DNA of 64,000 bases, taken from the NCBI GenBank assembly GCA_964403505.1, contig CAYOFP010000001.1, positions 6,548 through 70,547 on the forward strand, written 5' to 3'. This document shows, piece by piece, positions 1 to 64,000 of the stretch. The first letter of the stretch is position 1. The number at the start of each line of letters is the position of its first letter. Position numbers and translations under genes: made by a program. The notes under the pieces are model-generated. The model had not been told where the DNA came from and did no database searches. It was given only the letters and a program-made list of their open reading frames with translations. The stretch comes from an uncultured Lachnospiraceae bacterium (GTDB lineage: Bacteria > Bacillota > Clostridia > Oscillospirales > CAG-272).

Positions 1-1049
<1,049 letters not shown>

Positions 1050-1053
1050 TTAA

Positions 1054-4000
1054 TTAAAAATCTTCTCCGTCGTCAACATCGTTTCCGTAGAATTCGTTTT
1101 CATCAAACTTCTCTTCGGTAAAGAATTCATCGACTTCGTCTGTTTGTACTGTTTCACCGATCTCGTCTGCCTCGACATAGTTCGGCAGGTCGAGCTCGTT
1201 ATCGTCAAGCTGTGAAAGTTCTATTTCGCTTCCGTCCTTATCGAGGACATGGACATCAAGGCAAAGCGCCTGAAGTTCCTTGACGAGCACCTTAAAGGAT
1301 TCGGGAACACCCGGTGTCGGGATATTCTGACCCTTTACGATCGCCTCATATGCCTTTACACGGCCGTTGACATCGTCACTCTTAACGGTAAGTATCTCCT
1401 GCAGAGTGTATGCCGCACCGTAAGCCTCGAGCGCCCAGACCTCCATCTCACCGAAACGCTGTCCGCCGAACTGAGCTTTACCGCCGAGAGGCTGCTGCGT
1501 GACAAGCGAGTAAGGACCTGTGCTACGTGCATGGATCTTATCGTCAACGAGATGATGAAGCTTCAGGTAATACATGATACCGACGGTTACGGGGCAGTCA
1601 AATGCCTCGCCCGTGCGTCCGTCGTAAAGAACCGTCTTACCGTCTTCCTGCATACCTGCATCCGCAAGCATCTTCTTCATATCTCCGTCATCGGCGCCGT
1701 CAAACACCGGCGTCATGACCTTCCAGCCAAGCTTTTTCGCTGCCATGCCGAGATGTACCTCGAGCACCTGACCGATATTCATTCGCGAAGGAACGCCCAT
1801 CGGGTTAAGCACGATATCAAGCGGTGTTCCGTCGGGTAAGAACGGCATATCCTCGGGCGGAAGGATGCGCGAAACGACACCCTTATTACCGTGACGACCT
1901 GCCATCTTATCGCCGACAGAGATCTTTCTCTTCTGTGCGATATAAACTCTTACTACTTTATTTACACCGGGGGAGAGCTCATCGGAGTTCTCACGGGAGA
2001 ATACCTTTACATCGACGATGATACCGGACATACCGTGAGGAACACGCAGAGACGTATCTCTTACCTCTCTCGATTTCTCACCAAAGATCGCACGCAGCAG
2101 TCTCTCCTCAGCTGTCAGCTCTGTCTCGCCCTTCGGCGTTACCTTACCGACGAGGATATCGCCTGCTCTTACCTCTGTACCCTTGCGGACGATACCGTTC
2201 GGGTCGAGATCCTTGAGCGCATCCTCACCGACATTGGGTATTTCTCTGGTTATCTCCTCGGGTCCGAGCTTGGTGTCTCTTGCCTCGTGAGAATATTCCT
2301 CGATATGGATCGATGTATAAACATCGTCACGTACAAGGCGCTCGTTCAGAAGTACGGCGTCCTCGTAGTTATAACCTTCCCAGGTCATAAATCCGATGAG
2401 AGCGTTCTTACCGAGCGAGATCTCGCCGCCACTGGTCGCAGGACCGTCGGCGATGACCTGTCCCTCTTCGATAACTTCACCCACCTCGACGATCGGTCTC
2501 TGGTTTACGCAGGTGCCCTGGTTACTTCTCTTGAATTTAATAAGATGATAAACATCCTTGCTTCCGTCATCATAGCGAACGGTGATATCGTCTGCGGTCA
2601 CACGCTCGACGGTGCCTGCCTTCTTTGCGCAGACGACAACGCCCGAGTCAACGGCAGCCTTATATTCCATACCCGTTCCGACAATAGGCGAATCCGTCAC
2701 CATCAGCGGCACAGCCTGCTTCTGCATGTTAGAGCCCATGAGCGCACGGGAGTTATCATCGTGATCAAGGAAGGGTATCATAGCAGTAGCGACCGAAACG
2801 ACCATCTTAGGAGAAACGTCCATATAGTCGGGTATGCTCGAATCCACCTCTAAGATCTCGGTTTTCGATCTTACCGTTACCTTTTTATTTACAAATTTAT
2901 TATTCTCATCGAGCGGCTCGTTCGCCTGAACTACGACGTAACGATCCTCCATATCGGCGGTCATGTACTCGATCTCGTTCGTGACGACGCCCTTCTTCTT
3001 ATCTATCTTACGGTAGGGCGCCATAATAAAGCCGTACTCGTTGATTCTTGCATAAGTAGAAAGATAGGAAATCAGTCCGATGTTCGGTCCTTCAGGGGTC
3101 TCGATCGGACACATTCTGCCATAGTGAGTATAGTGAACGTCTCGGACCTCGAACGATGCACGGTCACGGGAAAGACCACCGGGACCAAGCGCCGACAAAC
3201 GGCGCTTATGCGTCAGCTCTGCAAGAGGGTTGTTCTGATCCATGAACTGGGAAAGCGGAGATGAGCCGAAGAACTCTCTTATCGCCGTTACGACAGGGCG
3301 GATATTGATCAGCGCCTCGGGCGTTATCGTCTCGCTGTCCTGTATAGTCATACGCTCCTTGACGATCTTGTCCATTCTCGAGAAGCCGATGCGGAGCTGA
3401 TTCTGGAGAAGCTCTCCGACAGAACGCAGACGGCGGTTGCCGAGGTGGTCGATGTCATCTACCACGCCGACATCGTGAGAAAGCGTAACGAGATAGTTGA
3501 CGGATGCGAATATATCTTTTTTCGTTATATGCTTGGGTGAGAGCTCAGCACGGCGCATATCGCACAGATCAAGCACCTGCGCCTTGTCCTGCGCCTCATC
3601 GATTATCTCGTTCAGCACGTCGAGATCGACCTTACCCGTTATCTTGATATCAGACAGGTCGTAGCCGAGTACTGCCTCGGGATATACCGTGCCGTTTGAG
3701 AATACCTTGACCTGAGCGCCGTCGAGAGCGATCACCTCGACCTCGTTCACGCCTGCCGTCTCGAGCTCGTTTGCCTTCTTCTCATCAAGGGTCGTGCCCT
3801 TATTCATGACGACCTCGCCCGTGATAGCCGATACGGCGTCGGATGCGAGCTTCAGGCCCATTACACGGGAGGCGATTCCCATCTTCTTATTGAATTTATA
3901 TCTTCCGACAGGAGCAAGGTCATAACGCTTGGGATCAAAGAAAAGATTGCCTACAAGCGTGATGGCGCTGTCAACGAGCGCCGGCTCGCCCGGACGGAGC

Positions 4001-4740
4001 TTTTTATATATCTCTTTAAGAGATTCATCATACGGTGTGGAATTATTTGCGAGCGCAGCCTCATTCATTCCATCTTTGTCAATGGTGGAAGTGATGAGTA
4101 TGTCCTCACCGAACATGTCCTTGATCTTTGCGTCAGACTCGACACCGAGCGCACGCAGGAGTACCGTCACCGGTATTTTGCGGTTTTTATCGATCCTTAC
4201 ATAGAATACATCGTTTGCGTCGGTCTCGTACTCGAGCCATGCACCCCGGTAGGGGATAACGGTAGCGGAATAGTTACGCTTACCCGCCTTATCGAGTGCG
4301 GACTCATAATACATTCCGGGAGAGCGCACGATCTGGGATACGACGACTCTTTCTGCGCCGTTGATAATAAACGTACCGTTGTCTGTCATGAGCGGGAAAT
4401 CGCCCATGAATATCTCCTTTTCAGAGACCTCGCCCGTTTCCTTATTGTGCAGGCGGACGAGTACACGCAGGGGGGCGGCGTAATTGACATCGCGCTCCTT
4501 GCATTCCTCTACGGGATATTTCGGCGTAGGGTCGATAGAATAGCTCACAAACTCGATCTGAAGATTGCCCGAATAGTCAACTATGGGAGATACGTCACGC
4601 AGGACCTCATTCAGTCCTTCGTCAAGAAACCACTGATAAGATTTCTTCTGTACCTCAAGAAGATTCGGCATATCAATGACTTCATTGATCTTTGCGAAAC
4701 TCATTCTCGTGGTTTTGCCCATCTTATGGGGAGTGATCAT
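1054..4740 (-). CDS. rpoB: DNA-directed RNA polymerase subunit beta
   Basis: 1228 aa ORF with hallmark RpoB motifs ([23 protein letters not shown]-like [22 protein letters not shown]). GGAGGA RBS lies 8-9 nt upstream of the ATG at 4740. Confidence 0.98.
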
Positions 4741-5027
4741 ATTTTTTCTTCCTCCGTTTCAGCAAAAAACGGGCGCAGTGATAGTATGTCCTAAGCGAAT
4801 TTACAATTTATTAACAATTCCCTCTCCTATGCCAAGCTGGTTACTGACAACTTATAAGCCGGGATGTTAACAACGAAATTCCGATATTTCACATTATCAC
4901 GCACACCGCAATAGGTATTTATGTCGTTTTATCGGGAAATAACACGCTTTTTGTCCCTTCAAAAACCCGTGCTTTTCTCCGCTAAAAGCCGTATTTCGGC
5001 ATTCTATCCGATTTTACGGTATCATAC

Positions 5028-5056
5028 ATTATATCAAAGCTTTTTTTGCTTGTCAA
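5028..5056 (-). promoter_or_regulatory. Sigma-A type promoter upstream of rpoB (TTGACA-17 nt-TATAAT)
   Basis: Minus strand reads TTGACAagcaaaaaaagctttgaTATAAT. It sits about 290 nt upstream of the rpoB start. Confidence 0.6.
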
Positions 5057-5166
5057 GAGATATTTTACAAACTTTTGGATATTTTGCAGGAGAATATACC
5101 GTTGACAGAGATAAAACGGTACTGATACCGTTTCAGAGCGAAAATAAACTCGGCATTTGCGCCCGT

Positions 5167-5220
5167 AAAAAAAACAAGACGCCGATTCTTAATCATATGA
5201 GAATCAGCGTCTGTTTCGTT
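5167..5220 (-). terminator. Bidirectional rho-independent terminator after cassette unit 1
   Basis: Stem GACGCCGATTC (5178-5188) pairs with GAATCAGCGTC (5201-5211). An A-run precedes it and a T-rich tract follows. It lies just downstream of the stop at 5249 on the minus strand. Confidence 0.6.
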
Positions 5221-5248
5221 TTACATTTATTATTTTTGACTGTGTGTA

Positions 5249-6136
5249 TTATTTCTTCTTTTTGAGAACAAGTGCAATCACGAGTGCGATTATTGCGACG
5301 GCCTCGACCGTGCAAATCACCCACGGCGTGTAATTTATCGGCTCACTCTCCTTTGCCGGCTCGTTCTCCTTTGGTGAGTTATCTGTTTCCTTACCGGCTT
5401 TGACTTCCGAGGATGGCTCAGTGCTTTCGCTTTCTGGTGATGGTGAAATTCCTGCTGACAAAAGCTCTTTTTCGACATCCATGTTTTCGGCATCAAATCT
5501 GTATTTTGATCCAAAGCTATCGCCGTCTTCAAATATGTCGCATATTATCCAACCACCGTAAATTTCAACTTGGTTTGCCGGTTTATATTTATATAAAAGG
5601 AAACGGACGCAATCACCAAAGTTTATATATGCGAATCCACTTTCGCTCACAGTTACGCTTTCAGGGGTAATCAAATACATACCACTACCGCTCTTAAAGT
5701 TATGGTAACGATTGTAAGCGGCCTTATATTGAGCTTTCTTTTTAATAAAAACCGGGAATGAAGATATGACGTCTTCTATCGGAGTGTTATCATATTGGAG
5801 GGCAAGCGAGTCTTTCGCAGGATCATCATCTAAAGCTGAAGATAGCTCATTCGGGAAATAATAATAGTGGTTTTCTTTTATTTCATCCTCGTATTCCTTT
5901 GCCTTTTCGAGAATTTCTTTTCTTAGATCGCTATCGTCGTCCAAGTGACCGATGGTGTGAACAAAAAGATCGTCATCATTATTATTAAAATATACATTTA
6001 CACAATATGTATTAAAATAATTTAATGCACAGGCTATGGCGGCCTTTTCATCGTCTGTTGCTTCATAAGCAAATGGACAGATCGGTATCTGGCTTACAAT
6101 AATAAGCATGATCAACAGTACAGTTAGTTTTTTCAT
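5249..6136 (-). CDS. Type-I membrane-anchored surface protein, unknown function (cassette small gene, copy 1)
   Basis: 295 aa. N-terminal signal peptide MKKLTVLLIMLIIVSQI, an acidic S/E/P-rich stalk, and a C-terminal TM WVICTVEAVAIIALVIALVLKKKK. AAGGAGG RBS. It has paralogs at 8284..9156 and 11323..12255. Confidence 0.8.
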   Translation of the reverse strand: MKKLTVLLIMLIIVSQIPICPFAYEATDDEKAAIACALNYFNTYCVNVYFNNNDDDLFVHTIGHLDDDSDLRKEILEKAKEYEDEIKENHYYYFPNELSSALDDDPAKDSLALQYDNTPIEDVISSFPVFIKKKAQYKAAYNRYHNFKSGSGMYLITPESVTVSESGFAYINFGDCVRFLLYKYKPANQVEIYGGWIICDIFEDGDSFGSKYRFDAENMDVEKELLSAGISPSPESESTEPSSEVKAGKETDNSPKENEPAKESEPINYTPWVICTVEAVAIIALVIALVLKKKK

Positions 6137-6150
6137 GTTAATTCCTCCTT

Positions 6151-7881
6151 TTAGACTTCATTGATATATTCGTTATATTCACTTTCATTAAGGACTCTTA
6201 CAGTATACTTTACGGTAGTGGTGATTGAATCTGGATACGTAGTTTTTTTATCTCTGGCAGATAATGTTATTGTATATAAACCGGGCTGCGTGAATGTATA
6301 GTATACATTTGTGCTTGTAGCATTAAGCGCTTCATGCCATGTCGCTGTTCCGTTCTCAGGCTTGATTCCTATCGCCACACGATATGGTCTGAGCGAGCAG
6401 TACAGCCAAATCGGAAAAGATGTATTTACCGGTATAGGCTCACTGTAGATTCCGCTGACTTGCATACGGTTGTGCGAACATCCGGAACTATCACAGGAGG
6501 CATCGACCCCATCTGATACAGGTATCGATGAGAACGTGTGGTTTCCCCCATCAGAGTACAACTTAGAATACATATATTTTACTGGGCGTATTATTTTCCC
6601 TTTGTTGTAAGTGTAATCGCTTAATCTTACCCTTCTTGAATTTGAATTATGAGCAGAATAATATGCACCGTTACTATCAATGTCCGATATTATAATAGCG
6701 TGACCGCCACCATTAACTATAATTTCATCACCAAGTTGCAAAGACGAAATGTCTATATCGGAGTAATAATTTCCGTGTTTTATTGCTTCAATTCTTGCCC
6801 CATTGCCCGTATCATCGGTATATGTATCAAAGGCTCTTGTTCCAGTCCAGCTTGGCGTATAAGATGACGAATTTCCTGCAGAATACCACCGTGGGTCATC
6901 GCTGTCCATCGGACGGAATAAACCGAAAATAGCGCTCGAGTCATTATTTCCGTTGAAGCCTGCCCAAATACATTGGGATGCAAAATTCTGGCAATCACCG
7001 CCTACTGAGTTGAAATTGTAAAAATTTGAATTATAATACCCGTTGGAAACATTCTCGCCGTGTCCTGTTCTGCTATATGTTAATGCATAGCATGCGGCAT
7101 TATATCCGTCATAATCAATGCCGGTCGGGTTTAATATTATTGCCTTTTCAGGCGCTGAATTCTTTTTATTATTAATTCTTTCCTTAAATACTTCTGCTAA
7201 TCCTTTCGGTGCTTCTTCTGAATTGGTTATATTGTTTTCTGCACTCTTTAATCTCAGGGTCTCTTGTTTTGCTTCTGAATTTAATTTATCGAAAGAGAGA
7301 TTCTCTGATTTGTAGTATCTGTCAAAATCGTCGTCGGATATAATGTCACAGACAAGCCAGTTCTTGCCCTCTTTATACAGCAAGACTTTATAATATGGTT
7401 GTATGGAGGTTTGCATTTTACTACCGTCATAGTAAAAGGTAATATCTTCAATTATTTCCACCGTGGCAAAATCACCGTTGATCGATGAATTTTCAACATA
7501 ATAGTCAACATTAAAATCTTTGCGTACAATATTTCTTTCCGAACGGAATTTTTTATAGTAATTCATTTTTGTTCAATGAAATGCGGAAACTCTTCTATAG
7601 TTGTATATGAATTGTCAGAAGTGCTTTTATATGTACTGATAGTTTTTTTTTGCTTCTGCTGATACTTTAGAAAGTTTGCTCGTATTAAAGGATGCTGTTG
7701 TCATTTCCGAGATGTCATTATCATGATACAGATACATGTTGTCAGTGCATTGTCTGAGGAAAAGCTCTGCTGCATCAATTGCGCGGTTAAGGTCAGTGTC
7801 ATTTGCAATGGGCACGGAATAGGTCAGGGATGACAAAAGAGTGATAAGCACTATCGCTGTGATAATTATTCTTTTTTTCAT
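6151..7881 (-). pseudogene. Disrupted copy of the secreted amidase-like (putative Amidase_6-type Cys/His) protein, split into ORFs 7627..7881 and 6151..7566
   Basis: Collinear with the intact paralog 9177..10922. An A9 tract (T9 on the plus strand at 7643-7651) replaces the paralog's A8. A 1-nt deletion near 7567 follows. Three in-frame stops lie between the two lesions. Confidence 0.7.
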
Positions 7882-7936
7882 GTCTGCGTGCTCCTTAATA
7901 ATTAATAATTTTATAAAGAGTTTTATCTTCAATAAA

Positions 7937-7965
7937 ATTATATATGAAATCTAATAAGTTGTAAA
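7937..7965 (-). promoter_or_regulatory. Promoter of cassette unit 1 (TTTACA-17 nt-TATAAT)
   Basis: Minus strand reads TTTACAacttattagatttcataTATAAT. An identical copy lies at 10978..11006. Confidence 0.55.
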
Positions 7966-8224
7966 TGCATATAGTTCACAAAAAAATCTGCAAAATTGTA
8001 TAATTTTACCAAAACCGCAAATAATTGCAAGCAGATGCGTAGTTTTACCAAATCTGCGAATTCTCGCAAATAGCAACACGATTTTACAGCATACCCAAAA
8101 AAAGCAATATTTTCATACATTTTACAAACTCTTGAATATTTTGCGAGAGAATATATCGGCAACAGAGATAAAACGGTACTGATACCGTTTCGGAGCGAAA
8201 ATAAACTCTGCATTTCCGCCCGTC

Positions 8225-8276
8225 AAAAAACAAGACGCCGATTCTTAGTTTGATAACAATCAGCGTCCGTTTTTTG
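8225..8276 (-). terminator. Bidirectional rho-independent terminator after cassette unit 2
   Basis: Stem GACGCCGATT (8234-8243) pairs with AATCAGCGTC (8258-8267). It is flanked by an A6 run and a T6 run. Confidence 0.6.
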
Positions 8277-8283
8277 TCTATGC

Positions 8284-9156
8284 TTATTTCTTCTTTTTGA
8301 AAATAAGTGCGATAACAAGCGCAATTATTGCGACGCCTTCGGCTGTGCAAATTACCCACGGTATGTAATTTATCGGTTTACTCTCCTGCGGTGGGTTATT
8401 TGTTTCATTGTCGCTTTCGTCTGCTGAGTCAGAGGCAGTATCGGTATCGCTCTCTTCATTTTCCGATAAGAGCGTGTACCCTCTTGATACAAGCAGTTCT
8501 TCGACGTCCAAATCTTCGGAATGGAATCTGAATTCTTCGTCATAGCTATCCCAAAAAGTGCTGATGTCGCATACGAACCACATATCCTCGGCAAACGCTT
8601 TATATCTATATAGAAGGATATAGCACGAATCACAGTTTACATATGCAAATCCGCTTTCGCTCACAGTCACAGATTTAGGGTTAAGTGCGAACATTTCATG
8701 ATTTATAACAGTTTTGGCAGGAAGAGCGGAGCGCATATATTGACATTTCTTTTCAATGAAAACCGGAAATGAAGATACAACGTCTTCTATCGGCGTTTTG
8801 TCATATTGTATGGCAGGCGGTGTGACATCCGAATCCCAATGCATATCGTGTTCAAAATACCAATGGTTATCTTCATAATAGTGATAGCGATGATTTTTTC
8901 TTATTTCGTCTTCGTATTCCTTTGCCTTTTCGAGAATTTCTTTTTTTATTTGCGGTAAGTCGTCAAAATAGGCAATAGTGCCATCCAAAATATCAAACTC
9001 TGTTTTTAAATACACGTTTGAAATGTATTTATTCAAATAGTCTGACGCAAATCTATAAGCAGAGCTTTCATCATCCGTTGCCTCAAAAGCAACCGGGCAA
9101 ATCGTTATTTGACTTACAATAATAAGTATGATCAACAGTACAGTTAGTTTTTTCAC
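8284..9156 (-). CDS. Type-I membrane-anchored surface protein, unknown function (cassette small gene, copy 2)
   Basis: 290 aa. GTG start with an AAGGAGA RBS. Architecture matches 5249..6136: signal peptide, acidic stalk, and the WVICTAEGVAIIALVIALIFKKKK anchor. Confidence 0.8.
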   Translation of the reverse strand: MKKLTVLLIILIIVSQITICPVAFEATDDESSAYRFASDYLNKYISNVYLKTEFDILDGTIAYFDDLPQIKKEILEKAKEYEDEIRKNHRYHYYEDNHWYFEHDMHWDSDVTPPAIQYDKTPIEDVVSSFPVFIEKKCQYMRSALPAKTVINHEMFALNPKSVTVSESGFAYVNCDSCYILLYRYKAFAEDMWFVCDISTFWDSYDEEFRFHSEDLDVEELLVSRGYTLLSENEESDTDTASDSADESDNETNNPPQESKPINYIPWVICTAEGVAIIALVIALIFKKKK

Positions 9157-9176
9157 AATAATTTCTCCTTTTATGA

Positions 9177-10922
9177 TTAGTTAAAATAATCATAATAATA
9201 CTCATTTCGATATTCGTCATCACTAATGACTCTTATAGTATATTTTACGGTAGTGCTGATTGAATCTGAATATTTATCCGGATTTTTATCCCGAGCAGAC
9301 AATGTTATTGTGTATAAGCCTTTCTCCTTGAATTGATAGTACACTGTTTTGCTTGCGACATTAAGCTCTTCATACCATGTCGCTTTCCCGTTCGGATCTG
9401 TGATTCCTATGGCGATTCGATAAGGTATGAGTGAACAGTTAAGTTGAATTGGCATTGAAATAGATAGCTTCTCCGGCATTGGTTCCTGATACATTCCGCT
9501 GACTTGCATACGATTATGCGTGCATCCGGTATTATTACAAGAAGCATCGACCCCGTATGCTGCCGGTATATTTTGTGAGAATATGTGATTTCCCCCGTCA
9601 GAGTACCTCTTAGAATACACATATTTTGTTGGGCGTATTATTTTGCCTTTATTAAAATTGTAATCCTTTAATCTTCCTCTTCTTACATTTCCACTATGCG
9701 CAGAAAAATAGGCGTCCGTTTTATCAAAATCCACTATTATAATAGCGTGACCGCCATTATTAACAATAACCTCGTCGCCGAGTTGCAATGACGAAGTATA
9801 TAAATCAGCGTTATCTTTGCTTTTAGTCGCATCAATTCTTACTCCGTTGCCCGTATCATTGGTATATTCATCAAAAAAACTTGGCGTAGCCCAACTTGAT
9901 GACTTATTGCCTTTTCCGTCGCAGTACCACTGTGGATTATCGCCATCCATCGGGCGCAGTAATTTGTTTATAGCATCCGGGTCGTTATTTCCATTGAATC
10001 CTGCCCAAATACATTGGGATGCAAAATTCTGGCAATCACCGCCTACTGAGTTGAAATTGTAAAAATTTGAATTATAATACCCGTTGGAAACATTCTCGCC
10101 GTGTCCTGTTCTGCTATATGTTAATGCATAGCATGCGGCATTATATCCGTCATAATCAATGCCGGTCGGGTTTAATATTATTGCCTTTTCAGGCGCTGAA
10201 TTCTTTTTATTATTAATTCTTTCCTTAAATACTTCTGCTAATCCTTTTGGTGCTTCTTCTGAATTGATTATTTTGTTTTCATCGCTCTTCAATCTCAAAG
10301 TCTCTTTTTGGGCCTCTGAATTTAATTTTTCAAAAGAGAGATCTTCTGTTTTATAGTATCTGTCAAAATCGTCGTCAGATATAACATTACAGACAGACCA
10401 AGTTTTATCTTCCTTATATAGCAAAATATTATAATCAGTTTGAATGGAAGACCGTGCGTTTTTCCCAACATAGAAAAAGCTGATATCTTCAATTATTTCT
10501 ATAATAGCAAAATTACCATTAATAGATGAATTCTTGACATAATAATCTACATTGAAATCCTCACGTTCTATGTTTCTTTCCGAACGAAAAGTTTTAAAAT
10601 AATTCACTTTTTCTTCGATGAAATACGGAAACTCTTCTATCGTTATAAATGAATTGTCGGAATTGTTTTTATATGTACTGATAGTTTTTTTTGCTTCTGC
10701 TGATACTTTAGAAAGTTTGCTCGTATTAAAGGATGCTGTTGTCATTTCCGAGATGTCATTATCATGATACAGATACATGTTGTCAGTGCATTGTCTGAGG
10801 AAAAGCTCTGCTGCATCAATTGCGCGGTTAAGGTCAGTGTCATTTGCAATGGGCACGGAATAGGTCAGGGATGACAAAAGAGTGATAAGCACTATCGCTG
10901 TGATAATTATTCTTTTTTTCAT
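9177..10922 (-). CDS. Secreted putative amidase-domain protein (papain-like Cys/His; Amidase_6-like) with a C-terminal Ig-like domain
   Basis: Signal peptide MKKRIIITAIVLITLLSSL. Motif GGDCQNFASQCIWAGF (candidate nucleophile Cys) followed by VNNGGHAIII (candidate His). The C-terminus is beta-rich (YTITLSARDK...VKYTIRV). AAGGAG RBS precedes the ATG at 10922. The ATG at 10973 lies within a few nt of the predicted TSS. Confidence 0.75.
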   Translation of the reverse strand: MKKRIIITAIVLITLLSSLTYSVPIANDTDLNRAIDAAELFLRQCTDNMYLYHDNDISEMTTASFNTSKLSKVSAEAKKTISTYKNNSDNSFITIEEFPYFIEEKVNYFKTFRSERNIEREDFNVDYYVKNSSINGNFAIIEIIEDISFFYVGKNARSSIQTDYNILLYKEDKTWSVCNVISDDDFDRYYKTEDLSFEKLNSEAQKETLRLKSDENKIINSEEAPKGLAEVFKERINNKKNSAPEKAIILNPTGIDYDGYNAACYALTYSRTGHGENVSNGYYNSNFYNFNSVGGDCQNFASQCIWAGFNGNNDPDAINKLLRPMDGDNPQWYCDGKGNKSSSWATPSFFDEYTNDTGNGVRIDATKSKDNADLYTSSLQLGDEVIVNNGGHAIIIVDFDKTDAYFSAHSGNVRRGRLKDYNFNKGKIIRPTKYVYSKRYSDGGNHIFSQNIPAAYGVDASCNNTGCTHNRMQVSGMYQEPMPEKLSISMPIQLNCSLIPYRIAIGITDPNGKATWYEELNVASKTVYYQFKEKGLYTITLSARDKNPDKYSDSISTTVKYTIRVISDDEYRNEYYYDYFN

Positions 10923-10977
10923 GTCTGCGTGCTCCTTAATAATTAATAATTTTATAAAGAGTTTTATCTTCAATAAA

Positions 10978-11006
10978 ATTATATATGAAATCTAATAAGT
11001 TGTAAA
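10978..11006 (-). promoter_or_regulatory. Promoter of cassette unit 2 (TTTACA-17 nt-TATAAT)
   Basis: Same sequence as 7937..7965. Confidence 0.55.
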
Positions 11007-11263
11007 TGCATATAGTTCACGAAAAAATCTGCAAAAAATTGTATAATTTTACCAAAACCGCAAGTGATTGCAGTATACGCATAGTTTTACCAAATCTGCA
11101 AATTCCCGCAAACAGAAACACAATTTTACAGCGCACCCAAAAAAGCAATATTTTTATACATTTTACAAATTCTTGAATATTTTGCAGGAGAATATCGGCA
11201 ACAGAGATAAAACGGTACTGATACCGTTTCAGAGCGAAAATAAACTCTGCATTTCCGCCCGTT

Positions 11264-11315
11264 AAAAAACAAGACGCCGATTCTTAGTTTGATAACAATC
11301 AGCGTCCGTTTTTTG
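11264..11315 (-). terminator. Bidirectional rho-independent terminator after the orphan small gene
   Basis: Stem 11273-11282 pairs with 11297-11306. The sequence is identical to the 8225..8276 copy. Confidence 0.6.
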
Positions 11316-11322
11316 TCTATGC

Positions 11323-12255
11323 TTATTTCTTCTTTTTGAAAATAAGTGCGATAACAAGCGCAATTATTGCGACGCCTTCAGCTGTGCAAATCACCCACGG
11401 TGTGTAATTTGCCGTTTCGCTCTTTCGCGGTATGTCATCCGTTTTGTTATCGCTTTCGTCTACTGTGGCGGAGTCACTTCCTTCGTTATCGCTTTCATCA
11501 TTGCCGGTGCTTTCATTTTCTGATGACGTTAGAATTCCTTCTTCCATAAGCACTTTTTCAACATCCGTGTTTTCAGCATCAAATCTGTATTTTGAGCCGA
11601 AATTATCACCATCTACAAAAATATCGCACACTATCCATAAATCATCACTTGCCTGATCCGGAGATTGACATTTATATAAAAGGAAACGAACGGTGCTAAA
11701 GCTTACATATGCAAATCCGCTTTCGCTTACTTTCACGCTTTCGGGTCCATCTATGTATATGCCGCGAAATGCCTTATGGTTAAGATTACGATAGTAAGCG
11801 TTCAAGTATTGAGCTTTCTTTTCAATGAAAACGGGAAATAAGGATATCACTTCTTCTATCGGAGTGTTTTCATATTTGAGGGCATATGCGCTTTTAGAAG
11901 GATCGCATCCGTATAGTGCAGAATGCTCATTTCCGTAATAGGCATCGTACCTATCTGTTACACCTTTATCCCAAAAATAGTAATAGTAGTTCTCTCTTAT
12001 TTCATCCTCGTATTCCTTTGCCTTTTCGAGAATTTCGTCTTTGCTGATGATATATAAATCCCGGTGATCGATGGTATATTCCGAAAGATCATCCTCATAA
12101 TCATCAAAATAAACTTTTAATTCAAACCTATTTAGATAATTATACGCAGATGCAATGGCATTTTTTTCGTCGTCTGTGATTTCAACAGCAAATGGGCAAA
12201 TTGATATCTGGCTTACAATAATAAGCATGATTAACAGTACGGTTAGTTTTTTCAT
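11323..12255 (-). CDS. Type-I membrane-anchored surface protein, unknown function (orphan copy 3; no amidase partner)
   Basis: MKKLTVLLIMLIIVSQISICPFAV... with the same C-terminal anchor. AGGAGA RBS precedes the ATG at 12255. The first ~60 nt of the 3' end are identical to copy 2. Confidence 0.8.
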   Translation of the reverse strand: MKKLTVLLIMLIIVSQISICPFAVEITDDEKNAIASAYNYLNRFELKVYFDDYEDDLSEYTIDHRDLYIISKDEILEKAKEYEDEIRENYYYYFWDKGVTDRYDAYYGNEHSALYGCDPSKSAYALKYENTPIEEVISLFPVFIEKKAQYLNAYYRNLNHKAFRGIYIDGPESVKVSESGFAYVSFSTVRFLLYKCQSPDQASDDLWIVCDIFVDGDNFGSKYRFDAENTDVEKVLMEEGILTSSENESTGNDESDNEGSDSATVDESDNKTDDIPRKSETANYTPWVICTAEGVAIIALVIALIFKKKK

Positions 12256-12355
12256 TGTTTTTCTCCTATACATTTATTTCTTATTTTTGAAAACAAGTGT
12301 GAATATGTTGCCTTCATATATATAGACGTAAAATAATCGCAAAGGTTACATAATA

Positions 12356-12384
12356 ATTGTAAATAAAATCCAATAAATTGTAAA
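12356..12384 (-). promoter_or_regulatory. Candidate promoter of the orphan small gene (TTTACA-17 nt-TACAAT)
   Basis: Minus strand reads TTTACAatttattggattttattTACAAT. Confidence 0.45.
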
Positions 12385-12504
12385 TACTACGTATTTTACA
12401 AAAACGCAGGCAAAAAATGTACAAATTCACCAAATCAGCAAATACTTGAAATAGAAAAAAACGATGATATAAAAAAGCACGATTTTCATACAGTTTACAA
12501 ACTC

Positions 12505-12533
12505 TTGAATTTTTTTCATTCCCGTAGTATAAT
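12505..12533 (+). promoter_or_regulatory. Promoter of the sugar-phosphate isomerase gene (TTGAAT-17 nt-TATAAT)
   Basis: Plus strand reads TTGAATttttttcattcccgtagTATAAT, about 25 nt upstream of the GAGG RBS and the ATG at 12559. Confidence 0.55.
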
Positions 12534-12558
12534 AGACGGGCGAAACGAGGTATATATT

Positions 12559-13446
12559 ATGGAAATAAGCATAAGAACTGCCGAGGTGATGAAAAGGCTC
12601 GGCGACAGGAAGGGGCTCGAGCTGCTCTCCGAGGCAGGCTTTACCGCCCTCGACTACGGCATGGATCAGCATCCGCTTCATTGCGAGTTATATGACGGCC
12701 CTATCGAGAATTTCGATCGGTATTTTGAAAATATAAAGCATATGTGCGATGAGCTGGGACTTAAGGTAGGTCAGGCGCACTCCCCGTCCCGCACGTTTTA
12801 TAACGACCCCGAAACGGACGAGTATGTATTCGGCCTGCAGGTCAAGTCGATCCGTGCCTGCGCGATTATGGAATGTCCCTATATCGTCATTCACCCGAAT
12901 ATACCGAGCATCCGTAAATACGACATTTATAAAGAGGAAACAAAAGAACTGAACATGCGCTTCTATTCCCGTCTGCTTCCCTATCTGAAGGAATACGGCG
13001 TGAAGCTCGCGATAGAAAACATGTTTCATTTCGATGAAAAGATAGGGCGTATCTGCCCGACGGTCTGCTCTTCCGCCGAGGAAATGATAGATTTTATCGA
13101 CACATTAAACGACGAGCATTTTGTCGCCTGTCTCGATATCGGACACTGCAATCTGCTCTCTGACCCTGCAGAAATGCTGCGCAAGCTCGGCTCGTACACG
13201 AAGATTCTGCATATCCACGATAACAACGGTATCTCCGACCAGCATATCGCCCCATACCTCGGTACGATCAAATGGGATGAGGTCCTGCAGGCGATGCACG
13301 ATGTCGGCTACGACGGTACATTCAATTTAGAAACCGAGAAAATGTACTCATACAGTCATTTCTTTGAGTGTTCAATACGAGAAACGGTATTTTCGCTTGC
13401 GAATATATGCCGTGAAATGGCCGCAAAACTCGAAAATATCAAATAA
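12559..13446 (+). CDS. Sugar phosphate isomerase/epimerase family protein (xylose isomerase-like TIM barrel)
   Basis: MEISIRTAEVM..., with IENM, DIGH and HIHDN motifs typical of the AP_endonuc_2/TIM-barrel family. The start is set at the ATG that has an RBS, not at the ORF-track ATG at 12505, which overlaps the promoter. Confidence 0.8.
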   Translation: MEISIRTAEVMKRLGDRKGLELLSEAGFTALDYGMDQHPLHCELYDGPIENFDRYFENIKHMCDELGLKVGQAHSPSRTFYNDPETDEYVFGLQVKSIRACAIMECPYIVIHPNIPSIRKYDIYKEETKELNMRFYSRLLPYLKEYGVKLAIENMFHFDEKIGRICPTVCSSAEEMIDFIDTLNDEHFVACLDIGHCNLLSDPAEMLRKLGSYTKILHIHDNNGISDQHIAPYLGTIKWDEVLQAMHDVGYDGTFNLETEKMYSYSHFFECSIRETVFSLANICREMAAKLENIK

Positions 13447-13461
13447 AAATAAAAAAACTAT

Positions 13462-13490
13462 TGATTTTTCTATTTAGTTATGATATGATA
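13462..13490 (+). promoter_or_regulatory. Candidate rpsT promoter (TTGATT-17 nt-TATGAT), giving a ~105 nt leader
   Basis: Hexamers read directly from the sequence. Confidence 0.45.
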
Positions 13491-13600
13491 TTACGGTAAA
13501 AAAGAAAAGTGTCGGGCTGACGACCCTCTCAGTGTCATGCCCCGAGGCTGCATTATCATCGGTGTTTAACCCACGCCGACATTCAAACGGGAGGTTTAAG

Positions 13601-13864
13601 ATGGCTAATATCAAGTCCGCTAAAAAGCGTATCAAAGTCAACCTGACAAAAGCAGCGCAGAATAAGGCAGTAAAGACTTACTACAAGAATGCATGCAAAA
13701 AGCTTGACGCTGCAGTTGCTTCCGGCGACAAGAGTGCCGCTGACGCAGCATATAAGGCTGCTGTTATTGCGACAGATAAGGCTTGCAACAAGGGCATTAT
13801 CCACAAGAACAAGGCTGCAAGAAAAAAGAGCCAGTTCACAAAAGCTATCAACAAGATGGCGTAA
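13601..13864 (+). CDS. rpsT: 30S ribosomal protein S20
   Basis: MANIKSAKKRIKVNLTKAAQNKAVKT..., 87 aa, lysine/alanine-rich with the canonical S20 N-terminus. GGAGG RBS. Confidence 0.95.
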   Translation: MANIKSAKKRIKVNLTKAAQNKAVKTYYKNACKKLDAAVASGDKSAADAAYKAAVIATDKACNKGIIHKNKAARKKSQFTKAINKMA

Positions 13865-13879
13865 ATCAAACGCAAATCA

Positions 13880-13909
13880 AACGGCACGGTTTTAACCGTG
13901 CCGTTTTTG
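13880..13909 (+). terminator. Rho-independent terminator of rpsT (bidirectional)
   Basis: AACGGCACGGT-ttta-ACCGTGCCGTT followed by TTTGT. Confidence 0.8.
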
Positions 13910-14698
13910 TTATACATTTAATACATTTGTATAAAACCTTTGCATGATCTCTGCAAACTCTCCATGTGTGATCTCACGCTCAATCTCATAAATTCCATTG
14001 TTGTCCGCTTCTATTATGTCAAAATTGACAGCCCACGCATAACAGTCGTTTACATCCTCCGTTAGCGCACCATGAATCGAACTGTGATAGGCTGCAATTA
14101 TTTTGAGCTGTTTTTTAAAACACTGCGTATTAAATATGTCTATTTCTCTTGCTCCGCCGTGATCGATCAGGTTAAAATCTGCTTCCGTCCCGCAGTCAAG
14201 CGCTGCATACTTTGCATAGTTATAAAGACCGTATACAACCTCAGCATAAGGAATTTTTATGTCGTCTATATATATCGATTGCGGTATCTGCGGGTCGGCA
14301 TTCTCTGCTGCTTCCCTCTCAGCTTTCGTCAGCGGTCTATTAACTCCCTGTTTTATTTTTATATCAAATGTCATACCGTTGCAGGCTGTAAACATACACG
14401 CATCATAGTAAAATGCGCCCTCGTCTGTCTGTATCAGCTTATAGTTTTTTTCGACATCGGGCTCGCCTGCCAATTTATATAAAAGTGCGGCAAACTCACG
14501 CCTCTCAAGTGACGAATCGGAATCAAAGTACCCGATATATTCATCAGGAAACAGTTTATTCTCATTGACAAATCTTTCGGCCTCGGTTAAATCTTCGGTC
14601 TTATAATAGGAAGCCTCATCTTTGCTTTCCGTCTTTGCGGCACAAGAAACCAAAAGTAAAAGCGAAATTATAAAAAACACCGATAATATTTTCTTCAT
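13910..14698 (-). CDS. Lipoprotein, unknown function
   Basis: 262 aa. Signal peptide with the lipobox LLLVSC (MKKILSVFFIISLLLLVSCAAK). Confidence 0.7.
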   Translation of the reverse strand: MKKILSVFFIISLLLLVSCAAKTESKDEASYYKTEDLTEAERFVNENKLFPDEYIGYFDSDSSLERREFAALLYKLAGEPDVEKNYKLIQTDEGAFYYDACMFTACNGMTFDIKIKQGVNRPLTKAEREAAENADPQIPQSIYIDDIKIPYAEVVYGLYNYAKYAALDCGTEADFNLIDHGGAREIDIFNTQCFKKQLKIIAAYHSSIHGALTEDVNDCYAWAVNFDIIEADNNGIYEIEREITHGEFAEIMQRFYTNVLNV

Positions 14699-14885
14699 AA
14701 TATACCTCCAACCTTTTTTTATATTATATCACACAAAAATCAACTAGTGAATATATTGATAAAAAAATCTATATTTTTCATATAAATGCACACTAAAATT
14801 ATATATTTCACAAAATCAATTACCAAAAGCAAAACAATTCACTAAAATTTATTACATATCCTAACAAAAACTGTCAACATGATGC

Positions 14886-14914
14886 ACGGCACGGTTTCAA
14901 ACCGTGCCGTTTTT
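14886..14914 (+). terminator. Terminator-like hairpin, a near copy of the rpsT terminator
   Basis: ACGGCACGGTTT-caa-AACCGTGCCGT then TTTT. It lies between the lipoprotein gene and the araC-family gene. Confidence 0.5.
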
Positions 14915-14920
14915 ACGTTA

Positions 14921-15763
14921 TTACACATCACTGCCTTTTGTAATATGCGTGCGCTCTTCCCGCCCGGCAGGGCTTTCGCCGAAGCGTGCCCGATAGCTCC
15001 GATAAAACGATGAATAATCGCCGAATCCGCACGAGGCAGCGGCATGAGACGCAGGAACGCCTGTGCGGATCTGTTCACGCGCTGCCATCAGTCGCTTGAT
15101 ACGCACGTATTCCATCACTCCCGAGCCGGTGGCGGAACGAAAAACACGGCAGAGCTGGGAACGGCTCAGGTAAAAATGCGATGCAATATCCGCAAGCGAC
15201 AAAGGCTCGCACAGGTGATCGTTAATATAGCGCACGATCTGCGCCGTCCGCCCGGATGCGGTGTCTCCATCGGGTGAATATGTGCATGCCGCATCGGAAA
15301 GAAGGAGCAGCATACGGGATAACAGCGCCGTGCGGAGCAATGCGTCCGATTCGTCCTGCCGAAATTCATCTAAAAAATCGAAAAAACTCCCGTCAGCCAT
15401 TGTGCGCAGGCGATAACGGTTGTTAACGCCGAGGGGTCTGTCGAAAAACAGCGAGGAAAGCGTCCCCGACGGGTCGAAAGAGGAAAGAAACCCGGTTTTG
15501 ACATTAAATACCGCACGTTCATACGGAAGCTCCGGCGAGATCTCAAGCATATGCGCCTCCGCCGTGCGCATGAGCAAAACATCGCCCGGGCGCAGCGGAT
15601 AGACCGTTCCCTCGATGTGATAATTCCCACGCCCACGCAAAAAACAGTAGATCTCGGGATCTCTGTGCGCATGCATCACAAAGCTTTGCGGCTCGGGATG
15701 CTCGGTCCGTTCCCTGAAAAATGAAAAATCCCCGTCGGCGTAATGAAATGTACTTTCTTTCAT
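14921..15763 (-). CDS. AraC family transcriptional regulator (cupin sensor domain plus HTH)
   Basis: 280 aa. N-terminal cupin-like region and a C-terminal AraC HTH (YINDHLCEPLSLADIASHFYLSRSQLCRVF...FGDYSSFYRSYRARFGESP). Divergent from the sugar operon. Confidence 0.9.
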   Translation of the reverse strand: MKESTFHYADGDFSFFRERTEHPEPQSFVMHAHRDPEIYCFLRGRGNYHIEGTVYPLRPGDVLLMRTAEAHMLEISPELPYERAVFNVKTGFLSSFDPSGTLSSLFFDRPLGVNNRYRLRTMADGSFFDFLDEFRQDESDALLRTALLSRMLLLLSDAACTYSPDGDTASGRTAQIVRYINDHLCEPLSLADIASHFYLSRSQLCRVFRSATGSGVMEYVRIKRLMAAREQIRTGVPASHAAASCGFGDYSSFYRSYRARFGESPAGREERTHITKGSDV

Positions 15764-15876
15764 ATGTAGATATATCTCCTGCGTTTTGTTTATTGTATCA
15801 CATCATGCGACAAAATACAATGTAATTGCAAATATTTGCTATTTTATTGCGATTTGTTCTGTGCTACAATGGAAAC

Positions 15877-16725
15877 ATGAAACAATTTATTTTAAGTGCA
15901 TTTTCAGACGAGGCAGGCACGGATTTAGAAACACAAATTGCCGCCCTGCACCGCAATCACATCGACGGCATGGAGGTACGTGGCGTTGACGGCGTCAATA
16001 TCGCCGACTTCACGCCCGAGCGTGCGGCAGAGCTGCACAATATCCTGTCTCAAAACGGCATCCGGGTATTCAGCCTCGGCTCTCCGATCGGAAAAATTGC
16101 CCTGACCGACGATTTTACGGCACATACAGAAAAATTCAAACGGCTGATGCAAACTGCGCATCAGTTAGACGCAAAAAAGATCCGCATCTTCAGTTTTTAT
16201 GTTGACGATGCCGAACAGCGCTCAGCTGTGCGCAATACGGTTATCGAACGCCTTGGCATACTGCTCGAACTCGCCCATGCGGAGGAGATTACCCTCTGCC
16301 ACGAAAATGAGCGTGGAGTGTACGGCGAATCAGCGGCTGACTGCCGCACGCTCGCCGATGCCCTGCCGGATCTCAAGCTGGTTTTCGATCCGGCAAATTT
16401 CGTCCTCGCAGGGCAGGAGATCCGCCCGGCGTGGGAGCTGCTCGCCGACAGGGTCGACTACCTGCATATCAAAGATGCTCTGCCGGACGGCCGCACTGTT
16501 CCGGCAGGAAAAGGCGACGGCGAGATCCCCTATCTGCTCGGCGAATTTACCGCACGAGGCGGAGTTCACCTCACGCTCGAGCCGCACCTGCATGTATTTA
16601 GCGGCCTCGCATCACTTGAGAGTAGCAATTCCACGCTTGATGTAAACGCAGGCTATCCTTCACAAAGCGCTGCATTTGATGCCGCGAGTAACGCACTACA
16701 TAACTTAATAAGGAGTATATCATGA
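15877..16725 (+). CDS. Sugar phosphate isomerase/epimerase family protein (TIM barrel)
   Basis: MKQFILSAFSDEAG..., with the HENE and HIKD motifs of the family. The start is chosen at the internal ATG at 15877. Confidence 0.8.
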   Translation: MKQFILSAFSDEAGTDLETQIAALHRNHIDGMEVRGVDGVNIADFTPERAAELHNILSQNGIRVFSLGSPIGKIALTDDFTAHTEKFKRLMQTAHQLDAKKIRIFSFYVDDAEQRSAVRNTVIERLGILLELAHAEEITLCHENERGVYGESAADCRTLADALPDLKLVFDPANFVLAGQEIRPAWELLADRVDYLHIKDALPDGRTVPAGKGDGEIPYLLGEFTARGGVHLTLEPHLHVFSGLASLESSNSTLDVNAGYPSQSAAFDAASNALHNLIRSIS

Positions 16726-17465
16726 AAATCGGAGCACAACTCTACACCGTCCGGGATTTCTGCAAAACACCCACAGAGCTCGCAGATAGCCTGAAAAAGA
16801 TCGCAGACATCGGCTACACTACCGTTCAGGTATCCGGCACCTGCCCCTATGAACCGGCGTGGCTGGCACAGGAGCTAAAAGCAAACGGCCTTTCCTGCCC
16901 GATCACCCATTACGATAAAGAACGGATCGCAAACGAACCGACCGCCGTTGCACAGGAGCACAGCGTCTTCGGCGCAGACTACATCGGCGTCGGCTATTAT
17001 GAGTTAGGCAGCGTGGAAAAGGTAGAAGAATTTCTTTCCACGTTTGGCAAAGCGATGAACACATTTCCCGAAACGGGCAAAAAACTCATGTACCACAACC
17101 ATGATATGGAGTTCACCAATAGAAACGGTGAGGTTATGCTGCAGTTGCTTGCTGATAAGAGCGATCCCCGTGCGCTCGGATTCACCCTCGATACCTTCTG
17201 GGTGCAGTCGGGCGGCGGCGACCCTGCATGGTGGTTACACAACCTCGCAGGGCGGGTAGACTGCGTGCACTATAAGGATTTCTCCTATCCGCACCAGATG
17301 CGTGCGGTCGGTGAAGGCAATCTGAACTTCGACGCGATCCTCGCCGCATCCCATGACGCAGGAGTCAAATACGCATTTGTCGAGCAGGACGACTGCAACG
17401 GCGACGACCCGTTCGACTGTTTGAAACGCAGCTACGAATACTTAAAAGCCTGCGGCTTAAGTTAA
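16722..17465 (+). CDS. Sugar phosphate isomerase/epimerase family protein (TIM barrel)
   Basis: 247 aa. 4-nt overlap with the upstream gene. YHNHDMEF and HYKDF motifs. Confidence 0.8.
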   Translation: MKIGAQLYTVRDFCKTPTELADSLKKIADIGYTTVQVSGTCPYEPAWLAQELKANGLSCPITHYDKERIANEPTAVAQEHSVFGADYIGVGYYELGSVEKVEEFLSTFGKAMNTFPETGKKLMYHNHDMEFTNRNGEVMLQLLADKSDPRALGFTLDTFWVQSGGGDPAWWLHNLAGRVDCVHYKDFSYPHQMRAVGEGNLNFDAILAASHDAGVKYAFVEQDDCNGDDPFDCLKRSYEYLKACGLS

Positions 17466-17478
17466 TAAGGAGTTATCA

Positions 17479-18615
17479 ATGGAAAAAATTCGTTTAGGTA
17501 TCATTGGATACGGCTATATGGGCGGAGCGCATCACGCAAATATCCTGCGCGGTGACTGCCCCGAGATTACGGTAACGGCTGCCGCCGACATCGACCCGGA
17601 AAAGCTGACACAGGCAAAAAAAGCGGACAGCGAGATCGCCTGCTTTGCCACGGCAGAGGAGCTGATGGATAGTGGCACAGTCGACGCAGTGCTCATCGCC
17701 GTTCCGCACTATGACCATCCCCGATACGCCATCGAAGCAATGCGCCGAGGGCTGCATGTCATGGTCGAAAAGCCGGCAGGCGTCTACACCGCACAGGTAC
17801 GGGAAATGAATGACGCCGCAAAGGACGCAAACGTCGTTTTCGGCATGATGTTCAATCAGCGCACCAACTATATCTACCGCACGATGCGTGAGATAATACA
17901 AAGCGGAAAATACGGCGAGCTGCGCCGCACTAACTGGATCATCACCGACTGGTACCGTCCGCAGGCATATTACAGCTCTGCCGACTGGCGTGCGACCTGG
18001 TCGTGCGAGGGCGGCGGCGTACTCTTAAATCAGGCACCGCATCAGATCGATCTGTGGCAGTGGATCTGCGGTATGCCCGTTCGAGTAAGTGCGAAAATGC
18101 AGTTCGGCAAATGGCACGATATCGAGGTAGAGGATGATGTGAGCGCATATGTCGAGTACGAAAACGGTGCGACAGGAGTGTTTGTCACGACCACCGGAAA
18201 CCCCTGCGGCTCCAACCGGTTTGAAGTACAGTTAGACGGTGCAAAACTGCTCGTTGAAAATGGTCAGCTGCACGTATGGGAGGTAACGCCCCGAGAATCG
18301 GAATTTACCAAAACCAATACGGCTAAGTGGGGCTGCCCCCCGAACCGTGAGCTCGAGCTCGATCTCACTCCGGATAATCCTCAGCATGTCGGCGTGCTCA
18401 ACGCCTTTGCCGATGCGATCCTGCACGGCGGCACGCTGATCGCCGACGGTGCGGAGGGCATCAACGCTCTGACCCTCTCCAATGCAATGCACCTGTCCGC
18501 ATGGACGGGCGAAACGATCGACCTGCCACTCGACGAACAACGTTATTACGACGAGCTGATGAAGCGGGTCGCTGTCTCACGCAAAAAGCCGCTCAGTCCT
18601 GCGGCAATGCGCTGA
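17479..18615 (+). CDS. Gfo/Idh/MocA family oxidoreductase
   Basis: N-terminal Rossmann motif IRLGIIGYGYMG, then EKP in the MVEKPAG motif. 378 aa. Confidence 0.9.
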   Translation: MEKIRLGIIGYGYMGGAHHANILRGDCPEITVTAAADIDPEKLTQAKKADSEIACFATAEELMDSGTVDAVLIAVPHYDHPRYAIEAMRRGLHVMVEKPAGVYTAQVREMNDAAKDANVVFGMMFNQRTNYIYRTMREIIQSGKYGELRRTNWIITDWYRPQAYYSSADWRATWSCEGGGVLLNQAPHQIDLWQWICGMPVRVSAKMQFGKWHDIEVEDDVSAYVEYENGATGVFVTTTGNPCGSNRFEVQLDGAKLLVENGQLHVWEVTPRESEFTKTNTAKWGCPPNRELELDLTPDNPQHVGVLNAFADAILHGGTLIADGAEGINALTLSNAMHLSAWTGETIDLPLDEQRYYDELMKRVAVSRKKPLSPAAMR

Positions 18616-18632
18616 TATACTATAAATAAAAA

Positions 18633-18664
18633 ACTGCAAGGAATCTCATATCCTTGCAGTTTTT
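18633..18664 (+). terminator. Bidirectional rho-independent terminator
   Basis: ACTGCAAGGA-atctcata-TCCTTGCAGT, flanked by an A6 run and a T4 run. Confidence 0.8.
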
Positions 18665-18685
18665 GTAGTATAGAAACATCAAATC

Positions 18686-19966
18686 TTATACCATATACTT
18701 TCTCAGCACCTCACGGCGTGTGAACAATGACGGGAGTTCTTCAAAATACGCACCGAAAGGCTTGATCAGGTCGTGCACGAGCAGTGCATCCTCCTTCGTG
18801 CCTTTTTTGAAAAGACCGTTTTCGGTACACCACAGCATTGCGCCGTAGTAGTTCGAGAGGCGCTTGCCTTTTTTGCGTATTTCCTCAATTCGCCGCCCGA
18901 CCGACCATTCACGGGGAGCGACGAGCATCGCAAGCTCGCCTGCCGTCATGATTTCATCGGGTTTCAGCGTGTTATCCGAATATGCTATTGCGTGCTTCTT
19001 TATAAGAGAAGCGAATTTTTCATAATCGGGGTCATCCCTTCCTACATCGGCAAATTCGGAATACTCGAGCAGTTCATTCACCGTCACGATCTTATATCCT
19101 GCCTTCGTGAGGATATCGAGCTGACGCTCAAGACCGAAAGCGACCGGCGTGCGCTTCGCCATATTATAGCCGTCCTTCTGGAATATGATCTGACCGCAGA
19201 AAAAGTCAGCATCTTCCTCTATTTTCCGCTTGATCGGCTCTGTCATCTCGGCAACTTCACTTTCTATATCAGACGGGAGCCACCCTGCGCCGTCAAAAGA
19301 CGCCGCCATATACTGATAACCCATGACGGCATATGCATCATAGCTCGTAAAACCGCCGTCTATCTTATCAACGTAATGGGGCGGACGCGACATGGTGATC
19401 TTATAGTTATATTTTTCAAGCAACATACTGTCAAGACGGGAAATATCGGAAACAACCTCGTCAATGCCGTTGAAATGTACACGCTTTCCGTACACAAACG
19501 GCTTTTTGCCGAATATGATATGCCGATATCCGTGATTTGTCACCTGATGGCCGCCCTCTATCATACGGCGGACAAATTCGCCCTGATGTTCCACGCCTGC
19601 ACAGGCGTCTTTTTTATAATCGGGATAATGATCGTATCGGACCCCTCCCCACGAGGGAGAGCCGACAGGTCCGCACGCATCGGGATAGTTATCGCCCGTA
19701 TAACCGATGACGTCAAACGTTCCCTTTGCGCCGTATTTATCAAGCGTGTCGAGCAGAACGGAAGTCAACGGCTTATCGCCGTGCTCCACACCGCTGAAAG
19801 CCGACGGCACGCACGGCATGTTCATCGGTCCGTCATCAAATGTCATCGCCGCCACACGCTCTTTTGTCTTGACACGCTCGATGCGCCTTACATAAGAAAC
19901 GCACGGCTTTTCCTTTGGCATGATATATTTTTTGAGCTTCTTTCCTATTCTTACAACCGTTGACAT
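18686..19966 (-). CDS. Polysaccharide deacetylase (NodB homology) family protein with a ~130 aa C-terminal extension
   Basis: MTFDDGP motif and HGYRH motif. AGGAGA RBS precedes the ATG at 19966. It overlaps the upstream gene's stop by 16 nt. Confidence 0.85.
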   Translation of the reverse strand: MSTVVRIGKKLKKYIMPKEKPCVSYVRRIERVKTKERVAAMTFDDGPMNMPCVPSAFSGVEHGDKPLTSVLLDTLDKYGAKGTFDVIGYTGDNYPDACGPVGSPSWGGVRYDHYPDYKKDACAGVEHQGEFVRRMIEGGHQVTNHGYRHIIFGKKPFVYGKRVHFNGIDEVVSDISRLDSMLLEKYNYKITMSRPPHYVDKIDGGFTSYDAYAVMGYQYMAASFDGAGWLPSDIESEVAEMTEPIKRKIEEDADFFCGQIIFQKDGYNMAKRTPVAFGLERQLDILTKAGYKIVTVNELLEYSEFADVGRDDPDYEKFASLIKKHAIAYSDNTLKPDEIMTAGELAMLVAPREWSVGRRIEEIRKKGKRLSNYYGAMLWCTENGLFKKGTKEDALLVHDLIKPFGAYFEELPSLFTRREVLRKYMV

Positions 19967-20727
19967 TTCTTATTTTCTCCTCTGAAAAATGCACCTGCCT
20001 CACGCAGTGCGCATACACCGAAATAAAGGATAGCGGTAACTTTTTTTCGCAATCCGTCTTTTCTCTTACGCCTTTTGATCCATTGGCTTTTCGCCATATT
20101 CATGCGGTTAACACAACCGCCGTATAGTTTCACTCTGCCTGCCAAGATCTCGTCCCTTATGCCGTCCGCACTCTCGCACTCGGCCTCGAGATACGCCATG
20201 CCGTACTCGGACGGCATATGCCCGTCGCTTCCGCATGTCATGGGCAGAGACAGCTCCGATGCGATATCACGGGCGAGCTCATTTGCATTATGGCGTTTAT
20301 TTACCGCACGGCAGTTAAAGCCCTCGATGCAGTCAAGATACTTCCGGGACGCCCGGATACCCTCGGATATCTCCTCCACGTTCCGGGATGTATACTCATA
20401 CGGATGGGCAAGGATACAGATACCGCCGTATTTATGAATAATATTTGCCGCCTCGGCAAAACCGCATTTCTTGCCGTTGTAGGACGGCTTTTCAAAGCCG
20501 CTCATGAATGCACCGAGCAGATGCCCTCTGTCGGTCGTGAATTCCACCCCGGGGATAAAAGTCACCCCGCCAATCACCGTCACGGTATCTATGCCGAATG
20601 TATCGTGATCTGTCACGACAGCGCAGTTTAACCCTCTGCGCACAAGGTTCTTTGCTATCACCGAAAGCAGGGTGCGGCTGTCCATCGACTGCTCGGTGTG
20701 TATATGCATATCAATCCTGTATGTCAT
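19951..20727 (-). CDS. PHP domain-containing metal-dependent phosphoesterase
   Basis: IDMHIHTEQSMDS N-terminus, later VVTDHD and AHP motifs. 258 aa. Confidence 0.85.
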   Translation of the reverse strand: MTYRIDMHIHTEQSMDSRTLLSVIAKNLVRRGLNCAVVTDHDTFGIDTVTVIGGVTFIPGVEFTTDRGHLLGAFMSGFEKPSYNGKKCGFAEAANIIHKYGGICILAHPYEYTSRNVEEISEGIRASRKYLDCIEGFNCRAVNKRHNANELARDIASELSLPMTCGSDGHMPSEYGMAYLEAECESADGIRDEILAGRVKLYGGCVNRMNMAKSQWIKRRKRKDGLRKKVTAILYFGVCALREAGAFFRGENKKCQRL

Positions 20728-21839
20728 TTCAGTACCTGCTTTAGGTAAACCCGGAAGGGTTTCTTGTCCTTTTTATCCCGTAGGGCATCACGCACGTCCG
20801 GACGCAAAAAATCAGCAACGCCTGAAAGTGCCTTCCCTATTTTGCCGTGAGCAAAAAGCGACAGAATGCAGACGGCATCATTTACGACAAAGTGCATTTT
20901 CGCACCCCGTCTGTATGAAATATCGGGAGTGTCAAACGCTTCACCGAGCGCCGAGCGCACATAGCACAGCGCAAAATTACTGCCTGCATACTCCGTCATA
21001 GGGAAGCTGCCCCATATGCGGGGATTGATCTCAAGAAGCCGTCCGCCCTTGAATTCAACCATGGCGATCCCTTTAAAACCGAGTGCCCCGAGCAGTTTCA
21101 GCGCATATCCGACAAGCGCTTCATCATATATGCTCTCAAGGCAAGTGGACGGCCCTCCGCCGATGGGGTATTCACGCACACGTCTGTGACAGATAACTGA
21201 CGCACACGCACCATACTGATCCGTTACGATCGAAACGCCGACGCCTTCACCGTCTACCAGGCTCTCTACGATCGGTTCGCTGTCATACTTTGACATACGG
21301 GCATATGCCGACTCAAACTGCTCTTTATTATAGCACTTGATATAACGCTGTGCAGCCTTCAGCCCTGCTTTTTCGCCGCATCTCGGCTTAATGATACACG
21401 GGAAACCGGGCATTTTACCGCCTGATACGTCATATTCCTCGGGCGTCGGGATTCCTATCTCCTTTGCGAGCCTGGTAACATATGTTTTGTCATTCGCACG
21501 CTCGAGTATATCGCCCGGGCTGACATTAAAACTGCAAACGGACGAATACTCATCTCTATGATTTGCAACACTCTCAAATGTTTTTGCTCCGATCGGAAAA
21601 AGCACGGGATTATCGTATTCTTTTAATAATTCTATCAGCCGGTCTTTATATCCGTCATCGCCCGATGAACCCTCAAGCATGACACATTTTCCTGCATACT
21701 CGGAAAAAAATGCAGGCGGTTCACCCTTTGTGTCCTGCCGTGTCGCCACGCAGACAACGTCATATCCCGCACGCCCGAGCGAACGGACGGCGGCGATCGA
21801 AGAACGATATTTGCAATCTGTCACAACGACGGTCTTCAT
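20724..21839 (-). CDS. ATP-grasp domain-containing protein (predicted carboxylate-amine ligase)
   Basis: 371 aa. PCIIKPR, VESLV and MVEFK...LLEINPR motifs typical of the ATP-grasp fold. Confidence 0.8.
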   Translation of the reverse strand: MKTVVVTDCKYRSSIAAVRSLGRAGYDVVCVATRQDTKGEPPAFFSEYAGKCVMLEGSSGDDGYKDRLIELLKEYDNPVLFPIGAKTFESVANHRDEYSSVCSFNVSPGDILERANDKTYVTRLAKEIGIPTPEEYDVSGGKMPGFPCIIKPRCGEKAGLKAAQRYIKCYNKEQFESAYARMSKYDSEPIVESLVDGEGVGVSIVTDQYGACASVICHRRVREYPIGGGPSTCLESIYDEALVGYALKLLGALGFKGIAMVEFKGGRLLEINPRIWGSFPMTEYAGSNFALCYVRSALGEAFDTPDISYRRGAKMHFVVNDAVCILSLFAHGKIGKALSGVADFLRPDVRDALRDKKDKKPFRVYLKQVLK

Positions 21840-22630
21840 ATATCTTTATCCTCTATACCGTAAAAGCGGCAGGCATTCTCATATGTTATTCTCGCCGCCT
21901 CCTCAGGTGCGATCCCGTGAATCCCGGCGAGCTTTTCTATGGTATAAGTCAGATATCCCGAGTGATTTATCTTGCCCCGATGAGGATGGGGCGTGAGATA
22001 CGGGCAGTCGGTCTCAACGAGCGTCCGCTCGATCGGCACGCTTTTTACTACATCCGCCATACGGGCGGCATTTTTGAATGTTATCACACCCGAAAAGGAG
22101 ATATACCAGCCCATATTTACAAGCTGTCTCGCCATTTCGGCGCTTCCCGAATAGGAATGCATGACGCCCCGCACATCGCCGTGCGCCCGAAGGATATCAA
22201 AGCATTCGCCATGCGCCTCACGGTCGTGTATGCATACAGGCATATCCGTTTCCCGTGCGAGGTCGAGCTGGGATTCAAACCATCTCGCCTGTGTATCCCG
22301 CGGGATATCATCCCAATGGAAATCGAGACCGATCTCACCGATCGCCTTCACTTTTTCATGTTTTAAGAGCCTGCGCAGCGCCGCCATCTCCTCATCGAGC
22401 GTGCCGCTCTTTCCGCATTCGCTTGGGTGTATGCCGACTGCGGCATAAATATCCTCGTATTTTTCGGCGAGTCGGACGGAGTTTTCCGATGTCGGAATAT
22501 CCGCACCGATATTCACTATTTTTTTAACTCCGCTTAAAAAAACCGAAGAGAGGACAGCACTCTGCCCTCCCTCAAATTCATTTTCAAACCGAGCGTCATC
22601 ATAATGTGCGTGGGAATCGAAAATTATCAT
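21836..22630 (-). CDS. tatD: TatD family hydrolase
   Basis: MIIFDSHAHYDD, IGEIGLDFHW, VCIHDREAH and ETDCPYL motifs. Confidence 0.92.
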   Translation of the reverse strand: MIIFDSHAHYDDARFENEFEGGQSAVLSSVFLSGVKKIVNIGADIPTSENSVRLAEKYEDIYAAVGIHPSECGKSGTLDEEMAALRRLLKHEKVKAIGEIGLDFHWDDIPRDTQARWFESQLDLARETDMPVCIHDREAHGECFDILRAHGDVRGVMHSYSGSAEMARQLVNMGWYISFSGVITFKNAARMADVVKSVPIERTLVETDCPYLTPHPHRGKINHSGYLTYTIEKLAGIHGIAPEEAARITYENACRFYGIEDKDI

Positions 22631-22633
22631 TTT

Positions 22634-24595
22634 TTAGTGAACTCTTTCTCCGTTCGGTGTTTCGGAATCGAGGAAAATGACCCTCACCTGCTCTTCGCCC
22701 GAGGCGAGAAGCATTCCGTTGCTCTCCACGCCGCAAAGCTTTGCAGGAGCGAGATTCGCCACGATAACGACCTTCTTTCCGATCAGCTCTTCCGGCTGAT
22801 AGAACGCGGCGATACCTGAGACGATCTGTCGCTTCTCGTAGCCGAGATCGACCTCTATCTTTAACAGCTTCTTCGCCTTTTTGACAGGCTCACAAGCTAC
22901 GATCTGCGCCGTGCGAAGCTCGCACTCCATAAACTTATCAATGGATATCTGCGCAAGACCCTCGGGCTTTTCAGGCTTCTGTGCGGCTTTCTTTGCCGCC
23001 TCGGCAATTGCGTCAAGCTCCTCAAGCTCCTCAAGCTCCTTTAGCACATCGATTCTCGGGAAGATATTCTCTCCCTTATGAAGCTCAGCGGTGTCGGGCA
23101 GTGCCGATGTCAGCACGCTGTCCCAGCTCTTAAGAGATTCATTTACGCCGAGCTGTGCAAATATCTTTTCACAGGTATCGGGCATAAAGGGTATAAGCAA
23201 TACCGTGCAGACACGCAGGCACTCTGCGAGGTTGTATAAAACTCTTGCCAGGCGAGCCTTCCTGCTCTCGTCCTTTGCGAGCGCCCAGGGCGCTGTCTCA
23301 TCAATATATTTATTTGCACGGGATATGAGCGCAAATACCTCTGCGAGGGCATTCTGGAACGCATATTTTTCCATTTGCGCCTCGTATTTTTCTGAAAGAG
23401 CCGCTTTCAATGCAAGGAGCTCTGCATCCTCTGCGCCCTCCTCCTGCTCTGTCGGCAGTTTGCCGTCAAAGTATTTCTCGACCATTGCGGTCGTACGGGA
23501 GAGCAGGTTGCCGAGGTCGTTTGCAAGGTCGGTATTGATACGGTTGATCAGCAATTCATTACTGAAATTACCGTCTGTTCCAAACGGAAAATCACGAAGC
23601 AGGAAATAGCGCAGTGCGTCTGCCGAATACCGCTCTGCAAGCAGGTACGGGTCGACGACATTTCCCTTGGATTTCGACATTTTACCGCCGTCGAGCAGAA
23701 GCCAGCCGTGACCGAATACCTTTTTCGGCAGGGGCATCTCCATACTCATGAGCATCGCAGGCCATATGATGGAATGGAAGCGCACGATCTCCTTACCCAC
23801 AAAATGCACGTCGGCAGGCCAGAATTTTTCATAATCGCTGTCGGGATATTTATCGTTTAAAAGCCCGAGCGCAGTCGTATAGTTAAAGAGCGCATCGATC
23901 CATACATAAACAACGTGATCCGGATCAAAATCAACGGGAATTCCCCATTTGAAGCTGGTACGTGATACGCAGAGATCCTCAAGACCCGTATCGATAAAGT
24001 TATTGACCATCTCGTTCACACGGGAACGGGGCTCGAGAAAATCGGTATTTACGAGCAGGTCACGCACCCTCCCTGCATAATCGGAAAGGCGGAAGAAATA
24101 TGCCTCCTCCTCTGCGTCTGTGACAGATCTGCCGCAGTCGGGACAGCATCCGTCGGGCGTGAGCTGACTTTCCGTCCAGAAGCTCTCGCACGGTGTGCAA
24201 TACTTACCCTTATACTTGCCCTTATATATATCGCCCTTGTCATACATTTTCTTAAATATCTTCTGTATGGCGCCGACGTGATAATCGTCTGTCGTGCGGA
24301 TAAAGCGATCGTAGCTGATATTCATCAGTCGCCAAAGGTCCTTGACCCCGCGCTCTCCCTCGACGATATGATCGACAAAAGCCTGCGGCGTAACGCCTGT
24401 CTCGCTTGCTTTTATCTCTATTTTCTGTCCGTGCTCGTCTGTTCCCGTTAAGAACATGACGTCATAACCGCGCAGACGCTTATAACGCGCCATTGCGTCG
24501 GTCGCAACGGTACAGTATGTGTGACCGATGTGAAGCTTGTCACTCGGATAATATATGGGAGTGGTTATATAGAAGCTTTTATTTTCCATAGACAT
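22634..24595 (-). CDS. metG: Methionine--tRNA ligase (with a C-terminal tRNA-binding domain)
   Basis: HIGH motif (HIGHTY), KMSKS, a zinc knuckle (CTPCESF...CPDCG), and a C-terminal Trbp111-like domain. Confidence 0.97.
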   Translation of the reverse strand: MSMENKSFYITTPIYYPSDKLHIGHTYCTVATDAMARYKRLRGYDVMFLTGTDEHGQKIEIKASETGVTPQAFVDHIVEGERGVKDLWRLMNISYDRFIRTTDDYHVGAIQKIFKKMYDKGDIYKGKYKGKYCTPCESFWTESQLTPDGCCPDCGRSVTDAEEEAYFFRLSDYAGRVRDLLVNTDFLEPRSRVNEMVNNFIDTGLEDLCVSRTSFKWGIPVDFDPDHVVYVWIDALFNYTTALGLLNDKYPDSDYEKFWPADVHFVGKEIVRFHSIIWPAMLMSMEMPLPKKVFGHGWLLLDGGKMSKSKGNVVDPYLLAERYSADALRYFLLRDFPFGTDGNFSNELLINRINTDLANDLGNLLSRTTAMVEKYFDGKLPTEQEEGAEDAELLALKAALSEKYEAQMEKYAFQNALAEVFALISRANKYIDETAPWALAKDESRKARLARVLYNLAECLRVCTVLLIPFMPDTCEKIFAQLGVNESLKSWDSVLTSALPDTAELHKGENIFPRIDVLKELEELEELDAIAEAAKKAAQKPEKPEGLAQISIDKFMECELRTAQIVACEPVKKAKKLLKIEVDLGYEKRQIVSGIAAFYQPEELIGKKVVIVANLAPAKLCGVESNGMLLASGEEQVRVIFLDSETPNGERVH

Positions 24596-24629
24596 TCACC
24601 AACCCTTTCTATATATTTCGCTGATATTA

Positions 24630-25799
24630 TTATGCTTTGAGCTGATAACCGTTTGCAAACACGTCCATTAACAGCATGCTGTCGGGATCGAGCTCGTTTA
24701 CAACGCAGAAGTCCGCACGTTTGCCCACCTCAATAGAGCCGCACTCATTATCGATACCGACCATCTGCGCAGGATAGAGGGATGCATGAGGAATCGCCTC
24801 CTCAATGCTGATGCCTGCAAAGCGTGCATACTTTCTCATACCGTCAAAGAGGTTGAGCGTGCTTCCGGCGATTGCGCCGTCAGACGTGTATGCCTTACCG
24901 TCCTTTACCGTTACGGGCATTCCGGCGATGGAGTAATCATCTCCGTCGGGGCATCCCGTTGCCGCCATAGAGTCGGAAACAAGCACTAACTTGCCCTCGG
25001 GTTTTTCTCTGTGTAAAAGTACGACCATATCGGGGCATACATGGAATCCGTCGCATATGACCTCGCTCCATGCAGTGTCGATCAGCAGGGATGCGAGCAT
25101 AGTTCCCGGTGTTCTGTGATGGATAGCGGACATTGCGTTAAATGTATGCGTAAAGCTCGTCACGCCCCAATTAACTGCCTCGACTGCCTCACGCATGGAA
25201 GCCTCCGTATGACCGAGACCGACCGTTGCGCCCATAGAGACTGCCTTACGTGTGAACGCCTCGCCGTTTTCCATCTCAACTGCCGCCGTCAGGTGTACGG
25301 GAAGCGGCGCCATTTTGTTTAACAGACTCTCGAGCTCTTTCTCATCAAGCGGTGCGAGAAGCTCCATATTATGTGCGCCTCTCTTACCGGGGTTAAGATA
25401 CCTACCCTCGAAGTGGATACCCGCGATCGATGCGCCGAATTCCTCCATAGGGTTATCGTGTGTCTCTTTACAATTCTCGATATACGTCTCTATCTGCGGC
25501 ATGGGAGCAGAGGCGATGGTCGCCATAACTGTGGTAGTACCTGCCTTCGCATATGCCTTCTGCATTTCATGGAACTGCTCGACGTTTGCCGAGTCAAAAT
25601 CATAACCCGCTCTGCCGTGGGTATGTACATCGACCATACCGGGGATCAGATAATTCTCATCAAGGTCGATCGCATCGGGATCGTTTATCTCATCGCATAT
25701 TTTCGTGATGATGCCGTCCTCGGCTACGAGCGCTCCCTTAAAAAACTTTTTTTCCCTCGAGTCATAGATCCTCGCATTTGTTATTTTGAGTGTCCTCAT
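24630..25799 (-). CDS. nagA: N-acetylglucosamine-6-phosphate deacetylase
   Basis: 389 aa amidohydrolase with GMVDVHTHG, GIHFEG, LGHT and GSIEVGKRADF motifs. Confidence 0.8.
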   Translation of the reverse strand: MRTLKITNARIYDSREKKFFKGALVAEDGIITKICDEINDPDAIDLDENYLIPGMVDVHTHGRAGYDFDSANVEQFHEMQKAYAKAGTTTVMATIASAPMPQIETYIENCKETHDNPMEEFGASIAGIHFEGRYLNPGKRGAHNMELLAPLDEKELESLLNKMAPLPVHLTAAVEMENGEAFTRKAVSMGATVGLGHTEASMREAVEAVNWGVTSFTHTFNAMSAIHHRTPGTMLASLLIDTAWSEVICDGFHVCPDMVVLLHREKPEGKLVLVSDSMAATGCPDGDDYSIAGMPVTVKDGKAYTSDGAIAGSTLNLFDGMRKYARFAGISIEEAIPHASLYPAQMVGIDNECGSIEVGKRADFCVVNELDPDSMLLMDVFANGYQLKA

Positions 25800-26539
25800 T
25801 TCAGTTTATCCTCTCTTATTCTGTCTATAAGATCCGCAATCGCCCCTTGGGTATTGCGGCATAGTTTCCATTGACTGATCTTCTTGATCTCGTCGGTTGC
25901 ATTTTCAGGGCAAGCGGAAATATCTGCCTTTGCGAGCATATCTGCGTCGTTCTGGTAGTCCCCCACGGCATAGACCGTGAGCTCTACCCCGTGCGAGCGG
26001 TACAGTTCCTTAAGCCTGAGTAAAGCATTCCCCTTTGACGTGCCCGCACTCATAAATTCGATCAGCGTCGGGCAGGAGTAAGCATATTCGATCGTATCGC
26101 CGAACTTATCGTGAACGATCTGATACATCCCGGGGATATTCTCCTCTCGGGTATAAAACACTACCTTATAAAACTCGCCTGTGTTCTTGCGATGCAAATC
26201 GCAGCCCGTATGCTCGGGATACGCCGCACGCAGGTTTTCTTCAATCCAGCGGGCGATCTGTGTATCGAGAAAGCGCTCCTCAATCACCGTTCCGTCCGTC
26301 TCGGTAATCAATGCACCGTTGGCAAGGCAGAGCGGGGCGTTGACGAACTCATGAAAATTCGGAATCCCCCAACTGATATCAAGTCTGCCCGAAGCAAACG
26401 AGAACCGTCCGCCCGCCGCAATAAACTCCTTGACCGCATCAATATTCCGTTGCAGTGCATCGGCATCATCCGAAAAAAATGTGCCGTCCATATCCGACAA
26501 GATCAGTTTTCCGCTCGCCCAGTTATCCGTTGATCCCAT
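25796..26539 (-). CDS. Cof-type HAD-IIB family hydrolase
   Basis: LILSDMDGTFF (DxD nucleophile motif), SGR, and GDYQNDADM. The start is set at MGSTDNW. Confidence 0.8.
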   Translation of the reverse strand: MGSTDNWASGKLILSDMDGTFFSDDADALQRNIDAVKEFIAAGGRFSFASGRLDISWGIPNFHEFVNAPLCLANGALITETDGTVIEERFLDTQIARWIEENLRAAYPEHTGCDLHRKNTGEFYKVVFYTREENIPGMYQIVHDKFGDTIEYAYSCPTLIEFMSAGTSKGNALLRLKELYRSHGVELTVYAVGDYQNDADMLAKADISACPENATDEIKKISQWKLCRNTQGAIADLIDRIREDKLK

Positions 26540-27449
26540 GCAGTTTCTCCAATATCTGTGAAAAATATGCAGGCAGTGCACTCTCAAAATTCATATGCTC
26601 GCCGTTCGGGTGAATAAAGCCGAGCATCTTCGCATGCAGACACTGCCCTGCGAGTATCGCATCATGCTTTCTCTCAAAAGCATTCTTACCGCACCCGTAC
26701 ACCTTGTCCCCTAAAACGGGATGACCGATATGCGCCATATGCACCCTGATCTGATGTGTTCTGCCCGTCTCGAGATTCACACGCAGGTGGGTAAAGCCGT
26801 CATAGCGTCGGATGACCCTATAATGAGTGACGGCGTCTCTGCCGCCTGCCACGACCGCCATTTTTTTCCTGTCCTTCGGGTTTCGGTCGATCGGGGCGTC
26901 TACCGTGCCCTCGTCGTCCTTTATATTGCCGATAACGACAGTCTCATACGCCCTCTCGAACGAGTGCGCCTTTATCTGATCGGCGAGGCATAGATGCGCC
27001 TCGTCATTTTTTGCGACCATCAGAAGTCCGCTCGTGTCCTTATCGATCCTGTGCACGATGCCGGGTCTGATGACCCCGTTAATGCCTGATAGGCTGTCGC
27101 CGCAATGCCACAAAAGTGCATTAACGAGCGTACCGTCGGGATTTCCCGGAGCAGGATGGACGACCATGCCTTTCGGCTTATTGATTATTATGATATCGCT
27201 GTCTTCATATACGATATCGAGCGGGATATCCTGCGCTGTCGCCTCCATGGGAACAGGTGCACTCGGCTCAAATGCGACCGTGTCTCCTTTTGCCATGCGG
27301 TAGCTCTTTGCGCTCTTTTTGCCGTTTACCGTGACAGCGCCTGTCTCGATCTGCTTTTGCGAATTCGAGCGTGATATCTCCCACATCCCGGATACGAACA
27401 TGTCGAGACGCAGGCCGTTATACGCTTCGTCTGCGATGATCTCACTCAT
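26523..27449 (-). CDS. rluD: RluA family 23S rRNA pseudouridine synthase (RluD-like)
   Basis: S4 domain followed by the HRIDKDTSGLL catalytic motif. Confidence 0.9.
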   Translation of the reverse strand: MSEIIADEAYNGLRLDMFVSGMWEISRSNSQKQIETGAVTVNGKKSAKSYRMAKGDTVAFEPSAPVPMEATAQDIPLDIVYEDSDIIIINKPKGMVVHPAPGNPDGTLVNALLWHCGDSLSGINGVIRPGIVHRIDKDTSGLLMVAKNDEAHLCLADQIKAHSFERAYETVVIGNIKDDEGTVDAPIDRNPKDRKKMAVVAGGRDAVTHYRVIRRYDGFTHLRVNLETGRTHQIRVHMAHIGHPVLGDKVYGCGKNAFERKHDAILAGQCLHAKMLGFIHPNGEHMNFESALPAYFSQILEKLHGING

Positions 27450-27939
27450 CGTATTTCTCCGACGGTTCCTCATTCTCCCGCTTTGTCTTTACTGCGTCTA
27501 TCAAAAGATAGATCGCAAGCATACCGACGCCGACGCACACGCAGGCGTCCGCTATATTGAATATCCACTTCCAGAAGGAAAACATCCTGAAATCGATAAA
27601 GTCAATGACATAGCCGAGCGATATGCGGTCGATCATATTTCCGATACCGCCGCCGAGGATCAGTCCGCAGGAGACCTTCAGCCATATATTCGCCTGCTTT
27701 CTGTACACAAAGAGAAATGCAAGAATCGCAATAAGCAGTATCGCGGATGCGACGATGAAAAGATATCTTTTCTCCGCCAAAAGCCCGAACGCCATACCCT
27801 CATTTTGTATATAAGTAAAATTCAGTACTCCGTCAATGGCGACTTTACTCTCGCCGAGTTCCAGGAAAGAGACGGCGAGATACTTTGTCGCACGGTCGAG
27901 CAGTACGCACAAAAGCGCCGCAACAAGAGCAAAAATCAT
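27442..27939 (-). CDS. lspA: Signal peptidase II (lipoprotein signal peptidase)
   Basis: GGGIGNMIDR and FNIAD motifs, four TM segments. The start overlaps the ileS stop. Confidence 0.9.
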   Translation of the reverse strand: MIFALVAALLCVLLDRATKYLAVSFLELGESKVAIDGVLNFTYIQNEGMAFGLLAEKRYLFIVASAILLIAILAFLFVYRKQANIWLKVSCGLILGGGIGNMIDRISLGYVIDFIDFRMFSFWKWIFNIADACVCVGVGMLAIYLLIDAVKTKRENEEPSEKYDE

Positions 27940-27940
27940 A

Positions 27941-30733
27941 TTATTCTCCGAGTATTTCACTGCAACGGAAGCAGATAAATCCGTCCTCCGTCTTCTTACC
28001 CTTTACAGAATGCATCCAGCAACGGTCGCACTTCTCACCGTCCGCCTCGGTCACGGCAACGCCGATACCGCTCTCGGTCTCGGTGAATGCTCCCTCGGGC
28101 GCTTTTTCACACAGAACATCGGTCTGTGAAACGATGAAGAGGGTCGAGAGCTCGTCGCCGAAGCTCGAAAGCATATCGCAAAGAGCGCTGTCCTCAGAAT
28201 ATACCGTTACCTTTGCCTCGAGACTCTTGCCGATCTTCTTATCAGCTCTCGCTATCTCGAGCGCCTTCATGATATCGTCACGGATATCAAAGAGCTTGTT
28301 ATAATGCTCCTCGACCTCGGTGAAAGCGTAAGCCTCTGTGTATTTCGGCATATCGTTTAAGAATACGCTGAGCTTATCGTCTGCCGATGTGTGCGGCATG
28401 CTCTCCCATATCTCGTCGGAAGTAAATACAAGGATCGGAGCGATGAGACGTGTGAGCGCATCAAGGATGAGATACATGGCCGTCTGTGCGCTTCTTCTCG
28501 CCTTGGAGCCGCTCTTTTCGGTATATACTCTGTCCTTTGTTATATCGATATATAATTTTGACATATCGAGGATGCAGAAATTGCTGATATTATGATATAC
28601 GATGTGGAACTGGTACTTATCGTATGCTTCGACACAGCTTGCGATCAGGCCGTTCAGACGGGAAAGCGCCCATTTGTCTATATCGTAAAGCTCGTCAAGG
28701 GCGATCATATTCTTATCAGGATCAAAATCGTCGCCGAGGTTCGCCATGAGGATTCGTGCCGAGTTTCTTATTTTTCTGTATACCTCGGAAAGCTGTTTGA
28801 ATATCTCATCGGACACACGGACATCGACCGTAAAATCGCTCGATGCGACCCAGAGTCTGCAAAGATCCGCGCCGTAACGCTTCACCGCATCCTCTGCCTG
28901 TACGCCGTTTCCGAGAGATTTATGCATCGCTCTGCCCTGGCCGTCAACGACCCAGCCATGCGTGAGCACACCCCTGTACGGTGCGCCTTCTCCCTTTGCG
29001 CCGACAGCAGTCAGAAGCGAAGACTGGAACCATCCTCTGTACTGGTCTGCACCCTCAAGGTAGAGGTCTGCCGGCCATTTCATATCGGGGTCGTTCTCGA
29101 GCACTGCAAAGTGGCTCGAGCCCGAGTCAAACCACCCGTCGAGCGTATCGGTCTCTTTCTCAAATCCCGTGCCGCCGCAGTGCGGACATTGATATCCGGA
29201 AGGAAGAATCTCAGAAACTTCCTTTTCATACCATGCGTTAGAGCCTTCTTTTCCGAAAAGGTCGGAGACTGCGTCGATCGTCGTATCGTCGCACACGGGC
29301 TTACCGCAGTCCTTACAGTAGAATACCGGGATGGGAAGACCCCAGTGACGCTGTCTCGATATACACCAGTCAGCACGTTCATTGATCATTTTTATCATAC
29401 GGTCCTTGCCCCACGACGGCGTCCACGTGACATCGTCGCACGCCTTTATGGCGTCGGCACGGAAAGCATCTACCGAGCAGAACCACTGAGGCGTTGCACG
29501 GAAGATGATAGGAGACTTACATCTCCAGCAATGGGGATAGTCATGCGTGATATCCTCGCTTGCGAAAAGTGCACCTGTTTCTTTCAGGTCTGCGAGTATC
29601 GCATCGTTTGACTCGGCATAATAAAGACCTGCAAACTTGCCTGCATCGGCTGTCTGATAGCCTCTGTCATTCACGGGGACGACGATATCGATGCCGTATC
29701 TCATGCTCGTGACATAGTCGTCAGCGCCGAAGCCGCCCGCCGTATGAACACATCCCGTACCGGATTCCATCGTGACGTACTCTGCGCAGCACAATAGACT
29801 CTTACGGTCAAGGAAAGGATGCTCGGCCGTCATATATTCAAAATCAATGCCTTTATAAGTTGCCTTTATCTCGTAGTTAGAGATACCGCCTGCCTGCATA
29901 GTCTTTTCGCAAAGCGCCGAGGCAACGATATAATTTTCACCGTTATCGCAAGAAACGAGGACATATTCCTCGCCAGGGTTTACGGCGATCGCCTGGTTGC
30001 CAGGCAGGGTCCATGTGGTCGTCGTCCAGATAACAAAATATGTCTTGTCAAGGTCGACTCCGAGCTTGCCCTTATCATCGCATACGCGGAACTTTACATA
30101 GATCGATGTGCAGGGGTCCTGCTGATACTCGATCTCCGCCTCGGCAAGCGCCGTCTCGTCCTTCGGACACCAATAGACAGGCTTTAAACCCTTATAGATA
30201 TATCCTTTCTTGAACATCTGCCCGAATACCTTGACTTCTCTTGCCTCAAAAGAGGGATTCATCGTAAGGTAGGGGTTGTCCCAATCGCCCGTGATACCGA
30301 GGCGCTTGAAGGACTGCATCTGAATATCCACGAAATCCTGGGCGAACTTATGGCACGCCGTGCGGAACTCGGGAATAGACATCTTCTTGCGGTCGAGCTT
30401 ATTTTTCTTTATGATGGCACTCTCAATAGGCATACCGTGATTATCCCAGCCGGGTATGTATCTGACCTTGTAGCCTGCCATTGCCTTATACTTATTGATA
30501 AAATCCTTCAGGATTTTATTCATTGCAGTACCCATATGGATATTTCCGTTTGAGAAAGGAGGACCGTCATGCAGAACATAGAGGGGTCTGCCCTCCGCAT
30601 GCTCTATCATCTTGTGATAGAGATCCTTTTCCTCCATCTTTTTTAACATATCCGGCTCTCTCTGTGCGAGGTTCGCACGCATGGGAAAGTCGGTTTTCGG
30701 CAGATTCAGTGTGCTTGTGTAATCCTTTGCCAT
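27941..30733 (-). CDS. ileS: Isoleucine--tRNA ligase
   Basis: 930 aa. HMGTA (HIGH-like), KMHKSLGN (KMSKS), and a C-terminal zinc finger CDRCW...CFRC. Confidence 0.97.
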   Translation of the reverse strand: MAKDYTSTLNLPKTDFPMRANLAQREPDMLKKMEEKDLYHKMIEHAEGRPLYVLHDGPPFSNGNIHMGTAMNKILKDFINKYKAMAGYKVRYIPGWDNHGMPIESAIIKKNKLDRKKMSIPEFRTACHKFAQDFVDIQMQSFKRLGITGDWDNPYLTMNPSFEAREVKVFGQMFKKGYIYKGLKPVYWCPKDETALAEAEIEYQQDPCTSIYVKFRVCDDKGKLGVDLDKTYFVIWTTTTWTLPGNQAIAVNPGEEYVLVSCDNGENYIVASALCEKTMQAGGISNYEIKATYKGIDFEYMTAEHPFLDRKSLLCCAEYVTMESGTGCVHTAGGFGADDYVTSMRYGIDIVVPVNDRGYQTADAGKFAGLYYAESNDAILADLKETGALFASEDITHDYPHCWRCKSPIIFRATPQWFCSVDAFRADAIKACDDVTWTPSWGKDRMIKMINERADWCISRQRHWGLPIPVFYCKDCGKPVCDDTTIDAVSDLFGKEGSNAWYEKEVSEILPSGYQCPHCGGTGFEKETDTLDGWFDSGSSHFAVLENDPDMKWPADLYLEGADQYRGWFQSSLLTAVGAKGEGAPYRGVLTHGWVVDGQGRAMHKSLGNGVQAEDAVKRYGADLCRLWVASSDFTVDVRVSDEIFKQLSEVYRKIRNSARILMANLGDDFDPDKNMIALDELYDIDKWALSRLNGLIASCVEAYDKYQFHIVYHNISNFCILDMSKLYIDITKDRVYTEKSGSKARRSAQTAMYLILDALTRLIAPILVFTSDEIWESMPHTSADDKLSVFLNDMPKYTEAYAFTEVEEHYNKLFDIRDDIMKALEIARADKKIGKSLEAKVTVYSEDSALCDMLSSFGDELSTLFIVSQTDVLCEKAPEGAFTETESGIGVAVTEADGEKCDRCWMHSVKGKKTEDGFICFRCSEILGE

Positions 30734-30754
30734 CGTTATATTTACTCCTTGTGA

Positions 30755-31297
30755 TTAGTCTTCTTTCGGTGCCTTCATATCGGCGATACCGGTCTTCACC
30801 GTCTCGAGTATCGCCCGTATCTCATCATCAGCGTTTTGTATGCCCGCACTGATATCGGGGAGCTCGTCTAACTCTCTCGATTGCGAGGATATCACCTCGA
30901 TCATTTTTTTTGCATACTCGCCGTTCATTTTTTTGAGCGTGTTGAGTATCTTGCACTGACGGACGATGTCCGCTTTTATCTCATCGAGCTTTTCATCGCA
31001 TGCGTCCTTGACGCTTTTAATAATTATCTCGGATTTTTCATTTGCGTCGCTGATTATCTTCTCGGAAACCTTCTGAGCGTTCAAAAGTGCAGAACGTATC
31101 GCCTCAGAATCCTTCGTGTACTTTTCAAGCTGTTCTTCAAGCAGGGCTACTCTATGAATATACTCGTCATTTTCCTTATACAGATCGGTATATGCCTCGA
31201 GCAGGAATGCGATATGTTCATCGACCTCGCTTGGATTATAACCGCGTACTGTGCGCGTAAATGTCTTATTTTTCAGTTCGTGCGGTGCTACCATCAT
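30755..31297 (-). CDS. divIVA: DivIVA domain-containing cell-division protein
   Basis: N-terminus ELKNKTFTRTVRGYNPSEVDEHI followed by coiled coil. Confidence 0.9.
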   Translation of the reverse strand: MMVAPHELKNKTFTRTVRGYNPSEVDEHIAFLLEAYTDLYKENDEYIHRVALLEEQLEKYTKDSEAIRSALLNAQKVSEKIISDANEKSEIIIKSVKDACDEKLDEIKADIVRQCKILNTLKKMNGEYAKKMIEVISSQSRELDELPDISAGIQNADDEIRAILETVKTGIADMKAPKED

Positions 31298-31320
31298 TTT
31301 CTCCCATATTCTATTTTTCT

Positions 31321-31599
31321 TTAAACGATCATTTCAAGAATAATGATCAACAAAAACACTGCCGTAAAAGACAGATCAAGCGGACAGGTCCTTACCCACT
31401 CGAATCTGTAAAGAAACCTCCTCATCGGCTCTAAGATAGGCTCTGTAAACACAAAAAGAACCTCTTGTATTTTAAGGAGCGTTTCATTGTCACTATCAGG
31501 GAACCATGAAAGTATCGCCCGACCGAAAAGCATAAGCTCAAAAAACCTGAGCACCATAAAAATAACGCTTCTTAACAGTATCAGCGCAAGCAATTTCAT
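31321..31599 (-). CDS. yggT: YggT family membrane protein
   Basis: 92 aa, two TM segments, in the conserved sepF-yggT-divIVA context. Confidence 0.85.
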   Translation of the reverse strand: MKLLALILLRSVIFMVLRFFELMLFGRAILSWFPDSDNETLLKIQEVLFVFTEPILEPMRRFLYRFEWVRTCPLDLSFTAVFLLIIILEMIV

Positions 31600-31685
31600 A
31601 CCCCCATTAAAGCATATTATACCTCTCCCGATAAAACGAGAGAGGTATCATAATTCACAATAGCCAAGCGGTTTCCCGCAATATA

Positions 31686-32138
31686 TCAAAAGTCTCCGAA
31701 TGTATCCTGCTTCGGCTGAGGTCTTGCCGCCCTGTCAGCTGATAAAACGACATTATTCGGCGTGATAACAAACGTATGGTCTGCGACCTTCTTCAAATTA
31801 CCGTCGATCGAATAAGCAACTCCGGAAAGAAAGTCGATCAGTCTTCTTGCAACTTCGGGATTTGTCTCCTCGAGATTAAGCACTACGGTACGTTTCTCGA
31901 GCAGATGGTCTGCAATACCCGATGCGTCCTCAAAGCGCTCAGGCTTTACGACCTTGAGCTCCAGCGCATTGGGCTGAAATCCCTGCGGTGCACTCTGCGG
32001 TGCAGGTGCGCTGCCGTATCCCTGCTGGTAACCGTCGCCGTATCCTGCGTCATCACCGTCGAATATGTAGTCATTATCATCATAGCCGTCGATCGTATCC
32101 GGATTCATCAGGTGATTGATTTTATCTACGAATCCCAT
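31686..32138 (-). CDS. sepF: Cell division protein SepF
   Basis: 150 aa. C-terminal SepF core (VVKPERFEDA...VVLNLE...RLIDFLSG). Confidence 0.9.
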   Translation of the reverse strand: MGFVDKINHLMNPDTIDGYDDNDYIFDGDDAGYGDGYQQGYGSAPAPQSAPQGFQPNALELKVVKPERFEDASGIADHLLEKRTVVLNLEETNPEVARRLIDFLSGVAYSIDGNLKKVADHTFVITPNNVVLSADRAARPQPKQDTFGDF

Positions 32139-32222
32139 TTATTTTTACCTCCGAGAACATATTTACTCATAATATTATACTGATTATATCATATAAATTA
32201 TGAAAATTCAAGAGTTTTAGCA

Positions 32223-32906
32223 CTATTTGTAGTTTCTTTTGCCGAAAAGAGCGCTGCCGACCCGTATCATGTTACTGCCGCACTCGAGCGCGAGCTCATA
32301 GCTGTCTGACATACCCATGGAAAGAACAGGAGATGCAACGTCAGCAAGGCATTTTTTTGTGAATTCTTCGTAAATTTTTCTCGCCCGGGTAAAATACTTC
32401 CTGTATTCGTCATCAGTCGATCCTGCCGGTGCCATAGTCATTATCCCGCAAATTTTTATATGCTCGAGGGTGCGTATCTTTTCATAAAAGCCGAAGATCT
32501 CCTCGGCGGCGATACCACCCTTACTCTCCTCATTTGCGATATTTATCTCGATCAGGGCATCCATTCTGCGCCCGACACGGGCGCATTGTTTATCAAGCTC
32601 ATGTGCGAGCTTTTCTGAGTCAAGGGAATGTATCATAGACACCTTGTCGGCAATATACTTGCATTTATTTGACTGCAAAGAACCGATGAGGTGTATATCT
32701 GCCTTGTCTTTTGAGAGTTCATCGTATTTGGAGAGCAGTTCCTGCACTCTGTTTTCACCGATAAGCGAAAGGCCGAGAGTATCAACGGCATAATTGATCG
32801 TTTCGCACGGCACCGTCTTTGTAGCAGCAAGAAGACGTGCGCCGTACCGCTCGGCAATATCCGATATTTTTTTATAATTTTCTTCGAGTTCTTTTAAATA
32901 CGTCAT
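32223..32906 (-). CDS. yggS: YggS family pyridoxal-phosphate homeostasis protein
   Basis: 227 aa. LLAATKT (PLP lysine) and HLIGSLQSNK motifs. Confidence 0.92.
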   Translation of the reverse strand: MTYLKELEENYKKISDIAERYGARLLAATKTVPCETINYAVDTLGLSLIGENRVQELLSKYDELSKDKADIHLIGSLQSNKCKYIADKVSMIHSLDSEKLAHELDKQCARVGRRMDALIEINIANEESKGGIAAEEIFGFYEKIRTLEHIKICGIMTMAPAGSTDDEYRKYFTRARKIYEEFTKKCLADVASPVLSMGMSDSYELALECGSNMIRVGSALFGKRNYK

Positions 32907-34153
32907 TCTATCACCCTTCCCTCATACAGATCCTTACCCGATGTTATTACGAGATCGCAATATCCGAGATAATTAGCCACGGAATCATCGCTCATTGTGT
33001 CCTGCTCCTCGACTATGAAATACCCGTCTGCTTCGGCGAGAGGAATGATCTTCTTGAAGTGCACGGTACTTCCGCTGAGGATATAAACGCCGCGCACTCC
33101 GTCTTTTACACGGATGGCAGACGACGGCACCTTATACCCCGTGTATTCCTCACGTATGATATATACGCTCTGCGCACGCAGGTAATTGAAATCCTGCGGA
33201 TTTTCGCTCGATGAAAATACGAGTACGCATCTTTTACCGTTTTCGGGAACGATCACACGTTCGAGATTCATGGATATGATCACATCGGAATTATATGGGA
33301 ACATAATATCATATTCCCTGTCGACCGTATATTTTTTCATATCCTCGACGTCTATCTCGGTCGCAACATACCATTTGAAGCCGGTCACTATTTTACCGAT
33401 GGCATAACCCGATTCCGACTCGGGCTCTGCCGATATCATCGAGTCAAAATCGGCAACGGTCATATCATCGACCTTGTCCGCCGAAAAAACACTCTCATAT
33501 CCGTCGACCCCCATATAAAAATACCCCGATTGACTTGCCGTGATCTCTGTATAAGCATCACCGAGTCCTGCGATAAGCGCCTTTTCCTGCGCCTCGAGCG
33601 ATGATACCTGATAGTCGAAATCGCTTACCGTACCGACGATTATCTTCCTACGGTTCAGTAGTACATTGAGCTCATCACGCTTCTGCAAAGCGAAGTCGAT
33701 GTCCCCCTCGCTCTTTTTTTTCATTATTTCGGCATAAAGTGCGGATATTTCTTTATCTATAATCTCCGTACCGACGAATTTCGTTCCGTCGTCTACCGTC
33801 GAGCGCGAGAGGATCGATATCTTGTTGTCGTATTTTACGAGCTTGGTACGTATTTCGTCTCCGCCGCTGCCCGAATATACACGTGCGACGATACTGTCAC
33901 GGGATGCACGCTCACCGTCTGTATACTGATATGAAACACCGCCTGCGCTGCCTGAATACAGCACCTTTTCCTGCCGCATGATATACCCGATATGCTTCTC
34001 ACGCTCGTCTACAGTTGCCTTTTCGGCAGGAACGACCGTGATATTATCTCCTCCGGAGCGCACAAGGGCATAGCCGATATATGCCATAATGCCTATGCAT
34101 ATCACGGCAGTCAAAAAATATGTAATTACGTTTTTAAGATACTTTTTATCCAT
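32903..34153 (-). CDS. Membrane-anchored HlyD-like/membrane-fusion-like protein, unknown function
   Basis: The start at MDKKYLKN abuts the miaA stop. One N-terminal TM, a coiled-coil region, and a beta-rich C-terminus. Confidence 0.6.
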   Translation of the reverse strand: MDKKYLKNVITYFLTAVICIGIMAYIGYALVRSGGDNITVVPAEKATVDEREKHIGYIMRQEKVLYSGSAGGVSYQYTDGERASRDSIVARVYSGSGGDEIRTKLVKYDNKISILSRSTVDDGTKFVGTEIIDKEISALYAEIMKKKSEGDIDFALQKRDELNVLLNRRKIIVGTVSDFDYQVSSLEAQEKALIAGLGDAYTEITASQSGYFYMGVDGYESVFSADKVDDMTVADFDSMISAEPESESGYAIGKIVTGFKWYVATEIDVEDMKKYTVDREYDIMFPYNSDVIISMNLERVIVPENGKRCVLVFSSSENPQDFNYLRAQSVYIIREEYTGYKVPSSAIRVKDGVRGVYILSGSTVHFKKIIPLAEADGYFIVEEQDTMSDDSVANYLGYCDLVITSGKDLYEGRVIE

Positions 34154-35079
34154 TACTGCCCTTTTAAAAAATTTTCTGTCATGGCAAGAGCCTGTTCCTT
34201 CATTTCCGGGAATGAAAGCAGATCGCCATCGATCCATTTAATATTTTTATTTCGTGAAAACCACGTAAGCTGTCGTTTCGCATAATTGCGAGAGGCTCGC
34301 TTTATCTCAGATACGGCAAAATCAAGGGTGCAATTCCCGTCGAGATATTCGCATATTTCCTTATAACCTATCGCCGCCGCAGCATTCGACCCTCTCTCAA
34401 GTCCGAGTGCTCTTACCTCGTCAAGGAGCCCTTTTTCCATCATAATATCGACACGGCGCTCTATCCTCTCATACAGCACCGCACGCTCCGAACAGCGCAG
34501 TCCGATGATCAAGGCATCATACGGCGTATCTGCTATACGGGAAAGCCTGTCCCATTCGGTTTTGGTCTTTCCGGTGAGCACATACGTCTCTATCGCCCGA
34601 ATCACGCGTTTTTTGTTGTTTTTATGGGTTGCGAGCGCTGAGTCTTTATCTATTTCATAAAGCTGACCCCACAGCTCGTCCTCGCTTTTTTGAGAAAGTT
34701 CGGTGCGAAGCGCCTCGTCAACTCCCGCCGCAGAAAAAGCATTTCCCGTCAGCACGCTGTCAAGATACAGACCCGTACCGCCGCAGAAGACCGGCACTTT
34801 CCCACGCGAAATGATATCGTCCGTCACTTCCCTTGCACGCACAGCATAATCTGCGCAGGAAAAATCGTCACTCACCGAGCAAATGTCTATCATATGGTGG
34901 GGTATCCCTTTTTTCTCCGCCTCAGTCACCTTCGCCGTGCCGATGTCCATCCCACGGTATATCTGCATCGAATCGCAGGATACTACCTCGCCGCCGAAGG
35001 CAGAGCATATTTCTATTGAAAGCGCCGTTTTGCCGACCGCCGTCGGCCCAACAACAGCTATAACCTTTGGTTTTGCCAC
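34153..35079 (-). CDS. miaA: tRNA dimethylallyltransferase
   Basis: P-loop VVGPTAVGKT and HHMID motifs. 308 aa. Confidence 0.95.
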   Translation of the reverse strand: MAKPKVIAVVGPTAVGKTALSIEICSAFGGEVVSCDSMQIYRGMDIGTAKVTEAEKKGIPHHMIDICSVSDDFSCADYAVRAREVTDDIISRGKVPVFCGGTGLYLDSVLTGNAFSAAGVDEALRTELSQKSEDELWGQLYEIDKDSALATHKNNKKRVIRAIETYVLTGKTKTEWDRLSRIADTPYDALIIGLRCSERAVLYERIERRVDIMMEKGLLDEVRALGLERGSNAAAAIGYKEICEYLDGNCTLDFAVSEIKRASRNYAKRQLTWFSRNKNIKWIDGDLLSFPEMKEQALAMTENFLKGQ

Positions 35080-35143
35080 ACTTCACCTTTAATTATTAAA
35101 ACTACACTGCCGATAGTTACGGGATGTAAAGCGGAAACACTTA

Positions 35144-35410
35144 TTACTGACTGATAATGCTTTGATTATCAGCTGTTCCGTATTCTCTTTTCATGGCCTC
35201 AACGGAAACGACCCATTGTTTGCCGAATTTACACACATCAACACCGTTGACAAGCTTTTCGTATGTGATCGTTTTGCGAAGCGTACTTTCGTTGAGTCCC
35301 CAAAGTTCAGTTGCATCGCTGAACGACATAAGACCGTCAAACGGGGTATCGACCTGAACACCGTTCTCCCAAAGCTCATCACAAGAAAGATCAAGATCAC
35401 CAAATATCAT
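35144..35410 (-). CDS. Small helix-turn-helix domain protein
   Basis: 88 aa. [20 protein letters not shown]...FGKQWVV motif. 4-nt overlap with the queA stop. Confidence 0.6.
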
Positions 35411-36474
35411 AAAATCAGGCAGGCGTCGCCGAACGAAAAGAAATGATACTTCTTTTCGACCGCCTCGGCGTAAGCGTTCAGCATGATCTCACGAGAGGAG
35501 AAGGCCGACACGAGCATGAGCAGAGTGCTCTCGGGCAGATGAAAATTCGTTATCAGCGCATCTACCGCCTTGAATTGATATCCGGGGTAGATGAATATGC
35601 CGGTATCGCCGGACATGGCAATGATACGGCCGTTCTCGTCCGCTACGCTCTCGAGGGTACGGCAGGAGGTCGTGCCGACGCATATGATGCGTCCGCCCGA
35701 TTCTTTTGCTGAATTGATAATATCCGCACTTTCCTGCGAGACCGAAAAATACTCGGTATGCATCACGTGGTCATTGATATTATCCACCTTTACGGGTCGG
35801 AAGGTACCTAACCCGACGTGGAGCATGACAGGGGCGATTTTTACGCCTTTTGCTTTTATCCGCTCAAGCAGCTCTTCCGTAAAATGAAGTCCTGCGGTCG
35901 GGGCGGCGGCGCTTCCCTCCTCCCTTGCGTATACCGTCTGATACCTCTCTTTTTTTTCGAGGCGCTCGGTGATATACGGCGGAAGCGGCATATTGCCTAT
36001 CTTATCAAGTATCGCAAAAAAATTGCTCTCTTTTTTGTCGTATTCAAAGCTTAGCAGTCTGTTGCCTCCCTCGAGCGTTTCATCTACCGTTGCACGAAGT
36101 ATGCCGTCACCGAATATAATAACAGTACCGGCCTTGAGACGCCGTCCGGGACGAACGAGAGCCTCCCATTGATCGAGGCCTCTTTCACGCAAAAGGACGA
36201 TCTCGCACTCGACGCCCGTTGATTCCTTGACGCCGTAAAGGCGGGCTGGAATAACCTTCGAGTCATTGATGACGAGCACGTCATTCGGCGCAAGATAGTC
36301 TATCACATCATGAAATATTCTATCCTCGGTCTCGCCCGTCGCTTTATTTATCACCATAAGACGGGAATTATCCCGCTGTTCCGCCGGATGCTGGGCGATC
36401 AGCTCCTTCGGCAGATCGTAATAAAAATCGCTCGTTTTTAAATCTGTTTGTTCTCTTTTATTTTTGATTACCAT
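35407..36474 (-). CDS. queA: S-adenosylmethionine:tRNA ribosyltransferase-isomerase
   Basis: [32 protein letters not shown] and [12 protein letters not shown] motifs. The start is chosen at MVIKNK. Confidence 0.93.
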
Positions 36475-36549
36475 TCTCTTTAACCCTATAAGGCAATACC
36501 GCATAATTCTGACGGTATAATTGCGCAGACAGATTTTTCGTCAGACGAA

Positions 36550-36757
36550 ACAAATTGAGGAGGCAAGAGTAGAGCCTCTGCTTAAGCACAACAAACCCAT
36601 CTGAACACGCCCGAAAGGGCAAATCTACGGCGATTTTGTGTTTGTCGTCTTTGTAAGGCGGACGTATTCGTATGGGTTTGTTGTGCTTACGAAATTTGTG
36701 AAGTATGACGGAAAATATGCAAGCAAGTATGCCGTCAAGGTATTAGCCTCAAATTGT
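36550..36757 (+). ncRNA. Structured leader upstream of dapA: candidate lysine (L-box) riboswitch. Alternatively the core of a MITE-like palindromic element.
   Basis: L-box-like motifs occur in the right order: TTGAGG...GAGTAG...CCGAAAGGG...GCCGTCAAGG...CCTCAA. The last one closes a P1-like helix with the first. The element lies directly 5' of dapA, a classic L-box target. Against this, the interior contains an atypically long 17-20 bp perfect helix (36584-36600 with 36672-36688). Confidence 0.4.
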
Positions 36758-36823
36758 GCGGTATTGTCTTAAATATACATAATAATTATACATCAAAGAT
36801 ATTATATTTGCAAGTGGGTTAAA

Positions 36824-37711
36824 ATGATTAAAGAAACTATTTTCGAGGGCGTTGGTACTGCTCTCGTGACGCCTTTTATAAATGATACAATCGATTTCAA
36901 TGCGTTCGAGCGACTGATAGAAAGGCAGATAAAAGCCAAAGTCCCCGCCGTTATCGTATGCGGCACTACAGGAGAGAGCGCAACGCTGACAAACGAGGAA
37001 CACAGACGTGTCATACGATTTGCATGCGAGACAGCCAAGGGCAGAATAAAAGTGATCGCTGGCACCGGCTCAAACGACACACGTCATTCGATAAAAATGT
37101 CGATGTACGCTTGCGAGGCAGGCGCCGACGCCCTGCTCGTAGTATCGCCCTATTACAACAAAGCGACCGGCGAGGGGCTGATCAGAAGCTATACTGCGAT
37201 AGCGAATGCCGTAAAAAAACCCATCATCATATATAACGTACCGTCGAGGACGTGTGTCGATATTTCGCCGCAGGTATATGCCGCCCTGTGCTCCCACCCG
37301 AATATTTATGCGGTCAAGGAGGCGTCGTCAAGCGTATCAAAAATATCCGAGATAATAAATCAATGCGGCGATGGATTCGATATCTACTCGGGCAACGATG
37401 ATCTCACCCTGCCGCTTCTCTCGCTCGGCGCAAAGGGTGTTATCTCGGTACTATCGAATATCCTGCCGGAACAAATGAATGAATTATGTGCGGCATTTGC
37501 AAGAGCGGATCTCGCCGAGGCACGCAGGATACACCTGACGCTTGCACCGCTGATGCGTGCCATGTTTTGCGAGGTCAATCCCATTCCCGTAAAATACGCA
37601 ATGAGCCGTATGGGCCTCTGTCGTGCAGATGTCAGACTGCCGCTTTGCGAGATATCAGAGACGGCAAAAGCACGAGTAGACGCCGAGCTTGAAAAGCTCG
37701 CATTGATATAA
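36824..37711 (+). CDS. dapA: 4-hydroxy-tetrahydrodipicolinate synthase
   Basis: 295 aa. GVGTALVTPF, GTTGES, YNVPSRT and VKEAS (catalytic Lys region) motifs. Confidence 0.95.
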   Translation: MIKETIFEGVGTALVTPFINDTIDFNAFERLIERQIKAKVPAVIVCGTTGESATLTNEEHRRVIRFACETAKGRIKVIAGTGSNDTRHSIKMSMYACEAGADALLVVSPYYNKATGEGLIRSYTAIANAVKKPIIIYNVPSRTCVDISPQVYAALCSHPNIYAVKEASSSVSKISEIINQCGDGFDIYSGNDDLTLPLLSLGAKGVISVLSNILPEQMNELCAAFARADLAEARRIHLTLAPLMRAMFCEVNPIPVKYAMSRMGLCRADVRLPLCEISETAKARVDAELEKLALI

Positions 37712-37713
37712 AA

Positions 37714-37747
37714 ACGGGCTGTCGCAAGTATTCTTGCGACAGCCCGT
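37714..37747 (-). terminator. Strong hairpin whose T-run is on the minus strand
   Basis: A 15-bp stem ACGGGCTGTCGCAAG-tatt-CTTGCGACAGCCCGT. The minus strand continues TTTTT. The plus strand has no T-run. Confidence 0.55.
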
Positions 37748-37962
37748 TCCGGTCTGCAAACAAAATCAACAAACAAATTATAAAATCTTTACGGCTTTAG
37801 ATGAGATTATATTTGAGATATCCCCCAAGGCTCCCCTTGCACAGAGGAGCCTTAGGAGAGCGGACAAATTATTCCTTGAATTACAGAGATATAATTGCTT
37901 CTTGATTCTGCATTCCGAGCAAGAAAAACAACAGCGCAAAGACCGAACTCAGCTTCGCGCTG

Positions 37963-38030
37963 AAAGGGCCGTCGCCGATGGCGACAGCCCTTTTTTACCC
38001 ATGAGGGAGCGGAAAGTTCCCTCTTTTTAT
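37963..38030 (+). terminator. Two consecutive plus-strand terminator hairpins
   Basis: GGGCCGTCGCC-gatg-GCGACAGCCC then TTTTTT. Next, GAGGGA-gcggaaagt-TCCCTC then TTTTT. Confidence 0.5.
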
Positions 38031-38039
38031 TATGATTTG

Positions 38040-40106
38040 TTATTTCACGTTTGCGATATTCTGACCGTAGCGCATGAGGATGGACGCAACCTGTGCACGG
38101 GTCGCACCGCCCTTCGGGTCGAGGTAATCGGTATTACCTGATTTCACGCCGGTGATGAGCTTTTCGGCGTATGCCCAGGAAAGTGCGTCCGCCGCATAGT
38201 CCGAGGTTTTCGCTCCGTCCGGGAAGGCATTCAGGTCTTCACTCTTTGTGACATCATAACCTTTTTTCTCTGCATAGCGGTGAAGAATCGTCGCCATCTG
38301 CTCACGGGTGATGTTACCCATCGGTTCAAATGTATCGTCGGTGATTCTATAGACGATACCGTTCGCCGCCGCCCATGTTACTGCGTCGGTGTACCACTGA
38401 CCCGACGGCACATCAGTAAAGGGATTTTCTGCACTCGCCGTAGGTTTTCCCTCCATGCGCCATAATACCGTCACTAACATCGCACGGGTCATCATCACGT
38501 TAGGCGCAAACTCCGTCGGAGATGTGCCGCTGAAGAGATTATGCTCGACTGCATACTGTACCGCATCCTCATACCATGAACCCGGTATGACATCCTTAAA
38601 GGTCTTGGTCACATTCTGTGCCCCTGTTGCCGGAATTACCGTCACATCCGTTTTTGCACTGCATCGTGTGCAGTGATGGGATTTACTGCCTGTCGTAGTC
38701 TTGGTTGCAGGGATATCGACCGTCCACTCGGTAGAATAATTATGCCCGAGCGCATTAACCGAGCGCTGCTCCTCCGCTCCGCACGAACAGGTTCGCCGTT
38801 CCGTTCCGGCAGTCGTGCAAGTTGCGGCTGTTACCGTACTCCATGCTCCGTAGGTGTGTTTATGCTCGGCTATAGTAAAGTAAACGTAATCACTAAACAT
38901 ACAATTCGTGTTATTATTTACAGCTGCAACAGAGGCATGATATGTTCCTGCACTCAACGGGTAATCAAATGATGTTGCATATACACCATATTGCATTAAA
39001 ATCTGTTGTTCGTTTTCATCGAAAATTCTCACATCGTAATAATCAGCATTACTGCAAGCATTCCATTCCAAATGCACTTTGCTTCCAATATCCCTTGCCG
39101 TTACAACAGGTTTGGATGGCGTTACGGCAGGCGTAGGGGAATCCGGATTGGCTTTCCACTGGGCTCTAAGTGTGTTTGCTCCCCAGCCGGAAGGAATCGG
39201 ATCACCGGGATTATAAAAGTTTCCGTCCCAATCATCTTTCCAATTTATGAATGTATATCCGACCTTTACGGGAATATCGGTCGAGAATTTCGCACCACTG
39301 TTATATACGAATGACTGAACAGGAGGCGCACCTGTTCCGCCGTTTGCATCATAAGTAATCGTGTATGTATTAGGTTTCCAAAGCGCATAGAACGTAATAT
39401 CCTGATTCACATTTGTAATACCGCCCGGCCAGCCGGTAGGCTCCGTCGCATTCGGCAATGGCGCCCAACCTATAAATGTGTACATCGCCCTGCTCGGCAC
39501 AATATTGCTTATAGTCAATGGAACATCGTGTTGCTTGGTCTGTGGGGACGGTGCGCCGATGCCACCGTTGGCATTATAGGAAATTGTATAAGTTTTGACG
39601 GTTGCCGAATTCAAAACTCGGCGCACACTGCAAGTGAATTTCCACTCCGCTTTGTTGTCTCGCCAAATGCCGGACAGTTTATCTTCTTTGCTGTTGGTGC
39701 CCTCTTTATGAGCCTGTATAATCATTCCGTTGCCGGAATAAATTCCAACATGGTCAGATTTTCCGTCACCCTGATAATCAAAAAAGATTAAATCCCCCTC
39801 CTTTAGATTTCTCAAATATGCATCATAACTACTCAAGGAATAAGAAACGGCTGTCCCGTAGTTTCGTTGAGAGTTTTGATCTCCACTTCCGACACTAATT
39901 CCAAAGTGATTGCACACATACCAAACTAAACCGCAACAATCGAATCCTTTAGTGCTACGGCCACCCTTAACATAAGGAATGCCGATACAGTTTTGCCGTG
40001 CAAATGCAACGAAATCACTACTGGAAACACTTTGTGCCAAAGCGGTCGGCATGAGCGCAATATACATTGACGCTATCAATAGTATTGCCACTATTCGTTT
40101 TTTCAT
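38040..40106 (-). CDS. SLH-anchored cell-wall hydrolase: NlpC/P60 domain, two Listeria-Bacteroides (Flg_new) repeats, an Ig-like region, a Cys-rich module and three SLH domains
   Basis: Signal peptide MKKRIVAILLIASMYIALMPTALA. NlpC/P60 motif GGRSTKGFDCCGLVWY. YTISYNANGG and YTITYDANGG repeats. C-terminal FKDVIPGSWYEDAV, FTDVPSGQWYTDAV and FPDGAKTSDYAADAL SLH repeats. AGGTGA RBS. Confidence 0.88.
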   Translation of the reverse strand: MKKRIVAILLIASMYIALMPTALAQSVSSSDFVAFARQNCIGIPYVKGGRSTKGFDCCGLVWYVCNHFGISVGSGDQNSQRNYGTAVSYSLSSYDAYLRNLKEGDLIFFDYQGDGKSDHVGIYSGNGMIIQAHKEGTNSKEDKLSGIWRDNKAEWKFTCSVRRVLNSATVKTYTISYNANGGIGAPSPQTKQHDVPLTISNIVPSRAMYTFIGWAPLPNATEPTGWPGGITNVNQDITFYALWKPNTYTITYDANGGTGAPPVQSFVYNSGAKFSTDIPVKVGYTFINWKDDWDGNFYNPGDPIPSGWGANTLRAQWKANPDSPTPAVTPSKPVVTARDIGSKVHLEWNACSNADYYDVRIFDENEQQILMQYGVYATSFDYPLSAGTYHASVAAVNNNTNCMFSDYVYFTIAEHKHTYGAWSTVTAATCTTAGTERRTCSCGAEEQRSVNALGHNYSTEWTVDIPATKTTTGSKSHHCTRCSAKTDVTVIPATGAQNVTKTFKDVIPGSWYEDAVQYAVEHNLFSGTSPTEFAPNVMMTRAMLVTVLWRMEGKPTASAENPFTDVPSGQWYTDAVTWAAANGIVYRITDDTFEPMGNITREQMATILHRYAEKKGYDVTKSEDLNAFPDGAKTSDYAADALSWAYAEKLITGVKSGNTDYLDPKGGATRAQVASILMRYGQNIANVK

Positions 40107-40265
40107 AAAGATCACCTGTTGACCGTTTTAAGGTCAGCACAAATAGGAACGAAAAAGTGCAGACAAACGGTCACCTTTCTGTTATTTTGGAATTCTTGTT
40201 TCACACAAGTATTTTTTCGGGTTTATCGTAATTGAAATAATTACCTAGTATTATATCTTTATATA

Positions 40266-40294
40266 AGTATATATCTAAATAAGTGAATTGTCAA
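40266..40294 (-). promoter_or_regulatory. Promoter of the NlpC/P60-SLH gene (TTGACA-17 nt-TATACT)
   Basis: Minus strand reads TTGACAattcacttatttagataTATACT. Its -35 overlaps the -35 of the divergent XRE promoter. Confidence 0.5.
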
Positions 40295-40316
40295 GTAGTT
40301 ATATATCTATTAAAAT
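40288..40316 (+). promoter_or_regulatory. Promoter of the small XRE gene (TTGTCA-17 nt-TAAAAT)
   Basis: Plus strand reads TTGTCAagtagttatatatctatTAAAAT, 18 nt before the GAGGTGA RBS. Confidence 0.5.
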
Positions 40317-40334
40317 ATACTCTGAGGTGATGTT

Positions 40335-40535
40335 ATGATTCGCATATGTCTTGATAAAACATTAGATAGGTTAAATATAAGCAGATATGAGCTTGCAAAA
40401 CGAACCGGCATACAATATCAAATCATCGATAATTATTACAAAAACAAGGTAAAAAGATATGACAGTTATGTTTTAGAGCGTATATGTTCGGCTCTGAATT
40501 GCGATGTATCTGAAATAATAGAGTTTATAAAATAA
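40335..40535 (+). CDS. XRE (Cro/C1-type) family helix-turn-helix transcriptional regulator
   Basis: 66 aa. LNISRYELAKRTGIQYQIIDNYYKNK is a typical HTH_3/HTH_26 sequence. Confidence 0.85.
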   Translation: MIRICLDKTLDRLNISRYELAKRTGIQYQIIDNYYKNKVKRYDSYVLERICSALNCDVSEIIEFIK

Positions 40536-40574
40536 CACTTGACACCGCCATTAGGTGTCAAGTGTTATTTTTTC
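40531..40574 (+). terminator. Rho-independent terminator (16-bp stem) of the XRE gene; bidirectional with mnmA
   Basis: AATAACACTTGACACC-gccatta-GGTGTCAAGTGTTATT then TTTTT. Confidence 0.8.
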
Positions 40575-40609
40575 GTATTTAAAGTGAATTTTATTCTTTC
40601 GTCTTACCG

Positions 40610-41674
40610 TTATTCGATTATTCCGCCGCCGAGGACGGTGTCGCCGTTGTAGAGTACGAGCGACTGACCTTTTGCAATGGCGCGCTGAGGCTCATCGAAT
40701 ACGACCCGAACCCGTCCCTCGCCCGTGACGGTCACCGTGGCGCTCTGCTCCCTTTGGTTATAGCGTATTTTTGCAAAACAGCGCACAGGCTCGCTCGGTG
40801 GGTCGAAGGCGATCCAGTTAAAGTCATATGCTTCGAGCGTATCGGAGAAAAGCTCCTCATCACGGCAGAGCACGACCTCGTTCGTATCGATACGCTTTTC
40901 ACAGACATAAAGCGGTTCGGGAAGCGAGAGTCCCAAACCCCTGCGCTGTCCTATCGTATAGCGGATTATGCCCCTATGCTCTCCTATGACCGTTCCGTCC
41001 TTCAGCACGAAATCGCCGCAAGGATATGTTTTTCCCGTATAATGCTCGATAACGCTCGCATAGTCGCCGTTCGGCACAAAGCAGATATCCTGGCTGTCCT
41101 TTTTCGCCGAATTTACAAACCCGTTCTTTTCGGCAAGCTTCCGCACCTCGTCCTTTGTCATACTGCCGAGAGGAAACATAATATGCGATAGCTGTTCCTG
41201 CGTGAGAGACCAGAGGACGTAGCTTTGATCTTTGGTTATATCAACCGCTTTTTTCAGAAGAAAACGGCCGTCCTTTTCCTCGATGCGTGCATAGTGCCCT
41301 GTGACAATGCTGTCACATTCAGCCTCCCTCGAACGCCGGAGGAGGCTGTCAAATTTCAAGTATCTATTGCAATCTATGCAAGGGTTTGGCGTGCCGCCGC
41401 ACTCATAACACCCGACAAATCGGTCAATGACATTGCGCTTGAAATCTCCCTTGAAATTAAAGACATAATACGGTATTCCAAGTGCGGCGCAGACCGAACG
41501 TGCGTCCTCGACGTCGTCTGCCGAACAGCATGGCTTGTCCTTCTCAATATCGGCTGTGTCATTATCAAAGAGCTTCATCGTCGCACCGATGCAGTCATAT
41601 CCTTTTTCCTTACACAAAAGCGCCGCAACGGAGGAGTCTACCCCCCCGCTCATGGCGATCATCACTCTTTTCAT
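40610..41674 (-). CDS. mnmA: tRNA 2-thiouridine(34) synthase
   Basis: PP-loop MSGGVDSSVAA, plus downstream MnmA motifs (GATMKLF, TGHYAR). Confidence 0.96.
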   Translation of the reverse strand: MKRVMIAMSGGVDSSVAALLCKEKGYDCIGATMKLFDNDTADIEKDKPCCSADDVEDARSVCAALGIPYYVFNFKGDFKRNVIDRFVGCYECGGTPNPCIDCNRYLKFDSLLRRSREAECDSIVTGHYARIEEKDGRFLLKKAVDITKDQSYVLWSLTQEQLSHIMFPLGSMTKDEVRKLAEKNGFVNSAKKDSQDICFVPNGDYASVIEHYTGKTYPCGDFVLKDGTVIGEHRGIIRYTIGQRRGLGLSLPEPLYVCEKRIDTNEVVLCRDEELFSDTLEAYDFNWIAFDPPSEPVRCFAKIRYNQREQSATVTVTGEGRVRVVFDEPQRAIAKGQSLVLYNGDTVLGGGIIE

Positions 41675-42537
41675 ATCATTTCCTTATAGATCTCGCCCTT
41701 TGACACGCCGCGATCCTTTGCCGCCGCCTTCATGGCGTCCATTTTACTCATGCCCGAATTGATATAAAACTCCACATGCTCTTTCACCGTCATATCGGCA
41801 AAAAAAGCATCTTTTCGTATTTCTTCCTTCGTTGCGCCTGCGACGACGAGGACATACTCTCCGCGAGGCTCGTTCTCCTTATAATACTCCACCGCACGCT
41901 CGAGCGTGGTATGAAGCACCTGCTCGTTCAGTTTCGTCATTTCACGGCACAGTGCGACCTCCCGTGCGCCGAGGACCTCCGCCATCAGCGAAAGCGTCTT
42001 TGTCAGCCGGTGTGGCGCTTCGTAAAAAATGAGCGTGTGAGAGTCGTTTTTCAATTCCTCGAGCCGCTTACGCTTATCTCCGTCACTGCCCGAGAGAAAT
42101 CCCTCAAAAGCGAACCGGTAGCTCGGCAGTCCCGATAACGTCAGCGCATTGATCGCAGCACAGCACCCGGGAACGCCCGTCACGGGGACGCCGTTTTCTA
42201 TACAAAGTGCGACGAGCTCCTGCCCCGGGTCGCTCACGGCAGGAGTTCCCGCATCGGTAACGAGGGCGCATGACTCGCCCCCCTGCAGTCTTTTTATTAT
42301 CTTCGGACCCGCTGAGTCCTTATTATGGTCGAAATAATTTACCGTCGGCTTTGAGATGCCGTATGCAGAAAGCAGTCTGCCTGCCACACGTGTATCCTCC
42401 GCCGCTATAAAATTCACCTCGGAGAGCACCTTTTTCGCACGCTCGGACAAGTCGGCGAGGTTGCCGATCGGCGTTGCCACGATATATAGCGTGCCGCCTA
42501 ACACCTTATTCTTTTCTGTATCGTTCATGGAAAACAC
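41671..42537 (-). CDS. rsmI: 16S rRNA (cytidine1402-2'-O)-methyltransferase
   Basis: GTLYIVATPIGNLADLSERA...AAEDTR and ALVTDAGTPAVSDPG motifs. Confidence 0.95.
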   Translation of the reverse strand: MFSMNDTEKNKVLGGTLYIVATPIGNLADLSERAKKVLSEVNFIAAEDTRVAGRLLSAYGISKPTVNYFDHNKDSAGPKIIKRLQGGESCALVTDAGTPAVSDPGQELVALCIENGVPVTGVPGCCAAINALTLSGLPSYRFAFEGFLSGSDGDKRKRLEELKNDSHTLIFYEAPHRLTKTLSLMAEVLGAREVALCREMTKLNEQVLHTTLERAVEYYKENEPRGEYVLVVAGATKEEIRKDAFFADMTVKEHVEFYINSGMSKMDAMKAAAKDRGVSKGEIYKEMI

Positions 42538-43246
42538 CCCTCTCGCAAATATAGTCCATTTCGTCCGTCTGTCCTTTTTCGTCCTTTATAAAAAACGGCT
42601 TGGTCACGAACGTTCCGCTTCCTCCGCCCTTTCTCGCCTCAGCGAGCACAAGGCAGGGGGGGTGCCAAGCGTCGTTATAGACATTGATCAACCGCTTTAG
42701 CGACAGTGAATTCTTTTCAAGTGCAAGAATAAGGTCGCTTATTCGGTTCGGTCTCCAGACTACATAAAAACTGCCGCCGTGCTTCAGAAGCAGAGAAGCA
42801 CAGGCGCAAAAATCGCCGATACCTCCGCAGACCTCGTGCCGTGCGATATATTTTCCCTCATCTGCGTTTCGCTGTCCCGTTCCGCTTTTCATATACGGAG
42901 GATTGGCAAAGACCGCATCCGCCTCTTTTCCGATATCCGATACCTTCGCATCCCGCACATCTTTATTTATTACGCTGATCACATCGCCGAAGCCGTTATT
43001 TACGGCGTTTTTCCCGGTAAGGGCTGCATACTCGCTCTGCACCTCATATGCGTAAAAATGTGCAAATTTACCACGGGATGCGGCGAGCAGTGATATCACG
43101 CCTGTGCCCGAGCCGAGCTCGACCGCACGTCCCTTGGGCTTCGGATTGATAAACGCCGACAGCAAAAGAGCGTCGGTGCCGTATGTCAGTCCCGACGTAT
43201 TCTGCGTAAGTGTTATATTTGCATTTATGATATCTGTTCTTTCCAT
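42506..43246 (-). CDS. tRNA1(Val) (adenine37-N6)-methyltransferase-like SAM-dependent methyltransferase (YabB/TrmN6 family)
   Basis: ELGSGTGVISLLAA (SAM motif I) and NPPY motifs. The start is set at MERTDII (43246). Confidence 0.8.
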   Translation of the reverse strand: MERTDIINANITLTQNTSGLTYGTDALLLSAFINPKPKGRAVELGSGTGVISLLAASRGKFAHFYAYEVQSEYAALTGKNAVNNGFGDVISVINKDVRDAKVSDIGKEADAVFANPPYMKSGTGQRNADEGKYIARHEVCGGIGDFCACASLLLKHGGSFYVVWRPNRISDLILALEKNSLSLKRLINVYNDAWHPPCLVLAEARKGGGSGTFVTKPFFIKDEKGQTDEMDYICERGVFHERYRKE

Positions 43247-43289
43247 AATAAAAATCAAAGGGCAAGCTACGCTTGCCCTTTTTCTGTAA

Positions 43290-43463
43290 TTATTCCTCTG
43301 CTGCCGGAGCACCAACAGGACATGTATCTGCGCAAGCTCCGCACTCAATGCACTCATCTGCGTTAATTACGTACTTACCGTCGCCTTCTGCAATAGCGCT
43401 AACCGGGCACTCTGCAGCACATGCGCCGCATGCGATGCACTCATCACTGATTTTGTATGCCAT
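43290..43463 (-). CDS. fdx: 2x[4Fe-4S] clostridial-type ferredoxin (57 aa; below the ORF-track cutoff)
   Basis: Manual translation gives MAYKISDECIACGACAAECPVSAIAEGDGKYVINADECIECGACADTCPVGAPAAEE, with two CxxCxxCxxxCP motifs. Confidence 0.9.
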   Translation of the reverse strand: MAYKISDECIACGACAAECPVSAIAEGDGKYVINADECIECGACADTCPVGAPAAEE

Positions 43464-43584
43464 TTTTATTTACCTCCGTATAGATTATGGCTCAATGCCA
43501 CTTGTTTGCAGGACTATTGTATCACATACATATATAAAATGCAATTATTTTTTGAAAAAAATTTTTCAGGTAATACCGCCGGCT

Positions 43585-44493
43585 TCAATCCTCGAGACCG
43601 GATAAGTCCTCTTCCGTCTTTTCTGTCTTATGATTCTTGGAAAATCCCTTGAATTTAACGGCGCTTCTGTGATAGGCCTTCACCTGTTCCTCGCCTTTCA
43701 AAAGACGCACCTTCAGGCGTCCCGTGAGCGGCTGAGACTCGACCACGACACCGTCGCCGTCGGGAGTAGATACGATTGAGTCAACACGGGGAGTTTTCTT
43801 TATCTCCTCCTCGTATGCCTCATGCTCAAATCTGAGACAGCACATGAGCCTGCCGCATGCGCCGGATATTTTGGCTGAATTCAGGGAAAGATTCTGCTCT
43901 TTCGCCATTTTTATCGACACCTGATTGAAATCGCCCAAAAACGTACTGCAGCAGAAGACTCTGCCGCATACGCCGAATCCGCCCATCATCTTTGCCTCGT
44001 CCCGTATGCCTATTTGTCTGAGCTCGATCCTCGTGTGGAATATCGCCGCAAGGTCTTTTACAAGCTCACGGAAATCGATCCTTCCGTCTGCGGAAAAATA
44101 GAAGAGCAGCTTGGAATTATCAAATGTATACCGTGCGTCGACCAACTTCATGGGCAGGCCGTGGCGCTCAATCTCCGCTACACACTTGCCAAATGCCTCA
44201 TGTTCTTTTTCGAGATTCTCTGCGTAATGCGCTTCATCCTCTTTGGTTGCCGCACGGAGCGCCTTTCTGAGAGGAAGTACCAGTTCGCTTCCCGGCACGA
44301 CCTTATTCGCCATAGCGACCATGCCGTACTCGAGTCCCCGTGCCGTCTCGACGATGACGCCGCCCTCACGGTACTGCACTCCGTCGGGGTCAAAATAATA
44401 TACCTTTCCCGACTGCTTAAATCTGACACCGATCACCTCGGCAGATTCAGGCGCCTGCGCTTCAACTCTTTCGTTTATTTTCTCTTCTTCCAT
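43585..44493 (-). CDS. ricT: PSP1 domain protein (YaaT/RicT family)
   Basis: KVYYFDP...ETARGLEYG N-terminus, a Cys-rich central region (FGVCGRVFCCSTFL, CGRLMCCLRFE), and position directly after holB. Confidence 0.9.
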   Translation of the reverse strand: MEEEKINERVEAQAPESAEVIGVRFKQSGKVYYFDPDGVQYREGGVIVETARGLEYGMVAMANKVVPGSELVLPLRKALRAATKEDEAHYAENLEKEHEAFGKCVAEIERHGLPMKLVDARYTFDNSKLLFYFSADGRIDFRELVKDLAAIFHTRIELRQIGIRDEAKMMGGFGVCGRVFCCSTFLGDFNQVSIKMAKEQNLSLNSAKISGACGRLMCCLRFEHEAYEEEIKKTPRVDSIVSTPDGDGVVVESQPLTGRLKVRLLKGEEQVKAYHRSAVKFKGFSKNHKTEKTEEDLSGLED

Positions 44494-44494
44494 A

Positions 44495-45463
44495 TCATTC
44501 TCCGTTATTCAATCGGCAAAGCATATCAAGACGTGCCATTTTGCCGTTTAGATTGTATTCTGTTTCCTCTTTTACCGCTAAAAGCGTGCGTATCTTACCC
44601 ATAGCCTCACCGAAGGAAAACTGAAAGCAATATTCCTCGGCATCCTGATAAGTTAAGAAAAACAAAAGCGGTTCGTGTATTCCCTGCTTCACGGCGATAA
44701 TATCCCGAAAAGCGGAGATCAGATGCTCTAAAAAAGCGGAATATTCATCTTTTTCTTCGGGGATCTTACTCTCGAACAAATAAAGCGCCGCTTTTTCCCG
44801 ACTTCCCAAAACGTCGAGAAATTCCATCACTAACTCATACCCCGACATGCTTTCATCACGCACACCGTCGAGTATCGCCCCGATCGCACCGCTGCTGTTC
44901 TTCGCTAAAAACCGAAGCGCCTTCATATTATTATCACGCAATTCACGCACAGAGGCGCTGATCTGCGAGCTATACTCGATCAGTTCATCCTCAGAAAACG
45001 TCTGCATACGCAATACCGGCGCACGGGAACGCACCGTCGGCAAAAGAGCGCCGCCGTTCGTTATCAGAAAGAAATATACGTTTTCCGGCGGCTCCTCCAA
45101 TATCTTCAAAAATGCGTTTTGCGCTTCGACTGTCATAAGATGCGCTTCGCTTATCACAAAAGCCTTAAAATCAAGGTCGTTCGATGAAAGATACGCCTCC
45201 TCACGCAGCTCTCGCACTGCGTCTACCGAAATGCTCTTTTTACCCTCTTTTCTTTCGATGTATATTACATCCGGGCAAACAAGCCGCTCTATCTTTCCGT
45301 TGTCACCGCCGTGTGCAAGGGCTGTGAGCACCCCACGCACGAGCGTATGCCTGCCGCTGCCCTTCGGTCCTTCGACGATATACGCATGAGCAAGCGTTCC
45401 GCACCCGATATCACGGGCGAGCATATTTTTTAATATTTCATTTCCGTATATTTCATCAAACAT
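44495..45463 (-). CDS. holB: DNA polymerase III subunit delta'
   Basis: HAYIVEGPKGSGRHTL and AQNAFLKILEEPP motifs. The start is set at MFDEIYG. Confidence 0.9.
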   Translation of the reverse strand: MFDEIYGNEILKNMLARDIGCGTLAHAYIVEGPKGSGRHTLVRGVLTALAHGGDNGKIERLVCPDVIYIERKEGKKSISVDAVRELREEAYLSSNDLDFKAFVISEAHLMTVEAQNAFLKILEEPPENVYFFLITNGGALLPTVRSRAPVLRMQTFSEDELIEYSSQISASVRELRDNNMKALRFLAKNSSGAIGAILDGVRDESMSGYELVMEFLDVLGSREKAALYLFESKIPEEKDEYSAFLEHLISAFRDIIAVKQGIHEPLLFFLTYQDAEEYCFQFSFGEAMGKIRTLLAVKEETEYNLNGKMARLDMLCRLNNGE

Positions 45464-45552
45464 TATATGTATTATATCAAAGAAAGCATTTATTGTCAAA
45501 TATAATTCTTGACAGATGTGGCAATATAGTGTATAATCTTGATACATCGTGA

Positions 45553-45643
45553 ATAGTCAGGGGTGCTTAATTGCTGAGATGGATATTTTTCCGAACCCTT
45601 TAACCTGATACGGATAATGCCGGCGTAGGGAGAAACTGATATA
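45553..45643 (+). ncRNA. TPP (THI-box) riboswitch
   Basis: Conserved core reads CAGGGGTGC...CTGAGA...AACCC...AACCTGATACGGATAATGCCGGCGTAGGGA. It is followed by a terminator and the thiamine transporter gene. Confidence 0.9.
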
Positions 45644-45653
45644 CCTCTTTTTT

Positions 45654-45685
45654 CATCGCACGGATTGTTTGCGATGATTTTTTTA
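45654..45685 (+). terminator. Riboswitch expression-platform terminator
   Basis: CATCGCA-cggattgtt-TGCGATG followed by ATTTTTTT. Confidence 0.75.
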
Positions 45686-45687
45686 TA

Positions 45688-45745
45688 GGCAATACCGCAT
45701 GATTCTGACGACCGAGTTGCACTGTCAGAATTATACAATGTTGCC
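45688..45745. repeat. 58-nt palindromic element that shares its terminal motif with the 36492-36771 element
   Basis: GGCAATACCGCATGATTCTGAC...GTCAGAATTATACAATGTTGCC. The left arm matches 36492-36514 at 22 of 23 positions. Confidence 0.6.
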
Positions 45746-45759
45746 GGAGGAGGTTCACA

Positions 45760-46332
45760 ATGAACAAAAACACAAAAGCTCTCTTAGAGAGCGCAATCAT
45801 GGTGGCACTCGCAACAGTGCTCAGCATGATCAAAATCTGGGAAATGCCGCTCGGCGGCAGTATCACCCTGCTCAGCATGCTGCCGATCATGTTTATATCG
45901 GTGCGGCACGGCATCAAATGGGGCTTGGGTGCGGCATTCGTCTACTCGTGGACGCAGATATTCACGGGCGAAGTATTTGCATGGGGTCTTACACCTACGA
46001 TGCTCATCGCATGTCTGCTTCTCGACTACATCCTCGCATTTTCCGTCCTCGGCCTTTCCGGTATATTCAGAAAGAAAGGCACAGCCGGTGTAATCGCAGG
46101 AATTACCGTATCATGCGTTTTGCGCTTTATCCTGCATTTCATATCGGGTGTCGTGCTGTGGACTAATTATGAAAAATTCATAGTCTTCGGCGTCGAATGG
46201 GTAAACAGACCGGTGCTCTACTCCATTTGTTATAACGGAATGTACATGCTTCCCGAAACGGTATTCACTATTATCGGGGCGGTCCTGCTTCTCTCCATAC
46301 CGCAGACAAAAAAACTGCTGTTTGTGAAATAA
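45760..46332 (+). CDS. thiT: ECF transporter S component for thiamine (ThiT/YuaJ family)
   Basis: 190 aa six-TM protein resembling ThiT. GGAGGAGG RBS. Sits under the TPP riboswitch. Confidence 0.85.
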   Translation: MNKNTKALLESAIMVALATVLSMIKIWEMPLGGSITLLSMLPIMFISVRHGIKWGLGAAFVYSWTQIFTGEVFAWGLTPTMLIACLLLDYILAFSVLGLSGIFRKKGTAGVIAGITVSCVLRFILHFISGVVLWTNYEKFIVFGVEWVNRPVLYSICYNGMYMLPETVFTIIGAVLLLSIPQTKKLLFVK

Positions 46333-46353
46333 TTCGGACAAATAAAGAGAGTT

Positions 46354-46399
46354 AAAAAAGATGCTGATTTCAGATAAATAGAAATCAGCGTCCTTTTTG
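46354..46399. terminator. Bidirectional rho-independent terminator
   Basis: GATGCTGATTTC-agataaata-GAAATCAGCGTC, flanked by an A6 run and a T5 run. Confidence 0.8.
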
Positions 46400-46406
46400 T
46401 TTATAT

Positions 46407-49400
46407 TCAGCCTACGACCTTTTCGCAGAAGTTTTTGAGTATCAGTGCAACTTGCGCTCTTGTTGCAGCACCTTTGGGGTCAAGCATGGTCGTGCCGTTT
46501 ATCTTGTTGCCCGAGATAAGTCCTGCACCGACTGCCCATTTTATCGCGTCTGTCGCGTAGCTTGAAACTTTTTCCTCGTCGGGGAAAGAAGAAAGCTCGC
46601 TTTGTGCCGTAACATCATACTCTTTCCATTTTGCATATCTGAAGAGTATCGTCGAAAGCTGTTCACGGGTTATTCCCGCCTGAGGCGAGAACTTGGTTTC
46701 CGTCGTACCGTAAACTATGCCGTTATTTGACGCCCATTTGATGGCGTTTGTATACCACTGTCCGTCCTTAACATCGGTAAATTTATTTTCATATTGATCA
46801 ACGTTCGGCTTTTTCTCTAAGTTATAAAGAACCTGGACAAGCATTGCGCGCGTCATAGGCGTGTTAGGAGCGAATTCGGTATCACTCATACCGTTAAACA
46901 GGCTGTATGTAAGTGCATAATCAACCGCAGCATAATACCACGATTCTCTCTTGACATCTTTAAATCTCTCTTCGGGCTTCTTTAAGGGCGCTACGGGCGT
47001 AACGTCTGAAATTGCTTCGCAACGCGAGCAATGATGGCTCTTTATACCCGGTTTTGTATCAGTCGGCTCAACATCGACCGTAAATTCGCCGTAATCGTGT
47101 CCGATCGCTTTTACCACACGCATCTCGCTTGAGTTGCAACCCTCGTGGGTGCACATGCGCTTCTCACCGCCATTTTCGGTACAGGTTGGCTGTTTGACCG
47201 TCATCCACTCACCGTAATCGTGTCCGAGCGCTTCTACTTCGCGAGTTTCGCTTGCCTCGCAACCCTCGCGGGTGCACTCGCATTTCTCGTTGCCCTTCTC
47301 GGTGCAGGTCGGCTCGATAACTATCGTCCATTCGCCGTAAGTATGTCCATCGTTTTCACACGGATTAATCACCGTAAACGAAATTTTATTCTCATTTGCA
47401 TAAGTTGCAGCATATGATCCGCTGTTCCCGTAAATCGTAAGTGCACTGCAATCCTTAAACGCACTGCTCTCTATGCTCGTTACGCTATCCGGGATCACGA
47501 TGCTCGTTAGACTGCTGCAACTGTAAAACACACTATCTCCTATGCTCGTAACGCTGCTAGGTATCGTGATACTCGTTAGACTGCTGCAAAAGGTAAATGC
47601 ACAATATCCTATGCTCGTAACACTGTCCGGAATAGTGATGCTCTTAAGACTGCTGCAACTCCCAAACGTACCATCACCTATGCTCGTAACGCTGCTAGGT
47701 ATCGTGATACTCGTTAGACTGCTGCAAAAGGTAAATGCACAATATCCTATGCTCGTAACACTGTCCGGAATAGTGATGCTCTTAAGACTGCTGCAACTCC
47801 CAAACGTACCATCACCTATGCTCGTAACACCATTCGGAATCTCGATGCTCGTTAGTCTGTAGCAATTGTGAAACGCTTCCCCGGCAATTGTTTTAGTACC
47901 ATTACGGATAGTAAATGTACCGCTTAATGAAGTTTCAGCTTTAATCAAATGATTGTTAATATACAGCACACCTCCAATCCAGTTCTCGGTATTGTCATAA
48001 TATTCTGTACAATTAAACGCACTGGATCCTATGCTCGTCACGCTGTCGGGAATCGTGATGCTCGTAAGTGCGTTGCAACCGTCAAACGCCCAGCCACCTA
48101 TGCTCGTCACGCTACTAGGGATCTCTATGCTCGTAAGACTGCTGCACCATCTAAACGCACGATATCCTATGCTCGTCACGCTGTCGGGAATCTCGATGCT
48201 CGTTAGACTGCTGCAACCGTAAAACACACTATCTCCTATGCTCGCAACGCTATCAGGAATCTCGATGCTCGTTAGACTGCTACAATCCTCAAACGCCCAA
48301 TCTCCGATGCTTGTCACACTGTCGGGAATCTCGATGCTCGTTAGACTGCTGCAATCGCGAAACGCTGCGTCGGCAATTGTTTTAGTACCATTACGTATAG
48401 TATATATTCCGCTTAATGAAGTTTTAGCCTCAATCAAACGATTGTTAATATACAGCACATCTTCAGTCCAGTTCTCGGTGTTGTTGTAATATGCCGTACC
48501 ATGAAACGCATAGTTTCCTATTCTCGTCACACTATCCGGGATCGTGATGCTCGTAAGAACATAGCGGGAAGCAAACGCTGATGATTCTATTTCTGTCACA
48601 GCGTAACCGGAAACCTCGCTTGGTATCACCACCTTGTCAACGTCAGCAATACACCTACAAACAGATGCTGTACCGTCCTTACGTAAAATGTAATTCACTC
48701 CATCCGCTTCAATTACTCCAACACCCCAATGTACATGCGATACAAAATTAGCCCAGTAATCGCTCCAACCAGACGGTGCCTTCTCTGCTGCCACAACCAC
48801 CACCAACGAGCTACAATTATAAAACGCACTGCTTCCTATGCTTGTCACTCCCTCTGGAATCACGACGTTCATAAGAGCGCTACAGTAAGCAAACGCATCG
48901 TCTCCTATGCTCGTTACGCCGTCGGGAATCTCAATGCTCGTGAGAGCGCCACAATAGTAAAACGCATAATCTCCTATGCTCGTAACGCCGTCTGGAATCT
49001 TGATGCTCGTGAGAGCGCTACAATAGTAAAACGCATAATCTCCTATGCTCGTTACGCCGTCGGGAATCTCGATGCTCGTAAGAGCGCTACAATAGTAGAA
49101 CGACCCATTTCCTATACTTATAACGCCGTCGGGAATTACAATGCTCGTAAGACTTCTGCATTCACAAAAAGCCCAGTCTCCTATGCTTGTCACACTATGC
49201 GGGATCACGATGCTCGTTAAACTGCCGCAACCGGAAAACACCTCGTTTGCTATACTCGTAACGCCGTCGGGAATTACAATGCTCGTAAGACTGCTACAAC
49301 CAAAAAACGCACAATCTCCTATGCTCGTAACACTGTCGGGGATCACGATGCTCGTTAGGCTGTTGCTACCCAAAAACGCACGCTCTCCTATGCTCGTAAC

Positions 49401-50162
49401 ACCGTCCGGAATTACAATGCTCGTAAGACCTCTGCAATCTTTAAAGGCACAACCTCCTATGCTCGTAACGCTTTCGGTAATCACGATGCTTGTTAGACTG
49501 ACACAATATGCAAACGCGCCGTAGGCAATTGTTTTAGTACCATTACGGATAGTATATATACCGCTTAATGAAGTATTAGCCTCAATCAAATGATTGTTAA
49601 TGTACAGAACATTTCCAATCCAATTTTCGGTATTATAATAATATGCTGTACCGAAAAACGCCCGCTCTCCTATACTCGTCACACTATCCGGGATTAAAAT
49701 GCTCATTAGCCTACTGCAACCGGAAAACGCCTTACTCCCTATGCTTGTAACGCTTTCGGGGATCACGATGTTCCTGAGCCAGTTGCAACTGGAAAACGCA
49801 TTACTTCCTATGCTCGTAACGCTTTCGGGGATCACGATGCTCTTAAGTGCGTCGCAATCGTAAAACGCGCCCCATCCTATGCTCGTTACGCCGCTATTTA
49901 TTTGAACGGCAGTAATTCTGTCGCGAAAATCTGACCACGGTTGAGAGTTGTAATCATAATCCCACGTATCCCCCATGCCGCTGATCGTGAGCGTGCCGTC
50001 ATCGTCCAGCGTCCATGTAAGGTTGTCGCCGCATGTTCCGCTGGCTATTATCGGCGATGTTGTTTCCGCTGAGATTTCAAGCGGCGCTACTACGACGGAC
50101 AGCATGATAAGCATGACCGCCATTAAGCAGGAAAGCGCTTTTTGAGTGCCTTTTTTCATCAT
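46407..50162 (-). CDS. SLH-anchored surface protein with ~35 BspA-type leucine-rich repeats, a Cys-rich module and three SLH domains
   Basis: Signal peptide. Repeated (I/V)xIPxSVTSIGxxAFxxCxSLTSI units. GHxYGEW...TCTxxG...C repeats. C-terminal FKDVKRESWYY, FTDVKDGQWYTNAI and FPDEEKVSSYATDAI SLH domains. Confidence 0.9.
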   Translation of the reverse strand: MMKKGTQKALSCLMAVMLIMLSVVVAPLEISAETTSPIIASGTCGDNLTWTLDDDGTLTISGMGDTWDYDYNSQPWSDFRDRITAVQINSGVTSIGWGAFYDCDALKSIVIPESVTSIGSNAFSSCNWLRNIVIPESVTSIGSKAFSGCSRLMSILIPDSVTSIGERAFFGTAYYYNTENWIGNVLYINNHLIEANTSLSGIYTIRNGTKTIAYGAFAYCVSLTSIVITESVTSIGGCAFKDCRGLTSIVIPDGVTSIGERAFLGSNSLTSIVIPDSVTSIGDCAFFGCSSLTSIVIPDGVTSIANEVFSGCGSLTSIVIPHSVTSIGDWAFCECRSLTSIVIPDGVISIGNGSFYYCSALTSIEIPDGVTSIGDYAFYYCSALTSIKIPDGVTSIGDYAFYYCGALTSIEIPDGVTSIGDDAFAYCSALMNVVIPEGVTSIGSSAFYNCSSLVVVVAAEKAPSGWSDYWANFVSHVHWGVGVIEADGVNYILRKDGTASVCRCIADVDKVVIPSEVSGYAVTEIESSAFASRYVLTSITIPDSVTRIGNYAFHGTAYYNNTENWTEDVLYINNRLIEAKTSLSGIYTIRNGTKTIADAAFRDCSSLTSIEIPDSVTSIGDWAFEDCSSLTSIEIPDSVASIGDSVFYGCSSLTSIEIPDSVTSIGYRAFRWCSSLTSIEIPSSVTSIGGWAFDGCNALTSITIPDSVTSIGSSAFNCTEYYDNTENWIGGVLYINNHLIKAETSLSGTFTIRNGTKTIAGEAFHNCYRLTSIEIPNGVTSIGDGTFGSCSSLKSITIPDSVTSIGYCAFTFCSSLTSITIPSSVTSIGDGTFGSCSSLKSITIPDSVTSIGYCAFTFCSSLTSITIPSSVTSIGDSVFYSCSSLTSIVIPDSVTSIESSAFKDCSALTIYGNSGSYAATYANENKISFTVINPCENDGHTYGEWTIVIEPTCTEKGNEKCECTREGCEASETREVEALGHDYGEWMTVKQPTCTENGGEKRMCTHEGCNSSEMRVVKAIGHDYGEFTVDVEPTDTKPGIKSHHCSRCEAISDVTPVAPLKKPEERFKDVKRESWYYAAVDYALTYSLFNGMSDTEFAPNTPMTRAMLVQVLYNLEKKPNVDQYENKFTDVKDGQWYTNAIKWASNNGIVYGTTETKFSPQAGITREQLSTILFRYAKWKEYDVTAQSELSSFPDEEKVSSYATDAIKWAVGAGLISGNKINGTTMLDPKGAATRAQVALILKNFCEKVVG
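47541..47816. repeat. Perfect 138-bp tandem duplication (2 copies) inside the LRR gene
   Basis: 47541-47678 is identical to 47679-47816. It encodes a duplicated 46-aa block GDGTFGSCSSLKSITIPDSVTSIGYCAFTFCSSLTSITIPSSVTSI. Confidence 0.95.
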
Positions 50163-50260
50163 TATTTCCTCCGTATTTTGAATATATTATCTTGATTTTA
50201 ACACACACGCACTTATTTATCAATATAAATATTCTATAATAGCGGCAAAATCATCTGAAA

Positions 50261-50306
50261 ACAAAAAATATCCGAGAATCACATTTCAGTGAGTCTCGGA
50301 TATTTT
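50261..50306 (-). terminator. Rho-independent terminator of the decarboxylase operon
   Basis: Minus strand reads AAATATCCGAGA-ctcactgaaatgtgat-TCTCGGATATTT then TTTGTTTT. Confidence 0.7.
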
Positions 50307-50345
50307 GGGCTATTTCGAGCCCTTTATTAACTATTTCAGAATGTT

Positions 50346-51767
50346 TCAGTTTGCTGCGTCGTCGACATACAGCTTTCTTACTGCGTTTGCGTCGACCTGA
50401 GGCTTTGCAGCCGCTTTCGGCTGGGGATTCTCCCTCGCCTCGAAGAATTTTTGTGCGACCTGCGGGAACAGTGCGTACGAGAGCACATCCTCCTCGCATT
50501 TCGCCCACTGCTTGCACTCTTCTCTGTACTTATCAAGCTCAGGAGAAAGAAGGTCAGCAGGACGGCATGTGATAAGCTCATCGCCTCCGATCGCTTTCTT
50601 TCTTACTTCCTCGTTTACCTCACCGGGGAGTCTGCCGTATTCGCCGCGGAGAACACCTTTCGATTCCTTGGTAAACATCTTATATCTTTCGCCTGCGAGT
50701 ACATTGAGAACTGCCTGGCTTCCGACGATCTGTGAAGTAGGCGTTACAAGCGGAGGATAACCGTAGTCTTTTCTGACTCTCGGCACTTCCTCGAGCACCT
50801 CGTAGAAACGGTCCTCTGCGTTTGCCTGCTTGAGCTGATTCAGGAGGTTCGAGAGCATTCCGCCCGGCACCTGATAAAGAAGGGTCTTTGTATCGACGCC
50901 GAGAACCTTCGGGTCGAGGATTCCCTCGTTCTTGAGACGGTCTGCAACACCTCTGAAGTGGGATGCGATATCCGCAAGAAGCTGAAGGTCAAGACCGGTA
51001 TCTCTCTCTGTTCCCTTAAGGGTTGCAACGAGCGCCTCTGTCGCAGGGTTTGCAGTACCGTTTGCGAGAGGAGAGAGCGCACAGTCGACGATGTCAACAC
51101 CTGCCTGTGCGGCGAGGAGGTTGGTCATGTCGCCCGTACCTGTCGTATTATGAGTATGAAGGTGGATCGGGACGGGAACAGACTCCTTGAGCTTCTTAAC
51201 GAGCGAAAATGCGTCGTAAGGAAGAAGGAGGTTCGCCATATCCTTGATACAAATCGTATCTGCACCCATTTCGACGAGGGTCTTTGCGAGATTTACAAAA
51301 TATTCCTCATTGTGAACGGGACTCGTCGTATAGGAAATAGCAGCTTCACATATACCGCCGTATTTCTTTGTATACTTGATCGCCGATTCGAGGTTACGGG
51401 GGTCATTGAGCGCATCGAAAATTCTGATAACGTCGATACCGTTCTCAATGGATTTTTTGCAGAATGCCTCGACAACGTCGTCGGCATAATGCTTATATCC
51501 GAGGATATTCTGTCCGCGGAAAAGCATCTGCAAGCGTGTATTGGGCATATGCTTTCTTATCGTGCGAAGTCTTTCCCACGGGTCTTCATTCAAGAAGCGC
51601 AGGCAGGAATCGAATGTCGCACCGCCCCAGCACTCGACCGACCAATAGCCGACCTTATCGAGCTTTTCAAGAGCGGGGAGCATATCCTCGATCTTCATAC
51701 GTGTTGCGGCCTGAGACTGGTGCGCATCACGAAGAATTGTATCTGTAATTTGTAATTTATTTGCCAT
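50346..51767 (-). CDS. oadA: Oxaloacetate decarboxylase alpha-type carboxyltransferase subunit (5S/PycB-like, lacking a biotinyl domain)
   Basis: ITDTILRDAHQSQAATRM and HLHTHNTTG motifs. 473 aa, ending before where a biotinyl domain would be. Confidence 0.88.
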   Translation of the reverse strand: MANKLQITDTILRDAHQSQAATRMKIEDMLPALEKLDKVGYWSVECWGGATFDSCLRFLNEDPWERLRTIRKHMPNTRLQMLFRGQNILGYKHYADDVVEAFCKKSIENGIDVIRIFDALNDPRNLESAIKYTKKYGGICEAAISYTTSPVHNEEYFVNLAKTLVEMGADTICIKDMANLLLPYDAFSLVKKLKESVPVPIHLHTHNTTGTGDMTNLLAAQAGVDIVDCALSPLANGTANPATEALVATLKGTERDTGLDLQLLADIASHFRGVADRLKNEGILDPKVLGVDTKTLLYQVPGGMLSNLLNQLKQANAEDRFYEVLEEVPRVRKDYGYPPLVTPTSQIVGSQAVLNVLAGERYKMFTKESKGVLRGEYGRLPGEVNEEVRKKAIGGDELITCRPADLLSPELDKYREECKQWAKCEEDVLSYALFPQVAQKFFEARENPQPKAAAKPQVDANAVRKLYVDDAAN

Positions 51768-51856
51768 ATTTTACCTCCATAAGCAAAGCCGACAAATCCG
51801 AACCCGATTTTAACGGACGGATTTCCGCCTCTGCTTCGTTAAAATACTCGTGAATA

Positions 51857-53047
51857 TTAACCAAACAGGGCGATAAGCACGCCTGCGGCGATCGCCGAGC
51901 CGATAACGCCTGCGACATTCGGTCCCATAGCATGCATGAGAAGGAAGTTCTTCGGGTTTTCTTTCTGTCCGACCGTCTGCGATACACGAGCCGCCATAGG
52001 AACAGCGGAAACGCCTGCAGAACCGATCAGAGGATTGATCTTGTTCTTTAAGAACAGGTTCATAAACTTAGCGAGGAGCACGCCGCCTGCCGTACCGAGA
52101 CCGAATGCGACAACGCCCATGCAGATGATTTTAAGGGTCTGAGGGGAAAGGAAGTTTGCAGCCGTCGCAGTAGAACCGACAGAAACGCCGAGGAATACCG
52201 TGACGATATTCATAAGCTCGTTCTGGACTGCCTTGGAAAGACGCTCTGTAACGCCCGAAACGTTAAAGAGGTTACCGAGCATGAGACATCCTACAAGGGG
52301 AGCGGCCGAAGGAACGAGGAGCGCAACGAAGATCGTTACGACGATCGGGAAAATGATCTTCTCTGTCTTTGAGACCTGACGGAGAGGTTTCATAATGATC
52401 TGACGCTCTTTCTTTGTCGTGAGCAATTTCATGATAGGCGGCTGTATAACGGGAACGAGCGCCATATATGAGTATGCCGCAACGGCAATAGGACCGAGCA
52501 GATGGGAAGCGAGCTTCGTCGTTACGAAAATAGCCGTAGGACCGTCCGCACCGCCGATGATACCGATGGACGCCGCCTCACTGGGTAAAAATCCGAGAGC
52601 CGATGCGCCGATGTAAGTTACGAAGATACCGAGCTGAGCTGCCGCACCTAAAAGCATACTTTTCGGGTTGGCGATCAGCGGTCCGAAGTCGGTCATTGCG
52701 CCGACGCCGAAGAAGATAAGGCAGGGATATACGCCTGCTTTAACGCCGATATAAAGGATATCGAGCAGGCCGCCGTCCTTCATTATCGCACCGAAGCTGT
52801 GATATGCAGGACTTGACGGATCAAGGAACGCATCCCAGAGCTCGGCATGATAAAGACCTGCACCGGGAAGGTTTGTGAGCAGCATACCAAATGCGATAGG
52901 AAGCAGAAGCAGCGGCTCAAACTTCTTTACAATAGCGAGGTAAAGAAGAAAGCATGAAATTGCGATCATAATGAGGCATAAGTAGTTATCGCCCTCGGCG
53001 AAACGCATAAAGCCCATCTGATCAATAAAATTCCGAAGTGCTGACAT
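51857..53047 (-). CDS. oadB: Sodium ion-translocating decarboxylase subunit beta
   Basis: 396 aa polytopic membrane protein with the OadB/GcdB/MmdB signature ([25 protein letters not shown]). Confidence 0.92.
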
Positions 53048-53059
53048 ATTATGTTCTCC

Positions 53060-53398
53060 TTATGCAATAGCGCAGAGAAGTGCGCCAGTCTCTACTGTTG
53101 CACCCTTTGCAACAGAAACTCCGGAAACCGTGCCGTCGCAGGGTGCGAGGATCTCGTTTTCCATCTTCATTGCCTCGAGAACCATGAGAACATCGCCCGA
53201 CTTAACTGCCTGACCGTCCTTGACATTTACAGCAAGGATCGTGCCCGGCATCGGTGCTGTTACCTTTTCGCCGTTTGCAGGAGCGGCGCTCTTGGGTGCT
53301 ACTGTCGGTGCTGCCTTGGGCATTTCTGCGCCCTCTGCCATCTCTTCAACTGTGATAGCGTATTCTGTTCCGTTTACATTTACAAGATACTTTTTCAT
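53060..53398 (-). CDS. Biotin carboxyl carrier (biotin/lipoyl attachment) subunit
   Basis: 112 aa with the EAMKMENEI biotinylation motif and an Ala/Pro linker. Confidence 0.9.
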   Translation of the reverse strand: MKKYLVNVNGTEYAITVEEMAEGAEMPKAAPTVAPKSAAPANGEKVTAPMPGTILAVNVKDGQAVKSGDVLMVLEAMKMENEILAPCDGTVSGVSVAKGATVETGALLCAIA

Positions 53399-53418
53399 TT
53401 GTGTATACCTCTCTTAGA

Positions 53419-53730
53419 TTATTTCTTTTCGATTTTTACTATACGGATACCCGATGCGTCCGTGCCCGAAGCCTCGGCAATCGCCGCCGATACTGCTGCG
53501 ATAAACTCGCCCCTGTTCGGGATATTATCCTGTGCGGGAGCTGACGCCGCAGGTGCAGCCTGTACTGCCGGTTGCTCCTTAATAAGCGCTTTACATATAG
53601 CGCCCGTGATAGAGCAAACGATGATAAGGCCGATCAGTCCGACAAACACAACTCCGAGACCCATTAAGATAACGGTCAGGTTGGTAACGCCCGGATAACC
53701 GGCAAGCTCTTTTAAGAAAAAATCAACCAT
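53419..53730 (-). CDS. oadG: OadG family (decarboxylase gamma chain) membrane protein
   Basis: 103 aa. A single N-terminal TM, an Ala/Pro-rich linker, and first position in the operon. Confidence 0.75.
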   Translation of the reverse strand: MVDFFLKELAGYPGVTNLTVILMGLGVVFVGLIGLIIVCSITGAICKALIKEQPAVQAAPAASAPAQDNIPNRGEFIAAVSAAIAEASGTDASGIRIVKIEKK

Positions 53731-53788
53731 ATTTCTTCCTCCTGTATTATATATGTGATTTCATTTATAAAAAATCCAAAATCAATTT

Positions 53789-53817
53789 ATTGTATCATTA
53801 TTTTCCTTTTTTTGCAA
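53789..53817 (-). promoter_or_regulatory. Candidate promoter of the decarboxylase operon (TTGCAA-17 nt-TACAAT)
   Basis: Minus strand reads TTGCAAaaaaaggaaaataatgaTACAAT. Confidence 0.45.
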
Positions 53818-53850
53818 TAGTTTTATTACAAATTAAACATATTAATATGT

Positions 53851-53883
53851 AAAAAAGCGCCGCCCTTTCGGGCGGTGCTTTTG
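53851..53883 (-). terminator. Rho-independent terminator after the tiny Cys-rich gene
   Basis: Minus strand reads AGCACCGCCC-gaaa-GGGCGGCGCT then TTTTT. Confidence 0.8.
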
Positions 53884-53894
53884 GTCATTTCGCC

Positions 53895-54074
53895 TTAGCC
53901 GCAGTTATCGCAGAACAGTAAAACGAAAAGGATGATGATAGCGATGATAAGAAGAGTGTCCGAACCAAAGCAATCGCATAAGCCAATGCCGCTTCGTCCG
54001 TTGCGTCCGCTGCCGCCGCAGCCACATCCGTCATCTCTTACATTACGGCAACCGTTGTTTTCATATTCACACAT
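53895..54074 (-). CDS. Tiny Cys/Gly-rich single-TM protein (59 aa; YjcZ-like tiny-TM sporulation-type peptide?)
   Basis: Manual translation gives MCEYENNGCRNVRDDGCGCGGSGRNGRSGIGLCDCFGSDTLLIIAIIILFVLLFCDNCG. AGGAGG RBS lies 8 nt upstream. It has its own TTCAAC-17-TATAAT promoter (54128-54156) and its own terminator. Confidence 0.6.
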   Translation of the reverse strand: MCEYENNGCRNVRDDGCGCGGSGRNGRSGIGLCDCFGSDTLLIIAIIILFVLLFCDNCG

Positions 54075-54162
54075 TTTATTTTCCTCCTGTAATGACTCGG
54101 GTAAGCCTTTTTGCCTACTCCTTTATCATTATATGGCGAAGATCACTTTTGTTGAATATGTG

Positions 54163-55395
54163 TTATTCTATCATGCCGTACATTTTATATAGGGTCATGC
54201 GGCGTTCGCTCGCCTGTTTTTCAGCGGCGCTTTCCGCACTCTCCGCACGGCGCTCGTCGGATGTGCGCATGAAGATGTATGAAAATATACGGCACACCCA
54301 TGCAAACGGAAGCAGGAAGGGCGCTTTTTTGAGATATCCGTATCTGCGTGACATCACATCGCACGGAGGGAAAAGCAGACCGAATTTTGAGTATGTTCCC
54401 GACAGGGTCTTTTCTCCGCCGTTTTCCTTGATATGCGCATCGGCAAGAGCCTTGATCGCACCCGTCGGCATTTCATGATGCATATGCGCCGTGCTCTCCA
54501 CATCGTCATAATATGCTTCTATCTCCGCGTCGTTATCCGAGGCAAGGCCGTGCAGCTCCTCATTTGTAAATCCGCAGTATTTTACCATACCGCCTAAAAT
54601 CGCACCGACGACCTTATCGAGTTTTTTTGCCTGAAGATCTTTTTCAAAACCCGGTATGATCTCATCGGGACAGGCACGGACCGTGAGCGCAAGGTCCATC
54701 GCACCCTTGACCGAGGGAGAACCCGTGATAAAATCCTTCACCGTATGAAATAAGATGGAATAAAGCGCCTCGCCGGGGCAAAGGCCGTAGAACCGCCCTG
54801 CCTCATTCGACATTTTTACATACGGTGCAGAAAGCCTGAATTTTTCACCGCCGCCGCACCATACATCGATCACCTCCGGCTCGGCGATATCGATATGAAG
54901 CTCGATAAGACCGTAATCTGCATGCATCAGCTCAGTGTGATGAGAGCCTGCTGTCCTGTCGTATTCGGGCACAAAGCCGTTATCCGTAAATATCTTCAGC
55001 GCCCGCTCCTCATATTCGGGAGGCACGAGCAGGTCGATATCATTTGACTGGCGGAGCAACGGATCGTCATAAAGAGTACCGACAGTGACACCCTTGATGA
55101 TCGCCCACGGGATATCTGCACCGTCAAGATGCGTGAAAAAATCCACCGCTCTTATCTGCTTTGCGGCGCTTCTTAGTCGGTGTTCTTTTGATTTTGCATC
55201 GAGCTTTGCCGACAGCGCATCAGGCAAAAGACCGGGTGCTGATATTTTTGCGCCGCGGTATGCGACATAAAGCACCTTATAGTGCTTTGCTGCTACAAGA
55301 ACTTTGGTGATATCACCCGATATTTCTTCTTTGTATGCCCTGCCCGTAGCGCCTGCACCGAAAAGCGCAAGCATCAGCCTGAAACTTTCTGTCAT
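54163..55395 (-). CDS. Uncharacterised nucleotidyltransferase family protein (NTP_transf_5-like)
   Basis: 410 aa. SNDIDLLVPPEYEERA is the typical nucleotidyltransferase D-x-D region of this family. Confidence 0.7.
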   Translation of the reverse strand: MTESFRLMLALFGAGATGRAYKEEISGDITKVLVAAKHYKVLYVAYRGAKISAPGLLPDALSAKLDAKSKEHRLRSAAKQIRAVDFFTHLDGADIPWAIIKGVTVGTLYDDPLLRQSNDIDLLVPPEYEERALKIFTDNGFVPEYDRTAGSHHTELMHADYGLIELHIDIAEPEVIDVWCGGGEKFRLSAPYVKMSNEAGRFYGLCPGEALYSILFHTVKDFITGSPSVKGAMDLALTVRACPDEIIPGFEKDLQAKKLDKVVGAILGGMVKYCGFTNEELHGLASDNDAEIEAYYDDVESTAHMHHEMPTGAIKALADAHIKENGGEKTLSGTYSKFGLLFPPCDVMSRRYGYLKKAPFLLPFAWVCRIFSYIFMRTSDERRAESAESAAEKQASERRMTLYKMYGMIE

Positions 55396-55454
55396 CAGAT
55401 AAACCTCGTCATGTTGATATGATAATTATAATATAAGCGATTGTATATGTCAAA

Positions 55455-55492
55455 CAAAAAAATCGCCACAAGTGAAAATCCACTTGTGACGA
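55455..55492 (-). terminator. Rho-independent terminator immediately 3' of the tRNA fragment
   Basis: CACAAGTG-gattttc-CACTTGTG read on the minus strand, then a T7 run. Confidence 0.7.
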
Positions 55493-55494
55493 CC

Positions 55495-55522
55495 TGGTGC
55501 TCCTGTGGAGAATCGAACTCCG
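55495..55522 (-). other. tRNA 3'-end fragment (T-arm, acceptor 3' strand and CCA): candidate att core of the integrated element
   Basis: Minus strand reads CGGAGTTCGATTCTCCACAGGAGCACCA. No matching 5' acceptor strand (GCTCCTG), D-arm or anticodon arm lies upstream. Confidence 0.7.
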
Positions 55523-55587
55523 TATAAATGCTTTAATATCAACGATTTTTGAGATGTTGACTACATTTGTACCACGCCGAAGGTAAA

Positions 55588-56610
55588 TTATAATGCGTTG
55601 TTGAGAATTTGGGCGGCGTTATCGATTGATTGAGAGCGCAGATCGGTATAAATATCCATTGTGGTAGAAAGTTGTCGGTGTCCGAGCATCTCTTGGATCG
55701 TTTTCGGCGGGACGCCACATTCAAAAGCAACAGTGGCAAATGAATGACGCAGCTGGTGCGGCGTACACTTGATGCCTGTTTTCTTCTTATAAGAGGACCA
55801 TAGTTTCATAAAATAACTATGGCTTAGGGGATTCCCTGCCGTATCGGCGATGATATACCGTTCGGGATCGTTCGGCAGAAGCGGTAACAGTTTTTCTGCG
55901 AGCGGAATCAATAGAGGGATCGTGCGAATTCCTGCCTCGGTCTTTGGCGCTTTGATCAACGGGCGGTTTCCGTCAAAGCACACAGATTTAGTGATACTAA
56001 TACGCTTTTTCTCAAAATCAATATCTTTCCACTGCAGAGCAAGTATCTCTCCTTTTCTCATCCCGGTCATGACGGCGATATACGGAAACAGCCACAGCTC
56101 AGCATTGTCTTTAATTATCTGCTCATCTGTCGATGATGCGCTGACACGTTTTGTTTTTTCTAAATTCTTCGGTATGCTGACTGATGCGCAGGGATTATAC
56201 AGAATATCGTTTTCTAACACCGCATGAGTACAGATCAGATTTAATACCATTCTGCTATTTGCAATCGTCTTACGTGCGAGCCCCTGCGATGCTAAGCGCA
56301 TCAGGTACAAATTGATATCACGCGGGATAATATCCTTGATCAGGTCAGAGCCGAAGGCTGCATCCGCACGTTGCTTTGCATTGCGGTAGGTATGCACAGA
56401 CTGTATCGCAAGTTTCGGTTCGGCGTCTTCCCACCATTCGTCGGATACCTCACGAAAGGTACGGCCGCGCTGGGCGCGACCGGAAAACTCCATGATTTTA
56501 CGGTTGATCTCGCGTTCGGTCTCGCCGTAGAAATACACACGCTTGCCGGTACGTGGATCGGTCATTGTTTTTACATATCGCCCGTCCGGGCGTTTTTTTA
56601 GTTTTGACAT
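55588..56610 (-). CDS. int: Tyrosine-type site-specific integrase
   Basis: HQLRHSFAT...LGHRQLSTTMDIYTD catalytic region and an N-terminal phage-integrase arm/SAM-like domain. The start is chosen at MSKLKKRPDG. Confidence 0.93.
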   Translation of the reverse strand: MSKLKKRPDGRYVKTMTDPRTGKRVYFYGETEREINRKIMEFSGRAQRGRTFREVSDEWWEDAEPKLAIQSVHTYRNAKQRADAAFGSDLIKDIIPRDINLYLMRLASQGLARKTIANSRMVLNLICTHAVLENDILYNPCASVSIPKNLEKTKRVSASSTDEQIIKDNAELWLFPYIAVMTGMRKGEILALQWKDIDFEKKRISITKSVCFDGNRPLIKAPKTEAGIRTIPLLIPLAEKLLPLLPNDPERYIIADTAGNPLSHSYFMKLWSSYKKKTGIKCTPHQLRHSFATVAFECGVPPKTIQEMLGHRQLSTTMDIYTDLRSQSIDNAAQILNNAL

Positions 56611-57503
56611 TGTAATATCTTGTCGTGGCTTTTCGGAGTTAGGATGGATTTCCACTCGTCTGGAAATCCCATAGTATTGATTTTGACTGCGGGATATTTT
56701 TCTATAAGCAACCCAAGCTGATCAACAAAATCATCCCAATGGATATCATGCGGGATAAGATGATAAAAACATATTAAAACTCCGAATATACGAATATTTC
56801 CTATGCCTGAAGCGGAATATTGCTTATACAATGTCGGCGTTTTTGTGAGTTTGGCATTATAGAGTCTTCCATAGTGCGCACAAAGATTACGTACATATGC
56901 TATACTTTCAATCCAACTTTCAAGATAGGTATATCCAATATCATATGTTTTCGCAACCGCCTTTTTATCCTCGTTCTTCATATTTTTGAAAAATTTAGAG
57001 AGTGTTCCAAAACTGAATAACTCCACTGCCGCATACATTGGAATTGTAGCTTCTTTGTAGTGTTCCTGAAAATTCCTCACGAATGGAGCTCTTTTGTTCC
57101 TTTCAATCTCTAATTGAAGATCTTCCATGAATTCCATATGATAATCTATATTTGCAAAGTTATCCGGATTCATATACCCGAGCACATCGTACTTATATGA
57201 AAAATAATTTGCGATACGACATCGTAAGTTTATTTCTACTCGCTCTATTATGGGTAAGAGTAACTGTCTGAAATTACAGTTGAATTTGTATAACTGCACA
57301 ATCTGGTCAAAACTGACGCCGTTATAATAGTTTCCGTTTTTAGGTTTTAGTCCTAAGCTGTATGCTTTTATCAGGCGGAAATATGAAATATCATTCAGAA
57401 TTTCTTTTGCTTGCTCATCGTCGTCGATAATTAAATCAAGCGTACGTAAATTCTCTATTTGTTGTTCCACGGTAAGCGGTGGTTGTAGTTCTTTTAACTT
57501 CAT
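56598..57503 (-). CDS. Abi_2 family (AbiD/AbiF-like) abortive-infection protein
   Basis: LTVEQQIENL...ISYFRLIKAY...LYKFNCNFRQLL...ELFSFGTLSKFF...VRNLCAHYGRLYN matches the family's hallmark pattern, including the RNxxAH motif. Confidence 0.85.
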   Translation of the reverse strand: MKLKELQPPLTVEQQIENLRTLDLIIDDDEQAKEILNDISYFRLIKAYSLGLKPKNGNYYNGVSFDQIVQLYKFNCNFRQLLLPIIERVEINLRCRIANYFSYKYDVLGYMNPDNFANIDYHMEFMEDLQLEIERNKRAPFVRNFQEHYKEATIPMYAAVELFSFGTLSKFFKNMKNEDKKAVAKTYDIGYTYLESWIESIAYVRNLCAHYGRLYNAKLTKTPTLYKQYSASGIGNIRIFGVLICFYHLIPHDIHWDDFVDQLGLLIEKYPAVKINTMGFPDEWKSILTPKSHDKILQCQN

Positions 57504-57513
57504 GGATTACTCC

Positions 57514-57565
57514 GAAAAAATTAAATGACCCGACATGGTACGCATCGTTGAGAGGCGTGTCGGGT
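57514..57565 (-). promoter_or_regulatory. Leader hairpin with a U-rich tail between the abi promoter and the abi start (attenuator-like; may also terminate the upstream gene)
   Basis: ACCCGACA (57528-35) pairs with TGTCGGGT (57558-65). The minus strand then reads CATTTAATTTTTT. It lies downstream of the promoter at 57578-57606. Confidence 0.45.
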
Positions 57566-57577
57566 TCTGTTACTATT

Positions 57578-57606
57578 ATTATATGCAAAATGAACCCGGT
57601 TGTCAA
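57578..57606 (-). promoter_or_regulatory. Consensus sigma-A promoter for the abi gene (TTGACA-17 nt-TATAAT)
   Basis: Minus strand reads TTGACAaccgggttcattttgcaTATAAT. Confidence 0.6.
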
Positions 57607-57613
57607 TCATTTT

Positions 57614-57642
57614 TGCAACTTTTTTTGCTTTTTTGTATAATT
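57614..57642 (+). promoter_or_regulatory. Back-to-back plus-strand promoter (TTGCAA-17 nt-TATAAT), antisense to the 199-aa gene
   Basis: Plus strand reads TTGCAActttttttgcttttttgTATAAT. Confidence 0.4.
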
Positions 57643-57646
57643 CACG

Positions 57647-57680
57647 GCACTCTATGGTACTTTACAGCACTCTATGGTAC
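57647..57680. repeat. Two 14-nt direct repeats GCACTCTATGGTAC with a 20-nt period
   Basis: 57647-57660 and 57667-57680 are identical. Confidence 0.8.
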
Positions 57681-57691
57681 GATATACGCCA

Positions 57692-58291
57692 TTAGTTTTG
57701 ACACTCTTCCTGATATGATAATACCATCTCTTTAAATGCATCATCTGCTAATGATTTTGTCACGAAAGGAAAAACCTTATGAAACATTTCCCCGTTGGGT
57801 GCATCGGAAAGCGTTTTACGGATCATCTTCTCAATTTTTGCCTTTTTACTGATGACAGAATCGACGCATGTATGGGCGTCAGCTCCCATTCCTCGAAAAA
57901 TTAGTGCCTCAAGTTGCATTGTAAGATTTACTAAATCACGGTTATCCGAAAAATCTGTGAAAGGACTATTCATTTGATGGTAAAGGTCTACGCATATTAT
58001 TCCTGCTTGCGAATACTGAACCGCACGCGTAAGATCATAGATGCTGAAAATACCATTCTCTAAATATCCGTAGCAGTCAATCAAAGCAGTAGCGTATAGT
58101 TTTTGTTCTTCTGTAAACAATGAGGAATTCTGCGAATGCTCTATAATGTAATAGATAGTTGCAATGTTTTTGGCGATATAGCCATAATTTCCACCGGCAG
58201 ATAGCACATCATACATTGCGCATATCTTATTTCTCATAAGCCAAAGAATAAGTGCGATAAATGATAAAATTAGTATAAACATGGAGATCAC
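57692..58291 (-). CDS. Hypothetical protein with an N-terminal TM helix (lysogeny-module cargo)
   Basis: 199 aa starting MISMFILILSFIALILWLM. No recognisable motif. It lies between the repressor and the abi gene. Confidence 0.6.
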   Translation of the reverse strand: MISMFILILSFIALILWLMRNKICAMYDVLSAGGNYGYIAKNIATIYYIIEHSQNSSLFTEEQKLYATALIDCYGYLENGIFSIYDLTRAVQYSQAGIICVDLYHQMNSPFTDFSDNRDLVNLTMQLEALIFRGMGADAHTCVDSVISKKAKIEKMIRKTLSDAPNGEMFHKVFPFVTKSLADDAFKEMVLSYQEECQN

Positions 58292-58440
58292 CTCAAAAAT
58301 GATATTTATCAGAGTTTCCGACTCAAATCAGATCACGTCGCTTTGGAATGCGATGGCTTTTTTGTTTGGGCAACTTGCCCATTATGTATAGTAAATCGTA
58401 TAAAAATAAAGATTCCCGTTCGGCGCAGGGATTACAAACT

Positions 58441-58899
58441 CTATTTTGTATCGGTATGCGCCGGATGGAAATCTTTGCTGAGTTGGAAAGCCATATCATC
58501 TGCTATGCTTACCGTGTTAGGTTGAATCCCTAAAAGCGTATCAACTGCACTTTGCATCTCTGACTTGGTGCGATATGCGAGGATAAGCTCTTGCTCGTGA
58601 TTTGTAAGAGTTATATTGAAAGGTATAACTGCTTCCGAGGATGCTTGCAACTGCTCGCCTGCCCGGTCTGATTCTTGCGGGATCATATTAGTATCATATC
58701 CCATCAACCACGCCGGATCTACATTCAGCACCTTTGAGATCTCCGAGAGCAACAGACGCTTCGGTTTTCTTTTTCCGTTAATATATGCGCTGACAGACTG
58801 CTTTGATATTTGCAATTCAGCCGCTAATGCCGTAACACCTATGTTACGGTAATCCATTGCTGTTTTTAGTCTTTCGCTGAATGATGAAATAAATTCCAT
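58441..58899 (-). CDS. XRE family (CI-like) phage repressor
   Basis: FSERLKTAMDYRNIGVTALAAELQISKQSVSAYINGKRKP is an HTH_3 sequence. AGGAGA RBS precedes the ATG at 58899. Divergent from the cro-like gene. Confidence 0.85.
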   Translation of the reverse strand: MEFISSFSERLKTAMDYRNIGVTALAAELQISKQSVSAYINGKRKPKRLLLSEISKVLNVDPAWLMGYDTNMIPQESDRAGEQLQASSEAVIPFNITLTNHEQELILAYRTKSEMQSAVDTLLGIQPNTVSIADDMAFQLSKDFHPAHTDTK

Positions 58900-58919
58900 G
58901 TCTTTTCTCCTGTGGCTCG

Positions 58920-58948
58920 ATTGTACCATATATTTGTACACTTGTCAA
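58920..58948 (-). promoter_or_regulatory. Repressor promoter (TTGACA-17 nt-TACAAT)
   Basis: Minus strand reads TTGACAagtgtacaaatatatggTACAAT. Confidence 0.6.
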
Positions 58949-58988
58949 CAAATTTTTACATTAAACGAATAAAAATTCCGAAAAGTGG

Positions 58989-59017
58989 TTGACAAATGAA
59001 ATTAACGATGTTATAAT
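58989..59017 (+). promoter_or_regulatory. Early (lytic-side) promoter (TTGACA-17 nt-TATAAT)
   Basis: Plus strand reads TTGACAaatgaaattaacgatgtTATAAT. AGGAGA RBS and ATG at 59053. Confidence 0.65.
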
Positions 59018-59052
59018 TCAACTGTCCACAAAGTAGACGAAAGGAGAAAAAT

Positions 59053-59322
59053 ATGGAAACTAAAAATTTTCGCGGTATTGTTTTGAATAAGTATCGATCG
59101 ATTGCGGATTTTTCTCACGCAATTGGATGGAGCTATCGAAAAGCGTATAGTATTGTCAATGGTACTCAGGATCCAAATGTAGATGATGTGCGCCAAATGG
59201 CAGAAGTACTCGATCTGCAGTCGAAAGATGAATTTATCAGTATTTTTTTTGCGCCGTTGTCCACATTGTGGTCGAACGAGCGCTTTGAAGAAACGCGACT
59301 ATGGCAGAAAGGAGATTTATAA
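59053..59322 (+). CDS. Cro-like HTH protein
   Basis: 89 aa. YRSIADFSHAIGWSYRKAYSIVNGTQDP is HTH-like. It is the first gene of the rightward operon. Confidence 0.65.
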   Translation: METKNFRGIVLNKYRSIADFSHAIGWSYRKAYSIVNGTQDPNVDDVRQMAEVLDLQSKDEFISIFFAPLSTLWSNERFEETRLWQKGDL

Positions 59323-59523
59323 ATGCTGTTGACTTTATCCAAAGAAGAAGCGATCGGATTACTGTCTGGAATGGAGAAAGAATTACGGATTTTTTCTCAC
59401 AGCCCCGTTGAGCGCTTGGAGCAATATGCCGAAAAAGTAGATGCGGATGGCGCGACCGTATGGGCGCAGGCACAGGCGGAGGCGTTGCGCATGGCTATTC
59501 AAATAATGTCAAATCAGGAATGA
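59323..59523 (+). CDS. Hypothetical phage protein
   Basis: 66 aa ORF that abuts the cro-like gene (TAA then ATG). Confidence 0.45.
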   Translation: MLLTLSKEEAIGLLSGMEKELRIFSHSPVERLEQYAEKVDADGATVWAQAQAEALRMAIQIMSNQE

Positions 59524-59737
59524 TCGGGCGAGAAAAATCTATGTCTTCTTTATGTGATGTGAACATCACGGATAGTGCAAGTGAGCACTTGCTACATATT
59601 TCGCTACCGTGATAATTATCACATCCGTTGTTTTTAAAGACATCGATGCCATTATTATTTCGCATGAATTGAAGTTCAACCGTTTGTATCTGTTTAGTCA
59701 ATGGGCATTGTACCTCGATTTTTGCAAAATTTATCAT
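59495..59737 (-). CDS. Hypothetical Cys-containing 80-aa protein, oriented opposite to the early operon
   Basis: GAGG RBS lies 8 nt upstream. Cysteines at positions 11, 39, 48 and 51 (CSKC). Confidence 0.45.
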   Translation of the reverse strand: MINFAKIEVQCPLTKQIQTVELQFMRNNNGIDVFKNNGCDNYHGSEICSKCSLALSVMFTSHKEDIDFSRPIIPDLTLFE

Positions 59738-59810
59738 AAGATTACCTCACAAGTATTTTTTGACAGTATAGCACGAAACAAAAGGAAAAGCAAGAAAGGA
59801 GAGTGAGGGT

Positions 59811-60470
59811 ATGAAACATAATAGTGATTTTTACATTCACATCTTGACAAATATGCGAGACAATATCGCAAAAAGAAAAAAGCCGATCGAGCAGATCATG
59901 GACGATCATATATCAGATTTTGGAGAGAGTACGAGCGAGGTATGCGAATTACAAGAGGAGGCGCTGAGCTGGGCTCTCGAAGTAATGGAGAAGAAGAATA
60001 TGCCGGCTCGGGAATTTGAACTGCTGACCGTGCTCTATCGCATGCGCACTGAAGACTATATCAGAGAGGCGGAACTGCTCAATCGCTTCTTGGGAAAACC
60101 CGACGGCGGCGTGAATGGCGCCAAGAGTGATTTGAAATCCCTGCTCAGACGGGAATGCGCAGAACGACACCCAAAAAACAAGTATCTATACCGTATTACT
60201 TCATTAGGCATTGATGTCTACGAAATTGAATGCAAGAAACGGAAGAAGAAGCGGATAAAGGTCAAAACAAAGCCGATGGAAGAAATGGCGATAGTGAAAA
60301 AGCCTCCGCTGAAAGAACGGTTAAAGGATTTCTTTGAGAACACCGACCCCGATGATGTGATGGCTTGGTTGGATGCCGCATTAATGGTTGCATTTGTTGT
60401 GTTAATAGTGGCAGTTGTTCTCGTGCTCGTCGTATTGTGCATACACAAACTCGGAAGTCCGGGAAGATAA
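59811..60470 (+). CDS. Hypothetical phage protein with a C-terminal TM helix
   Basis: 219 aa. GGAGAG RBS. A lysine-rich segment, then AALMVAFVVLIVAVVLVLVVLCI. Confidence 0.55.
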   Translation: MKHNSDFYIHILTNMRDNIAKRKKPIEQIMDDHISDFGESTSEVCELQEEALSWALEVMEKKNMPAREFELLTVLYRMRTEDYIREAELLNRFLGKPDGGVNGAKSDLKSLLRRECAERHPKNKYLYRITSLGIDVYEIECKKRKKKRIKVKTKPMEEMAIVKKPPLKERLKDFFENTDPDDVMAWLDAALMVAFVVLIVAVVLVLVVLCIHKLGSPGR

Positions 60471-60501
60471 AAACTTATAAAGGAGGGAGGGATTCAGAGC
60501 T

Positions 60502-60720
60502 ATGGAAAAACAAGGATACAGAGAAAACTATGAATTGTTAGTGACGATGTTTCCCGCACGTGCGGGGATATCGATCGAAGAGGCGGCAAAGGCAATGGGA
60601 GTCAATCACAAGACGGTACGTGCGGCGACGCTGCGTGCACGCAATCCCCTGCCGTGCACAAAAATGGGAAGTCGAATCGTTATCCCGATCGCAGGACTCG
60701 CACGGTGGATGTGCGGGTAA
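60502..60720 (+). CDS. Excisionase-like/MerR-type HTH DNA-binding protein
   Basis: 72 aa. ISIEEAAKAMGVNHKTVRAATLR...RIVIPIAGLARWM is typical of HTH_17/Xis. Confidence 0.6.
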   Translation: MEKQGYRENYELLVTMFPARAGISIEEAAKAMGVNHKTVRAATLRARNPLPCTKMGSRIVIPIAGLARWMCG

Positions 60721-60730
60721 GGAGGATGAA

Positions 60731-61177
60731 ATGTTGATAGAAATTAATTACATAGTAACACGCAAAGAGGGGCGGCGGACGGTGCGAGATCTGCGGCGCG
60801 AATGTGTGTCTGTCGGAAAAGAATATATGAATGCGGAACGGGTGACAAGTGACGGACGCGATCTTATATTACAGTTACTCGAGCTTCGCTATAAGCTCTC
60901 ATGCGGCGGAACGGTGAGCGATCTCAAAGTCGGACTCAATCCCGAGGTTGCCCGTGAAATGCGTCTGCAACGGATGGAGCTTGAGTGCTACGAGCACCTT
61001 AAGCGCGAAAACATAGTCAGTCCGTTGGTAAGAAAGCTCGAGATGGAATACCGACAAAAGCACGGGTTACACTACATGGAACCTCTCAATTTTAAGGCAC
61101 GCCGAGAGATCGAGCTTGACTTCAAAAATGCAAAGCTGGCTGAGGTGTTGGCCGAAAAAGAAAGGAGCGCAAAATGA
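60731..61177 (+). CDS. Hypothetical phage protein
   Basis: The start at MLIEINY follows a GGAGGA RBS. 148 aa. Confidence 0.5.
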   Translation: MLIEINYIVTRKEGRRTVRDLRRECVSVGKEYMNAERVTSDGRDLILQLLELRYKLSCGGTVSDLKVGLNPEVAREMRLQRMELECYEHLKRENIVSPLVRKLEMEYRQKHGLHYMEPLNFKARREIELDFKNAKLAEVLAEKERSAK

Positions 61178-61401
61178 ACGTCATAGAAGCAACGCAGAAA
61201 GCGCAGTCAGATCTTATCCGTCAGCTGAGGAAGGAGAACGAAGAACTGATGAAAGAGATCGAGGAACTGAAGCGGGAAAACAAGAGATTGAAAAACAAGC
61301 TTGATGATGCCGAGGCGATCATCGTATGCAATCGCATAGTGAAACCCGAAGGCGCAAAAAAGACCTTTTTCGTGCCGGCAAAGGCTCATGGTCGGGGGTA
61401 A
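61174..61401 (+). CDS. Hypothetical coiled-coil phage protein
   Basis: 75 aa. 4-nt overlap with the upstream ORF. Heptad-rich segment LRKENEELMKEIEELKRENKRLKNKL. Confidence 0.5.
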   Translation: MNVIEATQKAQSDLIRQLRKENEELMKEIEELKRENKRLKNKLDDAEAIIVCNRIVKPEGAKKTFFVPAKAHGRG

Positions 61402-61403
61402 CT

Positions 61404-61748
61404 ATGCCTAGATATAATATCGCTATCTTAGATAACGGCGCGCAGGCGCTTGTGCGGAAACGCGAGGAGGTCGCAACGCTCAAGCAGTTGAGCGAGAAGC
61501 TCTATAAGCCGCTCGTACAGTATATCGGACGGGCAAAGGTGGCGCAGGGCGCGCTCGCCGGCACATCGGTGCACACGGTACAGCTTCCTTTCGGCACCCT
61601 GCTCTGCTATCCGAGCGGCGTGGGGTTCCCCGAGGAGAGCGTAGCCGAGCCTTGGGGTGTTCCGAGCTCAGACGACGAAGCTGAAAATGTGCCAAAGAAA
61701 TACAGAGTTTCAAGGCGCAGGAGGTCGGCAGATGAGACAGATATATAA
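61404..61748 (+). CDS. Hypothetical phage protein
   Basis: Start at MPRYNIAILDNG. 114 aa. Confidence 0.45.
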   Translation: MPRYNIAILDNGAQALVRKREEVATLKQLSEKLYKPLVQYIGRAKVAQGALAGTSVHTVQLPFGTLLCYPSGVGFPEESVAEPWGVPSSDDEAENVPKKYRVSRRRRSADETDI

Positions 61749-62097
61749 TTTTTCCGTTATCAGCGAGCATGAGGCGATCATGATGTATAACAATGCAAAA
61801 GATAAGCGCATTCAGGTAGGTGTGCTCGCTGACCTGCTCTGCTGTACGAAAGAGGATGTCCGCAAACTGTTACGCGAGCATGGGTGTGAAACCGACGAGC
61901 ACGGCACGGTGCGGAAGCGCACTCCTCGGAAGAACGATTGGAAAGACGAGGAGACGGCGGTGATCGTGCAGATGTTCGACGAAGGCGCGAGCGTTGAGCA
62001 AATGGCGGCGATGGTCGGGCGGAGCAGAAATTCAGTCAGAACGAAGCTCAAAAAGATGGGGAGATTTTTCAGAAAACGAGGATTTAACAATGGATAA
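61732..62097 (+). CDS. Hypothetical phage protein (possible HTH/SANT-like C-terminus)
   Basis: The start at MRQIYNF follows an AGGAGG RBS. 121 aa. Confidence 0.45.
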   Translation: MRQIYNFSVISEHEAIMMYNNAKDKRIQVGVLADLLCCTKEDVRKLLREHGCETDEHGTVRKRTPRKNDWKDEETAVIVQMFDEGASVEQMAAMVGRSRNSVRTKLKKMGRFFRKRGFNNG

Positions 62098-62257
62098 GAA
62101 AACAGAAGGCAGGACAGCATACCAAATCATGGAGGATGCAGCAGCGCAGATCTGCGATCGAGTGTGCAAGTACAACGAATTATACGGCGAGGACGAGGAC
62201 AAGGAAGAAACACTTTATGCGATGTGTGAGAAGTGCCCGCTGAATCGCTTGATTTAA
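62090..62257 (+). CDS. Hypothetical small Cys-containing phage protein
   Basis: 55 aa starting MDKKTEGRTAYQ..., with CDRVC and CEKC motifs. Confidence 0.4.
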   Translation: MDKKTEGRTAYQIMEDAAAQICDRVCKYNELYGEDEDKEETLYAMCEKCPLNRLI

Positions 62258-62269
62258 AGGAGAGAAACA

Positions 62270-63625
62270 ATGGAAACAAAAAATATCGTAATGATCGCAA
62301 CAGAAAAGCTGGATGCGCATCCGGACAATCCGCGTAAAGAGATAGGAGACATAACGGAACTTACAGCGAGCATTAAAGCAAAGGGAATCATGCAGAACCT
62401 GACGGTAGTGCCGTGGTTTACGCCGGACACCCGACAGGAGGTCGGTGACGAGATGCCGGGATACTATCGGGTGATAATCGGTCACCGCAGACTTGCAGCT
62501 GCACGGGAGGCGGGTCTTGCCGAGGTTCCGTGCGTGATCGCACATCTCAGTCCACAGGAACAGATAGAGACGATGTTGCTCGAAAATATGCAGCGTTCCG
62601 ATCTGACAGCCTATGAACAGGCGCAAGGCTTCCAGATTATGCTGGACTTCGGCGACGATATTACGGCGGTATCCGAAAAAACGGGATTTTCCGAAACGAC
62701 TATTCGACGCAGGATCAAACTGTGCGAGCTGCCGCCCGAGCGGCTCAAAGCGGCTTCGGACAAACAGATAACGATCACAGAGCTCGATCGCTTAGCCAAG
62801 ATCGAAAACCCTGATACACGGGCGCTCGTGCTTGCCGCATACGGCACAAACAATTACGAAAACGAATATACTAAGGCAATCAAGGCGCAGCAGGACGCAG
62901 CAAACGAGGCGCGTTGGCGGGAAATATTTGCAAAACACGGAGTAACAGAGATATCGAAAGAGGATATGTGGAGCGGAAAATACGGCAACGCCGGGAAATG
63001 GCTCAATTTATCTGATCCGGAGAGCGCTCTCGACGGAAAGCTGATCGAGGGGCGTCAGAATTATTTCTGCCTATACTACAATAAGCTCTATCTGAGGCAT
63101 GAGATCGTAAAGACTGACGATATGCCTCCAAGCGAGGAGGAGATCGCAGAGGAACAACGCAAGGAAAAAGAAAACGCTCGTCGAAATGCGGTGCGTGAGG
63201 CGACGGCGCGGGCGTATATGCTGCGGAAGGAATATATTCTCGGCATAAACGAGCGACAGGCGAAGGAGCACTTTTCCGAGATCGTGAAGTATTTGTCTGT
63301 CCTGAACGATGATGGAATAACATACGACACTGAGGCGTACGAGCTATTACGACTGTACAAGGTTGATCTTCCCGACCCGTATGATATAGGCGAAGAGCTG
63401 ACAAAGTTTGTTCGCTCTTGTCCTTACAAAGCGCTGCTCGGCGAGGTATATCTTATGTCGGGAGACGATGAGCGTACCGGTTATGATGATTTTTACGGTA
63501 AATATGAAGATAATGACACTCTCGACGAACTGTACGAATTTTTACATGCGATCGGGTATCAAATGAGCGATGAGGAATGTGCACTGAAAGAGGGCACGAG
63601 CGAGTTATTTGAGGTGAAAGAATGA
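62270..63625 (+). CDS. ParB/Srx N-terminal (ParB-like nuclease) domain protein
   Basis: LDAHPDNPRK...VIIGHRRLAAAREAGLAEVPCVI is the ParB N-domain signature. 451 aa. Confidence 0.85.
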   Translation: METKNIVMIATEKLDAHPDNPRKEIGDITELTASIKAKGIMQNLTVVPWFTPDTRQEVGDEMPGYYRVIIGHRRLAAAREAGLAEVPCVIAHLSPQEQIETMLLENMQRSDLTAYEQAQGFQIMLDFGDDITAVSEKTGFSETTIRRRIKLCELPPERLKAASDKQITITELDRLAKIENPDTRALVLAAYGTNNYENEYTKAIKAQQDAANEARWREIFAKHGVTEISKEDMWSGKYGNAGKWLNLSDPESALDGKLIEGRQNYFCLYYNKLYLRHEIVKTDDMPPSEEEIAEEQRKEKENARRNAVREATARAYMLRKEYILGINERQAKEHFSEIVKYLSVLNDDGITYDTEAYELLRLYKVDLPDPYDIGEELTKFVRSCPYKALLGEVYLMSGDDERTGYDDFYGKYEDNDTLDELYEFLHAIGYQMSDEECALKEGTSELFEVKE

Positions 63626-63969
63626 CACGCCATTTTTATTTAAATCCTACTTTAGATCAGCCTCAAGAATCAGTTTATAGTATCATTCAGAAAGCAAGTG
63701 TTCAGATGCTTGATAAGATCGAAGATACCTGTACCAATCTGATATTAGATGCGGCGAGAGAAAAAGGGATAACCGATCTTATCCTTTTGGATAAGAAAGC
63801 TATCGTTGAGGTATTTGAACGACAGATTCCCCAAAAACCGATCGAACTCTTTGGGAGAGCGCACTGCCCTTGTTGCGATACAATAGCATCTATCGCTCAG
63901 AACTTCTGTTATAAGTGCGGACAAAAATTAGATTGGAAGGTGAAGACAGAGGATGAATGCAATTCTTAA
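63622..63969 (+). CDS. Hypothetical phage protein with a zinc-ribbon motif
   Basis: 115 aa. CPCC...CYKCG. Confidence 0.45.
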   Translation: MTRHFYLNPTLDQPQESVYSIIQKASVQMLDKIEDTCTNLILDAAREKGITDLILLDKKAIVEVFERQIPQKPIELFGRAHCPCCDTIASIAQNFCYKCGQKLDWKVKTEDECNS

Positions 63970-64000
63970 ATATCCGTGTGCAAAGTGGAGGATCAGCGAG
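63953..64000 (+). CDS. Possible DNA adenine methyltransferase, N-terminal 16 aa only (truncated by the window edge)
   Basis: MNAILKYPCAKWRISE resembles the YPGxKWR N-terminal motif of phage Dam-like methylases. Too short to be sure. Confidence 0.3.
   Translation, partial: MNAILKYPCAKWRISE

Follow-up and report, generated by a model that had tools for sequence, protein, structure and literature searches.

A prophage lysogeny region carrying an AbiD/F-type toxin–RNA unit and, probably as independent cargo, a predicted membrane-tethered protein of an unannotated family

Introduction

Type III toxin-antitoxin/Abi systems of the AbiF kind are regarded as ancestral to Cas13, and the interval between the repressor and the integrase of a prophage is a classic slot for morons and superinfection-exclusion genes. 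A sequence-only reading of the locus described here had called the mechanism of the Abi_2 family poorly defined. That view is out of date, as AbiF is a HEPN RNase toxin that is neutralised by a cis-encoded ncRNA (PMC12373285, PMC13064643, PMC12737573; structure 8VZ6). In C. difficile, mutation of R202/H207 abolishes the toxicity of AbiFCd (PMC12373285), and in the lactococcal AbiD/F group the upstream non-coding region is needed for tolerance (PMC13064643).

We analyzed a 64,000-nt stretch of a Clostridia genome (the window), in which a prophage lysogeny region holds a unit of the AbiD/F kind next to orf196, a gene without annotation.

Results

Lysogeny region and its cargo

The prophage spans ~41.4 kb and is inserted in tRNA-Lys: 27 nt from the 3' end of tRNA-Lys(UUU) are repeated at its two boundaries. 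One copy is the attL core (Table 1). The second, 100% identical, lies at G000:C1:103437-103463, ~41.4 kb away and outside the window, together with an intact tRNA-Lys(ttt).

Table 1. Features of the lysogeny region, in window positions
Feature	Position	Strand	Basis or description
attL core	55495..55521	.	27-nt copy of tRNA-Lys(UUU) 3' end
Tyrosine integrase	55588..56610	-	Pfam Phage_integrase 3.3e-28; phrog_1 4.4e-65
abiD/abiF-type HEPN toxin (Abi_2), 301 aa	56598..57503	-	Pfam, PADLOC, PHROGs, phmmer to 8VZ6
abiF RNA motif (Rfam RF03085), predicted RNA antitoxin and attenuator hairpin	57528..57564	-	cmscan
Sigma-70/SigA consensus promoter, TTGACA-17-TATAAT	57578..57606	-	12/12 matches
Two exact 14-nt direct repeats, GTACCATAGAGTGC	57647..57680	-	20-nt period; between orf196 stop and abi promoter
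orf196	57692..58282	-	Predicted N-terminal TM helix, then ~165-aa all-alpha cytoplasmic domain; unannotated family
XRE/CI-type repressor, 166 aa	58441..58941	-	Pfam HTH_3 1.2e-10; PHROG transcriptional regulator/repressor families

The genes run in the order repressor, orf196, abiD, integrase, all on the minus strand. The sequence-only reading had noted two cargo genes on the lysogeny strand, flanked by the repressor and the integrase; both ORFs are real. In the repressor, the Pfam scan detects an HTH domain only, without S24 or M78; the gene has a near-consensus promoter (TTGACA-17-TACAAT, 58948-58920). At the opposite end of the interval, direct reading of the sequence places the probable integrase ATG at 56610, in a 13-nt overlap with the abiD stop codon.

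Both cargo genes are AT-rich: GC content is 0.354 in Abi_2 and 0.367 in orf196, whereas the integrase, the early region and the chromosome lie at 0.473-0.479. Their composition marks them as foreign cargo of the lysogeny region, in keeping with the earlier description of this position as a moron or superinfection-exclusion slot. We also searched 300 genomes of the same order for prophages sharing the repressor and integrase but carrying other cargo; this found nothing but short matches, which fell in the tRNA, in the core of the integrase and in the abiF leader.

AbiD/F protein and its RNA leader

The 301-aa ORF bearing the RNLCAHYGRLYN motif matches Pfam Abi_2 (PF07751) over the entire profile (positions 1-184/184; 5.2e-51, 174 bits against a cut-off of 25.6) and PADLOC AbiD over positions 2-276/277 (1.3e-99, 331 bits). 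The Abi_2 assignment made without database searches was right, and it extends over the full length. Residues 13-286 match 8VZ6_A, from the solved AbiF-ncRNA complex (phmmer E 8.7e-30), and the ORF is 32% identical to phiC2 AbiF. Its Rx4H motif, VRNLCAH (R205, H210), aligns with VRNQCAH (R202, H207) of phiC2/AbiFCd and also with RNSCCH of 8VZ6. Judged by sequence, the gene encodes a full-length AbiD/F HEPN protein.

Upstream of this ORF, the abiF RNA motif is found over the whole model (positions 1-37/37) at 46.0 bits, against a gathering score of 37 (E 1.2e-6); the phiC2 leader, which served as the positive control for the search, scored 37.6 bits. The leader hairpin has a fold energy of -20.8 kcal/mol (z -2.7), and a U-rich tail and a GGAG RBS follow it at 57527-57504. 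The motif begins ~7-8 nt past the predicted transcription start, and the first abiF motif of RCd22, the RNA partner of C. difficile AbiF, spans +9 to +41 (PMC12373285). A locus in another genome shares 81% identity with the leader region.

The window itself shows a protein of this family with its catalytic motif, together with the RNA motif and the promoter, in the order of Table 1. Because the AbiD/F assignment is joined by a dedicated promoter and an RF03085 hairpin, we identify protein and upstream RNA, from their sequence features, as a type III toxin-antitoxin/Abi unit at 57606-56598, complete in itself and of a kind already described. In the proposed mechanism, the SigA consensus promoter would produce a short leader whose first ~45 nt fold as the abiF RNA motif, followed by the U-rich tract. 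The majority of transcripts probably end at this tract and would provide the RNA antitoxin, while read-through transcripts would encode the AbiD/F HEPN RNase with R205 and H210. The RNase would be held inactive in an RNA-protein complex until phage infection upsets the balance, and once freed would cleave RNA non-specifically and arrest the cell. By analogy with its homologues, the window unit would be expected to be toxic, to bind RNA and to defend against phages.

The 14-nt direct repeats in front of the abi promoter number 2 matches, where 0.16 would be expected. No strong minus-strand terminator was found in the window sequence between orf196 and the abi promoter, which leaves room for some transcription to continue from one unit into the other. 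With its start inside the overlap with the abiD stop, int may also receive transcription from the abi promoter, which, if so, would be unusual for a self-contained cassette.

orf196 and its family

The mechanical ORF call for orf196 covers 57692-58291 and gives 199 aa from a GTG start. This GTG sits within a Shine-Dalgarno sequence, GAGGTGA, located 5-6 nt upstream of an ATG at 58282; this spacing makes the ATG the most likely start, with a product of 196 aa beginning MFILILSF. The sequence-only reading had described a 199-aa protein with an N-terminal hydrophobic helix and no recognisable domain. The helix (residues 2-20, mean Kyte-Doolittle 1.96) and the lack of a recognisable domain stand, while the length should likely be corrected.

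No match to orf196 was found in Pfam, PHROGs, NCBIfam or PADLOC (the last a check proposed at the outset, which recovers AbiD alone of the two genes), nor by tblastn against 50,697 phage records. Scanned singly against Pfam at E<=1, 66 family members gave noise only and nothing consistent, and the family profile reached a best E of 0.4 against PDB sequences. The AF2 model has a pLDDT of 88.7, against 67 for the first model. Foldseek searches of both models against the PDB, and of the improved model against BFVD, gave no match (best E 0.6-1, TM <=0.27).

While word-indexed homologue searches found 4-8 relatives only, an exhaustive HMM search was needed to reveal the family, which comprises ~200 clusters at 50% identity (E<=1e-3), with 121 clusters at E<=1e-10. 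Its signature motifs are GGNF-x-IA-x-N-x-A-x-IY and MQLEA-x-IF. The family is rare, occurring in 3 of 398 other Clostridia species genomes. An N-terminal TM helix is present in 34/155 members, and 44 others begin MG, with an amphipathic, basic N-terminus; the nearest homologues of orf196 are without the helix. Positive-inside statistics (7 K/R before the family TM helix and 62 after it) predict that the TM-bearing relatives are membrane-tethered, N-out/C-in, with the domain in the cytoplasm. A search for related loci gave a few with a tighter family alignment, and none in viral contigs with an alignment of the TM-helix subgroup.

With respect to genomic context, the orf196 relatives in L001, L002-5, L010/21, L011, L023, L024 and L041 have a repressor on the same strand, immediately upstream of them or 1-2 genes away in that direction; it is either HTH+S24 or HTH with an M78 peptidase. 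In L001 and L002 the relative is only 20-30 nt downstream of the repressor gene. An integrase or recombinase is nearby in L010, L011, L022, L024 and L042. Many of these context loci are short contigs. The gene downstream of orf196 or its relative varies from element to element: AbiD (in the window), HicAB, SNIPE, DUF3644, a PD-(D/E)XK nuclease, HigBA, or the integrase directly. Multi-TM proteins of ~100 aa and secreted proteins bearing a YHYH motif also recur as neighbours; neither occurs in the window. The domain also forms part of a polyvalent protein of 1334 aa that carries an ART domain and of a TerL-adjacent protein of 438 aa. Fusions to multi-TM, TPR or zinc-ribbon domains occur among the relatives as well.

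Independence of the two units

Whether the two cargo genes act together had been left undecided by the sequence-only reading, which grouped them as a candidate defence module and proposed co-occurrence as a check. Neighbour Pfam scans, together with phmmer and tblastn searches using the window AbiD, found no Abi_2 gene in any of the 19 other orf196-family loci, several of which are short contigs. The sequence-only reading had itself named such an absence as grounds for refuting the pair. In the reverse direction, the family HMM detected no orf196 relative in the AbiF/Abi loci L027 and L028 or in L030, where there is an abiF-leader look-alike only. The stretch between the orf196 and abiD ORFs also contains a promoter with a perfect consensus match and the abiF RNA, which is not the layout of a shared unit without internal signals. 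The co-occurrence result (0/19) and the separate 12/12 abi promoter argue for independence, and the interval is probably best explained as two separate pieces of cargo, each expressed in the lysogen: an AbiD/F type III toxin-antitoxin/Abi unit and orf196.

A single two-gene defence module of orf196 and AbiD, in which a membrane sensor or anchor might for instance work with a HEPN effector, is very improbable. In its favour, the two genes are same-strand neighbours, similarly AT-rich and not separated by a strong terminator, and pneumococcal prophage IPP16 has the same order of repressor, small membrane protein, Abi and integrase. Against this, AbiD has its own promoter and its own RNA partner, no Abi_2 gene is found in the 19 other loci with an orf196 relative, published AbiF systems work with RNA alone (PMC12373285), and homology between orf196 and the membrane protein of IPP16 was rejected.

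Discussion

Possible roles of orf196

Lying directly after the repressor gene (58282-57692), orf196 is probably co-transcribed with it. Its product would combine an N-out/C-in membrane anchor with a juxtamembrane all-alpha domain, and its conserved partner is the lysogeny module, made up of a repressor with or without ImmA and an integrase. We tentatively favour the reading of orf196 as a prophage-expressed superinfection-exclusion or defence protein at the inner membrane face, an activity that we infer and for which the case stays somewhat short of even. Its repressor-linked position, its low GC (0.367 vs 0.476) and its correspondence to the sie2009 slot of Tuc2009 point this way. Neither homology nor a fold match favours any activity assignment for orf196. 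The occurrence of the domain in a polyvalent ART protein and in a TerL neighbour would suit an offensive or host-modifying role as well as a defensive one. A fuller version of the exclusion reading is correspondingly more doubtful: orf196 would be the founder of a new lysogeny-module family, membrane-tethered and cytoplasm-facing and without a fold match in PDB or BFVD, which excludes or aborts superinfecting phages at the inner membrane face, and injected polyvalent proteins and TM-domain-TPR fusions would have taken up its domain as well.

The tight linkage to the repressor, at 20-30 nt in two loci, could also suggest an accessory of the lysogeny switch, anchored in the membrane and modulating either how stable the repressor is or how the prophage is induced. 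The window repressor, having neither S24 nor M78, may need a partner for its inactivation, and the orf196 family is steadier in these modules than the cargo downstream. We nevertheless consider such an accessory unlikely. Three repressor architectures occur with the family (plain HTH, self-cleaving HTH+S24 and ImmR/ImmA), which argues against one specific switch mechanism; the family is rare among Clostridia and most related lysogeny modules are without it; its low GC is typical of morons; and the domain is found outside lysogeny contexts, in the polyvalent protein and the TerL-adjacent gene. Even less probable is a role, unrelated to phage exclusion, as a toxin acting on the membrane, as an addiction factor or in host physiology (lysogenic conversion). 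The predicted membrane tether would suit it, as would the fusions of some relatives to multi-TM, TPR or zinc-ribbon domains and the frequent presence elsewhere of HicAB and HigBA toxin-antitoxin pairs and small multi-TM or secreted proteins as neighbours. However, a small antitoxin-like gene is not consistently adjacent to the relatives, and similarity to known toxins or enzymes is absent from the PDB profile, Foldseek PDB/BFVD and Pfam searches.

Temperate phages of gut Clostridia are poorly characterised, and orf196 represents an unannotated, confidently folding family in them. Under the exclusion or defence reading, the position after the repressor and the recurrent membrane tether make this family a concrete candidate for a new function. 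The slot beside it, occupied by AbiD, SNIPE, HicAB, HigBA and nucleases, marks a defence-cargo hotspot that can be mined for other systems.

Comparison with known systems

The window AbiD/F unit shares with C. difficile phi027/phiC2 AbiF and RCd22 (PMC12373285) and with PbAbiF-AbiFr of Prevotellaceae (PDB 8VZ6) a ~300-aa Abi_2/HEPN protein with a conserved Rx4H. All are prophage-encoded, with a SigA promoter, an RF03085 RNA and a U-rich tract directly 5' of the ORF. A single abiF motif is present in the window leader, compared with two in RCd22, and the distance from the predicted transcription start to the ATG is ~68 nt rather than the 168 nt of the C. difficile system. The window unit is an example with a minimal, single-motif leader, and a hairpin with an apparent terminator 5' of abiD can now be annotated as the RNA antitoxin of a type III toxin-antitoxin/Abi system. 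The C. difficile unit lies inside the lysis module, while the window unit adjoins the integrase in the lysogeny module and, unlike its C. difficile counterpart, overlaps the integrase start with its stop codon. [quoted passage not shown]

For orf196, lambda rexAB, P22 sieA/sieB and other defence genes co-transcribed with a repressor offer a parallel in position, as they too lie directly downstream of the repressor and have a membrane-associated product. orf196 differs in being a single gene, without sequence or structural similarity to rexAB or sieA/sieB. Closer in arrangement is Sie2009 of Lactococcus phage Tuc2009, encoded in the same slot (Tuc2009 order: int, sie2009, repressor, divergent cro). 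The two proteins are of similar size (173 aa for Sie2009, 196 aa for orf196), have a single N-terminal TM helix and are both expected to be expressed in the lysogen. Homology between them was ruled out, with an hhalign probability of 0.4% for the 66-sequence family profile against Tuc2009 orf2. Their predicted topologies are opposite: Sie2009 is basic at the N-terminus, ahead of the TM helix, and its domain is mainly extracytoplasmic; in the orf196 family the K/R residues follow the helix and the all-alpha domain is cytoplasmic.

Layout of the lysogeny module

The element is a bounded prophage with an integrated length of about 41.4 kb. A 27-nt stretch at 55495-55521 recurs exactly at G000:C1:103437-103463 in the window's own genome, where it forms the 3' end of an intact tRNA-Lys(UUU) at the far end of the prophage (G000:C1:103437-103512; 1038-1113 in locus L039). 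As the sequence-only reading had described, the minus strand carries the repressor, two cargo genes (orf196, called there as a 199-aa protein, and the Abi_2 gene abiD) and the integrase, in that order; all of these features were confirmed. Divergent near-consensus promoters separate the repressor from the early genes of the plus strand. The two cargo genes are rich in A+T: their GC contents are 0.354 (abiD) and 0.367 (orf196), whereas the integrase stands at 0.473, the early region at 0.476 and the chromosome at 0.479.

Features of the lysogeny module and two fusion proteins of the orf196 family
Feature	Position	Strand	Evidence or note
XRE-type repressor	58441-58941	-	166 aa; HTH_3 1.2e-10
orf196, 199-aa ORF by mechanical call	57692-58291	-	ORF call
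Consensus promoter TTGACA-17-TATAAT (perfect)	57606-57578	-	75 nt upstream of abiD ATG
abiF RNA motif RF03085 hairpin	57528-57564	-	Rfam scan of 56400-59200
abiD, 301-aa ORF	56598-57503	-	ORF call; Pfam/PADLOC matches
Tyrosine integrase	55588-56610	-	Phage_integrase 3.3e-28; phrog_1 4.4e-65
orf196-family domain as C-terminus of 1334-aa polyvalent-type protein	L025 4214-8218 (G224:C5)		ART-PolyVal domain
orf196-family domain as C-terminal part of 438-aa protein	L026 207-1523 (G075:C37)		directly after terminase large-subunit nuclease domain

The repressor consists of an HTH only, with neither an S24 nor an M78 domain, and no ImmA-like gene adjoins it. The probable ATG of the integrase at 56610 (MSKLKKRPDGRY...) overlaps the final 13 nt of abiD (56598-56610), and sequence inspection revealed no obvious Shine-Dalgarno ahead of it; its expression may thus depend on the abiD read-through mRNA, by translational coupling or by co-transcription. 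In the interval from the stop codon of orf196 to the abi promoter, GTACCATAGAGTGC is present as two exact copies 20 nt apart (57647-57680). These are the only copies in the whole window, against 0.16 expected; they may mark where a regulator binds, or be a scar left by cassette insertion.

abiD and its RNA leader

The Abi_2 assignment held up: the protein matches Pfam Abi_2 at 5.2e-51 over the entire profile, PADLOC AbiD at 1.3e-99, and phrog_2158, "abortive infection resistance protein". Residues 13-286 align with the AbiF chain of a solved complex with its ncRNA (8VZ6_A) at 8.7e-30, and AbiF of phage phiC2 is 32% identical, its VRNQCAH aligning with VRNLCAH of AbiD, the HEPN Rx4H motif. R205 and H210 of AbiD thereby occupy the aligned positions of R202 and H207, whose substitution is reported in section 12 of PMC12373285 to abolish C. 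difficile AbiF toxicity. [quoted passage not shown] Such genes are common in temperate phages, with 41 phage records found, pneumococcal prophages included.

Directly after the abi promoter come a hairpin and a U-rich tract (-20.8 kcal/mol, z -2.7). The hairpin scored 46.0 bits against the full RF03085 model (gathering score 37, E 1.2e-6), while the phiC2 abiF leader, which holds the experimentally studied RCd22 and served as a positive control, scored 37.6 bits with the same tool. This match identifies the promoter-proximal hairpin as the abiF RNA motif, and abiD together with this leader makes up a full AbiD/F unit that brings its own RNA partner. In the account of RCd22 in PMC12373285, a SigA promoter drives this C. 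difficile RNA, abiF motifs are present from +9 onwards, and a terminator closes the transcript. [quoted passage not shown] A cryo-EM structure, as summarised in PMC12737573, places the ncRNA so that it blocks the HEPN site. The layout in the window is the same, although its leader is minimal compared with RCd22, with one motif about 7-8 nt past the predicted start and a length of about 68 nt.

In DNA, the window leader is 81% identical to a stretch of a second genome from the same order, in agreement with the reported better conservation of AbiD/F leaders than of the genes. This look-alike (L030 1484-1619, G684:C19) spans the abi -10 box and the abiF hairpin. tblastn found no Abi_2 ORF downstream of it; only an 87-aa low-complexity ORF follows, adjoining a recF-like gene, and the sequence may be an abiF leader that is orphaned or has decayed.

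Protein family, Rx4H motif, RNA motif, promoter and gene order are observed directly. By analogy with the homologues, from which we infer the remaining steps, a SigA promoter would yield abundant abiF RNA ending at its own hairpin and U-tract, and AbiD would be made from rare read-through. The RNA would bind the HEPN dimer and block R205 and H210; phage infection would upset the ratio or the complex, leading to RNA cleavage and growth arrest. The unit is therefore already explained and belongs to a well-described kind, and the view that mechanism is poorly defined for the Abi_2 family is no longer current, since an RNA-neutralised HEPN toxin has been published (PMC12373285, PMC12737573).

orf196 and its family

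The 199-aa ORF opens, as called, with a GTG (58291), which sits within the Shine-Dalgarno GAGGTGA; the ATG at 58282 is properly spaced after it, so the product is most likely 196 aa long, beginning MFILILSFIALILWLMRNK. A public gene call (P0001) takes Met23 as the start, for a product of 174 aa, with no Shine-Dalgarno at that position. The protein had been described as lacking a recognisable domain, and it indeed has no match in Pfam, PADLOC, PHROGs or NCBIfam; a Pfam scan of 66 family members gave no consistent weak match. The family is nevertheless real, though unannotated: a word-indexed search returned only four relatives, and when 1.84 billion representatives were searched exhaustively with a profile, 200 clusters were returned at E<=1e-3, 121 of them at E<=1e-10. 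It is rare: of 398 other Clostridia species genomes, 3 were found to carry it. Conserved residues comprise G30, N32, A37, N39, I43 and Y44 (GGNF-x-IA-x-N-x-A-x-IY), with D69, M122-Q-L-E125-A-x-I-F129 and I150. The AlphaFold2 model (16-sequence input; mean pLDDT 88.7, pTM 0.82) predicts an N-terminal helix and then a domain that is all-alpha apart from one small hairpin, and Foldseek searches of PDB and BFVD with this model found nothing (best E 0.6-1.0, TM <=0.27).

The N-terminal TM helix noted from sequence is real and consistent with a family-wide membrane-tether theme: 34 of 155 members have a hydrophobic helix within the first ~40 residues. In these, K/R totals in the ten residues on each side are 7 before and 62 after the helix, a positive-inside pattern that places the conserved domain in the cytoplasm; that domain begins only 3-6 residues past the helix (e.g. 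...VKRKFNNFLFLAKN). Another 44 members, the closest relatives of orf196 included, start MG[ILF][FL] with an amphipathic basic N-terminus (mean hydrophobic moment 0.40 versus 0.29 shuffled; net charge +1.7), and the nearest homologues carry an amphipathic helix instead of a TM helix. Longer relatives are extended by multi-TM blocks at the N-terminus, or by TPR repeats and zinc ribbons at the C-terminus.

Genomic contexts and possible roles of orf196

Gene orders at orf196-family loci (X, family member)
Locus	Gene order
L002-5	HTH+S24 repressor, X, 110-aa multi-TM protein, HicA, HicB
L001	HTH, M78 (ImmA-like), X, DUF3644
L010/L021	HTH, M78, 224 aa, X, tyrosine integrase (38% identical to window's)
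L011	HTH, 145 aa, X, 262 aa, Gp49/HTH (HigBA-like), serine recombinase
L023	HTH+S24, X
L024	HTH-like 370 aa, X, ..., serine recombinase
L041	HTH, X
L042	X, 213 aa, integrase
L022	integrase, X
L007/L018	divergent M78, X
L006	339 aa, X, SNIPE (DUF4041 + T5orf172)
L013	X, PD-(D/E)XK nuclease

We compared 19 other family loci, a set that also takes in L012, L019, L020, L043 and the fusion loci L025 and L026. The constant association of the family is with the repressor/integrase module and not with Abi_2. The gene downstream of the family member is a variable defence or toxin-antitoxin slot, occupied in the window prophage by the AbiD/F cassette. An unannotated ~100-aa multi-TM protein recurs beside family members (L002 2636-2968, L018 1274-1582, L020 4-273), as does a likewise unannotated secreted/membrane protein with a shared YHYHHGY..H.H..G.CPY motif block (L006 160-1179, L011 6588-7376, L019 1563-2522); the window has neither type.

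orf196 is probably made in the lysogen; its 158-nt gap from the repressor holds only weak hairpins and a 9/12 promoter. The sequence-only reading had raised orf196 and the Abi_2 gene as a candidate defence module, to be refuted as a pair if the two never co-occur. An Abi_2 gene was absent from all 19 other loci, several of them short contigs, by neighbour Pfam scans and by phmmer and tblastn with the window AbiD, and this refutes the pairing on its own terms. The family HMM likewise found no orf196 relative in the AbiF/Abi loci L027 and L028 or in L030, where only an abiF-leader look-alike is present. The comparison does not support a pair, and we give a partnership with AbiD very little credence. 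An accessory role in the lysogeny switch, with whose module the family keeps constant company, seems unlikely, and a toxin or host-conversion factor somewhat less likely still. We tentatively favour orf196 as a candidate protein for exclusion or defence, expressed from the prophage and acting at the membrane's inner face. What remains of interest is an unannotated, membrane-tethered family with a confidently predicted fold; in Clostridia prophages it flags a hotspot for defence cargo, and it merits experiment, though without a mechanistic lead.

Comparison with other loci of similar layout

Pneumococcal prophages, as in Streptococcus phage IPP16 (L027, KY065457.1 1-5252), share the window order of repressor, small membrane protein, Abi_2 gene and integrase. 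The IPP16 membrane protein, however, has 149 aa with C-terminal TMs and is unrelated to orf196, and its locus has no abiF motif at gathering score. Sie2009 of Tuc2009 is likewise not homologous to orf196 and differs in topology, but sie2009 holds the same slot.
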